Below are positions 1 to 64,000 of a DNA stretch of 64,000 bases, piece by piece. Below the pieces are notes generated by a model that did no database searches, was not told the DNA's origin, and saw only the letters and a list, made by a program, of their open reading frames with translations. Position 1 is the stretch's first letter. Each line of letters opens with the position of its first letter. Position numbers and translations under genes: made by a program. Where the stretch lies: NCBI GenBank assembly GCA_963765205.1, contig CAVXVB010000007.1, positions 192,001 to 256,000 on the forward strand. The letters run 5' to 3'. Origin of the DNA: an uncultured Verrucomicrobiae bacterium (GTDB taxonomy: Bacteria > Verrucomicrobiota > Verrucomicrobiia > Opitutales > JABDGR01).

Positions 1-122
1 CGGCGGCTGGACGGTCACCAACGGGGTCATTCAATTTGGCGACGGCACGCAGCCCAATGCGACCTTGAACACCACCCACACCACGCAGCCGGAGGGCACC
101 CTGCACCATCACCTCCCCCGGG

Positions 123-3100
123 GTGGTGATATTCAACGATACGCAGTCCATCGTGAATGGGGCCCTGGCCAACACGGTGGTTACGACGTTTATCCAGGGC
201 ACGGGCACTTTGGTGCAAAACGGCTACACGAACACCACGCTCGCCAATTTGACCACCGGCTCGGGAAGCACGGCGCTGACGTGGACGGCCAATGGGACGG
301 GGAACACGACTTACGGCGGCATGTTGGGCAACAACATCTCGATTGCCTATGTGACGCCGGAAACGCCGAACTCACCGCTGAGCTTTACGCTGACGGGGAA
401 TGCGTTGACCGTGAATTTGGCCACGAACGCCACCGGCACGGCGGCCAGCAATATTCTTGGCGGCACTTCCAATACGAGCACCGGCACCGGCGTTGACTAC
501 AAGGCGGTCACGATTGGCTCGGCCGGGAACAACATCGCGGTGAATTATGTGGTGGCGGGCGACAACACGCCGGCATCCGTGGCGGTCAGTGGCAACACCA
601 TCACCGTCAACCTGGCCACGAATGCGACGGGCGTGGTACTGCCGACCATGACGGCGGCCAACATTGCGGCGAACGTCAATGCGAATCCCGCGGCCGCCCT
701 CTTGGTGACGGCGTCCAGCACCGGCACCGGTGTTCCCTCGGCCAATTTTTCGGGGACCTTGGGCCAGGCGACCGGCGGAAACAACACCCTGCAATCAGCG
801 GGCGTGGACACGGTCTCCATCACCACCCCGGCGAACATCGCCAGCGCCTTCACGAATGGAACGGCGAACGCCACGGTCACGGGGATTCTGACGGTCGCCG
901 GCACGGGCGCGGGCAACCTGAGCGCGCTGGCGGCCACCAATCTGGCCAACGGCGTGTCGCTCCCCGCCTCGCTGACGCTAACGAACAACAACACCATCAC
1001 CACGGTTTCCTTCAACTCCACGTCGGCGGCGGCGACGACGGCGCCGGGCGATTTGATTCTGGGCGGCTCGCTGGCCCTTGAAAACGCCAACATCACCGGC
1101 TACAACACGGGCGGGAACATCGGGAACCTCAACCTGAACGCCGTGAACGCGACCAATACGATTGCGAACGGCGGCTTGACGGCGGTGACGCTGGGCGGCC
1201 TCAACGGCAACAAGACGCTGGACATCTCGAACCTTACTTTCACGCTGGGCAACAACAACGTCAGCAGCACCTATGCCGGCATCCTTGCGAGCGCCACGGG
1301 TCCGGCCACGCTGGTCAAGACGGGCAACGGCACCCTCGTGCTGGTTAACAACAGCACCTTTAACACGTCCGCATCGGCCACGCCGCTGGGTTCGAACGTG
1401 ACGGTCAACAACGGGACGTTGCAACTGGGTAATGCCACGCTGCAAGGCATGGTGCCGGGCTCGATCCAAGTGCTCAGCCCGAACATCTCGAACGGGACCA
1501 TAGCCACGCTGACCCTGGCCGAGCCGCTGAACTTCACCTACGGCAACGTGGTCTTTGGCTCGGGCAATTTGACGCAGAACGGCAACACGCCGGCCACCCA
1601 GGCGGCGGGCACGACGGCGCTCACCAACGCCAACAGCAATATCACTTACACGGCCGTGGCCGCCGGCACGGCGGGCAACGCCTTCAACGTCAGCTATGTG
1701 AATCCGGGCACCCAGAACTCGCCGCTGAGCTTCACGGTCAACAGCACCAACCTGGTGGTGAGCCTGGCGACCTCCAACAACGGCGTGAATGCGAATGCCA
1801 CGACCAGCTTTGGCAACAATGAAGACCTGCTCTTCATGTCCGAAAAATCGGGCACGTCAAGCAACGGGATCACGGTCAGTTACGTGAACCCGGGAACTTT
1901 CCTGGCCGCGCCGACCATCGCCTCCGCCAATGCGACAAACGTGGTCGTGGACTTGGCGACGACGGCCGCCACCGCCGCCAACGCGACCATGAGCACGAAT
2001 CAGTTGAGCTTCACCGCCAAAGCGGCCGGGGCCCAAGGTGACAACATTCAGGTGGTGTTCGCCACGCCCTCGGGTGCGTCAGATACGGTCACGGTGTCAG
2101 GCAATATCATCACGGTGACGCCCAAGACCGGTGGCGACTCTCCCGCCAACATCGTCACCGCCCTTGGCAATGCGACGCTTTCGATTGCCCCGTCTTTGAT
2201 TACCGCGGCCGTGGGCTCCAATAGCACAGGCAACTTTACGACTTCGGAGGCCGCGACCACATTGGCCAACGGCACCAACCTCACGATCAATGCCACGACC
2301 AACACGGCGACGGCGATTGCAAACCTGATCAACAGCAATGCGACGGCCAATGCGGTGTTGACGGCGAACATTGCGCCAACCCAAACCGGTGCGGGCGATG
2401 TGACGACGCTGGGCACGTTCACGCTGGCGAACGGCGCCAACGCCTCGATTGCCTCGAACATGACGGCGGCGAACATCCTTGCGGCGGAATTGGCGAACAG
2501 CAGCGTCACCGGCAATGTGACGCCATCGTTGAGCGGCACAGGCGCCGGGCTGGTGACGGCGTTCGGTCCGATCACCCTGTCGGGCGCGACGGCCGCCATC
2601 GGGAACACATTAACTTTGACCGGGGCGAACACTTACACGGGCAATACCACGGTTTCACAGGGCACGCTGCAAATTGGCAATGGCACGGCGGGCAGCATCA
2701 GCCCCAACTCGAGCATCAGTCTGGCCTCGAGCACCAACCTGATCATTGACGAAGGCCCGACCATCACGTTGTCCAACCCCATCACCGGCGCGGGCAACGT
2801 GTTTATCCTGCAAACGAACCCCGTGACGCTGACCGCCACGAATTTCACCGGCGGAACTTACATTGGCCAGGGTGGCACCCTGGTGCTGGGCGGCAACACG
2901 GCCTTGGCGAACTCGACGCTCAACCTCATCCTCGGCAACTCCTCGGCGAATGGCGCGCTGAGTTTTGGGACGCTGACCAATGCAAGCATCGGCGAGCTGT
3001 CCGGCAACGAGAATTTGGTGCTGAGTTCGGGCTCCACTCCGCTGACGCTCACGTTGGGGAACAACACCAACGCGGCGGCGGCCATTTATACCGGCAATTT

Positions 3101-6100
3101 GAGCGGGTCGGTCGCCGGCACGAATTTGATCAAGACCGCCAACAGCCAGCCGCTGACCTTGGCGGGCACGCTCACCTTTAACGGCAACATCACGACCAAC
3201 GGCACCCTGACCCTGTCGGGCAATGTGCAAATTGGCGGCGGCATCAATGTCAACAACGGCACGCTGACGTTGTCCGGGCCGAATAACACCTACACGGGTG
3301 GAACGACGATCAACAGCACGGCGACGGCGCAATTCAACTCGGCGAGCAGCTTTGGCACGGGGCAAATCGTGGTGAATAATGGCACGCTGCAATGGAACGG
3401 GCCGAATGTGAGCGCCCCGAACCTGGACATTTCGTCGCACCTGACCAACGGCATCGCCACGGGGAACGTGACCTTGAACTTGGTGAACACGGGTGGGGTG
3501 GCGGAAAACGTGACGTTTAATTCGGCGATTGGCGGCAGCGGCAACCTGATCATCCAAGGATTTAATGGCACCAACGGCACCGCCGCCACCACCGGCGCGG
3601 CCAATGCCAGCATCACCTACTCGCTGCCGACCACGCTTTCGAATTTGGGGAACGGGATTCAGGTGGCCTTGGTTAATCCCGAAATCGCCAACTCGTCGCT
3701 GGGGGTATCGGTCGCCAACATTGCGGCGAACCTCGCCACGGGCAACACGGCCAGCAACAACGGCATCACCTACTCGGCCAACACGTCCACGGCCAGTGTG
3801 GCGGGGATTTTTGGCAACAATATCACCATTGCCTATGTGAACGGCAACGGCCTCAGCGTGCCGACGACGGCCTCGGTGACGGGCAACGTCATCACGGTCA
3901 CCCTGGGCACGGATGCGACGGGCAATCTCAGCGTGGCGAACACCACGGCGCAGAGCGTGATTAACGCCATCAACGCCAACAGCAGCGTGAAGGCCTTGGT
4001 CAACGCCTCGCTCACCACGGGTGACACGGGCGGCACGGGCTTGGTGATACCGCAGGCGGCGACGACCTTCACCGGCGGCGCGACGACCGTCAATGTGAGC
4101 CTGGCCACCAATACCTCGGGCACGTTAGCCAACACGACGCTGGGCACGTCGCAGCCGGACGCGGCGGTGACGTTCACGGCTCCGAAACAAGGCGCGGCCG
4201 CAGTGACCATTGCCTATGTGAACCCCGGCGTTGCCAATTCGACGCTGGGCGTGGCCAGCAACTCGACGGCCACCAACATTGTCATCAACCTGGCGACGGA
4301 TGCGAATGGCAACGTGACCACGACGGCGGCGCAGATAGCGAGTTTGATTGGCAATGCCACGGTGGCCAATGCCACTTTCAGCAACGGCACCGCGGTCAAC
4401 ACGGTGGTCTATGCGTCCCTACCGGCGACGGACAGTGTGGGCGGCGGCGTGGTGCCGGTGCAGTCGGCGACCTGGACGGCGGGCACCGCGGCGGGCATTA
4501 CTTCCAACGCAACGCAAGTCATCAGCGCGATTAACGGCAACACCAGCCTCATCGTGGCCAGCAACACGACCGGGAGCACGGGGGCGGGCCTGGTCACAGC
4601 GGCGAGCGCCAACCTAACCGGCGGCGTTAATGCCGGCGTGCTGACCCTGAACGCCGCGGACCCGAACCTGAACGGCCCGGTCAACATCACCAACGGCACC
4701 CTGTTGCTGGGCAACAACAATGCGCTGCAAAATGCGACCCTGAATTATGGGCCGGGCGCCGGCGTGCTCCAATTTGCGCCGGGCATTTTGTCGCCCAACA
4801 TCGGCACCGTGAATTTGACGGCGAACCTGCAGTTGACGACGACAGCCGGGCAATCCATCACGCTCATTGAAGGCGGGAACAACCAGACGACCACCTTTAC
4901 CGGAACTTTGAGCGGCACCACGGTCAACAATGTCGGCAACCTGACGAAGATTGGCACGGGCATTCTGTTCCTGGGGGCGAACAACACGTTTAACGGCACC
5001 ACGACGATCAGCGGCGGCGAAATCAACTTCTCGTTCGCCGGCAACTACACGACCTACACCCAAGGCGCCACGGCGACGAACTTCGGCTACCAGCCCAACA
5101 TCGTGCTGAGCGGTGGCGGGCTGCAATGGGGCGCGGGCGTGACGGTGGACCTTTCGCCCAACATCACCATCGGCGGCACCAACGCGCTCGACACCATTGA
5201 CACCAACGGCCAGAACGTGGCCCTGGCCTCGACCGGGTTCAGCGGCACGGGCGTCCTGGTCAAGGCCGGTGGCGGCACGCTGACGTTGACGCAGCCGGAA
5301 ACCTACAGCGGCGTGGCGAATGCCTCGCTCGGCCTGGGCACCACGATCATCACCGGCGGCGCGTTGCAATTGGGCAATGGCTCGACCTCCGGCATCGGCA
5401 GCGTGGCGACCGGCTCGAATATCACGGACAATGCCATATTGATCTACAACGAAGGCGTGAACACGACCGTGAACAACCTGATCACGGGCACGGGCGGGTT
5501 GGTGGAGAATGGAATCAACACGGGCCAGGCCTCGAACACCACGACCTTTGGCAGCCAGAAGGACTTGACCTTCACGGCGGTGGCCGGTGGGAATTTGACC
5601 TACAATATTTCCTACGTTGCGCCGACGGCGTTGGGCGCGACGCCGAGTGTCACTGTCAGCGGCGGCAGCAACATCACGGTGCATTTAGGCTCAGTGAGCG
5701 GGAACGCCAACCTGACCACGAATGTGGGCGCCAACGCGAACATCCTCTACACCGCGAAGACCACCGGCGGCGGCGGCAATAGCGACACCGTGACCTATGT
5801 GGCCGCGGGCAACAACACCCCGCTTTCCCTGGCGGTGAGTGGCAGCAACATCACCGTCAACCTGGCCACGAATGCCACGGGCGGCGTCACTTCGACGGCG
5901 AATCAGGTGCTGGCCGCCTTGGCCGCCAACACAAGCGTCACCGCTTTGGTGACGCCGACGATTGCCCCGGGGAATGACGGCACGGCCGTGGTGGCCGCCC
6001 TTTCGCAGACCCCCCTGGCGAACGGCACTTCCACCCCGACGGCGAACTCGACAGCGGAGCAGATCATGTTGTTGCTGCAGAACACGCCGGCGGCGACGAC

Positions 6101-6338
6101 GCTGATTAACGCGGTGCTGGCGAACGGCGAAAATGGGTCGGGGGTGTTGGCTACGACGGGGTCGCCCATCGTGGTGAGCGGCGGCAGCAGTTCGACCGCG
6201 GCCACGAGCTTGACGCTGAATGCCGCGAACACTTTCAACGGCACGACCAGCATCCAGGCGGGCACGCTGATTCTGGGCGTTCCGCTCGCGCTGCAAGACA
6301 GCACGCTTAATTATGTCACCACGGGGGGGGCGCTTTGA
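123..6338 (+). CDS. Giant beta-strand-repeat protein, fragment 1 (coding actually begins before the window; frame 2 from base 2 reads GGWTVTNGVIQFGDG...)
   Basis: 2071-aa ORF with repeats such as TLTLTGANTYTGNTTVSQGTLQIGNG; it ends just after a G8 run. Confidence 0.85.
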   Translation: MVIFNDTQSIVNGALANTVVTTFIQGTGTLVQNGYTNTTLANLTTGSGSTALTWTANGTGNTTYGGMLGNNISIAYVTPETPNSPLSFTLTGNALTVNLATNATGTAASNILGGTSNTSTGTGVDYKAVTIGSAGNNIAVNYVVAGDNTPASVAVSGNTITVNLATNATGVVLPTMTAANIAANVNANPAAALLVTASSTGTGVPSANFSGTLGQATGGNNTLQSAGVDTVSITTPANIASAFTNGTANATVTGILTVAGTGAGNLSALAATNLANGVSLPASLTLTNNNTITTVSFNSTSAAATTAPGDLILGGSLALENANITGYNTGGNIGNLNLNAVNATNTIANGGLTAVTLGGLNGNKTLDISNLTFTLGNNNVSSTYAGILASATGPATLVKTGNGTLVLVNNSTFNTSASATPLGSNVTVNNGTLQLGNATLQGMVPGSIQVLSPNISNGTIATLTLAEPLNFTYGNVVFGSGNLTQNGNTPATQAAGTTALTNANSNITYTAVAAGTAGNAFNVSYVNPGTQNSPLSFTVNSTNLVVSLATSNNGVNANATTSFGNNEDLLFMSEKSGTSSNGITVSYVNPGTFLAAPTIASANATNVVVDLATTAATAANATMSTNQLSFTAKAAGAQGDNIQVVFATPSGASDTVTVSGNIITVTPKTGGDSPANIVTALGNATLSIAPSLITAAVGSNSTGNFTTSEAATTLANGTNLTINATTNTATAIANLINSNATANAVLTANIAPTQTGAGDVTTLGTFTLANGANASIASNMTAANILAAELANSSVTGNVTPSLSGTGAGLVTAFGPITLSGATAAIGNTLTLTGANTYTGNTTVSQGTLQIGNGTAGSISPNSSISLASSTNLIIDEGPTITLSNPITGAGNVFILQTNPVTLTATNFTGGTYIGQGGTLVLGGNTALANSTLNLILGNSSANGALSFGTLTNASIGELSGNENLVLSSGSTPLTLTLGNNTNAAAAIYTGNLSGSVAGTNLIKTANSQPLTLAGTLTFNGNITTNGTLTLSGNVQIGGGINVNNGTLTLSGPNNTYTGGTTINSTATAQFNSASSFGTGQIVVNNGTLQWNGPNVSAPNLDISSHLTNGIATGNVTLNLVNTGGVAENVTFNSAIGGSGNLIIQGFNGTNGTAATTGAANASITYSLPTTLSNLGNGIQVALVNPEIANSSLGVSVANIAANLATGNTASNNGITYSANTSTASVAGIFGNNITIAYVNGNGLSVPTTASVTGNVITVTLGTDATGNLSVANTTAQSVINAINANSSVKALVNASLTTGDTGGTGLVIPQAATTFTGGATTVNVSLATNTSGTLANTTLGTSQPDAAVTFTAPKQGAAAVTIAYVNPGVANSTLGVASNSTATNIVINLATDANGNVTTTAAQIASLIGNATVANATFSNGTAVNTVVYASLPATDSVGGGVVPVQSATWTAGTAAGITSNATQVISAINGNTSLIVASNTTGSTGAGLVTAASANLTGGVNAGVLTLNAADPNLNGPVNITNGTLLLGNNNALQNATLNYGPGAGVLQFAPGILSPNIGTVNLTANLQLTTTAGQSITLIEGGNNQTTTFTGTLSGTTVNNVGNLTKIGTGILFLGANNTFNGTTTISGGEINFSFAGNYTTYTQGATATNFGYQPNIVLSGGGLQWGAGVTVDLSPNITIGGTNALDTIDTNGQNVALASTGFSGTGVLVKAGGGTLTLTQPETYSGVANASLGLGTTIITGGALQLGNGSTSGIGSVATGSNITDNAILIYNEGVNTTVNNLITGTGGLVENGINTGQASNTTTFGSQKDLTFTAVAGGNLTYNISYVAPTALGATPSVTVSGGSNITVHLGSVSGNANLTTNVGANANILYTAKTTGGGGNSDTVTYVAAGNNTPLSLAVSGSNITVNLATNATGGVTSTANQVLAALAANTSVTALVTPTIAPGNDGTAVVAALSQTPLANGTSTPTANSTAEQIMLLLQNTPAATTLINAVLANGENGSGVLATTGSPIVVSGGSSSTAATSLTLNAANTFNGTTSIQAGTLILGVPLALQDSTLNYVTTGGAL

Positions 6339-9300
6339 GCTTCGGCTCGCTTTCGGCGGCGACCCTGGGCGGCTTGACCGGCAATCAAAACCTGGCCTTG
6401 ACCAATGGGACCAGCGCGGCGGTGGCTTTGACGGTCGGCCAAAACAATGGTTCGACGGCTTATTCCGGCAACCTGACGGGCAGCGGCAGCTTGACCAAGT
6501 CCGGAACGGGCATCTTCACCCTCGGCGGGTCGGGCGACAGTTACTCCGGGGGCACGACGGTCACCGGCGGTCTGATCAACTTCAACGCCCTGGCGCAGTT
6601 TGGCTCCGGAGCGCTGGTGCTCAGCGGCGGTGGCGTGCAATACACGCTGGGCCTGACGGCGGACGTTTCGAGCCTCATCGGGGCGACGGGCCTGGGCGCG
6701 GGCAACGACACGATTGACACGAATGTCAACAACGAGACGTTTGGGACGGCGCTGGGCGGGGCCGGCACGCTGGTCAAGGCCGGCGCCGGCACGCTGTTCC
6801 TCTCGCGGCATGACACCTACACCGGCGGCACCATCATCACCAACGGCCTGATTGATTTCACCTCGGTGGCAAGCGGCTCGACCAACTTTGGCACGGGCGT
6901 CATCACGCTGGCCGGCGGCGGGTTGCAGTATTCGGTCGCCAGCACCGGCACGGACGTTTCGCCGAACATCACCCTGGGCACCGGCCTGGACACGATTGAC
7001 ACGAATGGCACGACGGAAACGTTTGCCACCTCCGTGCCGGGCACGGGCACTTTGGTGAAGGCCGGCGCCGGGACGTTAATTCTGGACGCGGTGGAAGGCT
7101 ACACGGGCGGCACCGTCATCAACGTGGGCACGCTGCAATTGGGGAATGGCGCGGTGAACGGCTCGATGAACGCCACGCTGCCGTCCTTCAGCAATATCCA
7201 GGACAACGCGGTCCTGAACTTTGACGAAGCCGGCTCGACGAGCTTTGGCGGCATCATCTCCGGCACGGGTAATCTGACCCAGGTGGCGGCGAACACGCTG
7301 ACCCTCACGGGCGCCAGCACCTTTGACGGCACGGCTTCGATTCTCTCCGGCGGCACGTTGACCCTGGGCATCAGCACCGCGCTGCAAAACGCGACGCTGT
7401 CATATACCACCACGGGCGGCGCCTTTAGCTTCGGCAGCCTGCCCAATGCGGCTTTGGGTGGCTTGAGCGGCAACCAGACCCTGCCGTTGACCAATAATGG
7501 CAGCGCGGCGGTGGCCTTGACGGTTGGCGCCAATGGCTTCAACACCACGTATAGCGGCATCCTGAGCGGCAGCGGCAGCCTGACCAAGATTGGGAACGGC
7601 ACCTTGACCCTCAATCCGACCGGGACGAATTCCTACGCCGGCAACACGACGGTTAATGGCGGCACGCTGGATCTGGCGAGCGCGGGGGCCTTGAGCAACG
7701 CCGGCACGAGTGCGCTCATCGTCAACAACGCCAGTGTGCTCAACGGTCTGGGCGGCGCCCTAAGCATCAACAACAACCAGACGTGGTCGGGCAATTTGAA
7801 CTACATTGGCAGCTTCACCTTTGGGAACGCCGCCACGCCAAGCACGTTGACCCTGGCGAGCAACTCCACGCTCAATCTTTCGGGCAATGTGCTGGTTTAT
7901 AACGTGAACCCGGCCAATGCCACCCTGGCGGGGGCGGCGGGCAACAATGTGAGCATCACCTATGTGAAGCCGGGCACGGCCAATTCGGCGGCCAGCCTGT
8001 CCGTCACGGGCAACGCGATCGTCATCAACCTGGCCACGGACGCCAACGACAATGTGAGTTCGACGGCCAACAGCATTCTCAATTTGATTGGCAATTCCTC
8101 GGTGACCAACGGCACCGCGGCGGGCAATCTCGTGACCGTGGCGCTGGGCGCGAACAGCACCGGCACCGGTTTGCTCAATGCGTCGGCCCTGGCCTCCCTC
8201 ACGGGCGGCAATGCCACCAGCAACGCGACGCTGACCAGCATTTTTGGGACGACGACGATTAATGACGCGATAGTGCAGACCGGGACGCCGGGCGAGACGC
8301 TGGCGGTCACCGGCGCGGGGAATTTGACCTTCGGGGGCAATGGCACGGCGGCGGCGAATCTCACTTCGAGCATCAACGCCCCGCACCTGTCGGTGACGGG
8401 CAATGAAGTCATCACCATTGGCACGGGGGCGGTGGTGAATGCGGGGGCGCCGAGCAACGCCACGAACCAAGGCTACAATGTGTTCGGCTTCAATCCGGGG
8501 GACAATGTCACGTTGACGCTGACCGGCAACGGCATCTTGAACAGCGGCAACGTGGAAGTGGGCTTGGGCAACACGGGCGCCCTGCAAGGCGTAATCAACT
8601 CGACGCTGAATATCGGCGGCACTTCGCAACTGACCGCGAACGACCTGTGGATCGGCGAGGGCAGCACGGGCGACTCGGTTTCCGACTTTACGACGGCGCT
8701 GGTCAATCAAACCGGGGGCACGGTGATTTTGACGGGGAACAGCGCCGGGGGCGGCGGGTTGCAATTGGGCGGCCAATTCTCCTATGTGCTCAGTTCGACC
8801 AACGTAACCTACAATTTCAGCGGCGGCAATTTGGAGACCACGTCGATCGTGGCGGCGAATGTCGGCACCACGGGCTCGGTGTTGTTTAACTTCAACGGCG
8901 GCATTTTGACGGCCCTGGCCAACAGCAGCATCGCGGGGGTTAATGGCGCCACCGCGAACACGACTTTCATTTCGGGCGGGGCCCTCGGGGTCAATTCGCT
9001 GGTGGACAACGCGGGCGGGGCGATCATCAACACGAACGGCTTTAACATCACGATTGCACAGAATTTGACGCACAACCTCACCTTGGGCTTAACGCTGGAC
9101 GGTGGTTTGACGAAGGTGGGCGCGGGCACCTTGACCTTCCCGATTACGCAGAACGACACTTACACGGGCAACACGACGCTGGGCAACGCCACCACGGTGG
9201 GCGGCACCTTGAATGTGTCGCAAGACAGCGCGCTGGGCGGCAATCCGAATGCGACGCTGATCTTTGGGAACACGGCCACGCTGCAACTTGGCTCGACCTT

Positions 9301-12300
9301 CACCCTTGGCCAGGGGCGCACGGTCAGCATCGGCAGCAGCCTCACCGGGATCATTGACACCCAGACTTACACCTTGAATTTCGGCGGCAACATTGTGGGG
9401 CATGGGAGCTTGGAAGAAACCGGCAGCGGGACGTTGAACCTGTTCGGGTTCAACACCTACAATGGGAGCACGATCATCAACTCCGGCACCCTGGAGCTCA
9501 ATTACGCCAGCCCCGGGGCGCCCTCGACGAACATGATCAATGGGACCTCGGCCTTGGTGCTGAATGGCGGAGGCACCCTCTTGCTCCAAGCCATCCCGGT
9601 GGCCCTGACCGACACGCAAAATTTCAGCAGCACGCAGATTAATGGCGGCACCGGCGTGGCCACGGTCACCATCAACGGTTCGGCGGCGGCGAGCGGCCCG
9701 ACGGTGAACCTTAACTTTGGCCCGATGTCGCGCACGACGGGCGGCGTGCTGGAACTCACGGAGGCGGGCAATGGTTCCTTGAACTTCCTGACCCCGTCGA
9801 GCGCCGGCCTGAATGCGCACGACATCACCGACAGCGATCATACACCGTTTGTGGTTTTAAGCACCGCGAACAACGGGGTGGACTGGGGCGCGTATGGCAA
9901 TGCCTCGACCACCGGGGCGCCCATTGTGCCCCTGAACCAAGTGAACGGCTACACGCTGATCACGTCCGCCGCCAATTTGAGCAATGTCAACTCGCCGACG
10001 GAAAGCGTCGCCCTGTCTTCGCCACTTCAAAAGTTCCAACTCTCCTCGAATGTGACGATGTCGGATATTTCCTACCTGACGCCGCAAAGCGTCAATCCGA
10101 TTATTGACATCAACCAGATCTATGCGATGGCCGTGGGCGGCGTGTTGGTCTCGAACGGCATCGGCAACGGTAACACCGCTGAAATCGCCGACGGCGCCAT
10201 AACCCCGGTGGCGGCGGGCGGCGACCTTCTCGTGGTCCAGGGTCAGCTTGGCGGCTCCAGCGGAGCCGGGCTAATCTTTACCAACACCATTCTTGCCAAT
10301 GTGGGCGGCCAGCCGACAAGTCTGGTAAAGATGGGGGTGGGCAACCTTGCAGTGGATGGCGGTCCGGGCTTCAACGGCTTTACCCCTTTCACCGGCAATA
10401 CCTACCTGGACCAAGGTTTCATCCAGTTGAGTCCGGTCAGCACTGAAAACGGCGCAAATGGCACGACGGTGAATTCCTTCCTGGAAAACAGTGAACTTAT
10501 CTTCCAGGGCGGCTCGCTTAATATTCCACTCAACCCCTCCGGCTTCGCCCAGGTTGGGGGTATTGCGGGCACGCAGAATATCGTCATCCTCAGCGATGGC
10601 ACGCTGGCACTCACGCCGCGCGCGGGGGTCAATGCGGTGTTGAGCGGAAACATCAACAGTCTGGCCAGCGCTGCGCAGTTTAGCCTAATCATGGCCGGCC
10701 CCGGCAGTGAAACGCTGAGCGGCAACAATTTCATTGAAGGCGGGATCATCACCCTCGAGGGCGGCACGCTCAAAATCGGCGGTGCGGCGATCTTTGGCAA
10801 CGGCACCACCAATACGGAGGACACGCTCTATCTCCAGGGTGGCAGCATTGACAGCCTCGGGTTTACGTCGGTGGTGAATAACACAACTCTCACCAACACC
10901 CTTAACCCCATACCAATTAGCTTCGTTGATCCGAATAACATCAATCCCAACGGCGCGGTGACCTATGTTGGTTCCACCACCGGGTTGACGCTGGGCTTGA
11001 ATGGCAACATAACCCTGGCCACCTCGTCGTCCTCGGCCACCAACACGATCACGGTAACCAATAACACCTTGACCTTGGCGGGGGTGATTGGCGGCAATTC
11101 GGAGATCGTCAAAGCCGGCCCCGGCGCGCTGCAATTGACGGGGAACAACGGGAACATCACCGGCGGGGTTTACTTTAATGGCAACATTCTCCTCACGGGC
11201 GGCAATCTGGTGGTGACGAACGACCTGCAATTGGGCTTGGTGCCCACGCTCACGGGCACGACGGCCTCCTCCGGCAACATCCTCATCGAGGGCGGCGCGC
11301 TCAATGCGAACTTTGCCATCAGCGGCAACCGCGTGATCGAGGTCGGCAACGCGACCCTGGGCAACGGCACGTTCAACGTGTCGACCAACACCTCGACCGT
11401 GGTGTCCGGGTATATTGAAGATGTGACGGGGAACACAGGCGGCATCCTCCAACTGGAGGGCAATGGCACCTTGGTGCTCAACGGCGGCGCGGCGAACACC
11501 TACACCGGGGGCACGGTTTTGAGCAGCGGCATCCTCAACATTATTTCGACGGCGTTGTCCACGGCGGGCACGGCGGACGGCGCGTTGGGCGCGGCGGCGG
11601 CGGGCGTCACCTTCACGGGCAATGCGACGTTGCAGGCCGGCACCACGACCGATCTGAATGCCGCCCGGTTGGTTACGGTTAGCCCGGGTGTCACGGGCAA
11701 CTTGAACACCAACGGCCAGGCTTTGAGCATCGAAGGCACGATTACCGGCACGTCCATCAACGCCAACCTCACCACCAGCTTTGGCACTTCCAACAGCAAT
11801 CTGATTTTGGCCGTCAACGGCACCAACGCCAGTCTGACCGGGGTGAATGCGACGGCGGGCGACAACGTCACCATCCAGTATGTGAAGGCCGCGAACGGCA
11901 CCGCGAGCACCACCGCCGCGGTGACGGGGAATGTGATTACGGTGACTTTGAGCGACACGGCCAACGGCGTCATCAATGCGACGGCGGCCAATGTCCTCGC
12001 GGCCATCAATGCGAACTCGAGTGTCGCCGCCTTGATCACGCCGAGCGAAACCTCGGGGAGCAACGGCAATGGCGTCGTGGCTTTGCTGGGCACTTCCAAT
12101 CTCTCCGGCGCGGTGTTGCCGGGCACGCTCAATGAAGCCGGCACGGGCATCCTGACCTTGAACGGCTCCAGCAATTTCACCGGGGGGCTGACCTTGAACG
12201 CGGGCACGCTGAACATCGGCAACGCGCAGGCGTTGGGCACGGGCACGCTGACCATCAATGGCGGCGCGTTTGACAACACCATCGGCGCGAACGCCAACAT

Positions 12301-14377
12301 CACCTATACGGCGGTCGCGTCCGGCGCGGGCGGCAACAGCATCAAAATCTCGTATGTCAACGGGGGCGCCAATAAAACCCTGGGCATTGATCCGGCTTCC
12401 AATGGGACGAACATCATTGTGGACTTGGGCACGAACTCCGAAGGCAGCGTGACTTCATCGGCCGCGCAGATTGTCAGCCTGATTGATAACACCGGGGCGT
12501 TCAGCAACCTCTCGCTCGTCAACACAGTGGTGCTGGCGCAGGATGCGGGCTCCGGCGCCGGCTTCGCCACCCCGATGGCGGCGACATCGCTGGCGGGCGG
12601 CGGGACGAACACGACGGCGGCCTTGACCACGGCCTTGGGGGTCAATGCCACCATGTCCGGCAATCCGCAGCTGCTCATCAACGGCAACTTCACCTATTTG
12701 GGGACGGCCACCAGCCTGAGCATGGGCTCGGGCAACGTCACGTTGAGCACCACGCCCAGCATCACGGTCAGCAACAATTCGCTGACCCTCGACGGCGTGA
12801 TCAGCGGGGCGGGCTTGGGCCTCACCAAGCTGGGGAATGGCACCTTGGTGCTGGGCGCGCAGAATACTTACAACGGCATTACCACGGTGGATGGCGGCAC
12901 GCTGGCCCTTGACTTCACGCAACCGGGCGCGCCGACGAACAATATTTTGAGCACGGCTTCGACCCTGGCGATGGGCGGCGGCGCCACGCTGGCCGTCATC
13001 GGCAATGGCACCGACACGCAAAGCGTGACGACGAACCCGCTGATTGGCGGCTCCAACCTCTCGCTGACGAATAACGCGACGGGGGTGCTGACCGTCAACT
13101 TGGGCACGATCACGCGCAGCCCCGGCGGCGCCGTCAACATTATCGCCCCGGGCATCGTGGACGACTTGGTGTTCGCGGCGAACACGACGAATTTCGCCGG
13201 CGCCAACGGCAACGGCATCAAGGTTGTTTTTGCCACGCCGACGGGTGCCAGCGACAATGTCACGGTGACCGGCTCCGGGAACAGCTCGACCATCACGGTG
13301 ACGCCGAAGGCGGGCGGGGACACTTTGGCCAACATCACGGCGGCGATTGAAGCCAGCGCCAACGCCACCGCGCTGGTGTCGGTGAGCAACGTGGGTCTGG
13401 GCAATGTCTCGACGACGGCCACCACCACGCTCAGTGGCGGCGCGGTGGGCGTGGCGGCGGGGAATACGACGGCTTTTGCGGCGGGTGACGTGGTCACGAC
13501 CGTCACCGGGTCGCAAGGCTTCCAGTTGGCCGACCCGAACACGGGGGCGCAGTTTGCCGTGGTTACGTTCCCGGTAAATTCCAACAACACCTTTGCCGGC
13601 ACGACGACGGACTTTGCGGCGATTGGCCCCGGCGGCACCATTGTGCCCTACAGCACGATTGGGACTTACTTTGGCGACAGCGCGGCGAACGCGACCTTGG
13701 TCGCCGTCGACGGCGAGCTGGCGCCGAGCGTGGGCAACCAACCGTTGATCAACACGGATATTCCCTCAACCTCGTCGGCCATCAATGTGACCAACAACTA
13801 CGCCATCAATTCGCTGCGCTTCAACCAGCCGAACGGGGCGCCGGGCAACGTCCTGAACATCAACGGCACCCTGGGCGTGAACGGCATCCTGGTCAGCGCG
13901 AATGTGGCGGGGGCGGGCGGGGCGGCACCGATCATCGGCGGGACGGGGAACCTGGAGGCGGCCAATCCGGGCGGTGAGCTGGCGATCTTCACCTATGGTA
14001 ATTTTGGCGCGGGAGTGTCGAGCCTGTTCATCAGCACGAACATCACCAATGACGTTCGCCGCGAGCAATCTGACCAAGGCGGGCACCGGGAACTTGAGCT
14101 TGAATGGCACGAACACCTTCACCGGCTCGTTCTATTCGGATGCGGGCAATGTGATCCTGAGCGCGCCGGGCGGCGGCACGAACAGCCTGGCGGCGGAAAA
14201 CGCGACCCTCAGCGTCAGCAACCAGGGCGGCTCTTTCCTGTTCGACTCCGCCATTCTCACGGCGAACATCGGCTCCCTGACGGGCAACGGCTCGGTGAAC
14301 CTGCAGGATATCGCCACGACCCCGAACGCGGTGACGCTCAATCTCGCGCCCTTGGCGAACACGAACAGCATCTTTAA
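6335..14377 (+). CDS. Giant beta-strand-repeat protein, fragment 2 (true frame ends ~14054; remainder is out-of-frame tail)
   Basis: Repeat-rich up to ...STNITND, then the composition changes abruptly to R/H/E-rich out-of-frame sequence. Confidence 0.85.
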   Translation: MSFGSLSAATLGGLTGNQNLALTNGTSAAVALTVGQNNGSTAYSGNLTGSGSLTKSGTGIFTLGGSGDSYSGGTTVTGGLINFNALAQFGSGALVLSGGGVQYTLGLTADVSSLIGATGLGAGNDTIDTNVNNETFGTALGGAGTLVKAGAGTLFLSRHDTYTGGTIITNGLIDFTSVASGSTNFGTGVITLAGGGLQYSVASTGTDVSPNITLGTGLDTIDTNGTTETFATSVPGTGTLVKAGAGTLILDAVEGYTGGTVINVGTLQLGNGAVNGSMNATLPSFSNIQDNAVLNFDEAGSTSFGGIISGTGNLTQVAANTLTLTGASTFDGTASILSGGTLTLGISTALQNATLSYTTTGGAFSFGSLPNAALGGLSGNQTLPLTNNGSAAVALTVGANGFNTTYSGILSGSGSLTKIGNGTLTLNPTGTNSYAGNTTVNGGTLDLASAGALSNAGTSALIVNNASVLNGLGGALSINNNQTWSGNLNYIGSFTFGNAATPSTLTLASNSTLNLSGNVLVYNVNPANATLAGAAGNNVSITYVKPGTANSAASLSVTGNAIVINLATDANDNVSSTANSILNLIGNSSVTNGTAAGNLVTVALGANSTGTGLLNASALASLTGGNATSNATLTSIFGTTTINDAIVQTGTPGETLAVTGAGNLTFGGNGTAAANLTSSINAPHLSVTGNEVITIGTGAVVNAGAPSNATNQGYNVFGFNPGDNVTLTLTGNGILNSGNVEVGLGNTGALQGVINSTLNIGGTSQLTANDLWIGEGSTGDSVSDFTTALVNQTGGTVILTGNSAGGGGLQLGGQFSYVLSSTNVTYNFSGGNLETTSIVAANVGTTGSVLFNFNGGILTALANSSIAGVNGATANTTFISGGALGVNSLVDNAGGAIINTNGFNITIAQNLTHNLTLGLTLDGGLTKVGAGTLTFPITQNDTYTGNTTLGNATTVGGTLNVSQDSALGGNPNATLIFGNTATLQLGSTFTLGQGRTVSIGSSLTGIIDTQTYTLNFGGNIVGHGSLEETGSGTLNLFGFNTYNGSTIINSGTLELNYASPGAPSTNMINGTSALVLNGGGTLLLQAIPVALTDTQNFSSTQINGGTGVATVTINGSAAASGPTVNLNFGPMSRTTGGVLELTEAGNGSLNFLTPSSAGLNAHDITDSDHTPFVVLSTANNGVDWGAYGNASTTGAPIVPLNQVNGYTLITSAANLSNVNSPTESVALSSPLQKFQLSSNVTMSDISYLTPQSVNPIIDINQIYAMAVGGVLVSNGIGNGNTAEIADGAITPVAAGGDLLVVQGQLGGSSGAGLIFTNTILANVGGQPTSLVKMGVGNLAVDGGPGFNGFTPFTGNTYLDQGFIQLSPVSTENGANGTTVNSFLENSELIFQGGSLNIPLNPSGFAQVGGIAGTQNIVILSDGTLALTPRAGVNAVLSGNINSLASAAQFSLIMAGPGSETLSGNNFIEGGIITLEGGTLKIGGAAIFGNGTTNTEDTLYLQGGSIDSLGFTSVVNNTTLTNTLNPIPISFVDPNNINPNGAVTYVGSTTGLTLGLNGNITLATSSSSATNTITVTNNTLTLAGVIGGNSEIVKAGPGALQLTGNNGNITGGVYFNGNILLTGGNLVVTNDLQLGLVPTLTGTTASSGNILIEGGALNANFAISGNRVIEVGNATLGNGTFNVSTNTSTVVSGYIEDVTGNTGGILQLEGNGTLVLNGGAANTYTGGTVLSSGILNIISTALSTAGTADGALGAAAAGVTFTGNATLQAGTTTDLNAARLVTVSPGVTGNLNTNGQALSIEGTITGTSINANLTTSFGTSNSNLILAVNGTNASLTGVNATAGDNVTIQYVKAANGTASTTAAVTGNVITVTLSDTANGVINATAANVLAAINANSSVAALITPSETSGSNGNGVVALLGTSNLSGAVLPGTLNEAGTGILTLNGSSNFTGGLTLNAGTLNIGNAQALGTGTLTINGGAFDNTIGANANITYTAVASGAGGNSIKISYVNGGANKTLGIDPASNGTNIIVDLGTNSEGSVTSSAAQIVSLIDNTGAFSNLSLVNTVVLAQDAGSGAGFATPMAATSLAGGGTNTTAALTTALGVNATMSGNPQLLINGNFTYLGTATSLSMGSGNVTLSTTPSITVSNNSLTLDGVISGAGLGLTKLGNGTLVLGAQNTYNGITTVDGGTLALDFTQPGAPTNNILSTASTLAMGGGATLAVIGNGTDTQSVTTNPLIGGSNLSLTNNATGVLTVNLGTITRSPGGAVNIIAPGIVDDLVFAANTTNFAGANGNGIKVVFATPTGASDNVTVTGSGNSSTITVTPKAGGDTLANITAAIEASANATALVSVSNVGLGNVSTTATTTLSGGAVGVAAGNTTAFAAGDVVTTVTGSQGFQLADPNTGAQFAVVTFPVNSNNTFAGTTTDFAAIGPGGTIVPYSTIGTYFGDSAANATLVAVDGELAPSVGNQPLINTDIPSTSSAINVTNNYAINSLRFNQPNGAPGNVLNINGTLGVNGILVSANVAGAGGAAPIIGGTGNLEAANPGGELAIFTYGNFGAGVSSLFISTNITNDVRREQSDQGGHRELELEWHEHLHRLVLFGCGQCDPERAGRRHEQPGGGKRDPQRQQPGRLFPVRLRHSHGEHRLPDGQRLGEPAGYRHDPERGDAQSRALGEHEQHL

Positions 14378-17300
14378 CGGCACGCTGACCGGCAACGGCG
14401 CGCTGACGATCAACGGTCCGGGCGAGCAAACCTTGTCCGGCACGAGCACTTACACGGGCGGGACGACGCTCACGGGCGGCACGCTGGCCATTGGCAGCGC
14501 GGGAGCCTTGGGCGGGGGCGGCTTGGTGATTAACGCGGGCAATCTGGACACCGTCGCGGGCAACACCACGGTGAGCCTGACGCCGGTCACCTTCGGCAAC
14601 CTCTACATCAACTTCCTCGGCACCGGCAACCTGGCCTTCGCCAACAGCAACAATCCGTTCCAGGTGGGCAACACCGACTTCAACGTCAACGTTGTCAAGA
14701 ACACGCTGACGATCGGCAATGCCACGAGCATCGTCTATACGGCGAAACCCGGGGTTTCGAGCGGCAACCTGTATGTCGCCTACGTCAACCCCGGCCCGAA
14801 CAATCCGACGGCGAATGTGACGGTGGCGCCCAACCCGGCGAACACCACGCAGACCAACGTCACCATCAATCTGGCGACGAACTCGAATGGTTCGATCATC
14901 AGCACCGCCTCGCAGATCTTGAATTTGATCAATTCGAACCTCACGGCCAATTCGGATCTGACGGTGGCCTTGGGCAGCGTCTACAACGACCCGAACGCCT
15001 ATTTGGGCGCGGTTGGGCCGGCCAACATCAACACGGGGGCGGGGCAGACCCAGTTCTTTGAGGGCGGCTTGGTGGGGTCGGGCAATCTGGCCCTGTCCGG
15101 CAATGGCACATTGTTCATGCAAGGCGGCAGCGTGGGCAGCAATGCGACGACCAGCTTCACGGGCAACTACTTTGTCGGCAATGGCTCGACCTTGGACATC
15201 AGCTCCAACACCTCGCTCGGCGCGAACCCCGGCGCGCTGGTCAATTACCTCAACATGGTGAATGGCTCGACGCTGGAAACCACGGGGAACACAACGCTGG
15301 CCGGGAACCAGAGCTTCAACGTTCTCAACGGCGCCAATGTCACGATTGACACGATTGGCAACGCCTCGAACCTCACGATCACCTATTGGGCGGGCAACGG
15401 CAACATCATCAAGACCGGGTCGGGCAATTTGACGTCCGCCATCGGCGGCAATGAAGGCACGACCGCAAACACGTCCTCCTTCTCCGGCAACATCATTGTG
15501 CAGCAGGGCTTCCTGATTTCGCCGAACTCCTCCGCCGCGCCCTTCGGCTCGCCGAACGTGAACGTCGTGCTGGAAGGCGCGGGCGGCGGCTTGTGGTATA
15601 ACGGCAGCGGCCAGACCTACGCCAACAACATCATCCTGGAGCCGAACCCGAACGGCGGCAGCAATTTCTCGACGATCATTCCCGTGAACTTCGCGAACAA
15701 CGGCACCACGGCGACGACGAACAACAACATCAACTCCGTCGTCTCGAGGACCAACAGCTCGGTGGTGCTGGAAGTTCTGTTCCCGACGGCGAACAACCTC
15801 ATCTCCTTTGAAGCAGGCACCAACTTTGTCGGCTACAACGGCACGGTGCTCTTCTCGGTCAGCTCGGGGAACGCCGGGGAAATCCGCCTCTTCTCCACGG
15901 TGGAGAGCGGCGGGCAGATTGCGAACGCCGGCAACGGCAGCATCACGGGCGTCCCGGCGGGGGTCACGATGAATTTCACCACGGGCTTGCTGAGCAACGG
16001 CGCGATCCCCCAGTTTACCAACGCCCCTCTTTCCCCGTCGGCGATTTATGATTTTGGCAACGCCACCCTGCTGCCCGGCGGCGCCGGCTTCACTTTGATC
16101 GAGCGCGATGCCTCGACGCAGGGGCACTTCGACGAAGCCACCATCTACATGGGGGACCTGAACGGCGGCACTTCCGCAACCACCATTGGCGATCCCAATG
16201 GGACCGCCGAGCCCGGCTTCCTGGTGACGGGAATGCTCAATCTCAACAGCACTTGGAATGGCGTCATCGAAGACGCGGGGGGCGGCAACGGCTACAACAT
16301 CACCAAAACGGGCACCGGCACCTGGACGTGGACGAACTCGCAGCTCAATTCGGGGCTGACGACGATCCAGGGGGGCACGCTGCAAATCGGCAACGGCGGC
16401 CTGACCGGCGCGCTGGGCTTCAATGCCACGAGCGCCAATGTTTACAGCACGGTGCTGGACAACGCGAACCTCAGCTTTGACTACGGCGGCAACCAGAATG
16501 TGCAGAATCCGATCACCGGCCCCGGCACGGTGCAGCAGATCGGCACCGGCATCCTGACGCTCAACGGCAACAACACCTACACCGGCACGACGATCATGAC
16601 CACGGGCACGATTCAGACGAGCTTGATTGCCAACGCCTATGTGCCCAGCCCCATTGGCGCCAGCTCGACGCTGACCGCCGGCCTCCTCTTCAACGGCGGC
16701 ACGTTGCAATACGTGGGCAATGGCACCACCAGCGACCGCCTCTTCACCATTTCGCCGAACGGCGGCTTCTTCGACGCCTCGGGTGTCAGCGGCAATTTGA
16801 CGGGCAATGTGACGAACGGCACCATTTCGATCTTGTCGGGCGGCACGGCGGCCGGCGGCGGCGCACCGGCGGCCCTGGCCACCAACACGACCAGCTTCGC
16901 GGGTGAGACGCTGTATTACACGGGCGCAGCGGCCGGCACGGCGGACAACGGCGTGGCCATCTCCTATGTGCAAGGGACTGGCGCGAACACGACGGTGGGG
17001 GTGAGCGGCAGCAACATCACGGTGACCTTGAAGGCCGGCGGCGACACGGGCAATGACGTGGCGGCGGCCATCAACAGCAACCCGCAGGCGAACGCGCTGG
17101 TCTATGCCTATAGCGGCGCGCTGGTCATGACCAACCCCGGCAATATCGGCGTCAGCGGGCTGGGCGTGGCGGAGAACCTGACGCTGACGGGCAATGGCAC
17201 CGGCGACATGTATCCCAACATTGTGGATGACGGCGCGGGCCAGACCTCGATCTTCAAGACCGGCACCGGCACGTGGACGCTGGACGGCAACCAGACCTAT

Positions 17301-18521
17301 TCCGGCCTGACCACGGTTTCCAACGGCATTCTCCAGATCAATGGGACCTTGGTGAACTCGAACGTCCTGGTCACGGGCAACGGCAACTTGAGCAACATCA
17401 ACAACAACGGCGTGATCAGCCAAAATGTGACGGTGCAGAACGGCGGCATGATCACCCCGGGCAACGGGGTGATCGGCATCCTGACGGCGGGCAACGTCAC
17501 CTTGAATGGCGGCGGCATTTTCAATGTGGAGGTCAATCCGGTCGGCGGCAACCTCACCTATGCGGGGACTTCGCTCAACACCAGCCTGCTCGAATTCACC
17601 CACAACCTGACGATTGCCGGCGGTAGTTTTGAATTTAGCGTGCTGGGCACCGGCGCGCCCTTCACGACGCCCGGCACCTATGCGATGTTCGAGCTGGGCC
17701 CCAACGCGACGATTGTCGGCGGCGCAGGCAGCTTCAACAACTTGAACTGGCAGGGCGCCCCGGTGGGCTTCACCTTCAGTCTGGCGCCGCTGGCCGGAGG
17801 GAATTCCGACATTTACGCGGCGACCGTGGCGTTTACGCCCAGCCAGGGTTTCTGGACGGCGAACACGACCTCGAGTGGCAATTGGAGCGTCAACGCCAAC
17901 TGGGATGGCAACAACAGCGTGGTGCCCAACGCGGCCGGCGCGCAAGCGGTGTTCCCGGCCATCCAATCCGGCCCTTACTCGGTGATTGTGGACGGCAACT
18001 TTACGATCGGCAACCTGACGCTCTCCGGGGCGAATGCCTACACCCTCAACACGGCCAATGGCACCCAGTCGCTGACGATGAACAACAGCGGCAACCAAGC
18101 GATCCTCTTCATCGCGGGGGGCAACCACACGGTCAATGTGCCGCTGGTTTTGGCGGCGAACATCGGCATGAATATTGATGCCGCCTCCGGCACGGGCGTG
18201 ACGTTGAACAGTCCCATTTCGGATGCGAACGGCACCGTCCACGGGAACATCACCCTGGGCGGCGCGGGCAACGTGAGCCTGTTTGGGAACAGCACTTACT
18301 CGGGCACGACGGCGCTGAACGCGGGCACGACAATCGTCAACAACGCGAACAGCCTGGGCGTGGGCGGCAATATTGTGCTGGGCGGCGGCTTGTTGGAATG
18401 GGCTTCCACGACCAATGGATTCGCGTCCAACGCCACGGGTGACATCTCGATGAATGGCAGCGTGAGCCGCAACATCACCATCGTGGGCGGCAATGCCACG
18501 TTTGACGTGCCGCCGGGCTGA
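13902..18521 (+). CDS. Giant beta-strand-repeat protein, fragment 3 (true frame starts ~14055)
   Basis: From FAASNLTKAGTGNLSLNGTNTFTG onward the sequence is typical repeat; the first ~50 aa are out of frame. Confidence 0.85.
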   Translation: MWRGRAGRHRSSAGRGTWRRPIRAVSWRSSPMVILARECRACSSARTSPMTFAASNLTKAGTGNLSLNGTNTFTGSFYSDAGNVILSAPGGGTNSLAAENATLSVSNQGGSFLFDSAILTANIGSLTGNGSVNLQDIATTPNAVTLNLAPLANTNSIFNGTLTGNGALTINGPGEQTLSGTSTYTGGTTLTGGTLAIGSAGALGGGGLVINAGNLDTVAGNTTVSLTPVTFGNLYINFLGTGNLAFANSNNPFQVGNTDFNVNVVKNTLTIGNATSIVYTAKPGVSSGNLYVAYVNPGPNNPTANVTVAPNPANTTQTNVTINLATNSNGSIISTASQILNLINSNLTANSDLTVALGSVYNDPNAYLGAVGPANINTGAGQTQFFEGGLVGSGNLALSGNGTLFMQGGSVGSNATTSFTGNYFVGNGSTLDISSNTSLGANPGALVNYLNMVNGSTLETTGNTTLAGNQSFNVLNGANVTIDTIGNASNLTITYWAGNGNIIKTGSGNLTSAIGGNEGTTANTSSFSGNIIVQQGFLISPNSSAAPFGSPNVNVVLEGAGGGLWYNGSGQTYANNIILEPNPNGGSNFSTIIPVNFANNGTTATTNNNINSVVSRTNSSVVLEVLFPTANNLISFEAGTNFVGYNGTVLFSVSSGNAGEIRLFSTVESGGQIANAGNGSITGVPAGVTMNFTTGLLSNGAIPQFTNAPLSPSAIYDFGNATLLPGGAGFTLIERDASTQGHFDEATIYMGDLNGGTSATTIGDPNGTAEPGFLVTGMLNLNSTWNGVIEDAGGGNGYNITKTGTGTWTWTNSQLNSGLTTIQGGTLQIGNGGLTGALGFNATSANVYSTVLDNANLSFDYGGNQNVQNPITGPGTVQQIGTGILTLNGNNTYTGTTIMTTGTIQTSLIANAYVPSPIGASSTLTAGLLFNGGTLQYVGNGTTSDRLFTISPNGGFFDASGVSGNLTGNVTNGTISILSGGTAAGGGAPAALATNTTSFAGETLYYTGAAAGTADNGVAISYVQGTGANTTVGVSGSNITVTLKAGGDTGNDVAAAINSNPQANALVYAYSGALVMTNPGNIGVSGLGVAENLTLTGNGTGDMYPNIVDDGAGQTSIFKTGTGTWTLDGNQTYSGLTTVSNGILQINGTLVNSNVLVTGNGNLSNINNNGVISQNVTVQNGGMITPGNGVIGILTAGNVTLNGGGIFNVEVNPVGGNLTYAGTSLNTSLLEFTHNLTIAGGSFEFSVLGTGAPFTTPGTYAMFELGPNATIVGGAGSFNNLNWQGAPVGFTFSLAPLAGGNSDIYAATVAFTPSQGFWTANTTSSGNWSVNANWDGNNSVVPNAAGAQAVFPAIQSGPYSVIVDGNFTIGNLTLSGANAYTLNTANGTQSLTMNNSGNQAILFIAGGNHTVNVPLVLAANIGMNIDAASGTGVTLNSPISDANGTVHGNITLGGAGNVSLFGNSTYSGTTALNAGTTIVNNANSLGVGGNIVLGGGLLEWASTTNGFASNATGDISMNGSVSRNITIVGGNATFDVPPG

Positions 18522-18523
18522 CG

Positions 18524-21500
18524 GTGACACTGGCGGGCAACATCGGCGATGGGTCCGTGGGCAACGTGACCATGACCGGCGGCGGCGTGCTGGCGCTGGG
18601 CGGCCTGAACGCGAGCAGTTCCAACGGCTACGTGGGCAACACAATTCTCAGCCAGGGCCTCATCCAGTTCTCGGCTTTGACGAACCTGGGCTTGGGCAAT
18701 ATCATCATGAATGGCGGCGGTTTGCAATGGGCGCCGGGAACGGCGACCGATGCGTCGCAGTTCAACATCTTCCTCACGGGCAATGGCATTTTCGACACGA
18801 ACGGCAATAATGTCACGCTGGCCAACCCGGTTGGCCGCGGCGGTTCCGGCAGTTTGACCAAGGTCGGCAACGGGGTATTGACCTTGGCGGCAGGGAGCAA
18901 CTCCGGCAACATCACGGGCAGCGTCATCCTTGACGCCGGCACCACGACGCTGGGCTTCGCGGGGAATACGACCAATAACGGCACCCTGACGACCACGGCG
19001 GTGATCCCCGGGACGACGGAGAATGGCGTCACCCTCAATTATATCGCCGGCAGCGGCAACACCACGACGGTCAGCAGCGTGGTGGGCACCGGCAATAGCA
19101 GCGTTGTCACGGTGACCCTGGCCGCCGGGGGCGACTCGACAACGGACATCGAGAATGCGATTCTCGCCAACAGCACCGCATCCCAGTTGGTGAGTGTGGG
19201 CGGCACCGGCAATGTGACGGGCGGCACGGTGACGCTGGGCAACGGCACGGGGATATTGAGCGGCATCGGCATCACGAATGACTTGCAATTGGGCACGGTG
19301 CCGACGACGTTCAACCCGATTTCGGTGATTTTGAACGGCGGCGCGCTGGTCGTCAACGGGAACGTCACCATTGCCGGCACGCGCGGGATCGCCCTCGGCA
19401 ATGGCTCGGCGGGGGTGTCCGGCGGCGCTTTTTACATTCCGGTCGGCGACGTGCTGACGGTTAACCCCATCATCAGCAACTACGGCAACAGCTCCGGCCA
19501 ATTGGTGATCGAAGGCGGCGGCTCATTTGTCGTCGGCACCAACGCCGCCAACGCTTACACCGGTGGCACGCTGCTGATTAATTCCATCATCAACCTCACC
19601 AACCTGGCCTCCAGCGACGTGGGCACGAGCGCCGCACTCAGCACCGGGACGATTGAAGTTAAAGGCACCTCGACGATCAATGCGGGCAATGGCATTCACG
19701 GTTTGAACAGCCAAAATCTGCAGATTGACCCCGGCGCGACCGTGACCTTGATCAGCGGCGGCAAACAATTCAGCGGGATCAACGTGACCGGCTCGGGCAA
19801 CTATGTTTTCGACGGCAGCAACGTCGTCGAATACACGGGCACGGCCGGGAGCTTCACCGGGAATGTGTTTCTTAACGGCGTATTCGAATGGGAGCCGCAA
19901 ACCGGCCAAGGCGGCAGTTTCACCAATGCCACCGTCTATCTCGATGCGGGCGTGCAATTCGCCCCGCGTGACAATGGCAACGGCACCGTCTGGAACATGG
20001 GCGCCTTGAACGCCGCGCCGGGCGCCAATCTTACCTCGGTCCTGGTCGCGTCCACCAATTCCGGGAATGTGACTTACAATATCGGCCTGCCGAACACGAC
20101 CTCGACATTCTCCGGCAACATCGAGAACTCCTTCGGCGCCAACATATCCTCGAACACGGGCAATGTCACCTCCATCAACATTGTCGCCGGCCGGTTCATC
20201 TTTGACGGCACGGACAGCGCCTTCCTCGGCACGACGACCATCAACCCGGGTGCGGTGCTGCAAATTGGCGACAATTCCGTCGCGGCGTTGGGCATGGGGA
20301 ACCATACGGCGGGCAACATGCACGACAACGGCTTGCTGGTGCTGGCCATGAACACCACGGGTAACATCACCGAGACGGCCATCCTGAGCATGAATGGCGG
20401 CGCCTCGAATGGGGCCGGGGTCACGGCCACGTCGGCGGGTCTGGCGTCCGACATCGAAGGCAACGGCAGCGTGCAGGACCTGATTGCCGGGAATTTGGTG
20501 ATGAACCAAAACAACGATTCCTACACCGGGTCCACCGAAATTGACGGCGGCACCATGAGTGTGGCGTTCCTGGCCAATGGGGGGCAGAACAGCGGCATCG
20601 GCGCCGGCAGCGCGAACGCCAGCAGTTTGGTGCTCAATGGGGGCACCCTCGCCTATACAGGCAGCTCGACCACGTCACCGGCCGGCGTCACGACGGATCG
20701 CCTCTTTACCATCGGCAATGCCACGAGTGACCTCGGCGGCGACATTGTGGCGGACGGCACGGGCGCCAATGGCGCGCTGAACTTCAGCTCGACGGGGAAC
20801 ATCGTGGCCACGGCCACGACGACTTCGCCGACGCTGAGCTTCGACGGCAATTTCGATGGCATCAACAACTTCGCGCCGACCATTACCGACGTGAACACGA
20901 CGGTTCCCACGAACGTCAGCATCGTGGGGAGCACCTCGTGGAACTTCAATGGCACCAACACCTACACGGGCGCGACGAATATTCTGAACGGCAATTTGGC
21001 GGTGACGGGGCCCTTCATGACCTCGAGCGTGGTGAACGTGAATGGCGGCAACCTGGTCTCCAACAGCACCATCCAGGGGACGGTCAACTTGATGAATGGC
21101 AACTTGATGCCGGGCTTTAATGTGGTGACGGACAGCACCGGCGGCCAGGCGCCCATCGGCGGCCCGCTGAATACGGGCGGCGTGCTCACGCCCAACAACT
21201 TGAACGTGAATGCGATGAATGTGACGGGTGGCATCATTGACATCACGTTCAATGGGGCGGGGGGGAACACCCAAATCAGAACCGTGGACATGTTCAATTC
21301 CATCAATGTCGGCGCCGCGAACGGCCTGACACTGGGGAATGGGACAACCTTCAACTTCTACACGTTCAACCCCAATGCCACGGTGAGCGTCAACCTGGGC
21401 ACGCCATGGTCCACCACCGGGTTCTACAACTTGTTCGAATACACGGGCACGGCGGGCGGCGTGTATGGCCTGAACCCGAACCTGCTGAATTCCTCGAACG

Positions 21501-24500
21501 TGCTCAATGCGGTCACGGGCGTGGATTACATCTTCGGCGAGAATCCGGTCACGGTCGGCAACATCACCGACAACTACTTCTATGTGGACATCACCACGCC
21601 GCCGGACAATTTCGACTGGACGGCCTCGGCCAGTGGCAATTGGAGCAATGCGGCCAACTGGAACTACGGAATTCCGGGCATTTCCGCGAACATTTCCGGC
21701 AACATCATCAACGGGGTGGGCGCGGTGGCGGAATTCGGGCCGTTCAACATTCTGGCGCAGGGCGCGAACGCGACCAACGTTACGCTGGATGTCAACCCGC
21801 ACATTAGCGGCCTGCTGTTCACCAGCGGTACGCCCTATGACATCGTGGGGACCACGGGCAATATCCTGACCTTCAGCAATGGCGGCACGAATGCGAGCAC
21901 GATCACGGACGCCAAGGGCAACAACACCGTCCAGGCGAACTCCGTGATGGACGCGGGCGGCATTCTGGTGGACGTGGCCCCGAATTTGACCCTCAGCCTC
22001 GCCGGCAATATCGGCCAGAGCAGCGGGACGGCGGCGGTGACCCAGCAAGACAGCGGCACGTTGGTGCTGTCCGGCCTCAACACCTTTGCGGGCGGCTTCA
22101 CCGTCAATAACGGCAACCTGGACCTGAATGCGGGCGGCAACAGCACGGCGTCGCCGCTGGGCACGGGCCTCTTCACGATTAACGGCAGCATCAACCTGGA
22201 CAACACCAGCGGGAGCCCGGTGACCATCGCCACCAACAATCCGGTCAAGATCAATGATTCCTTCAGCTTCACGGGCAGCAGCGACCTGAACCTGGGCACG
22301 GGCGCGGTGACCTTGAATACGACCACCCCGGTGATCACGCTGGTGGGTGCGAGCAATCTCACCTTCGGCGGTCCGATTGGCAGCAGCAGCGCGGCCAACT
22401 TGACCGTGACCGGCACGACGACGACGAGCGGCAACCTGGTGCTGAACGGCGCGAGCACCTTTGCCGGCAACCTAATCTTGACCAGTGGAAACCTGAACTT
22501 GGGTGGCAGCCTGGCCGCCAACTTGGTGGTAAGTGGTAACACGGATGTTATTACCCTCCCCGCCGGCACGCAGACCACCGGAGCGGCGACATTCACCGCG
22601 AACACGGCCACCATCGCGGGCAGCGGCAATTTCTCGCCGGCCAGCGTCACCATCAGCCCGTCGAACGCCACCAATGGCACCAGCAACACCACCATTTCCG
22701 CCAATATTGTCGGCAGCGGCTATGTGAACATGAACAGCGCGAACTCGACCCTCACGCTGAACGGCACCAACACGTTTAACGGCACGGGCTTGGCGGCGTC
22801 GAACACGACGAATGTCGCCGGTGACGCGCTGAGTTTCACGGCCGCCTCGCCCGGTTCGGCGGGCAATGTCATCACCATCCAATATACCGTGGGGAACAGC
22901 TCCGTCACGAACACGACGGTGACCAGCGTGAGCGGGAACACGATTATCGTGACGATGAAGAACGGGGGCGACACGGGGGCGGACGTGGCGGCGGCGATCC
23001 AGGGCAACTCGGCGGCTTCCGCCCTGGTCAACGTGGTCAATGTGGGCAGCGGCGTCCTGGCCCTCAGCAATGGTTCCCTCACCGGCGCCGGCAACTCGAC
23101 GCTGAGCGGCGGCGCCCTGGGAGTGGCGGCAACGAACACGACGCTATTTGATTCCAACGCGGGCAGTGTGGTTTATACCGGCACCTCGAACGGCACGGCG
23201 GACAATGGCGTCTCCATCGTTTATGTGACCGGTACGGGCGCGAACACGACGGTGAGCAGCGTGGTGGGCAATGTCATCACGGTGACGCTGGCGAATGGCG
23301 GCGACACGGTGGCGAATGTGACGGCGGCGATTGCGGCCAACGCCACGGCGGCCTCGTTGGTGAACTTGGGCACGAGCGGCAACAGCGGCGTGATTGCGGT
23401 GAACGGCACCTCGACCCTGGCGGGCGGCGGCACAAATGTGAATTTGGTCTCCGGCACCCTCAACGTGGGCAGCGCGGGCGCGTTGGGCAGCGGCCCGATC
23501 ACCATTATCGGCGGACACTTGGTCAACACCAGCGGCAGCGCGATAACGTCCCTGACCTCGAACAACGCCATCAACCTGAACGGCACCCTGACCTTCGGCG
23601 GTTCCACGAATCTCGATACCGGCACGGGCGCGGTGACGCTGCTCAATAACTCCGTGATCAACCAGGCGGGCACCTCGGTCAGCGTGCTGGAGTTGGACGG
23701 CAATATTTTGGGCAACGGCTTCACGTTGACGACGAATGGCACCGGGCGCTTGAATTTGGGCGGCACGTCCTACGTCTTCAACAACACCACCTTGAACGGG
23801 CCGGTATTGACTTTGGGCGGAGTGGTCAGCTTCACCAACAACGCGATTATTTCGGCCAACAACAGCGGCACGGGCGCCGCGGTTCGAGTCAATGGCACCG
23901 TGAGCATGGGCGGATCGAGCGCGCTCTCGACCAACGCCGAGGTGGACGTGGGCAATGGCACGGTCGGCGTGTTGACCTTCAATAGCACCGGTAACATCAA
24001 TGCCAATGACCTCTACGTTGGGGTAGGGAACACGGCCAATAGCAGCGTGAGCGCCACTGGCACGGTGAACCAGACCTCAGGTACAATAGACTTGAGCGGA
24101 ACCAACGGAACTTATGCCTTGATTCTGGGCAATGGCACCGGCGGCACCGGTTCCACCAGCAGCAGCTATGTGCTGGGCAACGGCACGGCCGGCAGCGCCA
24201 CGTTGATTGCGACCAACATTGGGCAGGGTGGCTCAGGCACCGGCACTTCGACACTCACGCTTAATGGCGGCGTCATCGTTCCGACGGGCAATTCGACGAA
24301 CTTTATCGCGGGCCTGACCAAGGCGCAGATCGGGCTGGGCGGCTTTACCCTGAATACGGCCGGCGACACAGTTACGCTCATGCAAAACCTGACTTCCGAC
24401 ACGGGGAATACGGGCGGGGCGACGGATGGCGGCTTCACCATCAACGGCGGCGGCGTTTTGGACCTGGGCTTTAATGCGACCACCGGGGTGGCGGTCACTG

Positions 24501-27500
24501 AATCTTATACGGGCAACACCAACATCAGCAACGCGACCGTGTTCCTGGGCAATGTGACGGACACCAGCGTGAGCATCACGGGCGGCAATGTGGTGGTGGG
24601 GGCCAATGGCACCTTGGACACGGCGAGCAAGAGCCTGACCGTCCCCGTCTTCGTCAACAATGGCGGCGTGCTGAAAGTGGAGGCGAACTCGATCACGACC
24701 GACGCGAGCATCACGATCGCCAATGGCGGCAAGCTGATCAGCAACGGCGGCGGCGCGACCCTCAATTCGGCGGTGACGATAAGTTCGGGCGCGACGTTCC
24801 AGCCCGGTGTTCCCACCGGCAACGGCATCACCACCATCAATGGTTCCTTGAGCCTGGCCGCCGGCGCGCTGGTGCCGATTTACTTCGACACATCCGCCCC
24901 CGCCAACCCCGACAAAATCGTCCTGACGGGAACCGGGTTCACCAATTTCAGCGGCAACCTGGTGGATTTCGACCTGTATCAGAGCAATGGCGACCAATTC
25001 TTGAGCACAAACGGCACCGCCAACTACACCTTGATCACCTCCGTGGGCGGGGTGGGCAATGTGTCGAACTTCGTTTGGGCGAACGCACCCACGTTCGGCA
25101 ACTTCTCGGACAGCTTCAGCATCGTCAACGGCGACAATGTGCAGATTTCGATCACCAGCAGCCTGGCGCCGAACCAGTGGATTCTCGCGACGGGCGGCTC
25201 CTGGGGCAATGCGACGGCTTGGAGCTTTGTGACACCGAGCTCGAACGAGACGGTGCTGCCGCCGAATGGCGCGGGCGCCAACTTCACCGTGACGCTGGCC
25301 GATGGCTTTATCTCCAGCCCGAGCACCATCACACTGGACGGCAACCGGACGGTGGGCGGGATCAATTTCCTGAGCACGGTGCCCTTCACCATCGCCGCGG
25401 GGAACGCGACCACGAACACGCTGACGTTCGACGACGGCAGCGGGATCGCCGCGACGTTGCTGGTGCCGCAAGGCAATGACACCATTAGCGCGCTGGTGGC
25501 GCTGACCAGCAACAGCGTGCTGTCCGCCAATATCAACACCGGCTCGACCCTGACCCTGAGCGGCGGGGTGCTCAAGGCGGCCTCGGGCACGGACAAGGGC
25601 ATTACCGTGATTGGCACGGGCACCTTGATTCTCTCGGGCAACGACACCTATGTGGGCAACACGACCATCAACGCGGGCACGCTGGTGCTCTCGGGTAATG
25701 ACACCGCGACCACCGGTGACGCCATCCTGAATGCAGGCAACCTCGACATCAACAATGCGACGGCGCTGGGCACCGGCCCGGTCATCATCAACGGCGGCGC
25801 GATTGACAACACGAGCGGCGCGAACCTGACGCTCACGGGAACCAACACCTTCACGATTAACAACAGCTTCGAGTTTATCGGGTCGGGGAATCTCGTGTTG
25901 GGCACCGGCAATGACACAATCACGCAGTCGGTCAGCCTGGACGTAAATGCCGACAGCCTGACTTTGACCGGCAATCTGCTCGACAGCACGTCCGGCTCTT
26001 CGCTCTTTAACAAGACGGGCAACGGCACCCTGATCTTGAAGGCGGCCTCCTCCAATATTTCGACGATTGAGATTAGCGCGGGCACGGTGATCCTCTCCGG
26101 CGGCGCCAACCGCCTGACGACTTCGACCTCTTCCAGTTTGGAATTGGGCAACGGCGCAACGGGCAGCGGGCTTTTGATCCTGGGTGACAACAATGGGGTT
26201 GCGAACCAGACGCTGACCAGCCTGGTGGTCGAGGGCAACGGCACCGCCAATGCGATTGAGGGCGGCGCCGCCACCGCGTCCCTCCTGACGATCAACCTTG
26301 CGAGCAATACGACGACGGACACCTACTCGGGCCTGCTGGGGTTGGGTAACGGCAACTTCACCGTCACCGCGGCGAACGAGCTGGCGCTGACCAAGATTGG
26401 CAACGGCACGCTGGTGTTGACCGGCAACAACAGCTACCTGGGCAACACGACGGTCAGCAAGGGCATCCTGGTGATCAGCTCGGACAGCAACTTGGGTGCG
26501 CCAACGTCGGTCCTGGTGATGGGCAACAATACCGCCCCGACGAGCAACACGCCCACGCTGGAACTCGCGTCCAACAACTCGATGACGAGCAACCGCCAGT
26601 TTGCGTTCAACAGCACCGTTGCCAACCTCACGGTGGAGGCCAACTCGACGCTGACCTTGGGCGCCAACGCAAGCATCACCTCCAACAACACCGGGGACGG
26701 CGTGAATTTCAACGGCAACGGCACCATCATCCTGGACCGTGCCACGCCCTACACTTACAATGCCACGGCGACCAACATCCTGGGCGGCACGGTGCAACAG
26801 GACACCGCGAACATCCTGCCCGCGAACACGGCGGTGACGGTTGCCGCGGGCGCCACCTATGCCATGAACGGCTTGAACGCCAGCTTCGGCTCACTGGCGG
26901 GCGCGGGCACTGTGGCGATGAGTTCCCTGACCGGGAATGGCAACTTGACCGTGGGCAACAACAACACCTCCACGACCTTCACGGGCATTATTAGCGGCAA
27001 TGTCAGCGGCCCGAACGGCACCCTGCCCACCACGGATGCGAACTTCGTGAAAGTTGGCACGGGCAACCTGACCCTGGGCGGCAACGACACCTTCACCGGC
27101 CAGACCAACATCACGGCGGGCACCCTGACAGTGAACAGCAGCCTCGCTCTGCAGTTCAGTGATGTAAACTACAACACGGGCGGCGGCAACCTGGTCTTTG
27201 GCTCGGGCGTCACGGCGGTGACGATGGCTGAACTCCAAGGGAATGAAAGCATCGCGCTGACCAATGCGAATGGAACCGCCCAAGGCGTCGTGCTGACGGA
27301 AGGCGGGGACAATGGGACCAACGATTACACCGGTGATCTGACGGGCCTTGGTTCCTTGGTGAAGGCGGGCAATGGCTCGCTGACTTTGTCGGGCAACGCC
27401 GCCTACAATGGATCCACCACGGTGAGCAACGGCTCCTTGACTTTGGATGGCACGGACAACACCTACGCGGGCGGCACGACGATCGCCAGCAACGCGACCT

Positions 27501-28405
27501 TTACGTTGGATGGCGAGTTCTCCACCGCCCCCAGCCTGGCCGGCAACGTGTCCAACAACGGCACGTTCAACTACGACGAGGCGGGCACCACGACCACCTA
27601 TGCGGGCGTCATCAGCGGCACCGGCATCACGAATGTGGTTGGCGAAGAAGGCGTCACGGTCGCCGAGACAACGACCGGCAAAGCGACCAATATCACCAAC
27701 GTGTCGGTGACGGGTGACATTCTCGTGTTGACAGGAAATAACACCAACACGGGCAGCTTGGTTGTAAGCAGCAGCGGACTGATCGTGAACGGGACGGTGC
27801 AGTCGGCCATCACCGTTGGCTTCGGCTCCTATCTGGGCGGCAATGGCAACATTGATGCGAATGTGAATGACGAGGGCGGCGCGCTGGCACCCGGCTTAAC
27901 GTCAAATCTGAGTTACAGCAACTCGGGCAAATATGCCATCGTCACCGCGGCGACCCTCGATACGCTGGTTATTACAGGCAACCTGATCTGGAGCCCCTCG
28001 CCGGGCGTGGCCAATGTTTTCCACCTCAGCAACTCGGGCAACACCTCCGACCGGATAAATGTCCTGGGCACCGTGACCACCGAAAACGATGACACGATCG
28101 AATTCGACTTCATGGATACGGGCACCCTGGGTGATACTTACACGTTGTTGACCTCCAGCGGCAACATGGAGAACTTGGGCTTGTCGCTGAGCCAGCTCCA
28201 GGCCGTAAATGTCTGGGAAGGCGGCCGGGGCGACGAGGGTAGCTACTTCATCTTTGCCAACGGCGGCACGGCGCTCGACTTTGTCGTGGTGCCCGAGCCT
28301 TCGACGTGGGGCCTGCTGGCGGGTGGCGCGATGCTGTTGGTCGGCTGGCGCCGCAAGCGCGCCCTGGCCAAGGCCGCCCCGGCCGAGCGCAACACGCAGG
28401 CGTAA
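18524..28405 (+). CDS. Giant beta-strand-repeat protein, C-terminal fragment with PEP-CTERM
   Basis: 3293-aa ORF ending VVPEPSTWGLLAGGAMLLVGWRRKR...: PEP motif, hydrophobic helix and basic tail (28289-28405). Confidence 0.9.
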   Translation: MTLAGNIGDGSVGNVTMTGGGVLALGGLNASSSNGYVGNTILSQGLIQFSALTNLGLGNIIMNGGGLQWAPGTATDASQFNIFLTGNGIFDTNGNNVTLANPVGRGGSGSLTKVGNGVLTLAAGSNSGNITGSVILDAGTTTLGFAGNTTNNGTLTTTAVIPGTTENGVTLNYIAGSGNTTTVSSVVGTGNSSVVTVTLAAGGDSTTDIENAILANSTASQLVSVGGTGNVTGGTVTLGNGTGILSGIGITNDLQLGTVPTTFNPISVILNGGALVVNGNVTIAGTRGIALGNGSAGVSGGAFYIPVGDVLTVNPIISNYGNSSGQLVIEGGGSFVVGTNAANAYTGGTLLINSIINLTNLASSDVGTSAALSTGTIEVKGTSTINAGNGIHGLNSQNLQIDPGATVTLISGGKQFSGINVTGSGNYVFDGSNVVEYTGTAGSFTGNVFLNGVFEWEPQTGQGGSFTNATVYLDAGVQFAPRDNGNGTVWNMGALNAAPGANLTSVLVASTNSGNVTYNIGLPNTTSTFSGNIENSFGANISSNTGNVTSINIVAGRFIFDGTDSAFLGTTTINPGAVLQIGDNSVAALGMGNHTAGNMHDNGLLVLAMNTTGNITETAILSMNGGASNGAGVTATSAGLASDIEGNGSVQDLIAGNLVMNQNNDSYTGSTEIDGGTMSVAFLANGGQNSGIGAGSANASSLVLNGGTLAYTGSSTTSPAGVTTDRLFTIGNATSDLGGDIVADGTGANGALNFSSTGNIVATATTTSPTLSFDGNFDGINNFAPTITDVNTTVPTNVSIVGSTSWNFNGTNTYTGATNILNGNLAVTGPFMTSSVVNVNGGNLVSNSTIQGTVNLMNGNLMPGFNVVTDSTGGQAPIGGPLNTGGVLTPNNLNVNAMNVTGGIIDITFNGAGGNTQIRTVDMFNSINVGAANGLTLGNGTTFNFYTFNPNATVSVNLGTPWSTTGFYNLFEYTGTAGGVYGLNPNLLNSSNVLNAVTGVDYIFGENPVTVGNITDNYFYVDITTPPDNFDWTASASGNWSNAANWNYGIPGISANISGNIINGVGAVAEFGPFNILAQGANATNVTLDVNPHISGLLFTSGTPYDIVGTTGNILTFSNGGTNASTITDAKGNNTVQANSVMDAGGILVDVAPNLTLSLAGNIGQSSGTAAVTQQDSGTLVLSGLNTFAGGFTVNNGNLDLNAGGNSTASPLGTGLFTINGSINLDNTSGSPVTIATNNPVKINDSFSFTGSSDLNLGTGAVTLNTTTPVITLVGASNLTFGGPIGSSSAANLTVTGTTTTSGNLVLNGASTFAGNLILTSGNLNLGGSLAANLVVSGNTDVITLPAGTQTTGAATFTANTATIAGSGNFSPASVTISPSNATNGTSNTTISANIVGSGYVNMNSANSTLTLNGTNTFNGTGLAASNTTNVAGDALSFTAASPGSAGNVITIQYTVGNSSVTNTTVTSVSGNTIIVTMKNGGDTGADVAAAIQGNSAASALVNVVNVGSGVLALSNGSLTGAGNSTLSGGALGVAATNTTLFDSNAGSVVYTGTSNGTADNGVSIVYVTGTGANTTVSSVVGNVITVTLANGGDTVANVTAAIAANATAASLVNLGTSGNSGVIAVNGTSTLAGGGTNVNLVSGTLNVGSAGALGSGPITIIGGHLVNTSGSAITSLTSNNAINLNGTLTFGGSTNLDTGTGAVTLLNNSVINQAGTSVSVLELDGNILGNGFTLTTNGTGRLNLGGTSYVFNNTTLNGPVLTLGGVVSFTNNAIISANNSGTGAAVRVNGTVSMGGSSALSTNAEVDVGNGTVGVLTFNSTGNINANDLYVGVGNTANSSVSATGTVNQTSGTIDLSGTNGTYALILGNGTGGTGSTSSSYVLGNGTAGSATLIATNIGQGGSGTGTSTLTLNGGVIVPTGNSTNFIAGLTKAQIGLGGFTLNTAGDTVTLMQNLTSDTGNTGGATDGGFTINGGGVLDLGFNATTGVAVTESYTGNTNISNATVFLGNVTDTSVSITGGNVVVGANGTLDTASKSLTVPVFVNNGGVLKVEANSITTDASITIANGGKLISNGGGATLNSAVTISSGATFQPGVPTGNGITTINGSLSLAAGALVPIYFDTSAPANPDKIVLTGTGFTNFSGNLVDFDLYQSNGDQFLSTNGTANYTLITSVGGVGNVSNFVWANAPTFGNFSDSFSIVNGDNVQISITSSLAPNQWILATGGSWGNATAWSFVTPSSNETVLPPNGAGANFTVTLADGFISSPSTITLDGNRTVGGINFLSTVPFTIAAGNATTNTLTFDDGSGIAATLLVPQGNDTISALVALTSNSVLSANINTGSTLTLSGGVLKAASGTDKGITVIGTGTLILSGNDTYVGNTTINAGTLVLSGNDTATTGDAILNAGNLDINNATALGTGPVIINGGAIDNTSGANLTLTGTNTFTINNSFEFIGSGNLVLGTGNDTITQSVSLDVNADSLTLTGNLLDSTSGSSLFNKTGNGTLILKAASSNISTIEISAGTVILSGGANRLTTSTSSSLELGNGATGSGLLILGDNNGVANQTLTSLVVEGNGTANAIEGGAATASLLTINLASNTTTDTYSGLLGLGNGNFTVTAANELALTKIGNGTLVLTGNNSYLGNTTVSKGILVISSDSNLGAPTSVLVMGNNTAPTSNTPTLELASNNSMTSNRQFAFNSTVANLTVEANSTLTLGANASITSNNTGDGVNFNGNGTIILDRATPYTYNATATNILGGTVQQDTANILPANTAVTVAAGATYAMNGLNASFGSLAGAGTVAMSSLTGNGNLTVGNNNTSTTFTGIISGNVSGPNGTLPTTDANFVKVGTGNLTLGGNDTFTGQTNITAGTLTVNSSLALQFSDVNYNTGGGNLVFGSGVTAVTMAELQGNESIALTNANGTAQGVVLTEGGDNGTNDYTGDLTGLGSLVKAGNGSLTLSGNAAYNGSTTVSNGSLTLDGTDNTYAGGTTIASNATFTLDGEFSTAPSLAGNVSNNGTFNYDEAGTTTTYAGVISGTGITNVVGEEGVTVAETTTGKATNITNVSVTGDILVLTGNNTNTGSLVVSSSGLIVNGTVQSAITVGFGSYLGGNGNIDANVNDEGGALAPGLTSNLSYSNSGKYAIVTAATLDTLVITGNLIWSPSPGVANVFHLSNSGNTSDRINVLGTVTTENDDTIEFDFMDTGTLGDTYTLLTSSGNMENLGLSLSQLQAVNVWEGGRGDEGSYFIFANGGTALDFVVVPEPSTWGLLAGGAMLLVGWRRKRALAKAAPAERNTQA

Positions 28406-28433
28406 GCTTGCGGGGTATCAACCGATCTTCTTC

Positions 28434-28474
28434 ATCGTCCGCCCAAGCGTCCGTTTGGGCGGACGATTTTTTTT
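28434..28474 (+). terminator. Rho-independent terminator of the giant gene
   Basis: Stem ATCGTCCGCCCAAGCG / CGTTTGGGCGGACGAT followed by a T tract. Confidence 0.85.
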
Positions 28475-28488
28475 GGCCTCCAGAAAAG

Positions 28489-28561
28489 TGGGCCTGGCCG
28501 GATTTGAACCGGCAACCAAAGGATTATGAGTCCTCTGCTCTAACCGTTGAGCTACAGGCCC
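28489..28561 (-). tRNA. tRNA with CAT anticodon, most likely tRNA-Ile2 (lysidine type); CCA not encoded
   Basis: Reverse complement GGGCCTGTAGCTCAACGGTTAGAGCAGAGGACTCATAATCCTTTGGTTGCCGGTTCAAATCCGGCCAGGCCCA folds as a cloverleaf. Loop CTCATAA and overall sequence resemble ileX-type tRNAs. Confidence 0.9.
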
Positions 28562-28952
28562 GCAAATCAGCGCAAATCCAGCCACGCCATCAGGCAAATC
28601 TGGCCGGCGAGGAAGGCGCCCAGCACCCAAAAGGCTGCTTCCTGAAAGCGGTCGCGCCCCAGCAAGCGCTCCTTGGGCGCGGGTGGCGCGTTGGGCGGCA
28701 TGGTCTCGCTTGACATGGCCAATGCCTAGCGACCTCAGGGGGTCAAAGCAAGCCCGCTTGATTCCCTGCATCGCTAATACCCCAGCGCCGATTAGGAAGC
28801 CTAATTGTAACCTAAAGTCCCCCATAATTTAATCTTAAGGAGTCAAAATCCGATTGACGGGGCGGGGGCGTTGCCGCCATCGTCTCCTCTCCCCATTTCC
28901 ATCCCAGGCTCCCTGGGTTGGAAGACGGCGGTTTTGGCTGCTTTCTGCCACC

Positions 28953-29879
28953 ATGATTTTGCGTTCCCTCCGTTGGAAGAAATACGCCCTGCTGGCGCCC
29001 GTGCTGGCGCTGGCGGGGGCCACGCCTGCCTTTGGCGCCGAGGGCGTGGCCCCGCAGGCCTCCGTGATTTACAGCGTCGGCGGCTTTCCGATTACGAATT
29101 CGATGGTGACGACTTGGTTTTTCTCGCTGGTCCTCATCCTTCTGGTGCGCTGGGCGGTGGGTCGCCCGCAACTGGTGCCCTCGCGCGGCCAGACGGTCAT
29201 CGAAACCGTCGTCATCAGCCTGCGCGACATCTTTGAACCGATTGTCGGCCAGCGCATGATTGGCAAGGTTTTTCCCCTGTTGATCAGCTTCTTCATCTTC
29301 ATCCTGATGATGAATTGGGGCGGCTTGCTGCCTGGCGCCGGTTCGATTGGGCTGATTCATCATGATGGTACCTTCACCACGATTTTCCGCCCCGCGGACT
29401 CCGACCTGAACACGACGCTCGGCCTGACCATCGTCTCATTCACCGCCTGGCTTTATTTCGTCCTGCGTTACGCCGGCATCGGCGCGCTGGCGAAAGACAT
29501 TTTTGGCAACAAGGCCAACAAGAAGGAAGTGCATATCCTGCTCTACTTTGCGCTTTCACCGGTGTTCTTCCTGGTGGGCTTCGTGGAAATTATTTCCATT
29601 CTCTCCCGCCTGCTGTCCCTGTCCTTCCGTCTCTACGGCAACGTCTTCGGCGGGGACAGCCTGCTCGACGCGATGTATAACATCTGCCCTTGGGTTTTGC
29701 CGGCGATTTTCTATTTCATGGAGCTGCTGGTCGGCATCGTTCAAGCCTTTGTGTTCGTGGTGTTGACGGCCGTATATATCGGCCTCATCTGCAACCATGA
29801 AGGGGGAGACCATGACCATGCCGAGGAAGACCATGGCGACGCCGCCCACGGCGACGCCAAACCCGCAAACGCTCATTAA
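28953..29879 (+). CDS. atpB: F0F1 ATP synthase subunit a
   Basis: PITNSMV, SLSFRLYGNVFGG (essential Arg) and ELLVGIVQAFVF motifs; start chosen at ATG 28953. Confidence 0.95.
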   Translation: MILRSLRWKKYALLAPVLALAGATPAFGAEGVAPQASVIYSVGGFPITNSMVTTWFFSLVLILLVRWAVGRPQLVPSRGQTVIETVVISLRDIFEPIVGQRMIGKVFPLLISFFIFILMMNWGGLLPGAGSIGLIHHDGTFTTIFRPADSDLNTTLGLTIVSFTAWLYFVLRYAGIGALAKDIFGNKANKKEVHILLYFALSPVFFLVGFVEIISILSRLLSLSFRLYGNVFGGDSLLDAMYNICPWVLPAIFYFMELLVGIVQAFVFVVLTAVYIGLICNHEGGDHDHAEEDHGDAAHGDAKPANAH

Positions 29880-29982
29880 ATCCTCCCAAACTCTTTTTCC
29901 CTGCTCCTCGCTATATAATCTTTCGCCCTCCGGGACCATGCTACGCGTGGACGGAGAGCACGCAACAAACACCAACACTACC

Positions 29983-30252
29983 ATGATCAACGAAATCGCC
30001 CACCTCGCCAGCCACATCACTCCGATGCTGGTTGCTCAAACGGCTCCCGAAGCCGTCAGTCCCTTCCTCGCCTTCAAAGGCGGCCTCGCCTGCCTGGGTG
30101 CGGCCATCGGCGTCGGTCTGGTCGGCTCCAAGGCGGCGGAAGCCGTCGGTCGCAATCCGAACGCCTTCGGTAAAATCATCGTCATCGGCATTCTCGGCAT
30201 GGCCTTCGCCGAAGCCGTGGCCTTCTACGGCCTCCTCGTCCCGCAGAAGTAA
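29983..30252 (+). CDS. atpE: F0F1 ATP synthase subunit c
   Basis: GxGxxG helix, GRNP loop and MAFAEAVAFY with the ion-binding Glu. Confidence 0.95.
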   Translation: MINEIAHLASHITPMLVAQTAPEAVSPFLAFKGGLACLGAAIGVGLVGSKAAEAVGRNPNAFGKIIVIGILGMAFAEAVAFYGLLVPQK

Positions 30253-30266
30253 CCCTCCCGGCGCAT

Positions 30267-30299
30267 CGCCGCCGTCCCGGCCAGTGCCGGGCGGCGGCG
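30267..30299 (+). promoter_or_regulatory. GC-rich stem-loop directly after atpE (possible mRNA stabiliser or attenuator)
   Basis: CGCCGCCG-T-CCCGGC-cagt-GCCGGG-CGGCGGCG; no strong T tract. Confidence 0.5.
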
Positions 30300-30337
30300 G
30301 ATTCGCCATTCCTTTTCCCACCCAAAAGATTTTTGCC

Positions 30338-30889
30338 ATGCACGACGCCTTCCACTTTCTCGCCGCCGACGGCCCCCTGGACCTGGTGACCAAAATCTTC
30401 GGTCCCTTTGGCGTGAAGCCCGTGCTACTCATCGCCCAAATTATCAACTTCGCGATCGTCTCCGTCATTGTTTACCGCTTTGCCATCAAGCCCATCCTCG
30501 TCACGGTGGATGAACGGAACAAGAAAATCGCCGATGGGTTGAAATTCACCGAGGAAGTTAAGAAAAAACTCGCTGACACGGAGACGCAGCAGGCCGAAGT
30601 CCTCAAGCAAGCCTCCCTCGAAGGCAAAAAAGTCATCGCCGAGGCGCGCGACACGGGCAAGGCCCTCGTCGAAAAGGCGGCGCAGGACGCCACCCGCTCG
30701 GCCGAGGACATTATCAAAAAGGGCCACGAAGCCGTCACCCTCGAACGCTCGCAAATGCTCAACGACCTGCGCCGCGAAGTCGCCCAGCTCGTTGTCACCA
30801 CCGCCAACCGTGTCCTCGCCCGCGACCTCACCGCCGACGAACGCGCCCGCTTTAACACCAGTGCGGCGCAAGATTTATCGAAGAACTAA
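30338..30889 (+). CDS. atpF: F0F1 ATP synthase subunit b
   Basis: AQIINFAIV...KPILVTVDERNKKIADGL: TM segment followed by coiled coil. Confidence 0.95.
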   Translation: MHDAFHFLAADGPLDLVTKIFGPFGVKPVLLIAQIINFAIVSVIVYRFAIKPILVTVDERNKKIADGLKFTEEVKKKLADTETQQAEVLKQASLEGKKVIAEARDTGKALVEKAAQDATRSAEDIIKKGHEAVTLERSQMLNDLRREVAQLVVTTANRVLARDLTADERARFNTSAAQDLSKN

Positions 30890-30995
30890 TAATGGAAGAT
30901 GGAAAATTAAAAATGGAAAAATCCAGCCACCGTCTTTCGAGCTATTGAACTCGTCTTAACTTCATTCATTTTTTCCATTTTCCATCTTCCATTAT
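30889..30995. repeat. Inverted heptamer-repeat cassette (ATGGAAR units), atpF/atpH junction
   Basis: Perfect 19-bp inverted repeat ATAATGGAAGATGGAAAAT at 30889-30907 / 30977-30995. Confidence 0.85.
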
Positions 30996-31001
30996 CCCCC
31001 G

Positions 31002-31400
31002 ATGACCCTCGACCGCCAGTATAAGGATTTTGCCAAGAAACTGGCCCGGCTCTCCTTGGACGCCGGCAGCCAGTTGGACCCGGCGCGGGTGGACGCCGTC
31101 CTCTCCTCCCTGCGCGGCCATCCACCCCGCGTCCAGCGCGCCATTCTCAAAGCCTACCTGCGCTACCTGCAAATTGAAGACCGTCGCGGCCGCATCCTCG
31201 TCGAGCACGCCGGCGACGCCAGCCCCGCCGACCTCGACGCGCTCCGCAACCGCCTCGAGAAAAAATATGGCCGCGCCCTCCGCCTCGAAGCGCGGGAAGC
31301 CCCCGCCCTCATCGCCGGCCTGCGCGCCTCGGTGGCCGACGACATCTACGAAGCCTCCCTCTCCAGCCGCCTGACCGCGCTGCAAACGGCGCTCATTTGA
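31002..31400 (+). CDS. atpH: F0F1 ATP synthase subunit delta (short form)
   Basis: Operon position; C-terminal PALIAGLRASVADDIYEASLSSRL matches the OSCP/delta C-terminal pattern. Confidence 0.85.
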   Translation: MTLDRQYKDFAKKLARLSLDAGSQLDPARVDAVLSSLRGHPPRVQRAILKAYLRYLQIEDRRGRILVEHAGDASPADLDALRNRLEKKYGRALRLEAREAPALIAGLRASVADDIYEASLSSRLTALQTALI

Positions 31401-31537
31401 ATTAAGAACTAAGAATTAAGAAACAACCCGCCCTCGTTCTTATCTTTCACCACACCTAAAAATCTTTCCAATCCCTGCCGGGAAATTCCTAATTCTTATT
31501 TCCCGTTTCTTAATTCTGCCCTCTTAATTCTTAATTC
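31399..31537. repeat. Inverted heptamer-repeat cassette (AATTAAG units), atpH/atpA junction
   Basis: GAATTAAGAACTAAGAATTAAGAAAC ... GTTTCTTAATTCT ... TCTTAATTCTTAATTC. Confidence 0.8.
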
Positions 31538-31546
31538 CACCTTCCC

Positions 31547-33112
31547 ATGCCCTCCGTTCTCGAACAAATCCAGCAGGAAATCGCCAAGCTTGAAACCGGC
31601 TCCACGCAACGCAACGTGGGCCGCATCGTCACCCTCGCCGACGGCGTCGCCAAACTCGATGGCCTCTCCGCCGTCATGTATAACGAAATGATCGAGTTTC
31701 CCGGCGGGGTCTTTGGCATCGCCCTGAACCTCGAGGAAGACGAAGTCGGCGCCATCATCCTGGGCGACTACGCCCACCTCAAGGAAGGCGACGAAGGCAA
31801 GACGACCGGGCGGCTCCTCTCCGTGCCCGTCGGCAAGGCGCTGCTGGGCCGCGTGGTGGACGCCATTGGCCGGCCCATGGACGGCAAAGGCCCCATCGCC
31901 ACTTCTGAAACTTATGCGGTGGAGAAAATCGCCCCCGGCATCATCGCCCGCCAATCCGTGGACCAGCCCCTCGCCACCGGCATCATGGCCATTGACTCGA
32001 TGATCCCGATTGGCCGCGGCCAGCGCGAACTCATCATCGGCGACCGCGCCACCGGCAAGACCTCGATTGCCATTGATGCCATCATTAACCAGGCCAAGAT
32101 GAACAAGGAAGGTCTGGCCAGCGGCGACCCCAAGTTCCGCCCGGTTTATTCCATTTACGTTGCCGTCGGTCAGAAAAACTCGAACGTCGCGCGCACCGTC
32201 AAGGCGCTCGAAAACGCGGGCGCGATGGCCAACACCATCATCGTCGCCGCCCCCGCCGCCGACAACCCCGCCAACCAATACCTCGCCCCTTACTCCGGCT
32301 GCGCGATGGGCGAATGGTTCATGGAAAACGGCATGGACGCGCTCATCGTTTACGACGATCTCTCCAAGCACGCCGTGGCCTACCGCCAGATTTCGCTCAT
32401 TCTCAAGCGCCCCTCCGGCCGCGAAGCCTATCCCGGCGACGTATTCTATCTGCACTCCCGCCTGCTCGAACGCGCCGCGCGCCTCAACGCCAAAGCCGTC
32501 GAGGCCCTTTCCGGCGGCAAGGTCAAAGGCTCGACCGGGTCGCTGACCGCGCTCCCCGTCATCGAAACACAGGCCGGCGACGTCTCCGCCTACATTCCCA
32601 CCAACGTCATCTCGATCACGGACGGCCAAATTTTCTTGGAGACCGACCTGTTCAACCAAGGCATCCGCCCCGCCATTTCCGTCGGCCTCTCGGTTTCGCG
32701 CGTCGGCTCCGCCGCGCAAATCAAGGCCTACAAGCAAGTAGCCGGCCGCGTGAAGCTCGAGCTGGCGCAATATCGCGAACTGGCGGCCTTCGCCCAGTTT
32801 GGCTCCGACCTCGACGCCCGCACCAAGGCCCAGCTCGAACGCGGTGCGCGCATCGTCGAGCTTTTCAAACAGCCCGCGCTCGCGCCCAAAAGCACGGAAG
32901 TGCAAATCGTCCTGCTCTGGGCCGTGCAAAACGGCATCCTCGACCCCATCGCGCGCGAAAAAATTGTCGCCGCCGCCGCCTCGCTGGATGAATACCTCAC
33001 CACCCGCAAAGCTCCGCTGCTAAAGAAAATCGTCACTGAAGGCAAACTTTCCGACGCCCTCACCGCCGAAGTCAAGTCCACCTGCGAAGACTGGGCGAGG
33101 ACGTTTAGTTAA
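31547..33112 (+). CDS. atpA: F0F1 ATP synthase subunit alpha
   Basis: [37 protein letters not shown] and [13 protein letters not shown]. Confidence 0.98.
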
Positions 33113-33115
33113 GCC

Positions 33116-33227
33116 AGAATGGAAGATGGAAAATGGAAAAATCTCACCCGCATCCTTCTTTGTTGAGGCCTGAATCCGTTTTTCTCCTCTTCTTTTTCCC
33201 TTTTCCATCTTCCATTCCTAATTTTCC
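33116..33227. repeat. Inverted heptamer-repeat cassette (ATGGAAR units), atpA/atpG junction
   Basis: Perfect 17-bp inverted repeat GAATGGAAGATGGAAAA at 33117-33133 / 33201-33217. Confidence 0.85.
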
Positions 33228-34110
33228 ATGAAAGGCATCCGCGAGATTCGCCGCCGCATCAAGGCGGTCAAAAACACCGCCCAAATCACCAAGGCGATGC
33301 AGCTCGTGGCGTCTTCGAAAATGAAGCGCGCGCAGGATGCCGCGCTCGCCGGGCGGCCCTACGCGTTGCTGCTGTCGCAAATCCTCGATTTCGGCGCTGC
33401 ACCGCATGCACGAGACCGCGCACCCGTTCTTCGTGACCCGCCCGGTCAAGAAACGCGGCATCCTTTTGATTGCCACCGACAAAGGCCTCTGCGGCGCGCT
33501 CAACGGCAACCTCTTCCGCCTCCTCAACGACATCAAGCCCGGCGAGGCCAGCTACGTCTGCGTCGGCCGCAAAGCCACGCAATTCATCGCCCGCACCGGC
33601 CGCGACCTCCTCGCCGATTTCATTGTCACCGACAAAGTCGGCTACAACGAAGTCCGCCCCGTGGTCGAATTCCTGACCCAGGCCTACCAGGATGGCAAAG
33701 TTGACACCATCGAGGTCATGTATTCGCATTTTGTGAACACCCTGCGCCAGGATCCCGCGCTCGACGCCCTCGTGCCCTTCGAGTCCTTCGAGAAGGAACT
33801 CGAAAAACTCAACCAGCGCCTCGGTGAACGCGCGGGCGAGGAAATCAAGGACGACCGCGAAATCCAATTCGAGCCGTCCGCGCACGTCATCATCAATGAG
33901 TTGCCGCCGCTCTTCCTCAAGCAGCAGATTTACACGATGATCCTCGCGGCCAAGGCCAGTGAGCACTCGGCCCGCATGGTCGCCATGAAAAACGCCACGG
34001 ATAACGCCAAGCAGCTCGTCGCCGACCTCAGCCTCGAATACAACAAAGCCCGCCAGGCCGGCATCACCCAGGAAATCCTGGAAATCGCGGCGGCGTCAGC
34101 CGCGAACTAA
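33228..34110 (+). CDS. atpG: F0F1 ATP synthase subunit gamma, with an apparent +1 frameshift at ~33390 (probable sequencing error)
   Basis: N-terminus [26 protein letters not shown] is in one frame; DKGLCG...[17 protein letters not shown]...[16 protein letters not shown] is in another. Removing one T from GATTTCG joins them. Confidence 0.95.
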
Positions 34111-35953
<1,843 letters not shown>

Positions 35954-35956
<3 letters not shown>

Positions 35957-36101
35957 GAATTAAAAATTAAGAATTAAGAAGTAAGTGCCAAATAAAGCCG
36001 GATTCCCTTCTTCCTCGAAACTTCGCATTCTTTGTTTCGTAATTAGTAATTCGTTATTCTTACTTTTCGTTTCTTCCTTCTTAATTTTTAATTCTTAATT
36101 T
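35954..36101. repeat. Inverted heptamer-repeat cassette (AATTAAR units), atpD/atpC junction
   Basis: Perfect 20-bp inverted repeat TAAGAATTAAAAATTAAGAA at 35954-35973 / 36078-36097. Confidence 0.85.
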
Positions 36102-36109
36102 CTTCTTCC

Positions 36110-36565
36110 ATGCCTCTCACCCTCGAAATCGTCACCCCGGAACGGCGGGTTTACCGCGGCACGACGGAGTCCGTCCTCATCCCGACCACCTCCGGGGAAA
36201 TTGGCATTCTGCCCGGCCACGTCCCACTGTTGACGCAGGTGGTCGCCGGCGAAGTGCGCCTCACCAACGCCGGCCCCAACACGTCCCTCCCGGCCTCGCA
36301 CCCCGACGCTGACCAGCCCGGCCCCACCCGCGTCGCGGTGGACAACGGCTTCGCCCGCGTCCTCGGCGATGTGGTCTCCATCCTCACTGACGCCGCGATG
36401 GACGAACGCAAAATTGACCTGCAAGCCGCCGTGGACGCCCAGGCCCGCGCCGAAAAGGCTCTCGCCGCCGCCCGCGACAAGCAACTCGACCCCGCCGAAA
36501 TCCAGCAACTCGAAGCCATCGCCCGCTTCGCCATTGTTCAGCAGTTGATGAAGAAAAGGAATTAG
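36110..36565 (+). CDS. atpC: F0F1 ATP synthase subunit epsilon
   Basis: LTLEIVTPER...GEIGILPGHVPL...GFA and a C-terminal helical hairpin. Confidence 0.95.
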   Translation: MPLTLEIVTPERRVYRGTTESVLIPTTSGEIGILPGHVPLLTQVVAGEVRLTNAGPNTSLPASHPDADQPGPTRVAVDNGFARVLGDVVSILTDAAMDERKIDLQAAVDAQARAEKALAAARDKQLDPAEIQQLEAIARFAIVQQLMKKRN

Positions 36566-36582
36566 GGTCGTTTAAGCGCGCC

Positions 36583-38052
36583 CTATGGCTTCGGCTGGGG
36601 CTCATAGCTCCACGTCCAGTCGCCGGCGGTCCAGCGGTCGCTAAGCGCCGGGGCGACCCAGCCGCCGTCGTCCTGGTTGTTCCAGCCAATCGAGTAGAGG
36701 ACAAATTTTTCGCCGCCGGGGTCGCGCTTATAAATTAGGGGCTGCCCGGTGATCAGGTCGGGCGGGAGGGCGCTGGCATAGGCGGGCACGAGGGCGGCCA
36801 ATTTCTCCGGATATTGGCCGGTGGCGAGGCGGGCGCGTTCGAGCGCGCAGGCAACGCGCGCGAGGTCCAGGCCCGCCTGGGCTTCGGCGATGACCATCAG
36901 GGTCTGGTGCGCGGGCGCAAGGGTCTTGAGCAGATAATTATAGGGCGACCAACTGGCCGTGATGTCGTTCTCCATTTTGGTGACTTTGGCGACGGCGGCG
37001 GGGTCGAGGCGGTGGTGCGCCAAATCGTAGCAGCCCAGGATGCCGCCATCATAAAAGCGGCGGAAGCCGATCATGGTCTGGTAGAGCCAGCCGCGCGGAA
37101 AGCGGGCGGAGATGTTGGCCAGGCCGGCGAGGGCAGCATTGTCGGCGGGGATGCCTTCGGGCGTGCCGAGGGTTTGCTCGAAGGCGGCGGTGGAAAACGC
37201 AGCTTCGAACTGCCAGGCGCGGTGGCTCGAGGCGAGCAGGTCAAGGCTGGCGATTTCATCTTCGAGGCCGTCAATCTGGGCGTCATTCCAGCGGTGTTGG
37301 GCGAGGCCCTGCCAGAGGATGGGGATCGCGCCGCTTTGAAAATCCACGGCCAGCATTTGGTAGTTTATCTCCGGGTCGGCGGCGCAGTGCCGGGCGGCGC
37401 GCAGCAAGGTGGTCACATCGTCGGCGGCGAGGCCGGGGAGATTTTGGTCGAGCTCGGCCAGGGCGCGCAGCTCGGTCAGGCACGTCAGGCGGGTGAAGTT
37501 GTCCAGGAGCGCGCCGAGGCTGGCCGCGGCGGGTTCGCCCTCGAGGGGGAAGCGGGTTTCCGGGCGGCGCGCGGCGGCGGCAAAGTCGGCGAGTTCCGCG
37601 TCAAATTGTTTGAGCGGGCCGAGCAGGTCGGTCGTCTGCCAATGGTCGCGCCAGAATTGCAGTTCCACGGGCTGGGCGGTTTCCCAATGGCCGAAATCGC
37701 CGAGGCCATTGGGGACGTGGTCTTCGGGAATAAGGGCGTCGAAGCGCTTTTGGAAATCGCGGGCCGGCGCGGCGGCGGCATCGTTGCCGGAAAGGGCGAG
37801 GTTTTGCAGGAGCGGGGCGGCGGCAAAATTTTGATCATCGGGCACGGCTGGTTGCGCGAAACTGGCGTAATCGAGCCACCAGCCCCCCGCTTTCGCGTGG
37901 GCTTGGTAATCAGTCCACGCCTGAAGGCCCCGGGCGCGCTCGATGTTCAGGTAGAGGATGAGCGCCGCCAGCAGCACCAGCACGGTGATGAGCGCGCGCC
38001 GGACGCCCTTCGCGCGGAGGGATTGGCGGATCGAGTCAAGCGTGCTGGGCAT
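36583..38052 (-). CDS. Membrane-anchored hypothetical protein with pseudopilin-like C-terminus
   Basis: N-terminal TM helix; C-terminal ALER...GQYPEKLAALVP...PDLITGQPLIY...LYSIGWNNQDDGG; GC3-rich codon usage. Confidence 0.7.
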   Translation of the reverse strand: MPSTLDSIRQSLRAKGVRRALITVLVLLAALILYLNIERARGLQAWTDYQAHAKAGGWWLDYASFAQPAVPDDQNFAAAPLLQNLALSGNDAAAAPARDFQKRFDALIPEDHVPNGLGDFGHWETAQPVELQFWRDHWQTTDLLGPLKQFDAELADFAAAARRPETRFPLEGEPAAASLGALLDNFTRLTCLTELRALAELDQNLPGLAADDVTTLLRAARHCAADPEINYQMLAVDFQSGAIPILWQGLAQHRWNDAQIDGLEDEIASLDLLASSHRAWQFEAAFSTAAFEQTLGTPEGIPADNAALAGLANISARFPRGWLYQTMIGFRRFYDGGILGCYDLAHHRLDPAAVAKVTKMENDITASWSPYNYLLKTLAPAHQTLMVIAEAQAGLDLARVACALERARLATGQYPEKLAALVPAYASALPPDLITGQPLIYKRDPGGEKFVLYSIGWNNQDDGGWVAPALSDRWTAGDWTWSYEPQPKP

Positions 38053-38279
38053 GGGAAGGAAGAATTAAGAAGGCAGAATTAAGAATTAAAAAAGCAGGGA
38101 GCGGGGAGCGTTAAGCAAAGGAAAGCGATGGAAAGTGTCCGGTGGGAAACTTTTGAAGTTTGTTGGATGACTGGGCGGCGGAAGGGATATGGAAAACGCC
38201 AATGCCACGCGAATTTTTACACTTTTTTTATCTGGGTGGCGAGCGGAGATGGTGGCATAGTCAACCAAGAAAGGCGCGT

Positions 38280-40028
38280 ATGAAACACGGGTATCTGGCA
38301 TTTCTTTTCCTGCTGGCGGGATGCGCGCACACCACGCCCGGCGAGGCGGTCGCGCCACAGGCTGCGTCCCCGAGCGAGCTGGAGACGAAAGGCCAGGTGG
38401 AGGCGGTGATTGTGGTGGGTGACGTGCAGTTGATCGCCACGGATGGCACGGCACGCGCGTTGAACCGCAGGGATACTTTTGAGGAAGGGAACAAAATTGT
38501 GGCGAATAAAGACAGTAACGCGCTGCTCGTGTTCTCGAATGGCGCGACGTTGCATATAACTGCGGACACGGAAGTGGAGTTGGTAAAATACCGGCAGGCG
38601 CCGTTTGATGAGCAGGCGAACGGGACATTTCTGCGCCTGACCAAGGATCCGAGCCGGTCGAATATAGAACTCAAATTGACCAAGGGCCGGCTGCAAGTAG
38701 AAGTGAAAAAACTGAACACCGCGGAGGGTTCCACTTTTGATCTAACGACGCTGATGGGGCCAATTCACCTGCGCGAGGGCGGAGTGTTTTCCGTCACGGC
38801 GACGGACCAGTCTTTGAATATGGAGCGCGTGGTTAGGTCGATGCAATTTACACCGACGGTGACGACGACCACGACCAATGCGAACGGCACCTCGACCACC
38901 GTCACCAACGCCAACATTAACACCGCCGCCACAATTACGGTGAATTTGTCCGTGGATCCAACGACTGGCCAGATAACCGGTGGCAGCATGGAGGGCACCA
39001 ATCTTCGGACCACGGCGTCCCGGGATTTGGCGAACGCCCTGAACGACACTGTTAACACGGCGCTGGCGGAGGCCGGATTGCCGGCGCCGCCACCGCCTTC
39101 GATTCCACCCGGGCCGGCGTCGGCGAGTGTGCCGGGGACGGGCAACAAGCCCGGCCAAACGATGGCGACGGTAACCGTGGACCGCTCCATCGGCGGCGGG
39201 AATGTTTCGATTTCGTGGGACGAAAAAATATCGCAAGCGGCCTTCCAAAAGTTGGCGAACACGTTTATTGACGCGATGCAACGAAGCGGCCAATCCATAA
39301 CCAGAATAAGCGAGGGCTACAACGGCACCTCCGGGCAGGGGAGTGTTACGATTTCTTGGACAGGCGAACTATTACCGGCGACGGTGCAAGCCTTGACCGA
39401 TGCGTTGAATGAGGCGGCAAAAGCAGCGCAAGCCGCGAGCGCGCCGACGGCGACTGCAAATGTCGAGCCGCCGCCCTGGCCGCCCGGGGTGCCGGAGTTG
39501 AAAGGCCAGGTGCAGGCGTTGATTGTGGTGGGCGACGTGCAGTTGGTCGGCCCGGATGGCACGGCGACCCCGTTAAAGCGCGGGGAAACTTTTCAGGAGG
39601 GGAGCAAAGTGGTGGCGAATAAAGGCGCCAACGCACTGCTGGTGTTCTCGAACGGCACGACGATCCATGTAAAGGCGGGCACGGAAATGGCGGTAGCCAT
39701 GTTCCGCCAGGCACCCTACGATCAGGCTGCGGAGGGGACGTTTTTGCGCCTGACCAAAGATCCGAGCCGGTCGAACGTGGTGCTCAAGGTGAGCGGGGGC
39801 ATGCCGCAAGGCGAGGTGAAGAAGCTGAATGTCGAGGCGGGTTCGACTTTTGAAGTGGACACACCGACGCAGGTGATTCATCTCCGCCCGGGCGAGTTGT
39901 TGGATGGCACGCCGAAGGGCGGCGCGGTTCGGTCGGGGCCAGTGACAGAGCAGGACAATTTTGTCGTGGACACCGCCACCAATTTGGCCGTGGACAGCGG
40001 CACCGGCCTAATCTGGGCCCCGCCATAG
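38280..40028 (+). CDS. Lipoprotein with two FecR-like domains
   Basis: Lipobox LLAGC after MKHGYLAFLF; two ~130-aa homologous domains (KGQVxAxIVVGDVQL...ALLVFSNG...DPSRSN...EVKKLN). Confidence 0.75.
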   Translation: MKHGYLAFLFLLAGCAHTTPGEAVAPQAASPSELETKGQVEAVIVVGDVQLIATDGTARALNRRDTFEEGNKIVANKDSNALLVFSNGATLHITADTEVELVKYRQAPFDEQANGTFLRLTKDPSRSNIELKLTKGRLQVEVKKLNTAEGSTFDLTTLMGPIHLREGGVFSVTATDQSLNMERVVRSMQFTPTVTTTTTNANGTSTTVTNANINTAATITVNLSVDPTTGQITGGSMEGTNLRTTASRDLANALNDTVNTALAEAGLPAPPPPSIPPGPASASVPGTGNKPGQTMATVTVDRSIGGGNVSISWDEKISQAAFQKLANTFIDAMQRSGQSITRISEGYNGTSGQGSVTISWTGELLPATVQALTDALNEAAKAAQAASAPTATANVEPPPWPPGVPELKGQVQALIVVGDVQLVGPDGTATPLKRGETFQEGSKVVANKGANALLVFSNGTTIHVKAGTEMAVAMFRQAPYDQAAEGTFLRLTKDPSRSNVVLKVSGGMPQGEVKKLNVEAGSTFEVDTPTQVIHLRPGELLDGTPKGGAVRSGPVTEQDNFVVDTATNLAVDSGTGLIWAPP

Positions 40029-40086
40029 TCGAAATCACAGACAGGGCGGGGCAGGTCACGGTAATCGTGAATAGCGCTTCTAACGA

Positions 40087-40911
40087 TCACGGCGACGCAA
40101 TGAGGGGGCGGAGTTTGACTTCGAAGAGCTTGGGCCAGCGTTTGCCGGTGACGAAGAGGCGGTCGCCGGCCGGGTCGTAGGCGATGCCGTTGAGGACATC
40201 GGTGTCGGGCGCGCGCTCAGCGGGCGGGAGCAGGTCGCGGAAATCAATCACGCCTTGGACGCGCCCGGTGGCGGGGTCAATGCGGAGGACGTAATCGGTC
40301 TGCCAGACATTGGCATAGATTTCGCCTTTGATGTATTCGAGTTCGTTGATCTCTTTTACGGGCTGGCCTTGGTTCGCGACGGTGACGGTGCGCTGCAAGG
40401 CGAAGGTGGCGGGGTCGAGAAAGCGAAGCTGGCTGGTGCCGTCGCTCATGATCAGCGAGTGGCCGTCGGTGGTCAGGCCCCAGCCCTCGCCCGTATAAGT
40501 GAATTGCCCCACCTGCTTAAAAGTGGCGAGGTCGTAAACGAAGCCCTGCTGGTTCTGCCAAGTGAGTTGGTAGGCCTTGTCGCCGAGCACGGTCAGCCCT
40601 TCGCCGAAATACTGGCTAGGCAGGGCGATTTCGCGCACAACGGCGCCGGTCGTCAAATCCACTTCGCGCAGCGTGGACTGGCCATTGAGGCCGGTGCTTT
40701 CATAGAGCCGGCCATTGATAAAGACTAGGCCTTCGGTGAACGCACTGCGGTCATGGGGGAAAGAGTTAACGATTTCGTAGGAGTAATAGATGGGCGCGGG
40801 GGGCGCGGGCGGCGCGGCTGAAGTGGCCGGTGCGGGGCGGGAGCAGCCGGCCAGCAGGCCCAGCGCTAGGGCGAAAAGCAGGCGGCGGGAGTGTTGAAAC
40901 AAAAAGGCCAT
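40087..40911 (-). CDS. Glutaminyl-peptide cyclotransferase (bacterial/plant type), lipoprotein
   Basis: PHDRSAFTEGL, YESTG, YFGEG, QLTW, EGWGLT, NELEY, VLNGIAYD and TGKRWP; lipobox LLAGC. Confidence 0.93.
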   Translation of the reverse strand: MAFLFQHSRRLLFALALGLLAGCSRPAPATSAAPPAPPAPIYYSYEIVNSFPHDRSAFTEGLVFINGRLYESTGLNGQSTLREVDLTTGAVVREIALPSQYFGEGLTVLGDKAYQLTWQNQQGFVYDLATFKQVGQFTYTGEGWGLTTDGHSLIMSDGTSQLRFLDPATFALQRTVTVANQGQPVKEINELEYIKGEIYANVWQTDYVLRIDPATGRVQGVIDFRDLLPPAERAPDTDVLNGIAYDPAGDRLFVTGKRWPKLFEVKLRPLIASP

Positions 40912-40925
40912 CAAAAGGCATTTTC

Positions 40926-40991
40926 TAACGTTTAACGCTCAACGTTCAACGCTTAACGCTTAACGCTTAACGTTTAACGTTTAACGTTTAA
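40926..40991. repeat. Heptamer tandem array (YAACGYT) x9
   Basis: TAACGTT TAACGCT CAACGTT CAACGCT TAACGCT ... read directly. Confidence 0.95.
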
Positions 40992-41003
40992 GGGGAACGC
41001 AGA

Positions 41004-41079
41004 AGGCACTGAGGCACTGAGGCACTGAGGCACTGAGGCACTGAGGCACTGAGGCACTGAGGCACTGAGGCACTGAGGC
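41004..41079. repeat. Perfect octamer tandem array (AGGCACTG) x9.5
   Basis: Nine identical units plus AGGC. Confidence 0.97.
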
Positions 41080-41165
41080 GCGTTGAAAATCTGAAATCTG
41101 AAATTTGCAATTAGCAATCTTGAGTTTACAACTCGAAACTCGAAACCCGAAACTTCCCACCCTCC

Positions 41166-42467
41166 TCACGCCCGATACGTCAACCGGAATTTTCCCGAGG
41201 GGGTCGGCGGCAGAGCTTCCACGGCGGCGGCGATGATGGGCTGCGGTGAATCGAGCAGGCTTTCGAGCCGTGCGACGAGTTGGCGCAGGTCTTCGGCGCC
41301 GGGCGGCGCGCGGTCGGGGATATAATCCAGGCATGCGCCGCCGTTTTCGATTTGGCGGAGTTGGTAATGGGCCAAGCCGGCGATGTCCGCGAAACATTGA
41401 TCCACCTCCTGCGTGGTGACGCGGCGGCCATCGGGTCGGCGCAGGGCATCGCGCGCGCGGCCATGGACGATGTAGGCTGGGGTAGGGGCGTCGGCCACGC
41501 GCTGGACGAGGTCGCCGATGCGGTAGCGCACGAGGGGCATGTAATCGTTGCTGAGGGTTGTTACCACCAGGTCGCCGATGCCGGTGGCGTCCGGCTCGAC
41601 AATTTCGAAGAACGCGGTATCCGGGCTGGGGCGCATGATGCCATGTTCGTCCTCCATGAGCAGGTGGCCGGTTTCCGTCGAGCCGTAGAGGTTGAAAACG
41701 GGCACCTGGAACACGCGCTCCAAAATCCGCCGGTGCGTGACGCTCATGTATTCGTAGCTGCCGAGGATGAAGCGCAGTGAGGGAAAGCGCAGGCCGCTGC
41801 GTTCGCAATACAGCGCAAACCAGGCAGCATGGACGGGGTCGGTGTCGAGAAAGAGCGGCTGCCATGCGGCGATTTCCGCTGCCATGCGCGCTAATTCGGC
41901 GTCCTTGAGCAGAAAGGGAATGCGCGCGAGATTGACGAAGAGAGTCGCGCCGACGGTGCGTTCGCCGCGCGCGAGCCAGTTGGTGTAGCAGGCCTGGCCA
42001 TTGCAAACGGGGGTGGTGAGGGTCACGCGCCGCGCTCCGGGTTGCTCGTCCAGGGCGCGGGCTACGACGGTGTTGAGCCGCAGCGCGCGCGCTTCCTGCT
42101 CATCCCACCAGCCGCGGCCAAAGAGCACGGGCGTCTGCTCCTCGGAGGTGCCGGCGGTGTGCTCCATTTCGATGAGTTCGCGTTGCAATAAATCCTCCAG
42201 CAACTGGCCATTGCGGAGGAAATTGCCGGGAAAGCCTTCGCGAATATCGCGCTTGGTGATGAAGGGCAGGCGGAAAAATTCTGTGCGGAAATCAAAGGGC
42301 GTGGCGGTTGGACCGTGCGCGGCCAGCATGGCACGGTAAAGCGGCACTTCGCGCCAGCGCGGCAGGAGTTCCTCCAGGCATGCCGGCGGCGTGGCGGGGG
42401 CGGGAAAATAGTTGTTCACGTAAGACGGAAGCAGCCGATTTAAACGAGGGGAAATACTATTCTCCAT
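41166..42467 (-). CDS. Phenylacetate-CoA ligase-like (PaaK/F390 synthetase family) adenylate-forming protein
   Basis: LPFITKRDIR, HTAGTS, NLYGSTETG and MPLVRYRIGD, GR motifs; start placed at MENSIS. Confidence 0.82.
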   Translation of the reverse strand: MENSISPRLNRLLPSYVNNYFPAPATPPACLEELLPRWREVPLYRAMLAAHGPTATPFDFRTEFFRLPFITKRDIREGFPGNFLRNGQLLEDLLQRELIEMEHTAGTSEEQTPVLFGRGWWDEQEARALRLNTVVARALDEQPGARRVTLTTPVCNGQACYTNWLARGERTVGATLFVNLARIPFLLKDAELARMAAEIAAWQPLFLDTDPVHAAWFALYCERSGLRFPSLRFILGSYEYMSVTHRRILERVFQVPVFNLYGSTETGHLLMEDEHGIMRPSPDTAFFEIVEPDATGIGDLVVTTLSNDYMPLVRYRIGDLVQRVADAPTPAYIVHGRARDALRRPDGRRVTTQEVDQCFADIAGLAHYQLRQIENGGACLDYIPDRAPPGAEDLRQLVARLESLLDSPQPIIAAAVEALPPTPSGKFRLTYRA

Positions 42468-42583
42468 CGCCGGCTCCGGCAATGTTTTTTGCGGGTGGCC
42501 GCCTTCACCGGCTGGAAGGCGGCGGGCCGCGTTCGGGAAAAATTTCTCTTGCGCGTTTTTGGCGTCTTCCCGGTGGGTCGCGT

Positions 42584-43195
42584 TTATCTCCTCGCCGCCA
42601 CGAGTGATTGATGCGGGCCTTTGATTTCCTGAAAATAAGTCGGGTGCTCGAAGGGCCAGGGAATCTCCGGGGCGCAGCGCCAGGCGGGGTGGTTTTGGAT
42701 TTGCCCGCGCGCCCAGGCAAAAAAACTGGCGTCGTCGGTGCGCAGCGCCAGCCACGCGCCGGGTTCCGCGCGCGCGGCGAGGGCGTTCAGCAGTTCTGTT
42801 TGCAAGAGACGGCGGCGATGGTGGGCGCGTTTGGGCCACGGGTCGGGAAAGAGCACGAAAATCCCCGCGAGGCGCGCAGGCGGCGGCAGCGTGGCCAGCG
42901 TTTCGGCCACGTCGGCCTTCAGGAACGCGAGGTTGGCCAAGGCGAGGCGGCGTTGTTTGCGCTGGGCGCGGGCGATGCGCTGGGTGACCAAATCCACGCC
43001 GAGGCAAAATCTGTCAGGGTGCGCGGCGGCATAAGCAGCGAGCAGGTGCCCGTGGCCGCAGCCGATTTCGAAAATGAGCGCGGTGGGGTGTGGATAAAGT
43101 TCCGCAAGCGCGGCGGCCAGCGCGGCGCGGCGCGCAGCGTCCCGCGCGGCGATGGCGGGCGGGGCGGCGGGCGTGGGCTGGATGGTCGCGGGCAC
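42584..43195 (-). CDS. trmB: tRNA (guanine-N7)-methyltransferase
   Basis: EIGCGHG SAM motif, FPDPWPKRAHHRRRL and RTD; GTG start is approximate. Confidence 0.9.
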   Translation of the reverse strand: MPATIQPTPAAPPAIAARDAARRAALAAALAELYPHPTALIFEIGCGHGHLLAAYAAAHPDRFCLGVDLVTQRIARAQRKQRRLALANLAFLKADVAETLATLPPPARLAGIFVLFPDPWPKRAHHRRRLLQTELLNALAARAEPGAWLALRTDDASFFAWARGQIQNHPAWRCAPEIPWPFEHPTYFQEIKGPHQSLVAARR

Positions 43196-43350
43196 GGAGC
43201 GGAAGTGTAGGGGGTGAAACGTGAAGTGTGGAGCGTGGAGTTTAGAAACGGATGAAGGATGAGGGATGAAGGGTGGATGAAAACGCCGGAAGTGGCGCGC
43301 TGCATCAAGGGCTTGCGCCCGGCTGGATAGTTTCCATGTAATGGGCAGAT

Positions 43351-43950
43351 ATGAGTAAGAACACCGACCCCCGGGTGGACGCCTATATCGCAGAGGCGGC
43401 GGAATTTGCACGGCCGATTCTGCGGCACCTGCGCACGCTGATCCATCAGGCCTGCCCCGCCGCGGAGGAAACCATCAAGTGGCATTCGCCGTTTTTTGTC
43501 CATCACGGCATTCTCTGCTTCATGTCCGCGTTCAAACAACATTGTGCTTTCGGCTTCTGGCGCCAGGACATGCGGACGTTTTTGCAAAAAGACGGCGCGG
43601 ACACCCGGGGGCGTCTGCGCCGCATTACGTCGTTAAAGGACTTGCCCGATGATCGCACGCTGCTGCGTTATATTCGCGAGGCGGCGCACTGCAATGAAGC
43701 CGGCATTCCTGCGCGGCCTGCTCCAAAATCCAAGCCCGAGGCCCGGCCGCTGGCCGATTTGACGAAGGCCTTGCACCAAAACAAAGCCGCCGCCGCGACG
43801 TTTAAGAAATTCAGCCCAAGCCAGCGGCGGGAATATGTCGAATGGATCACCGGGGCGAAACGGCCGGAAACGCGGGTAAAGCGCCTGACGACCACGATCG
43901 AATGGCTCTGCGCAGGCAAACCGCGCCACTGGAAATACCAAAGTGGTTAA
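43351..43950 (+). CDS. YdeI/OmpD-associated family protein (DUF1801 N-terminal domain)
   Basis: DPRVDAYI...EETIKW.SP.F; C-terminal FSPSQRREYVEWITGAKRPETRVKR. Confidence 0.88.
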   Translation: MSKNTDPRVDAYIAEAAEFARPILRHLRTLIHQACPAAEETIKWHSPFFVHHGILCFMSAFKQHCAFGFWRQDMRTFLQKDGADTRGRLRRITSLKDLPDDRTLLRYIREAAHCNEAGIPARPAPKSKPEARPLADLTKALHQNKAAAATFKKFSPSQRREYVEWITGAKRPETRVKRLTTTIEWLCAGKPRHWKYQSG

Positions 43951-44046
43951 GGCAACAAAAGTTCATCGTGATGGGTTTCTGGTTTTGGCACACGGATTTC
44001 CAGCCAAACTTCGAGAATTGAAAACCAAGAACAAGAGAACGAAAAA

Positions 44047-45504
<1,458 letters not shown>

Positions 45505-45680
45505 GGGCACAGTCTGATAATGAAAAACGCAGAATGCAAAATGCAAAATAACGAGTTGTCAGTCTCTGCATCCGGACTTTTACCGGGCTGTAACGGGCCA
45601 GAAAAGGCATGTACTTTCTGCGCCTTCGGCCGATAGCTGACTTATCCTGACTTTCGCAACTCCCTCTTTCCAAGGGACTT

Positions 45681-45710
45681 AAAATGGTCGGGCTGGAGAG
45701 ATTCGAACTC
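45681..45710. repeat. att site (tRNA-distal copy of the tRNA-Pro 3' end)
   Basis: AAAATGGTCGGGCTGGAGAGATTCGAACTC is identical to 52346-52375. Confidence 0.95.
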
Positions 45711-45767
45711 AAATGACTCTGAATCGGAACCCGTTGACAGTAAAAAGATAGCGAAATCCACGCCAAA

Positions 45768-45793
45768 CCGGGTACTTGAAGGAGGCACCGACG
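45768..45793. repeat. 26-bp direct repeat, copy 1 (candidate integrase arm site)
   Basis: CCGGGTACTTGAAGGAGGCACCGACG is identical to 52199-52224. Confidence 0.85.
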
Positions 45794-45908
45794 CACCGGT
45801 CATGCCGTGCCCCGAGTTGGCGCGTGTTGTCACCGTTTGGGAAAAGTTACCGCCTGCCCTTCGTGTGGCCATTTTGGCCATCGTTGATTCAACGAAAGGG
45901 GGCCGGCC

Positions 45909-46145
45909 ATGAACACCTCCGAGCAACAACGGCGGCTGGAAGCGTGGTATGCGAAGGCGCAAAACTACGACAAGTCGTGGCTCGCGCCGCATTTCAGCAC
46001 TTGGCGCAAGGGCAAGTCGCGGCCTCGTGGCGAACCGCCGCCCGCGTCAACCAGCACGGTATTTGACCGCCTGGTGAAGCTCGGTGTCCTCGAAAAAATC
46101 GAAGGGCCGATTTCAAAACGGCGTGAATGGGAGGAAGGAACATGA
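45909..46145 (+). CDS. Small hypothetical protein upstream of rep
   Basis: 78 aa; G-rich SD-like sequence upstream; ATGA overlaps at both ends. Confidence 0.6.
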   Translation: MNTSEQQRRLEAWYAKAQNYDKSWLAPHFSTWRKGKSRPRGEPPPASTSTVFDRLVKLGVLEKIEGPISKRREWEEGT

Positions 46146-47302
46146 ACGCCCTCATCCCAGCCCGGGCGTGCGAGGGGCCGGATGCGCCCGCGTCAGCGGG
46201 CGCGCCGGCCCCCGCCGCCCGAAGCGGCGAGCGTAGCGAGCCGCTTCCTTGTCAACTAATCATTAACAGAGACGAAACAGCTTCGTCGGCTTCCAAGCCC
46301 AACCCACAAAGCAACTTACAAAGCGACAATACCTCGTATCAAAAAAAGGCCGCTTACGCCCTCCACCTCAACTTAGCCAATTTCATTGATACGGCTGGCA
46401 TTGACCATGTCCTGGAATGGACGCTCACTTTTGAGAAGAAGGTTTACGATTACGAAGAAGCGCAACGGGCCTTCCATAGCCTGAGCCGTCGCATCCTGCC
46501 GAAATACTTCCCTGGCACCTGGTGGCGGGTCATTGAACGCCATGCCGACGGAGCCTGGCACTTTCATTTGCTGGTCCAGGTGCCGGTTGATGTCCGCACT
46601 GGTTTCAATTTCCAATCATTCGAGGCCGCCAAGCGCCGGGCCAAGACCCACGGCCAGGACGGCGTCTATCGGATGCTCATGCGCGAGGCTGCGCCGCTTG
46701 ATCACCCCATCCGCGCCCTCTGGAAAGCCATCGGACTCGACCTTTGGGGCAAGCCTGCACGGTCAAAGAATCGCCATCCTGGCCGTCATGGGACTGGCAA
46801 GCGAGCTGCACGGCGTCGTCTGCGCCGGTATAAGTTTGGGCGCTTTCAACTCTGCCCCATTCGCACCTGTGGCAAGGCCATGGGTCGCTACCTCTCCGGT
46901 TACCTCGCCAAAGGCTACGCGGACCGTAAACCCGGCGAAAAACGCTACCGCCTCTATGGCTGCTCCCGAGCGGCATCCAAAAAACGCATGGCTGGGGCGC
47001 AATTCTGCTGGGTCGGTGGCAATGCCAGGGTCTGGCGAAAGAAAGTCGCCCTGGTCGCCCAACGCTTCGGCTGCCGCGACATGGATTCACTCAACCGCCT
47101 CTTTGGCCGCCGCTGGGCCTACAAACTCCGCGAATTCATCCTGGCCCTCAACGTCCCTCATCCTCCCGACCTCGCCAAGTTTAGCGAAAGCGCCCGGCAG
47201 GAATACGAGCAATCCCTCCAACGCCAAAACGAACCCATCCTCGACACCATCTGTCTCCACGCCCAATACCACGCCCTGAGCCGCATCAATCGCGCGAGAT
47301 AG
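46142..47302 (+). CDS. HUH rolling-circle replication initiator (Rep)
   Basis: Motif I WTLTF, motif II WHFHLLV and motif III YLSGYLAK (YxxxYxxK); SD GGAGG precedes ATG 46142. Confidence 0.85.
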   Translation: MNALIPARACEGPDAPASAGAPAPAARSGERSEPLPCQLIINRDETASSASKPNPQSNLQSDNTSYQKKAAYALHLNLANFIDTAGIDHVLEWTLTFEKKVYDYEEAQRAFHSLSRRILPKYFPGTWWRVIERHADGAWHFHLLVQVPVDVRTGFNFQSFEAAKRRAKTHGQDGVYRMLMREAAPLDHPIRALWKAIGLDLWGKPARSKNRHPGRHGTGKRAARRRLRRYKFGRFQLCPIRTCGKAMGRYLSGYLAKGYADRKPGEKRYRLYGCSRAASKKRMAGAQFCWVGGNARVWRKKVALVAQRFGCRDMDSLNRLFGRRWAYKLREFILALNVPHPPDLAKFSESARQEYEQSLQRQNEPILDTICLHAQYHALSRINRAR

Positions 47303-47649
47303 GCCAGGTGCAGGGGCGGCCTGAGCCTCCTGCTACCGACAAGCTGAATCCACCCTTTACCGCCAATGCCTTGGCTCGATGCCGCCGGTTAAGCGCAGTC
47401 CGTGCAAAACTTGTTTTGTGACGGTCTGCGTCAGGCGGTCGAAATCATGTGCCCGCAGTCCGGCGCGCGGATGGGCGGGAGATGAAGCGCATGCGAAGCG
47501 GACGCACAGTAGCGCCCCGGTCTGCGGGATGGACGCAAAATTGCTTTTGACTCACTGTTGACCAATCAGTTACATGTAGCAGCTACTCACGCTAGCACTG
47601 ACAAAGTGTCGGCATTTCGTACCTTCTGTCCGGTTCCTTGCTTCATGCC

Positions 47650-47820
47650 ATGATTGATCATCAAAAGCGTATCGAGGCTGAATTGGAGAAGGTGCGCAAG
47701 CGACTGCTTGATCTTTCTCATGCAAACAGACTGCTTAATTTTCGTCAGACAAAACGATCAACAATCAGAATCGTCCATGAGTCACCAGATATCGGGCTGT
47801 TGCGACGCAAATACAATTAA
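47650..47820 (+). pseudogene. Truncated N-terminus of a DUF4011-type helicase/nuclease gene
   Basis: LEKVRKRLLDLSHANRLLNF resembles the DUF4011 N-terminal LLDLSxRNxLLNF motif; the ORF stops after ~56 aa. Confidence 0.6.
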
Positions 47821-48002
47821 GTCAGCTAAATTGGCTATCAATGCAGCGCAGATAATCGCAAGAGGCACTCCAACTGATGCCGGCATTCTGAGAAATCCCG
47901 CGTGGGATGGGCCCAATGCAGGAGCTTCAAGGTTAATTGAAATTGTCGAATTTCTACAAGCCGAACGAAGTAATCTAAATTTACTCTTAAAGACTGCAGC
48001 TT

Positions 48003-48416
48003 TTGATTCTTCTGCCGCAGATTTATATCTCGGCCTCAAGTCTCTTAACCAGAGAAAATCCAGATCAAACTAACCCTGGACTCTCACCAGATGAGGCCGT
48101 GGAGGTTTTTAATGAATTGAAAAGCAGGGATCTAATTCAGAATCAGGTCATTAAGGATCAAGGTATAAATGGAGGAATTCCGTTTTTAGCCTACAAAATT
48201 AATGCCAACCGCAAGGTTGAGTGGATGGAGACCATAGGTAAAACGGGTATTATTGAACTGTGGCTTAAACCATGGGCGCGGTATATTTGGGGTACAAAGG
48301 CAACGGCAATCAAGGCCTTTTTCTGCGCAGTTGCTTTAGCCTTTTTCGTTAAACTGTCGGGGAACTTTGCAGACTACACTTGGGGCCTCCTGCGCTACAT
48401 ATGGCGACGTTTCTGA
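48003..48416 (+). CDS. AT-rich hypothetical protein with C-terminal hydrophobic segment (start uncertain)
   Basis: 137-aa ORF in the low-GC cargo region; TM-like AFFCAVALAFFVKL. Confidence 0.45.
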   Translation: MILLPQIYISASSLLTRENPDQTNPGLSPDEAVEVFNELKSRDLIQNQVIKDQGINGGIPFLAYKINANRKVEWMETIGKTGIIELWLKPWARYIWGTKATAIKAFFCAVALAFFVKLSGNFADYTWGLLRYIWRRF

Positions 48417-48435
48417 GCAGTATATTCTGGAATAA

Positions 48436-49383
48436 TTATAAATTTGGATTTTTGCCAAACAGCGCCGCTGACCGTTGTTCCATCAGGCGATGGTATTTAT
48501 CGCGAAGTGCTGCTGGGAGGAAGCTGCGCTTGATTAAATCTCTCCATTGAGGAAGCGCCGCCCTTAGATCGGCCATGATGCGCGCGGCTGTGCGGTCATT
48601 AAGACCCAGGCGTTGGCGGGCGAGGTAGTCGGTCAAATCCCCGGGACTCAATTTCCGTTTTTTTCCATTAAGCGGCAGGGCGCTTTCCTCCTGCGGCGGC
48701 GGCAGGTGAATCGTCGTGTTGAGAAAGTCATAACAGGGCGCAAGTTTGATTACGCCTTCCAAGGTAATGACGGAATAATTCTTCAGGTGCATGTCTTCAT
48801 TGCCCAACTGCCAGTTCACGAGGAAGCGGCGATAAAAGTCAGCCAGTTCAATGCTGGGAAAGGTGCAGCGCTGCTGAATAATTTTGATCACGTCCTCGAC
48901 TGATGCGCTATACTTCGATTCACGGCTGGCGCCACTGAGTTGGGCAAAGTCTTCCACGGCCACTCTCTGATCCCGGTCCACCCGGTCAAATCGCCGAATC
49001 CAATAGACCAGGCTGTCGTCTTTTGCATAGAGCATTCCATGGTCGGGCACCGCCAACCCGGCGATTTGGGCCAGGGTCATGGTCAGCGCCTCGTTTTCGG
49101 GCAAGTTGGGATACTGCGGATTCTGCGGCTTGAGGATAAAGCGCCCGCCCTGATCCACAATTTCCATCCGCCCCTCTTTGATGCGCAGCACCGCGCTAAG
49201 CTTGGGCTGCACGCCCTGAATGGACATCTTGGGCGCACGCGCCGCGGCCTCTTGAATCAGCGCGGCGGAATCGAAGGGCAAGGGAGCCAGGCGCTGCAAT
49301 TGCGGATGCAAGCGCCGCAGGCCAGCGGGCGAAAAATCGCCGGCCTTGGGCACGACCTCGTAAGTAATGGGGCAGCGGTTCAT
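48436..49383 (-). CDS. HipA-family Ser/Thr kinase toxin (HipT-like, lacks the N-terminal subdomain)
   Basis: MSIQGVQPKLS P-loop, ILKP, RRFDR, EDFAQL, GNEDMHLKNYS and LAPCYD. Confidence 0.92.
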   Translation of the reverse strand: MNRCPITYEVVPKAGDFSPAGLRRLHPQLQRLAPLPFDSAALIQEAAARAPKMSIQGVQPKLSAVLRIKEGRMEIVDQGGRFILKPQNPQYPNLPENEALTMTLAQIAGLAVPDHGMLYAKDDSLVYWIRRFDRVDRDQRVAVEDFAQLSGASRESKYSASVEDVIKIIQQRCTFPSIELADFYRRFLVNWQLGNEDMHLKNYSVITLEGVIKLAPCYDFLNTTIHLPPPQEESALPLNGKKRKLSPGDLTDYLARQRLGLNDRTAARIMADLRAALPQWRDLIKRSFLPAALRDKYHRLMEQRSAALFGKNPNL

Positions 49384-49703
49384 GTCACGGCCTCCACGGT
49401 GACATCCCCCACCAAGTCCTGGCCCACCACGATCAGTTGGCCAAAAAAATCACTGCGGTCAAGTTTGCGCGCTTTGAGCAACGCCTCCAGTTGCATCCCT
49501 TCCGGCAGCAGGCCGTCAAAAAATGGTGGAAAGCTTTTCCATTCCCATTCGCGTTGATCAATCGGCATCGTCAGGGACACGGGCGGCCCTTGGTAGGATT
49601 CGTCGTAGGAGAATCGAAAGCCTCCCGGTGTTTCCTCCAAAACGCCGGCGAGCACCCGCGCCTTGAACACCTTGGCCTTGCGAAAGATGGTCTTCGTGCT
49701 CAT
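49380..49703 (-). CDS. HipA N-terminal-domain protein (HipS-like)
   Basis: AGVLEE...FRFSYD...PVSLTMP...FPPFFDGLLPEG; 4-nt overlaps with both neighbours. Confidence 0.9.
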   Translation of the reverse strand: MSTKTIFRKAKVFKARVLAGVLEETPGGFRFSYDESYQGPPVSLTMPIDQREWEWKSFPPFFDGLLPEGMQLEALLKARKLDRSDFFGQLIVVGQDLVGDVTVEAVT

Positions 49704-49918
49704 GTGAGCGGAACCTCCTCTTTGCCAAGCGGCGATTTTGCCGTCACGCGAATGTTCAGCGCGCGCAAAACGCGCACCAGGGTTTCGTAACGAACGGTGG
49801 TTTTGCCATTTTCCAAATCCCAGATTACAGTCTTACCCACGCCCGCAAGCTCTGCCAATTGCTGCTGGGTCAGTCCAGCAGCCTTGCGGGTTTGAACAAT
49901 CAGGTCTACGAGGCTCAT
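49700..49918 (-). CDS. HipB-like XRE-family HTH regulator
   Basis: RKAAGLTQQQLAELAGVGKTVIWDLENGK. Confidence 0.92.
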   Translation of the reverse strand: MSLVDLIVQTRKAAGLTQQQLAELAGVGKTVIWDLENGKTTVRYETLVRVLRALNIRVTAKSPLGKEEVPLT

Positions 49919-50077
49919 TACTGTTAAGGCGGTAAAAGACCTGTTTTATTGTCAAAATCGGCCAGCTTTGCAACTAAAATCTAAATTTATACCGCTTCGG
50001 CGGTATTACTTTGACAATTTCCTAGGGATGTTTTCCGTTTTCGCCTTTGGAGGCAAGCATTACCGCTGAGGCGGTAA
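49918..50077. promoter_or_regulatory. Three 18-bp palindromic operators (consensus TTACCGC-N4-GCGGTAA), probable HipB sites
   Basis: Sites at 49918-49935, 49989-50006 and 50060-50077; starts are 71 bp apart. Confidence 0.75.
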
Positions 50078-50121
50078 ATTTAATCGAGAAAACAACTTTT
50101 AATTAATTGATGAAATAGTGA

Positions 50122-50149
50122 TTGACGAAACGTTTTTTTAGACTATTTT
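50122..50149 (+). promoter_or_regulatory. Candidate sigma70 promoter for a leaderless ORF240-alpA-int transcript
   Basis: TTGACG-N16-TATTTT, then 6 nt to ATG 50156. Confidence 0.45.
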
Positions 50150-50155
50150 GGTTTC

Positions 50156-50878
50156 ATGAGCGAAAATTCATTCCCTTTTGTAGTCGTCCCGCCCGAGATG
50201 GAAAAGATCATTGGCACGCGGGTCGGGCCCTCGCATGTCTGGCGTCAGTCAGGCTCTGAGGAAGAATGCTCGGCTTGGTTTGATGCCCTTTGCGAGTGCG
50301 CGGGCCGATGCGTAAGCCCCGGCGGCGTTAGCATGTATTGCCCGGTTTCCCGCGCCGCAGTGCATCGGCGGGTCAAAGACGGCAAACTCTCCTTGTTCCT
50401 GTTTCATGTAACAGAGAACAAAACGGGTCTATTTCGACGCGGCCGCGAGGTTCGCACTTCACCTTACGGCTTCGTCCCGGTGAGTGAATGCAAGGCTTGG
50501 AAAAAAGAATTCGAGGACCGGGCGGTGCGCCAAGAAGAGATCACCCGGGAGGAATTAGAAGGGGCCAAACCGGACTGGGATGGTGAGTTTATCCAGTGGG
50601 ACTCCCGCTGGCAGCGCGAACAACTTGAAGTTGGCGGGCCGCGCGACATTGATCTGGCCATTAAATTGTCCAAGACGGAAATCGAGAGTTTGAATAGATG
50701 GGCGAAAGGTTTCGGAATGGCGGATGGAAAAGCACTGGCCACGATGATTTTGGGCGACGCCATCTATGGCGGACTGAGCGCATATAGCTTTATGAAGCTC
50801 GGCATGAAAATGGCCCGGATGATCGAAAAATCCGGCATCGGAGTCGTCGAATGGAAGGAATTCTTCAAATGGAGCTAA
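50156..50878 (+). CDS. Hypothetical protein, possible DNA-binding regulator
   Basis: 240-aa ORF; VSRAAVHRRVKDGKL resembles an HTH recognition helix. Confidence 0.65.
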   Translation: MSENSFPFVVVPPEMEKIIGTRVGPSHVWRQSGSEEECSAWFDALCECAGRCVSPGGVSMYCPVSRAAVHRRVKDGKLSLFLFHVTENKTGLFRRGREVRTSPYGFVPVSECKAWKKEFEDRAVRQEEITREELEGAKPDWDGEFIQWDSRWQREQLEVGGPRDIDLAIKLSKTEIESLNRWAKGFGMADGKALATMILGDAIYGGLSAYSFMKLGMKMARMIEKSGIGVVEWKEFFKWS

Positions 50879-50880
50879 AA

Positions 50881-51096
50881 ATGCACAATTCAAATTCCAC
50901 CACCTCTAGCGAACCTGACCGACGCCTGCGCAAGCCGGAAGTGCTCAAGCTCATTGGCTATGAAAATCGCACTTTCTATCGGCGGATTGCGGCTGGACAT
51001 TTCCCAAAGCCGGAAAAAGATGGCCGGATGTCGTTCTGGCGGTTGAGCCAGGTGCAAAAATTCTTGGGCAATAACAACGGAGGGCAAACCACATGA
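50881..51096 (+). CDS. AlpA-family regulator / excisionase
   Basis: RRLRKPEVLKLIG...TFYRRIAAGHFPKP...W; ATGA overlap with the integrase. Confidence 0.88.
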   Translation: MHNSNSTTSSEPDRRLRKPEVLKLIGYENRTFYRRIAAGHFPKPEKDGRMSFWRLSQVQKFLGNNNGGQTT

Positions 51097-52574
51097 GATT
51101 TCGCGTTTACATTCCCCACCGCAACGAGGTGAGCAAAACCCGCCGCAAAATCTACTTTGCGGAGTTGCGCATTGATAACGAGCACAAGCCCGTTTTCCGC
51201 AGTCTTGGCACGACGGACAAGCGCGTGGCCGACAAGAGGGCGGAGGCGTTGTTTCAACAGTTGCAACAGGAGGCCGCCGGCGTGCCGACAGTAAAGGCGC
51301 TCACGGAATGGGCAGATCAGTCCCTCGCCAGTTTATCCGAGTCGTTCCTGCGCGATCTCCAAGCCCGCAAAAAATCGAAGGCTACGGTTCGCAAATATGG
51401 AATCGTGCTGGCGAAGTTATTCAAGGAATGCGGCTGGACCACCTTGCGCGACCCGAACGCCGTGCGCTTTGATGAATGGCGGGTTACAGCGGGGCGGAAG
51501 CCGAAAACACTCCATGACTACCTGGGCATCGCCAAAGAGTTCTTCAATTGGCTCGTGAAAAAAGGCTTGCTTCCTAAAAACCCGCTGGAAAATACCGATC
51601 AGGTCAAGCTGCTGGATGAGGATGATTTCCGGTTTGCGCTCTCCCATGAGCAATTAAGCCAGCTTTTCAAGTCGGCGCCCGATATGCGGGCCTTCATCTA
51701 TCGGGTGCTCTACTACACCGCCCTGCGGCGCAACGAGGCCAACCACCTGACCTGGGATAACATCAAATTGGACATCGAGCGCCCGGTCATCATCGTCAAG
51801 GCGTCGGTCGGCAAGAATCGCAAGCCGGACATCATCGAAATCGCCCCGGCCATTTTGCAAGAACTTCGCGATTTTCGTCCGGCAAACTGGCAACCCGAGG
51901 CGCGGGCCTTCTTCGGCCATGTCCCCAAAGTCGAAACGCTGCGGAAAGACCTGCTCAAGGCCGGGATCAAGCCGGAAGACACTTTGGGCCGCCGATTCGA
52001 CCTGCACGCCTTCCGCAAGACTCTGGGCACACATATGGCGCAAGCGGGGGTGCCGATGCACATTACGCAACGCGCCTTGCGGCACCGTGACATCAAGCAG
52101 ACAACGAAATACTACACGGACAAGGCGCTCCTTTCGACCCAGGGCGCGTTTGCCAGCATCGCGGAGTTTTGGAAAGTCTCTCAAGACCCCGAAAATGGCC
52201 GGGTACTTGAAGGAGGCACCGACGATAGGGGCATTTCAGGGCCTTTCATGTCACGCATTGACAATAATGGATACGGAGCGCCTCCTCCGCAAACCCCTGA
52301 AGATGAGCCTTCTAGGCACGTTCTGACACCGGTTGACACTGAAGAAAAATGGTCGGGCTGGAGAGATTCGAACTCTCGACCTCTTGCACCCCATGCAAGC
52401 GCGCTACCAGGCTACGCTACAGCCCGAATTGATACCTCTGAGACCGGGGAAGGGTTAAGGCTACAGGCTCGCCGCAGGAGCGCAAGGAGAAAAGGAGGCG
52501 GGGCTAAAGCTGGGGGTTTTTGGGGTTTAGCGTCTGCGGACGGCTCGGAGAGCCGTCCCTATCAAACTGCGTGA
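51093..52574 (+). CDS. Tyrosine recombinase/integrase; ORF reads through att and antisense across tRNA-Pro
   Basis: YTALRRNE (Arg), HAFRKT (HxxR), LRH and TTKYY (Tyr); N-terminal RSLGTTDKRVA arm-binding-like region. Confidence 0.93.
   Translation: MRFRVYIPHRNEVSKTRRKIYFAELRIDNEHKPVFRSLGTTDKRVADKRAEALFQQLQQEAAGVPTVKALTEWADQSLASLSESFLRDLQARKKSKATVRKYGIVLAKLFKECGWTTLRDPNAVRFDEWRVTAGRKPKTLHDYLGIAKEFFNWLVKKGLLPKNPLENTDQVKLLDEDDFRFALSHEQLSQLFKSAPDMRAFIYRVLYYTALRRNEANHLTWDNIKLDIERPVIIVKASVGKNRKPDIIEIAPAILQELRDFRPANWQPEARAFFGHVPKVETLRKDLLKAGIKPEDTLGRRFDLHAFRKTLGTHMAQAGVPMHITQRALRHRDIKQTTKYYTDKALLSTQGAFASIAEFWKVSQDPENGRVLEGGTDDRGISGPFMSRIDNNGYGAPPPQTPEDEPSRHVLTPVDTEEKWSGWRDSNSRPLAPHASALPGYATARIDTSETGEGLRLQARRRSARRKGGGAKAGGFWGLASADGSESRPYQTA
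52199..52224. repeat. 26-bp direct repeat, copy 2 (candidate integrase arm site)
   Basis: Identical to 45768-45793. Confidence 0.85.
52350..52426 (-). tRNA. tRNA-Pro(GGG), CCA encoded; integration target
   Basis: Reverse complement CGGGCTGTAGCGTAGCCTGGTAGCGCGCTTGCATGGGGTGCAAGAGGTCGAGAGTTCGAATCTCTCCAGCCCGACCA. Confidence 0.97.
52538..52562 (-). repeat. REP-like palindrome
   Basis: Minus strand ATAG-GGACGGCT-CTCCG-AGCCGTCC, the layout of GTAG-class REPs; single copy in this window. Confidence 0.5.
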
Positions 52575-52800
52575 CCGCCCCGCCGATTCTGCGCTTGCGT
52601 TCGGGGCGGCGGCCTATACTGTCTCCCTTTTCCCCTCATGCGGGTGCCGATGGCGGCATGGGGGCCTCAACCCAATCTCCATCGGAATTTAACCCATCCA
52701 CCGTTTACCCAGATCCTAGGTTCTGGTTGTTTGGCCCCCCCGCCGCACTCCGCGGCCGGCGATGGTACCCAACGACCGGGATACGGAGCCAGTTCCCCTC

Positions 52801-53670
52801 ATGAATATCACCGTCAAAGACCTGCTCGACGCCGGCGTCCACTTCGGCCACCAAAAACGCCGCTGGAACCCCAAATCCAAACCCTACATCTTCGACCACC
52901 GCCAGGGGGTCTCGATTATTGACCTCGAAAAAACGCACCGCCTGCTCGAAGCTGCGGCGCGCTATGTCGAGGACACCGTGGCCGCCGGGGGCGACATCCT
53001 GCTCATCGGCACCAAGAAACAGGCCCAGGAAATCGTGCGCGAGGCCGCGACCACGACCAACATGCCTTTCTGCGTCAGCCGCTGGATGGGTGGCACGCTG
53101 ACCAATTACGCCACGGTCAAAAACAGCCTCGAAAAATACCGCCGCTTTTTGCGCATGGAGACGGACGGCCAGCTCGACAAGCTGCCCAAGAAGGAAGCCT
53201 CCGCCATCCGCCGCGAGATGGCCCGCATGCACCGCAATTTCGAGGGGATGCTAACCATGACCTCCCTGCCCGCGGCGCTCTTTGTCATCGACACCAAGAC
53301 GGAATACATCGCCGTGGCCGAGGGCAACCGCATCGGCGTGCCCATCGTTGCGCTGGTGGACACGAACTCCGACCCGTCGCTGACGAAATACCCCATTCCC
53401 GGCAACGACGACGCGGTGAAGTCCATCCGCCTGATCACCGACGTGATCCTGGAGGCCATTCAAAACGGCCTGGCCCGGCGCGAGGTCAAGACCGCGCAAC
53501 GCGGCCTGGCGCCCATCGTGCGCCCCGAGTTCCAGGAAGTGCAGCCGGAAGTCACCATTGCCGCCGACATCGTGGTCGCCGAGGAGGAGGAAGAGCCCCT
53601 GGCGGCCCCGCGCCCCTTTGTGCGCCGTGCCAAGCGCCCCGCCGGCGACAAGTCCGAAAAACCCGAATAA
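52801..53670 (+). CDS. rpsB: 30S ribosomal protein S2
   Basis: LLDAGVHFGH...WNPK, RWMGGTLTN, VDTNSDP and IPGNDDA. Confidence 0.98.
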   Translation: MNITVKDLLDAGVHFGHQKRRWNPKSKPYIFDHRQGVSIIDLEKTHRLLEAAARYVEDTVAAGGDILLIGTKKQAQEIVREAATTTNMPFCVSRWMGGTLTNYATVKNSLEKYRRFLRMETDGQLDKLPKKEASAIRREMARMHRNFEGMLTMTSLPAALFVIDTKTEYIAVAEGNRIGVPIVALVDTNSDPSLTKYPIPGNDDAVKSIRLITDVILEAIQNGLARREVKTAQRGLAPIVRPEFQEVQPEVTIAADIVVAEEEEEPLAAPRPFVRRAKRPAGDKSEKPE

Positions 53671-53694
53671 TAATTTCCCGCAATATTTCCTCCC

Positions 53695-54285
53695 ATGGCC
53701 GACATTTCCGCTACGATGGTCAACGAGCTGCGCGCCAAAACCGGCGCGGGCCTGATGGACTGCAAACGCGCGCTGGTCGAGAACCAGGGCGACCAGAACG
53801 CCGCCGCCGAATGGCTGCGCAAAAAAGGCATCGCCTCCGCCGTGAAAAAGGCCGACCGCGCGGCCAAGGAGGGCCTCATCTCCTCCTACATCCACCTCGG
53901 CGGCAAGGTCGGCGTGCTCATCGAAGTGAATTGCGAGACGGATTTCGTGGCCAAGACCGACGAGTTTCAGAATCTTGCCAAGGACCTCTGCATGCAAATC
54001 GCGGCGGCCAGCCCGCTCTTTGTCACCCGTGAGCAAGTGCCGGTGGAACTGCTCGACAAGGAAAAGGAAATCGCCGCGGCGCAGGTGGCCGGCAAGCCGG
54101 CGCCCGCGGTCGAGAAAATCGTGCAGGGCAAAATTGACAAGTGGTTCGGCACCGTCTGCCTGCTCGAACAGCCCTTCGTGCGCGACCAGAACAAAACCGT
54201 GAAGGAATACGTCTCCGAGGCCATCGCGCGCACGGGCGAGAATATTGTCGTGCGCCGGTTTGTCCGGTATGCGATTGGGGATTAG
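53695..54285 (+). CDS. tsf: Elongation factor Ts (short form)
   Basis: LRAKTGAGLMDCKRAL, EVNCETDFVA and RRFVRY. Confidence 0.98.
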   Translation: MADISATMVNELRAKTGAGLMDCKRALVENQGDQNAAAEWLRKKGIASAVKKADRAAKEGLISSYIHLGGKVGVLIEVNCETDFVAKTDEFQNLAKDLCMQIAAASPLFVTREQVPVELLDKEKEIAAAQVAGKPAPAVEKIVQGKIDKWFGTVCLLEQPFVRDQNKTVKEYVSEAIARTGENIVVRRFVRYAIGD

Positions 54286-54528
54286 GGGCGCTTTCGGCGC
54301 GTTTGATGCGAGGCGCGGCCTGACAACCATTTGGCCGGGTGTCGGTTTGGGCTTGGCTTCGCTGGCCTGGCCGGCGGCCGGAAGCATTTCAAACTATCCC
54401 AACCGGCCCTATTCTTGGCGCGATTATGGAGTTTCCATTCTCCGCCGCGCCATTATCCTCGGAGGCGAAACAGCAGTATTTTCGGTGGCCACTGAACCTT
54501 GGTCCCTTTGCCGCACCCCTTTCCCGCC

Positions 54529-55218
54529 ATGCGTTCCGACGAACTCTTTACCCTGCCGCCGTCGCTGGCGCGATTTGCGCCGTTTTTTGCGCCCGATGTT
54601 CCGCCGTGGGCGTGGGTCGAGCGCATCGTCGCCGCGCTGGCCAGCGTGCCCGCGCAGGAATTCGCGCCGCGCCCAGATGTGCCCACCGGACTCCACTTGG
54701 AGGGTTTGGTTTTTCTGCACCCAACCGTGAAACTGCCGCCCTACGGGGTGATCCAAGGCCCGGCCTGGATTGGCGCGCACACGGAAATCCGCCCCGGCGT
54801 TTTTATTCGCGGAAATGTAATCGTCGGCGAACACGGCGTCCTCGGCAACAGTTGCGAATACAAAAACTGCCTGCTGCTCGACCGTGTGCAGACCCCGCAC
54901 TATAATTACGTTGGAGACTCGGTACTCGGCAACCGCGCGCACCTCGGCGCGGGCGCGATTTGCGCCAACCAGCGCCTCGATAAGAAGCCCGTCCCCGTGC
55001 AAACCCCCGCCGGGCGCGTTGCCACGACCCTGCGCAAACTCGGCGCGCTCCTGGGCGACGATGCCGAAGCGGGCTGCAACGCGGTGCTGCAACCCGGCGC
55101 GATTTTGGGCCGGCGCGCCGCCGTGCTCCCCGCGATGGCCTTCGCCGGCTACCTTCCACCGAACACCCTCGCCGTCGCCACCCGCGCCGAAATCCGCCAG
55201 CTGCCCCGGCCGGAGTGA
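54529..55218 (+). CDS. GlmU-like left-handed beta-helix acyltransferase (UDP-GlcNAc diphosphorylase C-terminal-like)
   Basis: GPAWIG...IRPGVFIRG...GNSCEYKN...PHYNYVGDSVLG...RKLGALLGD...GCNAVLQPG. Confidence 0.85.
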   Translation: MRSDELFTLPPSLARFAPFFAPDVPPWAWVERIVAALASVPAQEFAPRPDVPTGLHLEGLVFLHPTVKLPPYGVIQGPAWIGAHTEIRPGVFIRGNVIVGEHGVLGNSCEYKNCLLLDRVQTPHYNYVGDSVLGNRAHLGAGAICANQRLDKKPVPVQTPAGRVATTLRKLGALLGDDAEAGCNAVLQPGAILGRRAAVLPAMAFAGYLPPNTLAVATRAEIRQLPRPE

Positions 55219-55263
55219 ATGGTGGAACCATCGCCGCCGATTGGGGTTTAAAACTTGCACTCT

Positions 55264-55560
55264 ATGCATGCCAAACCACAAGTGACTTGCGTTTGGGTTG
55301 CCGGCCTCCTGGTGGTGGGCTGGCTGGCGGGCGGCTGCGCCGATGTGGATGACGACTACGCGCGGGACGCCGCGATTGTCCCCATTGCGGCGGGCAGTGT
55401 CCTGGTTGAAGGCGCCGTGCAGAGTAAAGTGGATGATTCCGACCTCCAGTATGAGCAGACACATCCTGTGAATTCTTTTGATGATTTTGAAGAGTCGTTC
55501 CATCCCTCATCCGACGCTCCCTGGTCGGACCCCTTCAATAGCGGCGTGCGCGGGCATTGA
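55264..55560 (+). CDS. Small putative lipoprotein
   Basis: Hydrophobic leader ending LAGGC, followed by an acidic mature part. Confidence 0.55.
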   Translation: MHAKPQVTCVWVAGLLVVGWLAGGCADVDDDYARDAAIVPIAAGSVLVEGAVQSKVDDSDLQYEQTHPVNSFDDFEESFHPSSDAPWSDPFNSGVRGH

Positions 55561-55584
55561 TTAGCCATTCGCAAATTTTCAGAA

Positions 55585-56019
55585 TCACCGGATAAAAAGG
55601 TCGGCGGGGACGCAAAAACGGTCACTCAATCGGCGGAAATCTTCCGGCGTCAGTTTGCGCTGTCCGCTTAAGATGCGGCTCGCCACCGACGGGTCAACCT
55701 TGAGCAGTCGCGCCAAGTCCTTTACGGCCAGCCCATTTTCCTCGAGCAAATAGCGCAGCATCTCCAATCCGCTAATTTTCTGCTTTGGCGCAGGCTCGGT
55801 TCGGTCTTCGTAAACCTCGACGAAAGTCGTCACAGCGTCCAAATAATCGTCCTGGTCTCTGTTTAGCTTAAACCCGGCGAGCCAATCAACTATTTCCATG
55901 GCAGCTTCGTAATCCTGTTCATCTCGAATAGGCCGCGGAATATAGACTCGGGCCAATTCCTCGTAGGTCTCTGGAATACTTTTGGCCGGCAGCCGGGAAA
56001 GGGAAACACGATGGCTCAT
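55585..56019 (-). CDS. higA: HigA-family antitoxin (HTH)
   Basis: PRPIRDEQDYEAA...YLDAV..FVEVYE...LRYLLEENGL..KDLA...SRILSGQRKLT. Confidence 0.88.
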   Translation of the reverse strand: MSHRVSLSRLPAKSIPETYEELARVYIPRPIRDEQDYEAAMEIVDWLAGFKLNRDQDDYLDAVTTFVEVYEDRTEPAPKQKISGLEMLRYLLEENGLAVKDLARLLKVDPSVASRILSGQRKLTPEDFRRLSDRFCVPADLFIR

Positions 56020-56025
56020 GTCGTT

Positions 56026-56054
56026 AATCTAGGCGTAGTTCAGGTTTTTGGCAA
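56026..56054 (-). promoter_or_regulatory. Candidate dedicated leaderless higA promoter
   Basis: TTGCCA-N17-TAGATT-N6-ATG on the minus strand. Confidence 0.6.
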
Positions 56055-56120
56055 GAGAAAATTGCTACATTGGCATCATCGCCATCGCTTAGTTTTCACT
56101 TCGGATTGGCCTGCGGTATT

Positions 56121-56429
56121 TTAGTGATGGTTCTTCCATTCGTTTTTGGAATATTCCGCATGGGGCAAAAAATCCCGGATGTATACACGACCTCGATCGA
56201 AATGAACATGGACAATAAGTCTGAAATTTTTACCTTGAATATTAATGACTTGTAAAATCCTTCCGGTTTTAACCACACATTGATCCGCATGGTTGAAATT
56301 GTTCTTGAGGTCATTAAATGAGCACCAGGTCATTGCTTCAGCCAGTTGTTTAAATCGGCTTAACGCAGGGGCGGATGTTGGATGTCTTCGCGCATATTCG
56401 CGCAACCGTCGAGGAGCAATTATTCTCAT
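56121..56429 (-). CDS. higB: HigB-family mRNA interferase toxin
   Basis: MRIIAPRRLREY...W..FNDLK..F..AD...NIQGKNFRLI...HAEYSK; toxin-first gene order. Confidence 0.88.
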   Translation of the reverse strand: MRIIAPRRLREYARRHPTSAPALSRFKQLAEAMTWCSFNDLKNNFNHADQCVVKTGRILQVINIQGKNFRLIVHVHFDRGRVYIRDFLPHAEYSKNEWKNHH

Positions 56430-56459
56430 TTTCGTGAGATTTTAGCATGACAGGGACAT

Positions 56460-57242
56460 TTACGTCAGCAGCAAATCGAGCGCGAGGCGGTGCAGGCGGG
56501 GGCTGGCGGCGAGGCAGGACTTGCCGCCGCCGACTTCGCCACCCTGCCAGTCCGTGATGACGCCGCCCGCGCCGCGGATGATTGGCACCAGCGGGAGCAC
56601 ATCCCATGCGTTGTGCGCGACGCTGTCGCCCATCAGGTCGGCGCGACCCGTGGCCACGAGCAGGTAGCCGAAGCAATCGCCCCACGTCCGTACCAGCCCG
56701 GCTGCGCCCAGCAGCCGCTTCCGTGCCGCCGCACTGTGGAGCTGCGGGATATCGGAACCCAGCGAGGTGGTCAGCAGCGTGGCCTCCGGCAGGGTGCGCG
56801 TGTCGCGCACGCGCACCGGCGCACCGTTGAGCGTCGTCGCCGCGCCGTCGCCCACACATAACAAATTCAGAATCGGCTGGTGGATCGCGCCCAAAACCGG
56901 TCGGCCCTCGTGCAGCAGCCCGATGAGCGTCCCGAACAGCGGGACGCCATGCACAAACGACTTCGTGCCATCAATCGGGTCGAGCACCCAGGTCCAGTCC
57001 GCGTCGGCGCGTTCGGGCCCGTATTCCTCGGCCAGAATCCCGTGTTGGGGAAAGCGCGCGTTGATGAGGCGGCGCATCGCCGCCTCGGCCCCGCGGTCGG
57101 CCTCGGTCACGGGCGAAAGGTCGCTCTTGTGCTCAACGGCCAGCGCGGGGTCCCAAAAGTGCTGTTGCACAATCGGCCCGCTGGCGGCGACCAATTCCCC
57201 AATGAAGTCGCGATAGATGCTAAAATTCGGGCCGGTGCTCAT
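56460..57242 (-). CDS. hisN: Histidinol-phosphate phosphatase (inositol monophosphatase family)
   Basis: KSDLSPVTEADR, EEYG, WVLDPIDGTKSF, GTLIGL, GDCFGY and WD. Confidence 0.85.
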   Translation of the reverse strand: MSTGPNFSIYRDFIGELVAASGPIVQQHFWDPALAVEHKSDLSPVTEADRGAEAAMRRLINARFPQHGILAEEYGPERADADWTWVLDPIDGTKSFVHGVPLFGTLIGLLHEGRPVLGAIHQPILNLLCVGDGAATTLNGAPVRVRDTRTLPEATLLTTSLGSDIPQLHSAAARKRLLGAAGLVRTWGDCFGYLLVATGRADLMGDSVAHNAWDVLPLVPIIRGAGGVITDWQGGEVGGGKSCLAASPRLHRLALDLLLT

Positions 57243-57260
57243 TTTTTCATTCTACTCAAG

Positions 57261-57336
57261 GGAAGATGGAAAATGGAAGATGGAAAAATGCCGAGTTATG
57301 AAGTTGTTTTTCCATTTTTCATCTTCCATTTTCCAT
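57261..57336. repeat. Inverted heptamer-repeat cassette (ATGGAAR units)
   Basis: Perfect 17-bp inverted repeat ATGGAAAATGGAAGATG at 57266-57282 / 57320-57336. Confidence 0.85.
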
Positions 57337-57338
57337 GC

Positions 57339-58022
57339 ATGAGTTGGATTTCCACTCCCATCCATGTGCTCGACTTCGAGGGCGGCCGCTCGAGCGGCGT
57401 CGTCGAATACGGCGTGGCCACGCTGCTGGATGGAGGAATCACCGGCACGCACACGCGCCTCTGCGCGCCCGCCGGGCCGGTCGCGGCCGCCGAATGCGCG
57501 CTGCACGGCATCTCAGCGGCGGACACTGCCGGGGTGGCGCCTTTCTCCGCCGAGCAGGCTCTCTTTGCCGAACTCCGACAAAGCGGCCCCTTCGCCGCGC
57601 ACCACGCGCCCGTCGAGCGCGCCTTGCTGCGCCGCGCCTGGCCCGTGCCGCCCGCCGTGCCGGACTTTGCCGCGACCAACCCCGCCGCCGCGCCGCGTGT
57701 GGCCGATTGGGGCCCGTGGCTGGACACCCGCCGCATTTACGAAAGCCTTTACCCCAACCTACCCAGTTACCAGCTCAGCGATCTCGTCGCCACCTTTTCG
57801 CTTGCGGAAAATTTGGCCGCTCTCGCCGCGCAATTTTGCCCCGCCCGCCGCCGCCGGCCGCATTGTGCGCTTTTCGACGCTCTTGCCGCCGCGCTGCTCC
57901 TCGCCCGCCTCGCGCAGGAACCGTCAATCGCAGGCGCGCCGCTGGCATGGCTGCTGGCCCAATCCGTCCCACCCGACCAGGCCGAAGTCATCAATCAAGG
58001 CGAGTTTTTGATGGGGGAGTGA
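57339..58022 (+). CDS. DEDDh 3'-5' exonuclease (DnaQ-like)
   Basis: VLDFEG (Exo I), AHHAPVE, WLDT and HCALFDA (Exo III). Confidence 0.85.
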   Translation: MSWISTPIHVLDFEGGRSSGVVEYGVATLLDGGITGTHTRLCAPAGPVAAAECALHGISAADTAGVAPFSAEQALFAELRQSGPFAAHHAPVERALLRRAWPVPPAVPDFAATNPAAAPRVADWGPWLDTRRIYESLYPNLPSYQLSDLVATFSLAENLAALAAQFCPARRRRPHCALFDALAAALLLARLAQEPSIAGAPLAWLLAQSVPPDQAEVINQGEFLMGE

Positions 58023-58023
58023 C

Positions 58024-61000
58024 TTATGCTGCTCCGCCGTTGATGCAGGTGGCGAGGGCTTCGAGGAGTTCCTGGTTGCGGTAGGGCTTGAGGAGGAAGT
58101 CCTGCACACCCATGCGGCGGAGGGCCTCGACGCGGGTGTCGTGGTTCACGCCGGAGGTGGCGATGACGCGCACGCCGGGGCGCAGCTCGCGCAGGGTCTT
58201 GAGCGTGGCGACGCCGTCCATGCGCGGCATCATCACATCGAGTAGCACGACTTTAATTTCGCCGCCGCGCGCCTTCATCACCTCGATGGCCTGCAAACCG
58301 TCCGACGCTTCGAGCACGGTGTAGCCGCGTTGGCCGAGAATGAACGCCACAGCCTGGCGCAGAGGCACTTCGTCGTCCACGACAAGGACGGTGTGGCCGA
58401 GGCCGGCTTTGGCTTCCGCCGCGCGCTCGGCGGATTTTTTGAGCGTGGAATTGCCGGGCGCCGTGGGCGGTGGGGTGGGCAGCTCGGCCGAAGCGGGGAG
58501 GTAGATTACAAACATCGTGCCCTGCGGCCCGGTGGACTCCAGCTCGATGATGCCGTTGTGTTCCTGCATGATGCCGAGCGCGGTGGACAGGCCTAGGCCG
58601 GTGCCCTTGCCCACGTCTTTCGTGGTAAAGAACGGCTCAAAAATTTTCTCGCGGATGGGCGGGGGGATGCCGGTGCCGGCATCCGAGACGCGAATGCGCA
58701 CATGCGGGCCGGGCGCCGCGCCGGGGAAGCTCGCCGTCTGCGCGCTGCCGAGCACCACGTTGTCGGCCGCCAGCGTGATGACGCCGCCGGCGGGCATGGC
58801 GTCGCGGCTGTTGACGCACAAATTCATCAGCACCTGCAAAATCTGCGTCGAGTCGGCCTTGACCGGCGCGAGGGCGGGGTCGAGGCGGATGTCGAGGCGC
58901 ACGTCGCGCGGGAAGCTTTCGCGCACGAGGCGCTCGAGTTCGCCGATGATGGGCACCAGCCAGAGCGGCTCGCGCTTGCCGCGCCGCCCGCGGGAGAATG
59001 TCAGCACTTGCTGCACCAGCTCGGAGGCGCGGTTGATGGAGATGTCCATCACCTCGATGATTTCGCGCTCCTTGCCTGCGAAGGGCAGCGTCTTCATGAA
59101 CTCCGCGCCGAGACGCAGGGGCGCGAGGATGTTGTTCAAATCGTGCGCGATGCCGCCGGCGAGGTTGCCAATGCTTTCGAGGCGCTGCGCGCGGGCCAGG
59201 CGCTCCTCGAGGGAGCGCTGGCTGGTGATGTCCTCCATGATCTCGACGCAGTGGGTGACGTTGCCGGCCTCGTCGAAAATCGGGAACAGGTTGGCGCGCA
59301 CAGTGAAGTGCCGCCCGTCCTTGGCGCGGTTGACATATTCGCCCTCCCACTTCTTGCCCTGGCGCAAGCGCGCCCACAATTCCGTGTAAAACTCGACCGG
59401 CGTCTTGGCGGACTTGAGCAACTGCGGCATCTGCCCGAGCAATTCCTCCTGCGGGTAGCCGGAGACCTCACAGAATTTTCGGTTGGCATAGTCTATCACG
59501 CCATCCGGGTTGGTGATGAGGATGGCGACCGGGCTTTGCTCGACCACCTGGGAGAGGCGCCGCAACGTCTGCTCCTGGGCGAAGCGGTGCGACACGTCCA
59601 TGACCAGCCCGAGGATGGCCGGCTCGCCCTCGTGCTCGGAGGCGATGCCATGCCCCTGCACCGCCACCGCGGCGCCTTGCGGCCCGGCTAGGCGGAAGAG
59701 AAGCGTGGCCTCGCGCCCGGTGCCGGCATACAGCGGGCGGAGGCGCTCCGCCGTCACGGCGCGATCTTCGGGTAGGAGCAATTCGAGGAATTCAGGGCGC
59801 AGCGGCGGGCGCGCGCCGCCGGAACGGGCGATGGCCCAGAACTTCGGGTTCGCGTAAACCACGCGGTTCTCCTGCAAAATGAAAATCCCCGCCAGCGACT
59901 GCTCGACCAGGCCGCGGAACTTTTCCTCGGCCAGCTTGACGCGCGTCAAATCCACCGCCGTGCCCTGGATGCGCGCGCCGCCCAGCCCGGCCGTGGTTTC
60001 GAGGGCGAAGGCAAGTTGGAACCAGCGATACGAGCCGTCGCGGTGCCGCAGCCGCGCTTCGATGATTTGGCGCGCGCCCGGCTCGCGCTGGGCGGCGGCC
60101 AGCGCCTCCTCGAAGCGCGGGCGGTCTTCCGGCAAAAACAATTCGAGCCATTGCGGGACGCGCGCGAGGAAATCCTTCGGGGAATAGCCCAGCAGTTCGG
60201 ACAAGGGGTCCTCCCAGCTAAAATTGCCCTGCGGCGTGGCCAGCGACCACAACCCCGCGCCGCCAGCCTGGGCGGTGAGGGAATAGCGCTGCTGCTCGCG
60301 GCGCAAATCCTCGGCCACCGCTTCGCGTTCGGTGACATCCAAACCGAGGGCGAGCACGCTTTCCGGCAAGCCGTTTTCGCCCGGCAGCACGGAAATGTGC
60401 CACTCGATCAACCGGAGCGAGCCATCAAGCGCCAGATGGCGCATAGTCATGATCCGCCCGGCTTTTTCCGCGCCGGTGGCGGGCGCAAGGGCCTCGCGCA
60501 AGGTGGCCACTCCCGCCCCATCCACCCAACCGAGCTCCTCCGCCCGCTTGCCCAACACCTCCATCGCGCGCCAGCCAAAGACGGCCTCGGCCCGGCCGGT
60601 CCATTCCTTCACCCGCCGTTCCGAGTCCAGCTCGACGACCACGAGCGGCGTGTTTTCAAAATGCAAATGCTGCTTGCGGAAAAATTCGCGCTGGTGCTGT
60701 TCGGAGCCGGACGCCAGCTCCTTCGCCTGTTGCTGCAACTGCTTCACATGCCGGGCCTGCTGGCGCGAACGCCACAATTGCCCCGCCAATAACAGCAGCA
60801 CAAACGTCAGCGTCGCCCCGCGATAGAACGCGCCCACCTGGCCTTTCCACACCGCGTCGCCCTGCGACAAATCCGGCAAAAAGTCGGTTACATCCTCCTC
60901 ATAAGGCGTGCCGTCTGCGGTAAACCGTTGCACGGTGTGTTTCACACCCGCCGTGCCTGCGACCGGTGCGCTGGCCGGCGGCAGCGTGGAAGAACCCGCC

Positions 61001-61119
61001 GGGGGCGCTGAAGGCGCCGGTTGTGCGAAGGCCCCGGCCGCCAACGCCACCGCCGCGCCGAGGCTCCAAAGAGTCGCGCGGATCATCACCGGCCATCGAG
61101 ATAATTTCCAAGCAGCCAT
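58024..61119 (-). CDS. Hybrid sensor histidine kinase (TM, four PAS domains, HisKA, HATPase, receiver)
   Basis: LAGGIAHDLNN, QVLMNLCVNSRDAM, DAGTGI, FFTTK..GKGTGLGL; receiver LVVDDE...LLDVMMP...KP. Confidence 0.95.
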   Translation of the reverse strand: MAAWKLSRWPVMIRATLWSLGAAVALAAGAFAQPAPSAPPAGSSTLPPASAPVAGTAGVKHTVQRFTADGTPYEEDVTDFLPDLSQGDAVWKGQVGAFYRGATLTFVLLLLAGQLWRSRQQARHVKQLQQQAKELASGSEQHQREFFRKQHLHFENTPLVVVELDSERRVKEWTGRAEAVFGWRAMEVLGKRAEELGWVDGAGVATLREALAPATGAEKAGRIMTMRHLALDGSLRLIEWHISVLPGENGLPESVLALGLDVTEREAVAEDLRREQQRYSLTAQAGGAGLWSLATPQGNFSWEDPLSELLGYSPKDFLARVPQWLELFLPEDRPRFEEALAAAQREPGARQIIEARLRHRDGSYRWFQLAFALETTAGLGGARIQGTAVDLTRVKLAEEKFRGLVEQSLAGIFILQENRVVYANPKFWAIARSGGARPPLRPEFLELLLPEDRAVTAERLRPLYAGTGREATLLFRLAGPQGAAVAVQGHGIASEHEGEPAILGLVMDVSHRFAQEQTLRRLSQVVEQSPVAILITNPDGVIDYANRKFCEVSGYPQEELLGQMPQLLKSAKTPVEFYTELWARLRQGKKWEGEYVNRAKDGRHFTVRANLFPIFDEAGNVTHCVEIMEDITSQRSLEERLARAQRLESIGNLAGGIAHDLNNILAPLRLGAEFMKTLPFAGKEREIIEVMDISINRASELVQQVLTFSRGRRGKREPLWLVPIIGELERLVRESFPRDVRLDIRLDPALAPVKADSTQILQVLMNLCVNSRDAMPAGGVITLAADNVVLGSAQTASFPGAAPGPHVRIRVSDAGTGIPPPIREKIFEPFFTTKDVGKGTGLGLSTALGIMQEHNGIIELESTGPQGTMFVIYLPASAELPTPPPTAPGNSTLKKSAERAAEAKAGLGHTVLVVDDEVPLRQAVAFILGQRGYTVLEASDGLQAIEVMKARGGEIKVVLLDVMMPRMDGVATLKTLRELRPGVRVIATSGVNHDTRVEALRRMGVQDFLLKPYRNQELLEALATCINGGAA

Positions 61120-61288
61120 GCAGCGTATAAGGATATATCCCCAAGGCGGCCCCGAAAAGCAAAATCCTTTGCCCAACGAGGGGATTTCGATAAGGCTTTT
61201 TGCAGGTTTGCGGCGAAAAAACGCGGGGTTTGCCTTATCCGCCTTTGGTAAAAATTTGGACTCAGCCTGTGCCCGCCTCCGCCTTGCC

Positions 61289-64000
61289 TCAATTTGTGAT
61301 GACGGTCACGCCGTTGCTGGTGCGATAGCTGCCGCTCTGCGGGATGTCGGGCAGCGGGCCGGGCGCGCTGCGCGGCTGCTGCGCGTTGGCCTGGTTCTGG
61401 AGAGTCGTGATCAGGGTGGTGCGCTGCTGGTCGGTCAGGCCTGGGGTGGACTGGAGGGCGGTGATGGCGGCGTCAGGGTCTTTATTACCCCATTGGGTGG
61501 TCACTGTGCGGATGGCGTTCGCGCGTTGCGTGGGGTCGTCAATCGTCGTGGCCCAATTAAAAGCCGTGGCAGGGTCGCTGGCGGCTTGTGAGGTGACGAG
61601 GCGGGTGACGGCGGTGTCGCGCGGGGAGCCGGTCGGCAGCGTGTTGATCCATTGGGAGGCGGCGGAGGGATTGTCCCGCAGCCAGTTGGTCGCAATCGTG
61701 CCCACGGCGTTGTCGAGCGAGGAGCCGGTCAACCCGCTGGAGTTAAGCAAATTCACCGCCGTGGCGGGATCCTGGCTGCTCCAAGTGCTGATGACGTTGC
61801 CCACGATTTGGTTGCGCGTGTCGCCCACAGGCAGTTGCTCGGCGTAATCATAGGCGGCTTGCGGGTCGGCATTGGCGAGTTGGGAGACGGCGGTGCCGAG
61901 GGCGGCGTTGCGCTCGGAGGTGTCGGGCAATCCGCTGGCCCATTGGAGGGCGGCGTTCGGGTCGGTCTGCGCCCAGGTGCGCGCCAGGTTGTTGGCGACG
62001 TTGTTCACGTTCACATCGTTCGGCGAGACGTTTTGCAAATACGCGGCGGTCGCGGCCGGGTCGGAATTGGACCAGGTGTCGAGGACGTTTTGCAGGGCGC
62101 TTTTGCGCGCCTGCGTGTCTTCGAGGCTGTCGCCCGGCAACTGCTGCACCCAGGTAAGCGCGGATTGCACGTCGTTTTGCGCCCAACTGCTGGCGAGGTT
62201 CGCGATGGAGCTGCTTTTGGCGGTGCCATCGTCCATTTGTGCGATGTAACTGGCGGCGCTGGCGGGGTCGCTCTGGCCCAACTGGCCGAGGATGCGGGTG
62301 ACGGTATTGTCGTAAGTGCCCGAACCGGCGGCGGTATCCACCCATTGGAGGGCGGCATTCGGGTCCGTGTTGGCCCAACTGACGGCGATTTGCTGGACCA
62401 GCGTGCTGCGGCGGTTGCTGTCGGGCAATTGGTCGAGCGCGGCTGCTGCTGCTGCGGGATCCTCGTTGGCCATGCCCCCAATGATGCTACCCAAGGCGTT
62501 GTTGTGCTCGGTACCCTGGAGAGTATTGGCCCAGTCGAGCGCGGCCTGCGGGTCGGCATTGCCCCACGAGTTGGCGATGGCCTGCAGGGCGTTGGTGCGC
62601 GCGCGGCCCACACCCAGGCTCGCGGCGCTCGCGGCGGCGGCGACGGGGTCCTGGTTGGCCCACTGGCTAAAGATGTTGTTGTAGGAATTTGGGTCTTGCT
62701 GCGTCAACGGCAGGCTTTGGAGCAGGGCGAGCGTGGCTTGCGGGTCGTTATTGGCCATGGTGTTCAGGATGTTGTTTTCCGCGTTGCGGCGGGTTTGTGC
62801 GTTGGTGATGTTGCCCAGCGCGGCGAAAGCGGCGTCGGGGTCCTCATTCGCCCAACCGCTATAAAGGCCCTGGATGGCTTGCTCGCGGGCCTGGCCGTTG
62901 GTGATGTTAGCGATGCTGGCGAGCGCGCCTTGCGGGTCGTTCTGCGCCCATTGGGAGTAGACGTTGTTCCAAATCCACGGCTGGTTGAGGCCGACCATCA
63001 TGCCGGGAGTCTGCAAAAGTTTCACGGCGCTTTCGGGATCGCGCCAGGCCATTTGTTGAACGGTGTTCTGGATGATGTCGCGGCGCAAGGGCGCGTTGTC
63101 CAGGCTCTGCACGGCATCAATGGCGGCGGTCGGGTCGTTTTGCATCCAGGCGTTGAAGACGCCCTCCACGGCCTGGCGGCCGCCCTTGCCCAACGGCAGG
63201 GCCTGGGCGGCGGCGAGGGCGGCTTGCGGGTCGTTCTGCGCCCAGGCGCCAAAGACCTGGTTGTAGATATTGGAGTTTCGCGAGAGGCCCGCGCTGCCCA
63301 GCGAATCCAGCAGCGCGAGCGCGGCCTGCGGGTCGGTCTGGGCGAGGTTTTGCGCGATCTCGCCCACGATATTATTGCGCGTCGGGCCGACCGGCAGCTT
63401 GGCCAGGGCGGCCATCATGGCGTCGTCGTCAAACATGATCCAGTCCTGGAAAACCGCCTGCAAGGCATTGTCGCGGTTATTATTGCCCTTGAGTTTCAGC
63501 GCCGCCGCGAAGGCCGCCTGCGGATCGCGCCGCGCCCAGCGGTCGAAAATGTTGCGGTATTGCCAGTTGTTATTGTTGCCGAGGGGGATGGCGGCGAGGA
63601 GCTTGAGGGCCGCGTCCGGGTTGGTGTCCACCAGGTTCAGGGCCAGGTCGGGCACGATGGCGCGCTGCGCGATGAGGGGCAAATCCTTGAGCGCAGCCAG
63701 CGCGTCCTCGGCTTTGTATTGCGCCCAGAAACTGAAGACCCCCGCCAGGGCGGCGTTGCGAAAACTTTCATGGGTGATGGCCTTGGCTGCCGCGAAGGCG
63801 TCGCTCGTGCTGCGCTGGGCCCAGGCTGCAAAAACGTTGTGGTAAGTGTTTTGGTCGTCGCGCGCTTCGCTCAAGGTTTGCAGGTGCGCATAGGCGGACA
63901 ACGGGTCCAGGCGGGCCTCGGCCACGAGCAGTTCGCCGACAATTTGCCGGCGAATTTCCGCGTGCGGCTCCTTGTCCAGCGCGCTCCAGGCGGCCGCCAC
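61289..64000 (-). CDS. Alpha-solenoid repeat protein (W-x3-DP-x-AA repeats), 5'-partial
   Basis: More than 20 repeats of ~31-33 aa such as WAQNDPQAALAAAQALP; the ORF is open at the window edge. Confidence 0.85.
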   Translation of the reverse strand: MAAAWSALDKEPHAEIRRQIVGELLVAEARLDPLSAYAHLQTLSEARDDQNTYHNVFAAWAQRSTSDAFAAAKAITHESFRNAALAGVFSFWAQYKAEDALAALKDLPLIAQRAIVPDLALNLVDTNPDAALKLLAAIPLGNNNNWQYRNIFDRWARRDPQAAFAAALKLKGNNNRDNALQAVFQDWIMFDDDAMMAALAKLPVGPTRNNIVGEIAQNLAQTDPQAALALLDSLGSAGLSRNSNIYNQVFGAWAQNDPQAALAAAQALPLGKGGRQAVEGVFNAWMQNDPTAAIDAVQSLDNAPLRRDIIQNTVQQMAWRDPESAVKLLQTPGMMVGLNQPWIWNNVYSQWAQNDPQGALASIANITNGQAREQAIQGLYSGWANEDPDAAFAALGNITNAQTRRNAENNILNTMANNDPQATLALLQSLPLTQQDPNSYNNIFSQWANQDPVAAAASAASLGVGRARTNALQAIANSWGNADPQAALDWANTLQGTEHNNALGSIIGGMANEDPAAAAAALDQLPDSNRRSTLVQQIAVSWANTDPNAALQWVDTAAGSGTYDNTVTRILGQLGQSDPASAASYIAQMDDGTAKSSSIANLASSWAQNDVQSALTWVQQLPGDSLEDTQARKSALQNVLDTWSNSDPAATAAYLQNVSPNDVNVNNVANNLARTWAQTDPNAALQWASGLPDTSERNAALGTAVSQLANADPQAAYDYAEQLPVGDTRNQIVGNVISTWSSQDPATAVNLLNSSGLTGSSLDNAVGTIATNWLRDNPSAASQWINTLPTGSPRDTAVTRLVTSQAASDPATAFNWATTIDDPTQRANAIRTVTTQWGNKDPDAAITALQSTPGLTDQQRTTLITTLQNQANAQQPRSAPGPLPDIPQSGSYRTSNGVTVITN

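Follow-up and report, generated by a model that had tools for sequence, protein, structure and literature searches.

What becomes of an integrase gene whose reading frame runs without a stop through the attachment (att) site of its own element, and what follows for the replication gene at the element's other end? The question is raised by a 64,000-nucleotide stretch of DNA from an uncultured Verrucomicrobiae soil bacterium (the window; positions 192,001 to 256,000 of contig CAVXVB010000007.1, assembly GCA_963765205.1), in which two exact 30-bp direct repeats bound a 6,665-bp element at a tRNA-Pro gene.

The element and its genes

The two att copies proposed in the initial annotation were found as exact direct repeats at 45681-45710 and 52346-52375. 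The stretch 45681-52375 is best explained as an integrative element of 6.7 kb that replicates by rolling circle and sits in the 3' end of tRNA-Pro; this reading is considered likely, a single joint grading that covers the identity of the element, the position of attP within int, the splitting and rebuilding of int, the consequences of both and the scope of the family. The features were as follows (position, strand, description; a dot marks features without a strand).

45681..45710 (.): attL core, left copy of the exact 30-bp repeat (100% identity); a displaced tRNA-Pro 3' fragment plus 4 nt
45711..45912 (+): 3' end of int, separated from the rest (67 codons and the TGA stop), in frame with int only in the excised circle; profile E = 1.6e-20
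45768..45793 (.): P' arm repeat, exact 26-bp copy of 52199-52224; begins 57 bp past the core, in coding sequence
45811..45891 (+): helix-loop-helix, predicted by AlphaFold2, in the conserved tail of Int (PELARVVTVWEKLPPALRVAILAIVDS); includes the Trp that is invariant in the family
45909..46145 (+): orf78, a small gene whose ATG overlaps the int-tail TGA (ATGA); 72% identical in related locus L003
46142..47302 (+): rep, HUH-type initiator of rolling-circle replication; start codon (ATG) overlapping the orf78 TGA
48436..49918 (-): HipBST-like toxin-antitoxin cargo (HTH, 72 aa; HipA N-terminal-like, 107 aa; HipA_C kinase-like, 315 aa)
50122..50149 (+): sigma-70-like site (9/12 matches) directly upstream of ORF240; weak candidate promoter for ORF240-alpA-int
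50156..50878 (+): ORF240, conserved companion upstream of alpA-int
50881..51096 (+): alpA-like excisionase/regulator (longest ORF from 50851), with a stop codon overlapping the start of int (ATGA)
51093..52574 (+): int, chromosomal form, 493 aa; tyrosine-recombinase core to about residue 346, linker, att, then a host-supplied tail antisense through tRNA-Pro
52199..52224 (.): P arm repeat, exact 26-bp copy of 45768-45793; begins 147 bp before the core, in the int linker
52346..52375 (.): attR core, right copy of the 30-bp repeat, inside the int ORF; provides the 3' end of the intact tRNA-Pro
52350..52426 (-): tRNA-Pro(GGG), the integration target

Rep scored at the border of PF23343 (27.9 bits, cut-off 27.8 bits) and matched phrog_3419 at 1.4e-8; its HFH motif is visible in the translation as an H-F-H-L-L-V stretch, and homologues were detected by tblastn in 12 other loci. 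The orf78 TGA (46143-46145) overlaps the rep ATG at 46142, which stands just after GGGAGGAAGGA; the ORF listing also contains an alternative upstream ATG for rep at 46127. Searches with orf78 gave no Pfam or PHROG matches. The cargo genes matched HTH_3 (1.5e-12), Couple_hipA (8.2e-22) and HipA_C (1.9e-46) in Pfam. ORF240 had no Pfam match, and its tblastn matches lay directly upstream of int in 39 loci. For alpA, matches were obtained to phrog_9834 (1.7e-12) and, weakly, to PF05930; its start is probably 50881, two bases past the ORF240 stop, rather than 50851, because relatives align only from residue 10-11 onward. In the circle the genes run ORF240-alpA-int(attP)-orf78-rep, with stop/start overlaps at both junctions into rep, and the three ATGA overlaps described in the initial annotation (int tail/orf78, orf78/rep and, at 51093-51096, alpA/int) were all confirmed.

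An integrase gene that spans attP

The catalytic domain of Int was matched by PF00589 over residues 183-344 (64.3 bits, cut-off 27.1 bits), and the phrog_1 integrase match reached 8.6e-40. Residues R212, H305, R308, H331 and Y341 were invariant in an alignment of 11 sequences, and following the family pattern we take them to fill the catalytic Arg, His-x-x-Arg, His/Trp and Tyr roles. Past the end of the Pfam domain (about residue 344-346), the frame continues for some 147 codons, passing through att and then antisense over the tRNA. Y341 is encoded at about nt 52113 and the att core (52346-52375) lies downstream of it within the ORF, about 75 codons past the catalytic Tyr, so that the catalytic ORF is whole after integration in silico. 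No stop occurs in the int ORF before att; at the attL copy the same frame (codon start 45682) is open up to the TGA at 45910-45912, and joining the repeats adds 67 open codons, giving a circle-joined ORF of 1283 + 202 = 1485 nt (494 aa plus stop). Reading of the ORF and of the attL frame thus agreed with the earlier description of an int without a stop before att, 493 aa long in the chromosome and 494 aa when joined. In silico, integration was shown to exchange the int C-terminus and to leave the catalytic protein intact: the chromosomal form keeps its N-terminal and catalytic domains and ends in a meaningless host-supplied tail. The accompanying proposal of a tail swap is strongly supported, as the sequence following attL encodes the family's conserved C-terminus, which comes into frame only once the element is circularised.

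The tail follows the pattern L..VV.AW..LP..LRAAILAIV across the family, with an invariant Trp, and AlphaFold2 predicted helices at residues 34-43 and 48-62 (pLDDT 85-95). None of 160 contiguous int ORFs contained this motif. Up to six synonymous codons were used at the conserved residues, and this conservation despite free synonymous change indicates that the tail is selected at the protein level.

The initial annotation had overlooked a second, 26-bp repeat pair on either side of att. Its quality was reached by none of 200 shuffles, and across elements a P/P' repeat was matched by at most 2 of 200 shuffles in 23 of 28; in most cases the P copy begins some 130-170 bp ahead of the core, and the P' copy starts some 36-64 bp past it. 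These repeats are probably arm-type binding sites for Int. The whole attP (P arm, 147 bp, 30-bp core, 57 bp, P' arm) measures about 260 bp and lies entirely within the 3' third of the int gene.

As shown in silico, integration cuts int and strands its last 67 codons, including the helix-loop-helix, at the other end of the element, and excision restores full-length int and sets ORF240-alpA-int directly ahead of orf78-rep. Transcription and translation begun at the int end could then cross attP into the replication genes, and the nicking Rep may be produced mainly or only from the circle; Rep would in that case be off while the element is integrated and turned on once it excises. The two forms of Int may also differ in activity, full Int being the product of the circle, at the stage that calls for integration, and truncated Int serving excision together with AlpA.

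Related elements and competing explanations

Whether the open frame and the ATGA overlap recur in homologous PVC elements was a question raised in the initial annotation, and both were found repeatedly. In-silico circles gave an in-frame, stop-free int in 29 of the 34 related loci that had the tail upstream (28 of 32 clusters at 90% identity), covering at least 11 tRNA types and with open joined frames of about 130-270 codons, whereas frames +1 and +2 across the joined att were stop-free in 0/34. The 29 include L054, joined at an arm repeat as no core repeat was found; the five failures comprised L033 and L149 (indel inside the repeat), L044 (run of N), and L143 and L145 (decayed). Frame agreement alone, counted by cluster, gave a binomial p of 3e-10, and the in-frame arrangement exceeds chance. 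Three more elements were examined in the genome of the window. Two of them (on C2 and C9, both at tRNA-Ser) could likewise be joined in frame using a core-type repeat, while the third (C5) yielded only a 12-bp repeat that is probably not the core. Contiguous int-core-tail junctions were 1 nt out of frame in five loci (L050, L071, L077, L112 and L133), and those of L050, L077, L112 and L133 were provisionally read as hybrid junctions of unlike tandem elements, because their P and P' repeats differ. Among the 148 int homologues with the ORF end inside the locus, 133 extended at least 60 codons past the catalytic domain (median 88), and all 86 int ORFs that overlapped a tRNA (14 isotypes) did so in antisense. 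Judged from these comparisons, the same design was shown to be the norm for a large family of integrases from Verrucomicrobiota and Planctomycetota, with many tRNA targets.

Alternatively, the tail could belong to a small gene of its own, located at the left end of the element and continuous in frame with int only by coincidence. Gene callers do report thousands of small stand-alone proteins ending in the tail motif: the tail profile search returned 8,274 cluster representatives, the best 150 of which were all 40-290 aa long with the motif at the C-terminal end, and the window itself has an in-frame ATG nine codons ahead of the first helix. However, an in-frame ATG, GTG or TTG between core and first helix was found in only 6 of 28 tails and was absent from the other 22, the length of the linker is nearly constant, and the frame counts given above (29/34, against 0/34 for the other frames) likewise argue against a separate gene, which we find scarcely credible. 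It is also very improbable that Int functionally ends soon past the catalytic Tyr and that the tail, devoid of a protein role, is read-through from G+C-rich DNA and the needs of attP. The linker is indeed poorly conserved as protein, most of its sequence is fixed by arm repeats and tRNA core, and the host-supplied ends vary among relatives; the helix-loop-helix past att, in contrast, is conserved as amino acids, it is always in the int frame, and stops always occur in the other two frames of the same DNA. Analogy with mycobacteriophage BPs suggests a further role, that of a stability or degradation signal rather than a recombination module, by which circle-made Int would be short- or long-lived relative to the chromosomal form. 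This is improbable in view of the tail being confidently predicted as a pair of amphipathic helices, unlike a short tag without structure, and of its extreme end being variable and seemingly shaped by the ribosome-binding site and start of the next gene.

A different objection accepts the split of int and concerns rep, which may not be gated by excision if it has its own promoter in or just past the int tail, or is reached by read-in from outside, the overlaps then being compact packing. An internal promoter for orf78-rep within 45711-46141 is possible: the scan, confined to sigma-70-type sites, found none between attL and rep, but it was overall no better than shuffles and is uninformative for these phyla. 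The tRNA promoter faces the tail in reverse-oriented elements: in L076 and L146 an intact tRNA in sense orientation lies directly upstream of the tail, and tRNA read-through could transcribe tail and rep while integrated. Overlaps of stop and next start (NTGA) are also common, amounting to 18% (ATGA 7%) of the 1,574 mechanically called background ORFs in these loci, and 15 of 39 loci have none at the tail. Against this, the tail stop overlapped the next start in 24 of 39 loci (62%; ATGA in 18, 46%), an enrichment, a tail end of KGG-R/Q-P with CC-ATG-A recurs among elements with integrases that share only about 30% identity, and, taken along the + strand, the sole gene upstream of attL in the window, argH, points away. 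An independently expressed rep is judged unlikely, although it carries appreciable weight. A rolling-circle Rep was the first sizeable gene past the tail in 27 of 39 loci; the other 12 had a first sizeable ORF without a Rep domain (seven), other genes or int itself (three) or contigs that were too short (two). The physical coupling of int to orf78-rep across attP, as first proposed, is real and conserved; across loci it is frequent, but its partner is "the next gene" and not always rep, given the 15 loci without NTGA and the 12 without a demonstrated Rep.

On the preferred reading of an int split by integration and rebuilt by excision, a broader proposal is possible, though we place it short of an even chance. 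Recombination may toggle Int between a tailed, integration-competent and a tailless, excision-only form, with about 260 bp of attP being coding in thousands of elements from Verrucomicrobiota and Planctomycetota; a translationally coupled xis-int-rep operon would be assembled or disrupted in the same step, providing directionality and replication control without a dedicated regulator, as a bacterial counterpart of the archaeal self-splitting integrases. For annotation, integrases of this family bear wrong, host-derived C-termini, and their true tails (the 8,274 representatives) are catalogued as thousands of orphan "hypothetical proteins"; in-silico circularising by island-finding and gene-calling tools could fix both errors, and prospecting for tools among these integrases requires the circle-form gene, not the chromosomal ORF. 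The locus would represent a compact case of DNA rearrangement restoring an element's own gene and operon, in which the same 260 bp is under protein-coding and, through the predicted arm sites and the tRNA core, protein-binding constraints. It also offers a testable model of how a small element may hold a nicking replication protein off in the chromosome, and a possible route to an integration/excision bias without extra regulators.

Relation to known systems

An integrase gene spanning attP is already known, and the precedents named in the initial annotation, myxophage Mx8 and SSV1, are apt, att lying inside the integrase gene in both; no published description came to light of the PVC family, its tail, its arm sites within coding sequence or its coupling to rep. 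A design considered typical of archaeal viruses and one myxophage would thereby be extended to a large, little-studied bacterial group.

The target of Mx8 is presumably a tRNA gene, and its record has a tRNA-like antisense stretch about 60 residues past the catalytic Tyr, with about 110 residues beyond. In the published accounts, as far as they were available, attP lies inside the 3' part of int (IntP/IntX), past the catalytic tyrosine, and on integration int acquires a different 3' end while the enzyme is preserved (PMC6070905, PMC4383910). The window shares with it a bacterial tyrosine integrase, attP in int and a C-terminus exchanged by integration. The two integrases show a remote similarity (24% identity over 102 aa, E = 0.003, BLASTP), but Mx8 Int has no detectable similarity to the window tail profile (hhalign probability 0.6%), its gene (end at 6809) does not overlap the next (p13, start at 6857), and Mx8 is a 49.5-kb tailed phage as opposed to a small Rep element. 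By these comparisons, the window int appears to resemble Mx8 IntP in architecture, not in family membership.

SSV1-type integrases likewise have att inside the ORF and a gene that is whole only on the circle, carry the Phage_integr_3 (PF16795) domain and belong to the self-disrupting recombinases, which the part consulted of a 2021 review describes as exclusive to archaea (PMC8371274). There, by that account, the cut parts the N-terminal from the catalytic domain and inactivates the enzyme, while here only the last 67 codons are exchanged. A suicidal integrase of SSV1 type was rejected for the window, where att lies well past the catalytic Tyr and PF16795 is not among the Pfam matches at E <= 0.01.

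The ORF of DsiB from the Dehalococcoides ssrA island also overlaps att; the passages seen suggest that full function may require the circle or a neighbouring tandem island, the overlapping part being divergent and the question left open by the authors (PMC3146451). DsiB is a serine recombinase, for which those passages describe no conserved tail or replication coupling, whereas int here is of the tyrosine type. In mycobacteriophage BPs and relatives, attP is reported to lie inside a gene whose integrated and free products differ in C-terminus and behaviour (PMC4557955, in the sections available), but the split gene is a repressor and the lost part a degradation tag, not an integrase and its tail.

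Circularisation can also link genes by transcription. Tn916 is said, going by the title of Celli and Trieu-Cuot 1998, to show circularisation-dependent transcription. For ICEKp1, promoter switching has been described, the end genes being transcribed from the other end only after joining (PMC13023037, in the part seen). The likeness lies in end genes read from the opposite end after joining, which is predicted here from gene layout; the links in Tn916 and ICEKp1 are, from what was seen of these reports, transcriptional and cross non-coding joints, while the present joint lies inside an ORF and is followed by overlapping stop and start codons.

Some Reps of the window's element family gave weak RepSA matches. 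A pSAM2-type AICE was nevertheless tried and rejected as a class for the window, on the circle order given above and on no transfer-gene family being detected by Pfam among the 12 window ORFs scanned. The attP of pSAM2 presumably lies downstream of int, leaving the operon intact in both states. In the account of pSAM2-type AICEs, so far as it was accessible, these small elements target tRNA genes and carry, as here, genes for a tyrosine integrase, an excisionase and a rolling-circle Rep, which are expressed together from one rep-xis-int operon (PMC2440964). The order in the window, in contrast, is xis-int-attP-rep, and it is this order that integration cuts.

Anatomy of the element and its att sites

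The element at tRNA-Pro spans 6,665 bp between two exact direct repeats (attL on the left, attR on the right). The features resolved in and around it are listed below (position in the window, strand where applicable, and description).

44047-45546, minus, ordinary flanking gene abutting attL, presumably argH (named by eye from its translation)
45681-45710 and 52346-52375, exact 30-bp direct repeats, the right copy overlapping the 3' end of tRNA-Pro(GGG)
ending at TGA 45910-45912, plus, detached int tail, a 67-codon open stretch
45909-46145, plus, orf78
46142-47302, plus, rolling-circle Rep (PF23343 score at the cut-off; phrog_3419, 1.4e-8)
within 47600-48400, plus, two unassigned, overlapping ORFs of 139 and 137 aa, both lacking a Pfam match
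48436-49918, minus, three-gene toxin-antitoxin module (HTH, 72 aa; HipA N-terminal-like, 107 aa; HipA_C kinase-like, 315 aa)
50156-50878, plus, ORF240
to 51096, plus, AlpA-type excisionase
51093-52574, plus, tyrosine integrase ORF (493 aa in the chromosome)
52350-52426, minus, tRNA-Pro(GGG)

The catalytic domain of the integrase (Int) ended at approximately residue 346, with no stop in the rest of the ORF, which crosses att, covers the tRNA in antisense and brings the total to 493 aa. At attL the int frame was open until 45912, and joining of the two 30-bp cores in silico, as in the excised circle (attP), produced an ORF of 1,485 nt (494 aa plus stop), confirming what the initial annotation had observed. 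The three ATGA-type overlaps it had reported, each of four bases (int tail/orf78, orf78/rep and alpA/int), were likewise borne out. A further pair of exact repeats, 26 bp long (52199-52224 and 45768-45793), had been overlooked; both copies (called P and P') lie within the int frame, and on the circle they are found 147 bp and 57 bp from the core, one on either side.

Neither the tail, orf78 nor ORF240 had a match in Pfam or PHROGs. In 39 loci the N-terminal 120-160 residues of ORF240 were conserved immediately before alpA/int, and ORF240 could be a regulator of the module. The segment at 47600-48400 had a G+C content of 42-45%, relative to approximately 60% in its surroundings, and looks like separately acquired cargo. 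The toxin-antitoxin genes, which we take to be HipBST-like, are also cargo of the element and probably stabilise it. On the chromosomal side, the flanking gene at 43351-43950 encodes a DUF1801/OmdA (YdeI-like) protein, an ordinary neighbour.

The integrase family and in silico circularisation

Relatives of int were sampled from genomes and metagenomes (80 loci each), which, together with the window, made up 161 sequences (118 clusters at 90% identity), the named records belonging to Opitutales, other Verrucomicrobiota, Phycisphaerae, other Planctomycetota and Kiritimatiellae. Database relatives, from 88% down to 25% identity, all ended in antisense-tRNA peptides, of differing kinds. The end of the int ORF was inside the locus in 148 of the 161 sequences, and at least 60 codons followed the catalytic domain in 133 of these 148 (median 88, interquartile range 80-97). 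Wherever the ORF overlapped a tRNA gene (n = 86, 14 isotypes), the overlap was antisense (86/86). The loci of five relatives that are 82-90% identical over the integrase core (L001, L002 and L081-L083) end before attL. A tblastn search of a phage collection returned just remote matches to the catalytic domain, in 112 records, every one below 60% identity.

A profile built from 25 attL-side tails was run against six-frame translations of all loci. The tail motif was located in 40 sequences, upstream of int and on the same strand in 34, directly downstream of int in five, and in the remaining one on the minus strand, where it comes after a second int of that locus, convergent with the first; the motif was absent from all 160 contiguous int ORFs. 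The 34 upstream cases were joined at their best att-type repeat, upon which int was in frame and stop-free into the motif in 29 (28 of 32 clusters), whereas the joined DNA was stop-free in frame +1 or +2 in 0 of 34 (binomial p = 3e-10 for frame alone). The open int frame is thus conserved among the PVC homologues, the circularisation of which had been proposed as a check. The 29 loci cover at least 11 tRNA isotypes, with a total tail of approximately 130-270 codons; for one of them (L054) the core repeat was not found and the join was made at an arm repeat. The failed joins were accompanied by an indel within the repeat (L033, L149), a run of N (L044), or a decayed pair whose int reaches a stop 19 codons past the domain (L143, L145).

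The window's own genome was found to hold five family integrases and five tails in all (the window's element included), with one integrase for which no tail, and one tail for which no integrase, was detected nearby. Those outside the window are on contigs C2, C5 and C9:

C2:119260-125974
C2:152245-153231
C5:44518-53653
C9:825056-830874
C9:326600-326752

Two of these elements, at tRNA-Ser (C2 and C9), also gave an in-frame join at a core-type repeat, while the sole repeat found for the C5 element was of 12 bp and probably not the core.

In lambda-type attP, arm-type integrase binding sites lie on either side of the core. A direct repeat common to both sides of the core, of a quality reached by at most 2 of 200 shuffles, was present in 23 of 28 circularised elements, and its geometry was constant in most (P starting approximately 130-170 bp before the core and P' approximately 36-64 bp after it). 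Many of the repeats were tandem dimers with a period of 11-13 bp, giving peptides such as DSQIDSQ or GSHIGSH, and in 19 of the 23 elements P and P' shared their codon phase. This layout is the one expected of arm-type integrase binding sites, and by analogy the repeats are putative sites of this type. The Int N-terminus presumably resembles an arm-binding domain, as judged from a weak, sub-threshold Pfam match to DUF6538.

In five loci (L050, L071, L077, L112 and L133) a contiguous int-core-tail junction was 1 nt out of frame, at a position approximately 240-320 nt past the int catalytic domain. Programmed frameshifting at these junctions was considered, as were mutants locked as episomes. However, P and P' were of differing types in four of the five (L050, L077, L112 and L133), while they matched in the integrated relatives L070 and L076, in which int is in frame. 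Because of this mismatch, the four are preferably read as hybrid junctions, which would stem from unlike elements in tandem at one tRNA, rather than as sites of frameshifting. Convergent pairs of family integrases were also observed (L058, L061, L068, L070, L076, L084, L119, L126, L127 and L136), a few hundred base pairs apart where measured (approximately 430 bp in L070 and L076); such pairs seem to reflect the tail-to-tail insertion of two elements into a single site.

The detached tail and its coupling to replication

The tail motif reads L..VV.AW..LP..LRAAILAIV, with an invariant Trp; where Leu, Ala and Val are conserved in it, four to six synonymous codons were in use among 39 sequences. 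AlphaFold2, run from the alignment, predicted two helices in the window's tail of 66 residues, at 34-43 and 48-62 (pLDDT 85-95), preceded by a poorly ordered lead-in. Just 6 of 28 tails had an in-frame start codon (ATG, GTG or TTG) in the stretch from the core to the first helix, which means that the tail cannot be a gene of its own in most elements. As far as can be judged from sequence, the tail is a part of the protein, beyond its role as DNA.

Out of 1.84 billion representatives, a profile search produced 8,274 matches at E <= 0.001. The best 150 of these were all 40-290 aa in length and carried the motif at the C-terminal end, with no integrase-sized protein among them, so that the databases evidently see the tail detached, as small orphan ORFs; limiting the search to longer proteins left one match, of 155 aa. 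In the ESM Atlas the tail matched solely unnamed Planctomycetota clusters, and the tail profile had no match in the PDB below E = 0.36. A complex prediction for tail and Int core scored 0.00, which gives no verdict either way. In other tyrosine recombinases C-terminal segments govern tetramer assembly or directionality, and by analogy the helix pair could do so here.

In 24 of 39 loci the stop codon of the tail formed an NTGA overlap with the following start codon (18 ATGA, 5 GTGA and 1 TTGA), relative to background rates of 18% (NTGA) and 7% (ATGA) among 1,574 mechanically defined ORFs of the same loci. The ATGA coupling, which the initial annotation had singled out for checking in homologues, was thus enriched, although not universal. 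The terminal tail codons (KGG-R/Q-P) plus CC-ATG-A recurred where integrases are approximately 30% identical, which suggests a double role, in that they also provide the next gene with its ribosome-binding site and start. In 27 of 39 loci the first sizeable gene past the tail encoded a rolling-circle Rep (matches to PF23343, Rep_1 or Rep_trans, or weak ones to RepSA). Two earlier proposals, the physical assembly of an int-orf78-rep operon in the circle and the swap of the integrase tail, are both well supported by the comparative evidence.

As reconstructed from the joined sequences, integration splits int after the catalytic domain and parts ORF240-alpA-int from orf78-rep, and excision rejoins both int and the gene block. 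The circle would then express full-length Int with the helix pair, and ribosomes ending its synthesis would pass on to orf78 and rep, such that replication would follow excision. Int from the chromosomal copy would be catalytically complete, end in a junk tail and serve excision together with AlpA. Rep would be largely off in the chromosome. Nothing on the plus strand upstream of attL points into rep, as argH runs the opposite way, and a promoter scan revealed no sigma-70-like site between attL and rep (weak evidence). Silencing of Rep by integration is an inference. Logan contigs of low depth from four sequencing runs showed no circle joints, which carries no weight for or against circles or expression.

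In two loci (L076, 1849-1937, and L146) an intact tRNA in sense orientation is located immediately upstream of the detached tail, on the attL side, and read-through from it could reach the tail and rep in these integrated elements. A 2-kb minimal element at tRNA-Cys (L019:9154-11190) contains little besides int; here the tail stop overlaps the start codon of int itself, and the circle would consequently carry one nearly endless reading frame.

Comparison with known systems

The operon of pSAM2-type elements is not known to be cut by integration, and Tn916 reportedly has state-dependent expression across its joined ends. In published work, rep, xis and int of pSAM2-type elements are described as co-expressed (PMC2440964), expression across the joined ends of ICEKp1 as dependent on state (PMC13023037), and a gene of mycobacteriophage BPs as split by attP, with a change of the protein C-terminus (PMC4557955). 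Integrase ORFs that span attP are known from archaeal SSV-type elements (PMC8371274), and DsiB, a serine integrase of Dehalococcoides, has been suggested to have one as well (PMC3146451); the review covering the archaeal enzymes calls self-disrupting recombinases exclusive to archaea (PMC8371274).

For the myxophage Mx8, an integrase ORF that spans attP and an enzyme whose 3' end is altered by integration are on record (PMC6070905, PMC4383910). The overall layout in the Mx8 record is the same as that of the window's int, but similarity between the tails was not detectable and the cores were only remotely similar; moreover, Mx8 int does not overlap the next gene, unlike int in the window's element. 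Within the openly accessible literature, neither the PVC family and its tail nor the arm sites in coding sequence or the link of int to rep across attP were found described. The integrases analysed here form a large bacterial family that had gone unrecognised; they share the Mx8-type design and add to it a conserved tail, putative arm sites within coding sequence, and coupling to replication.
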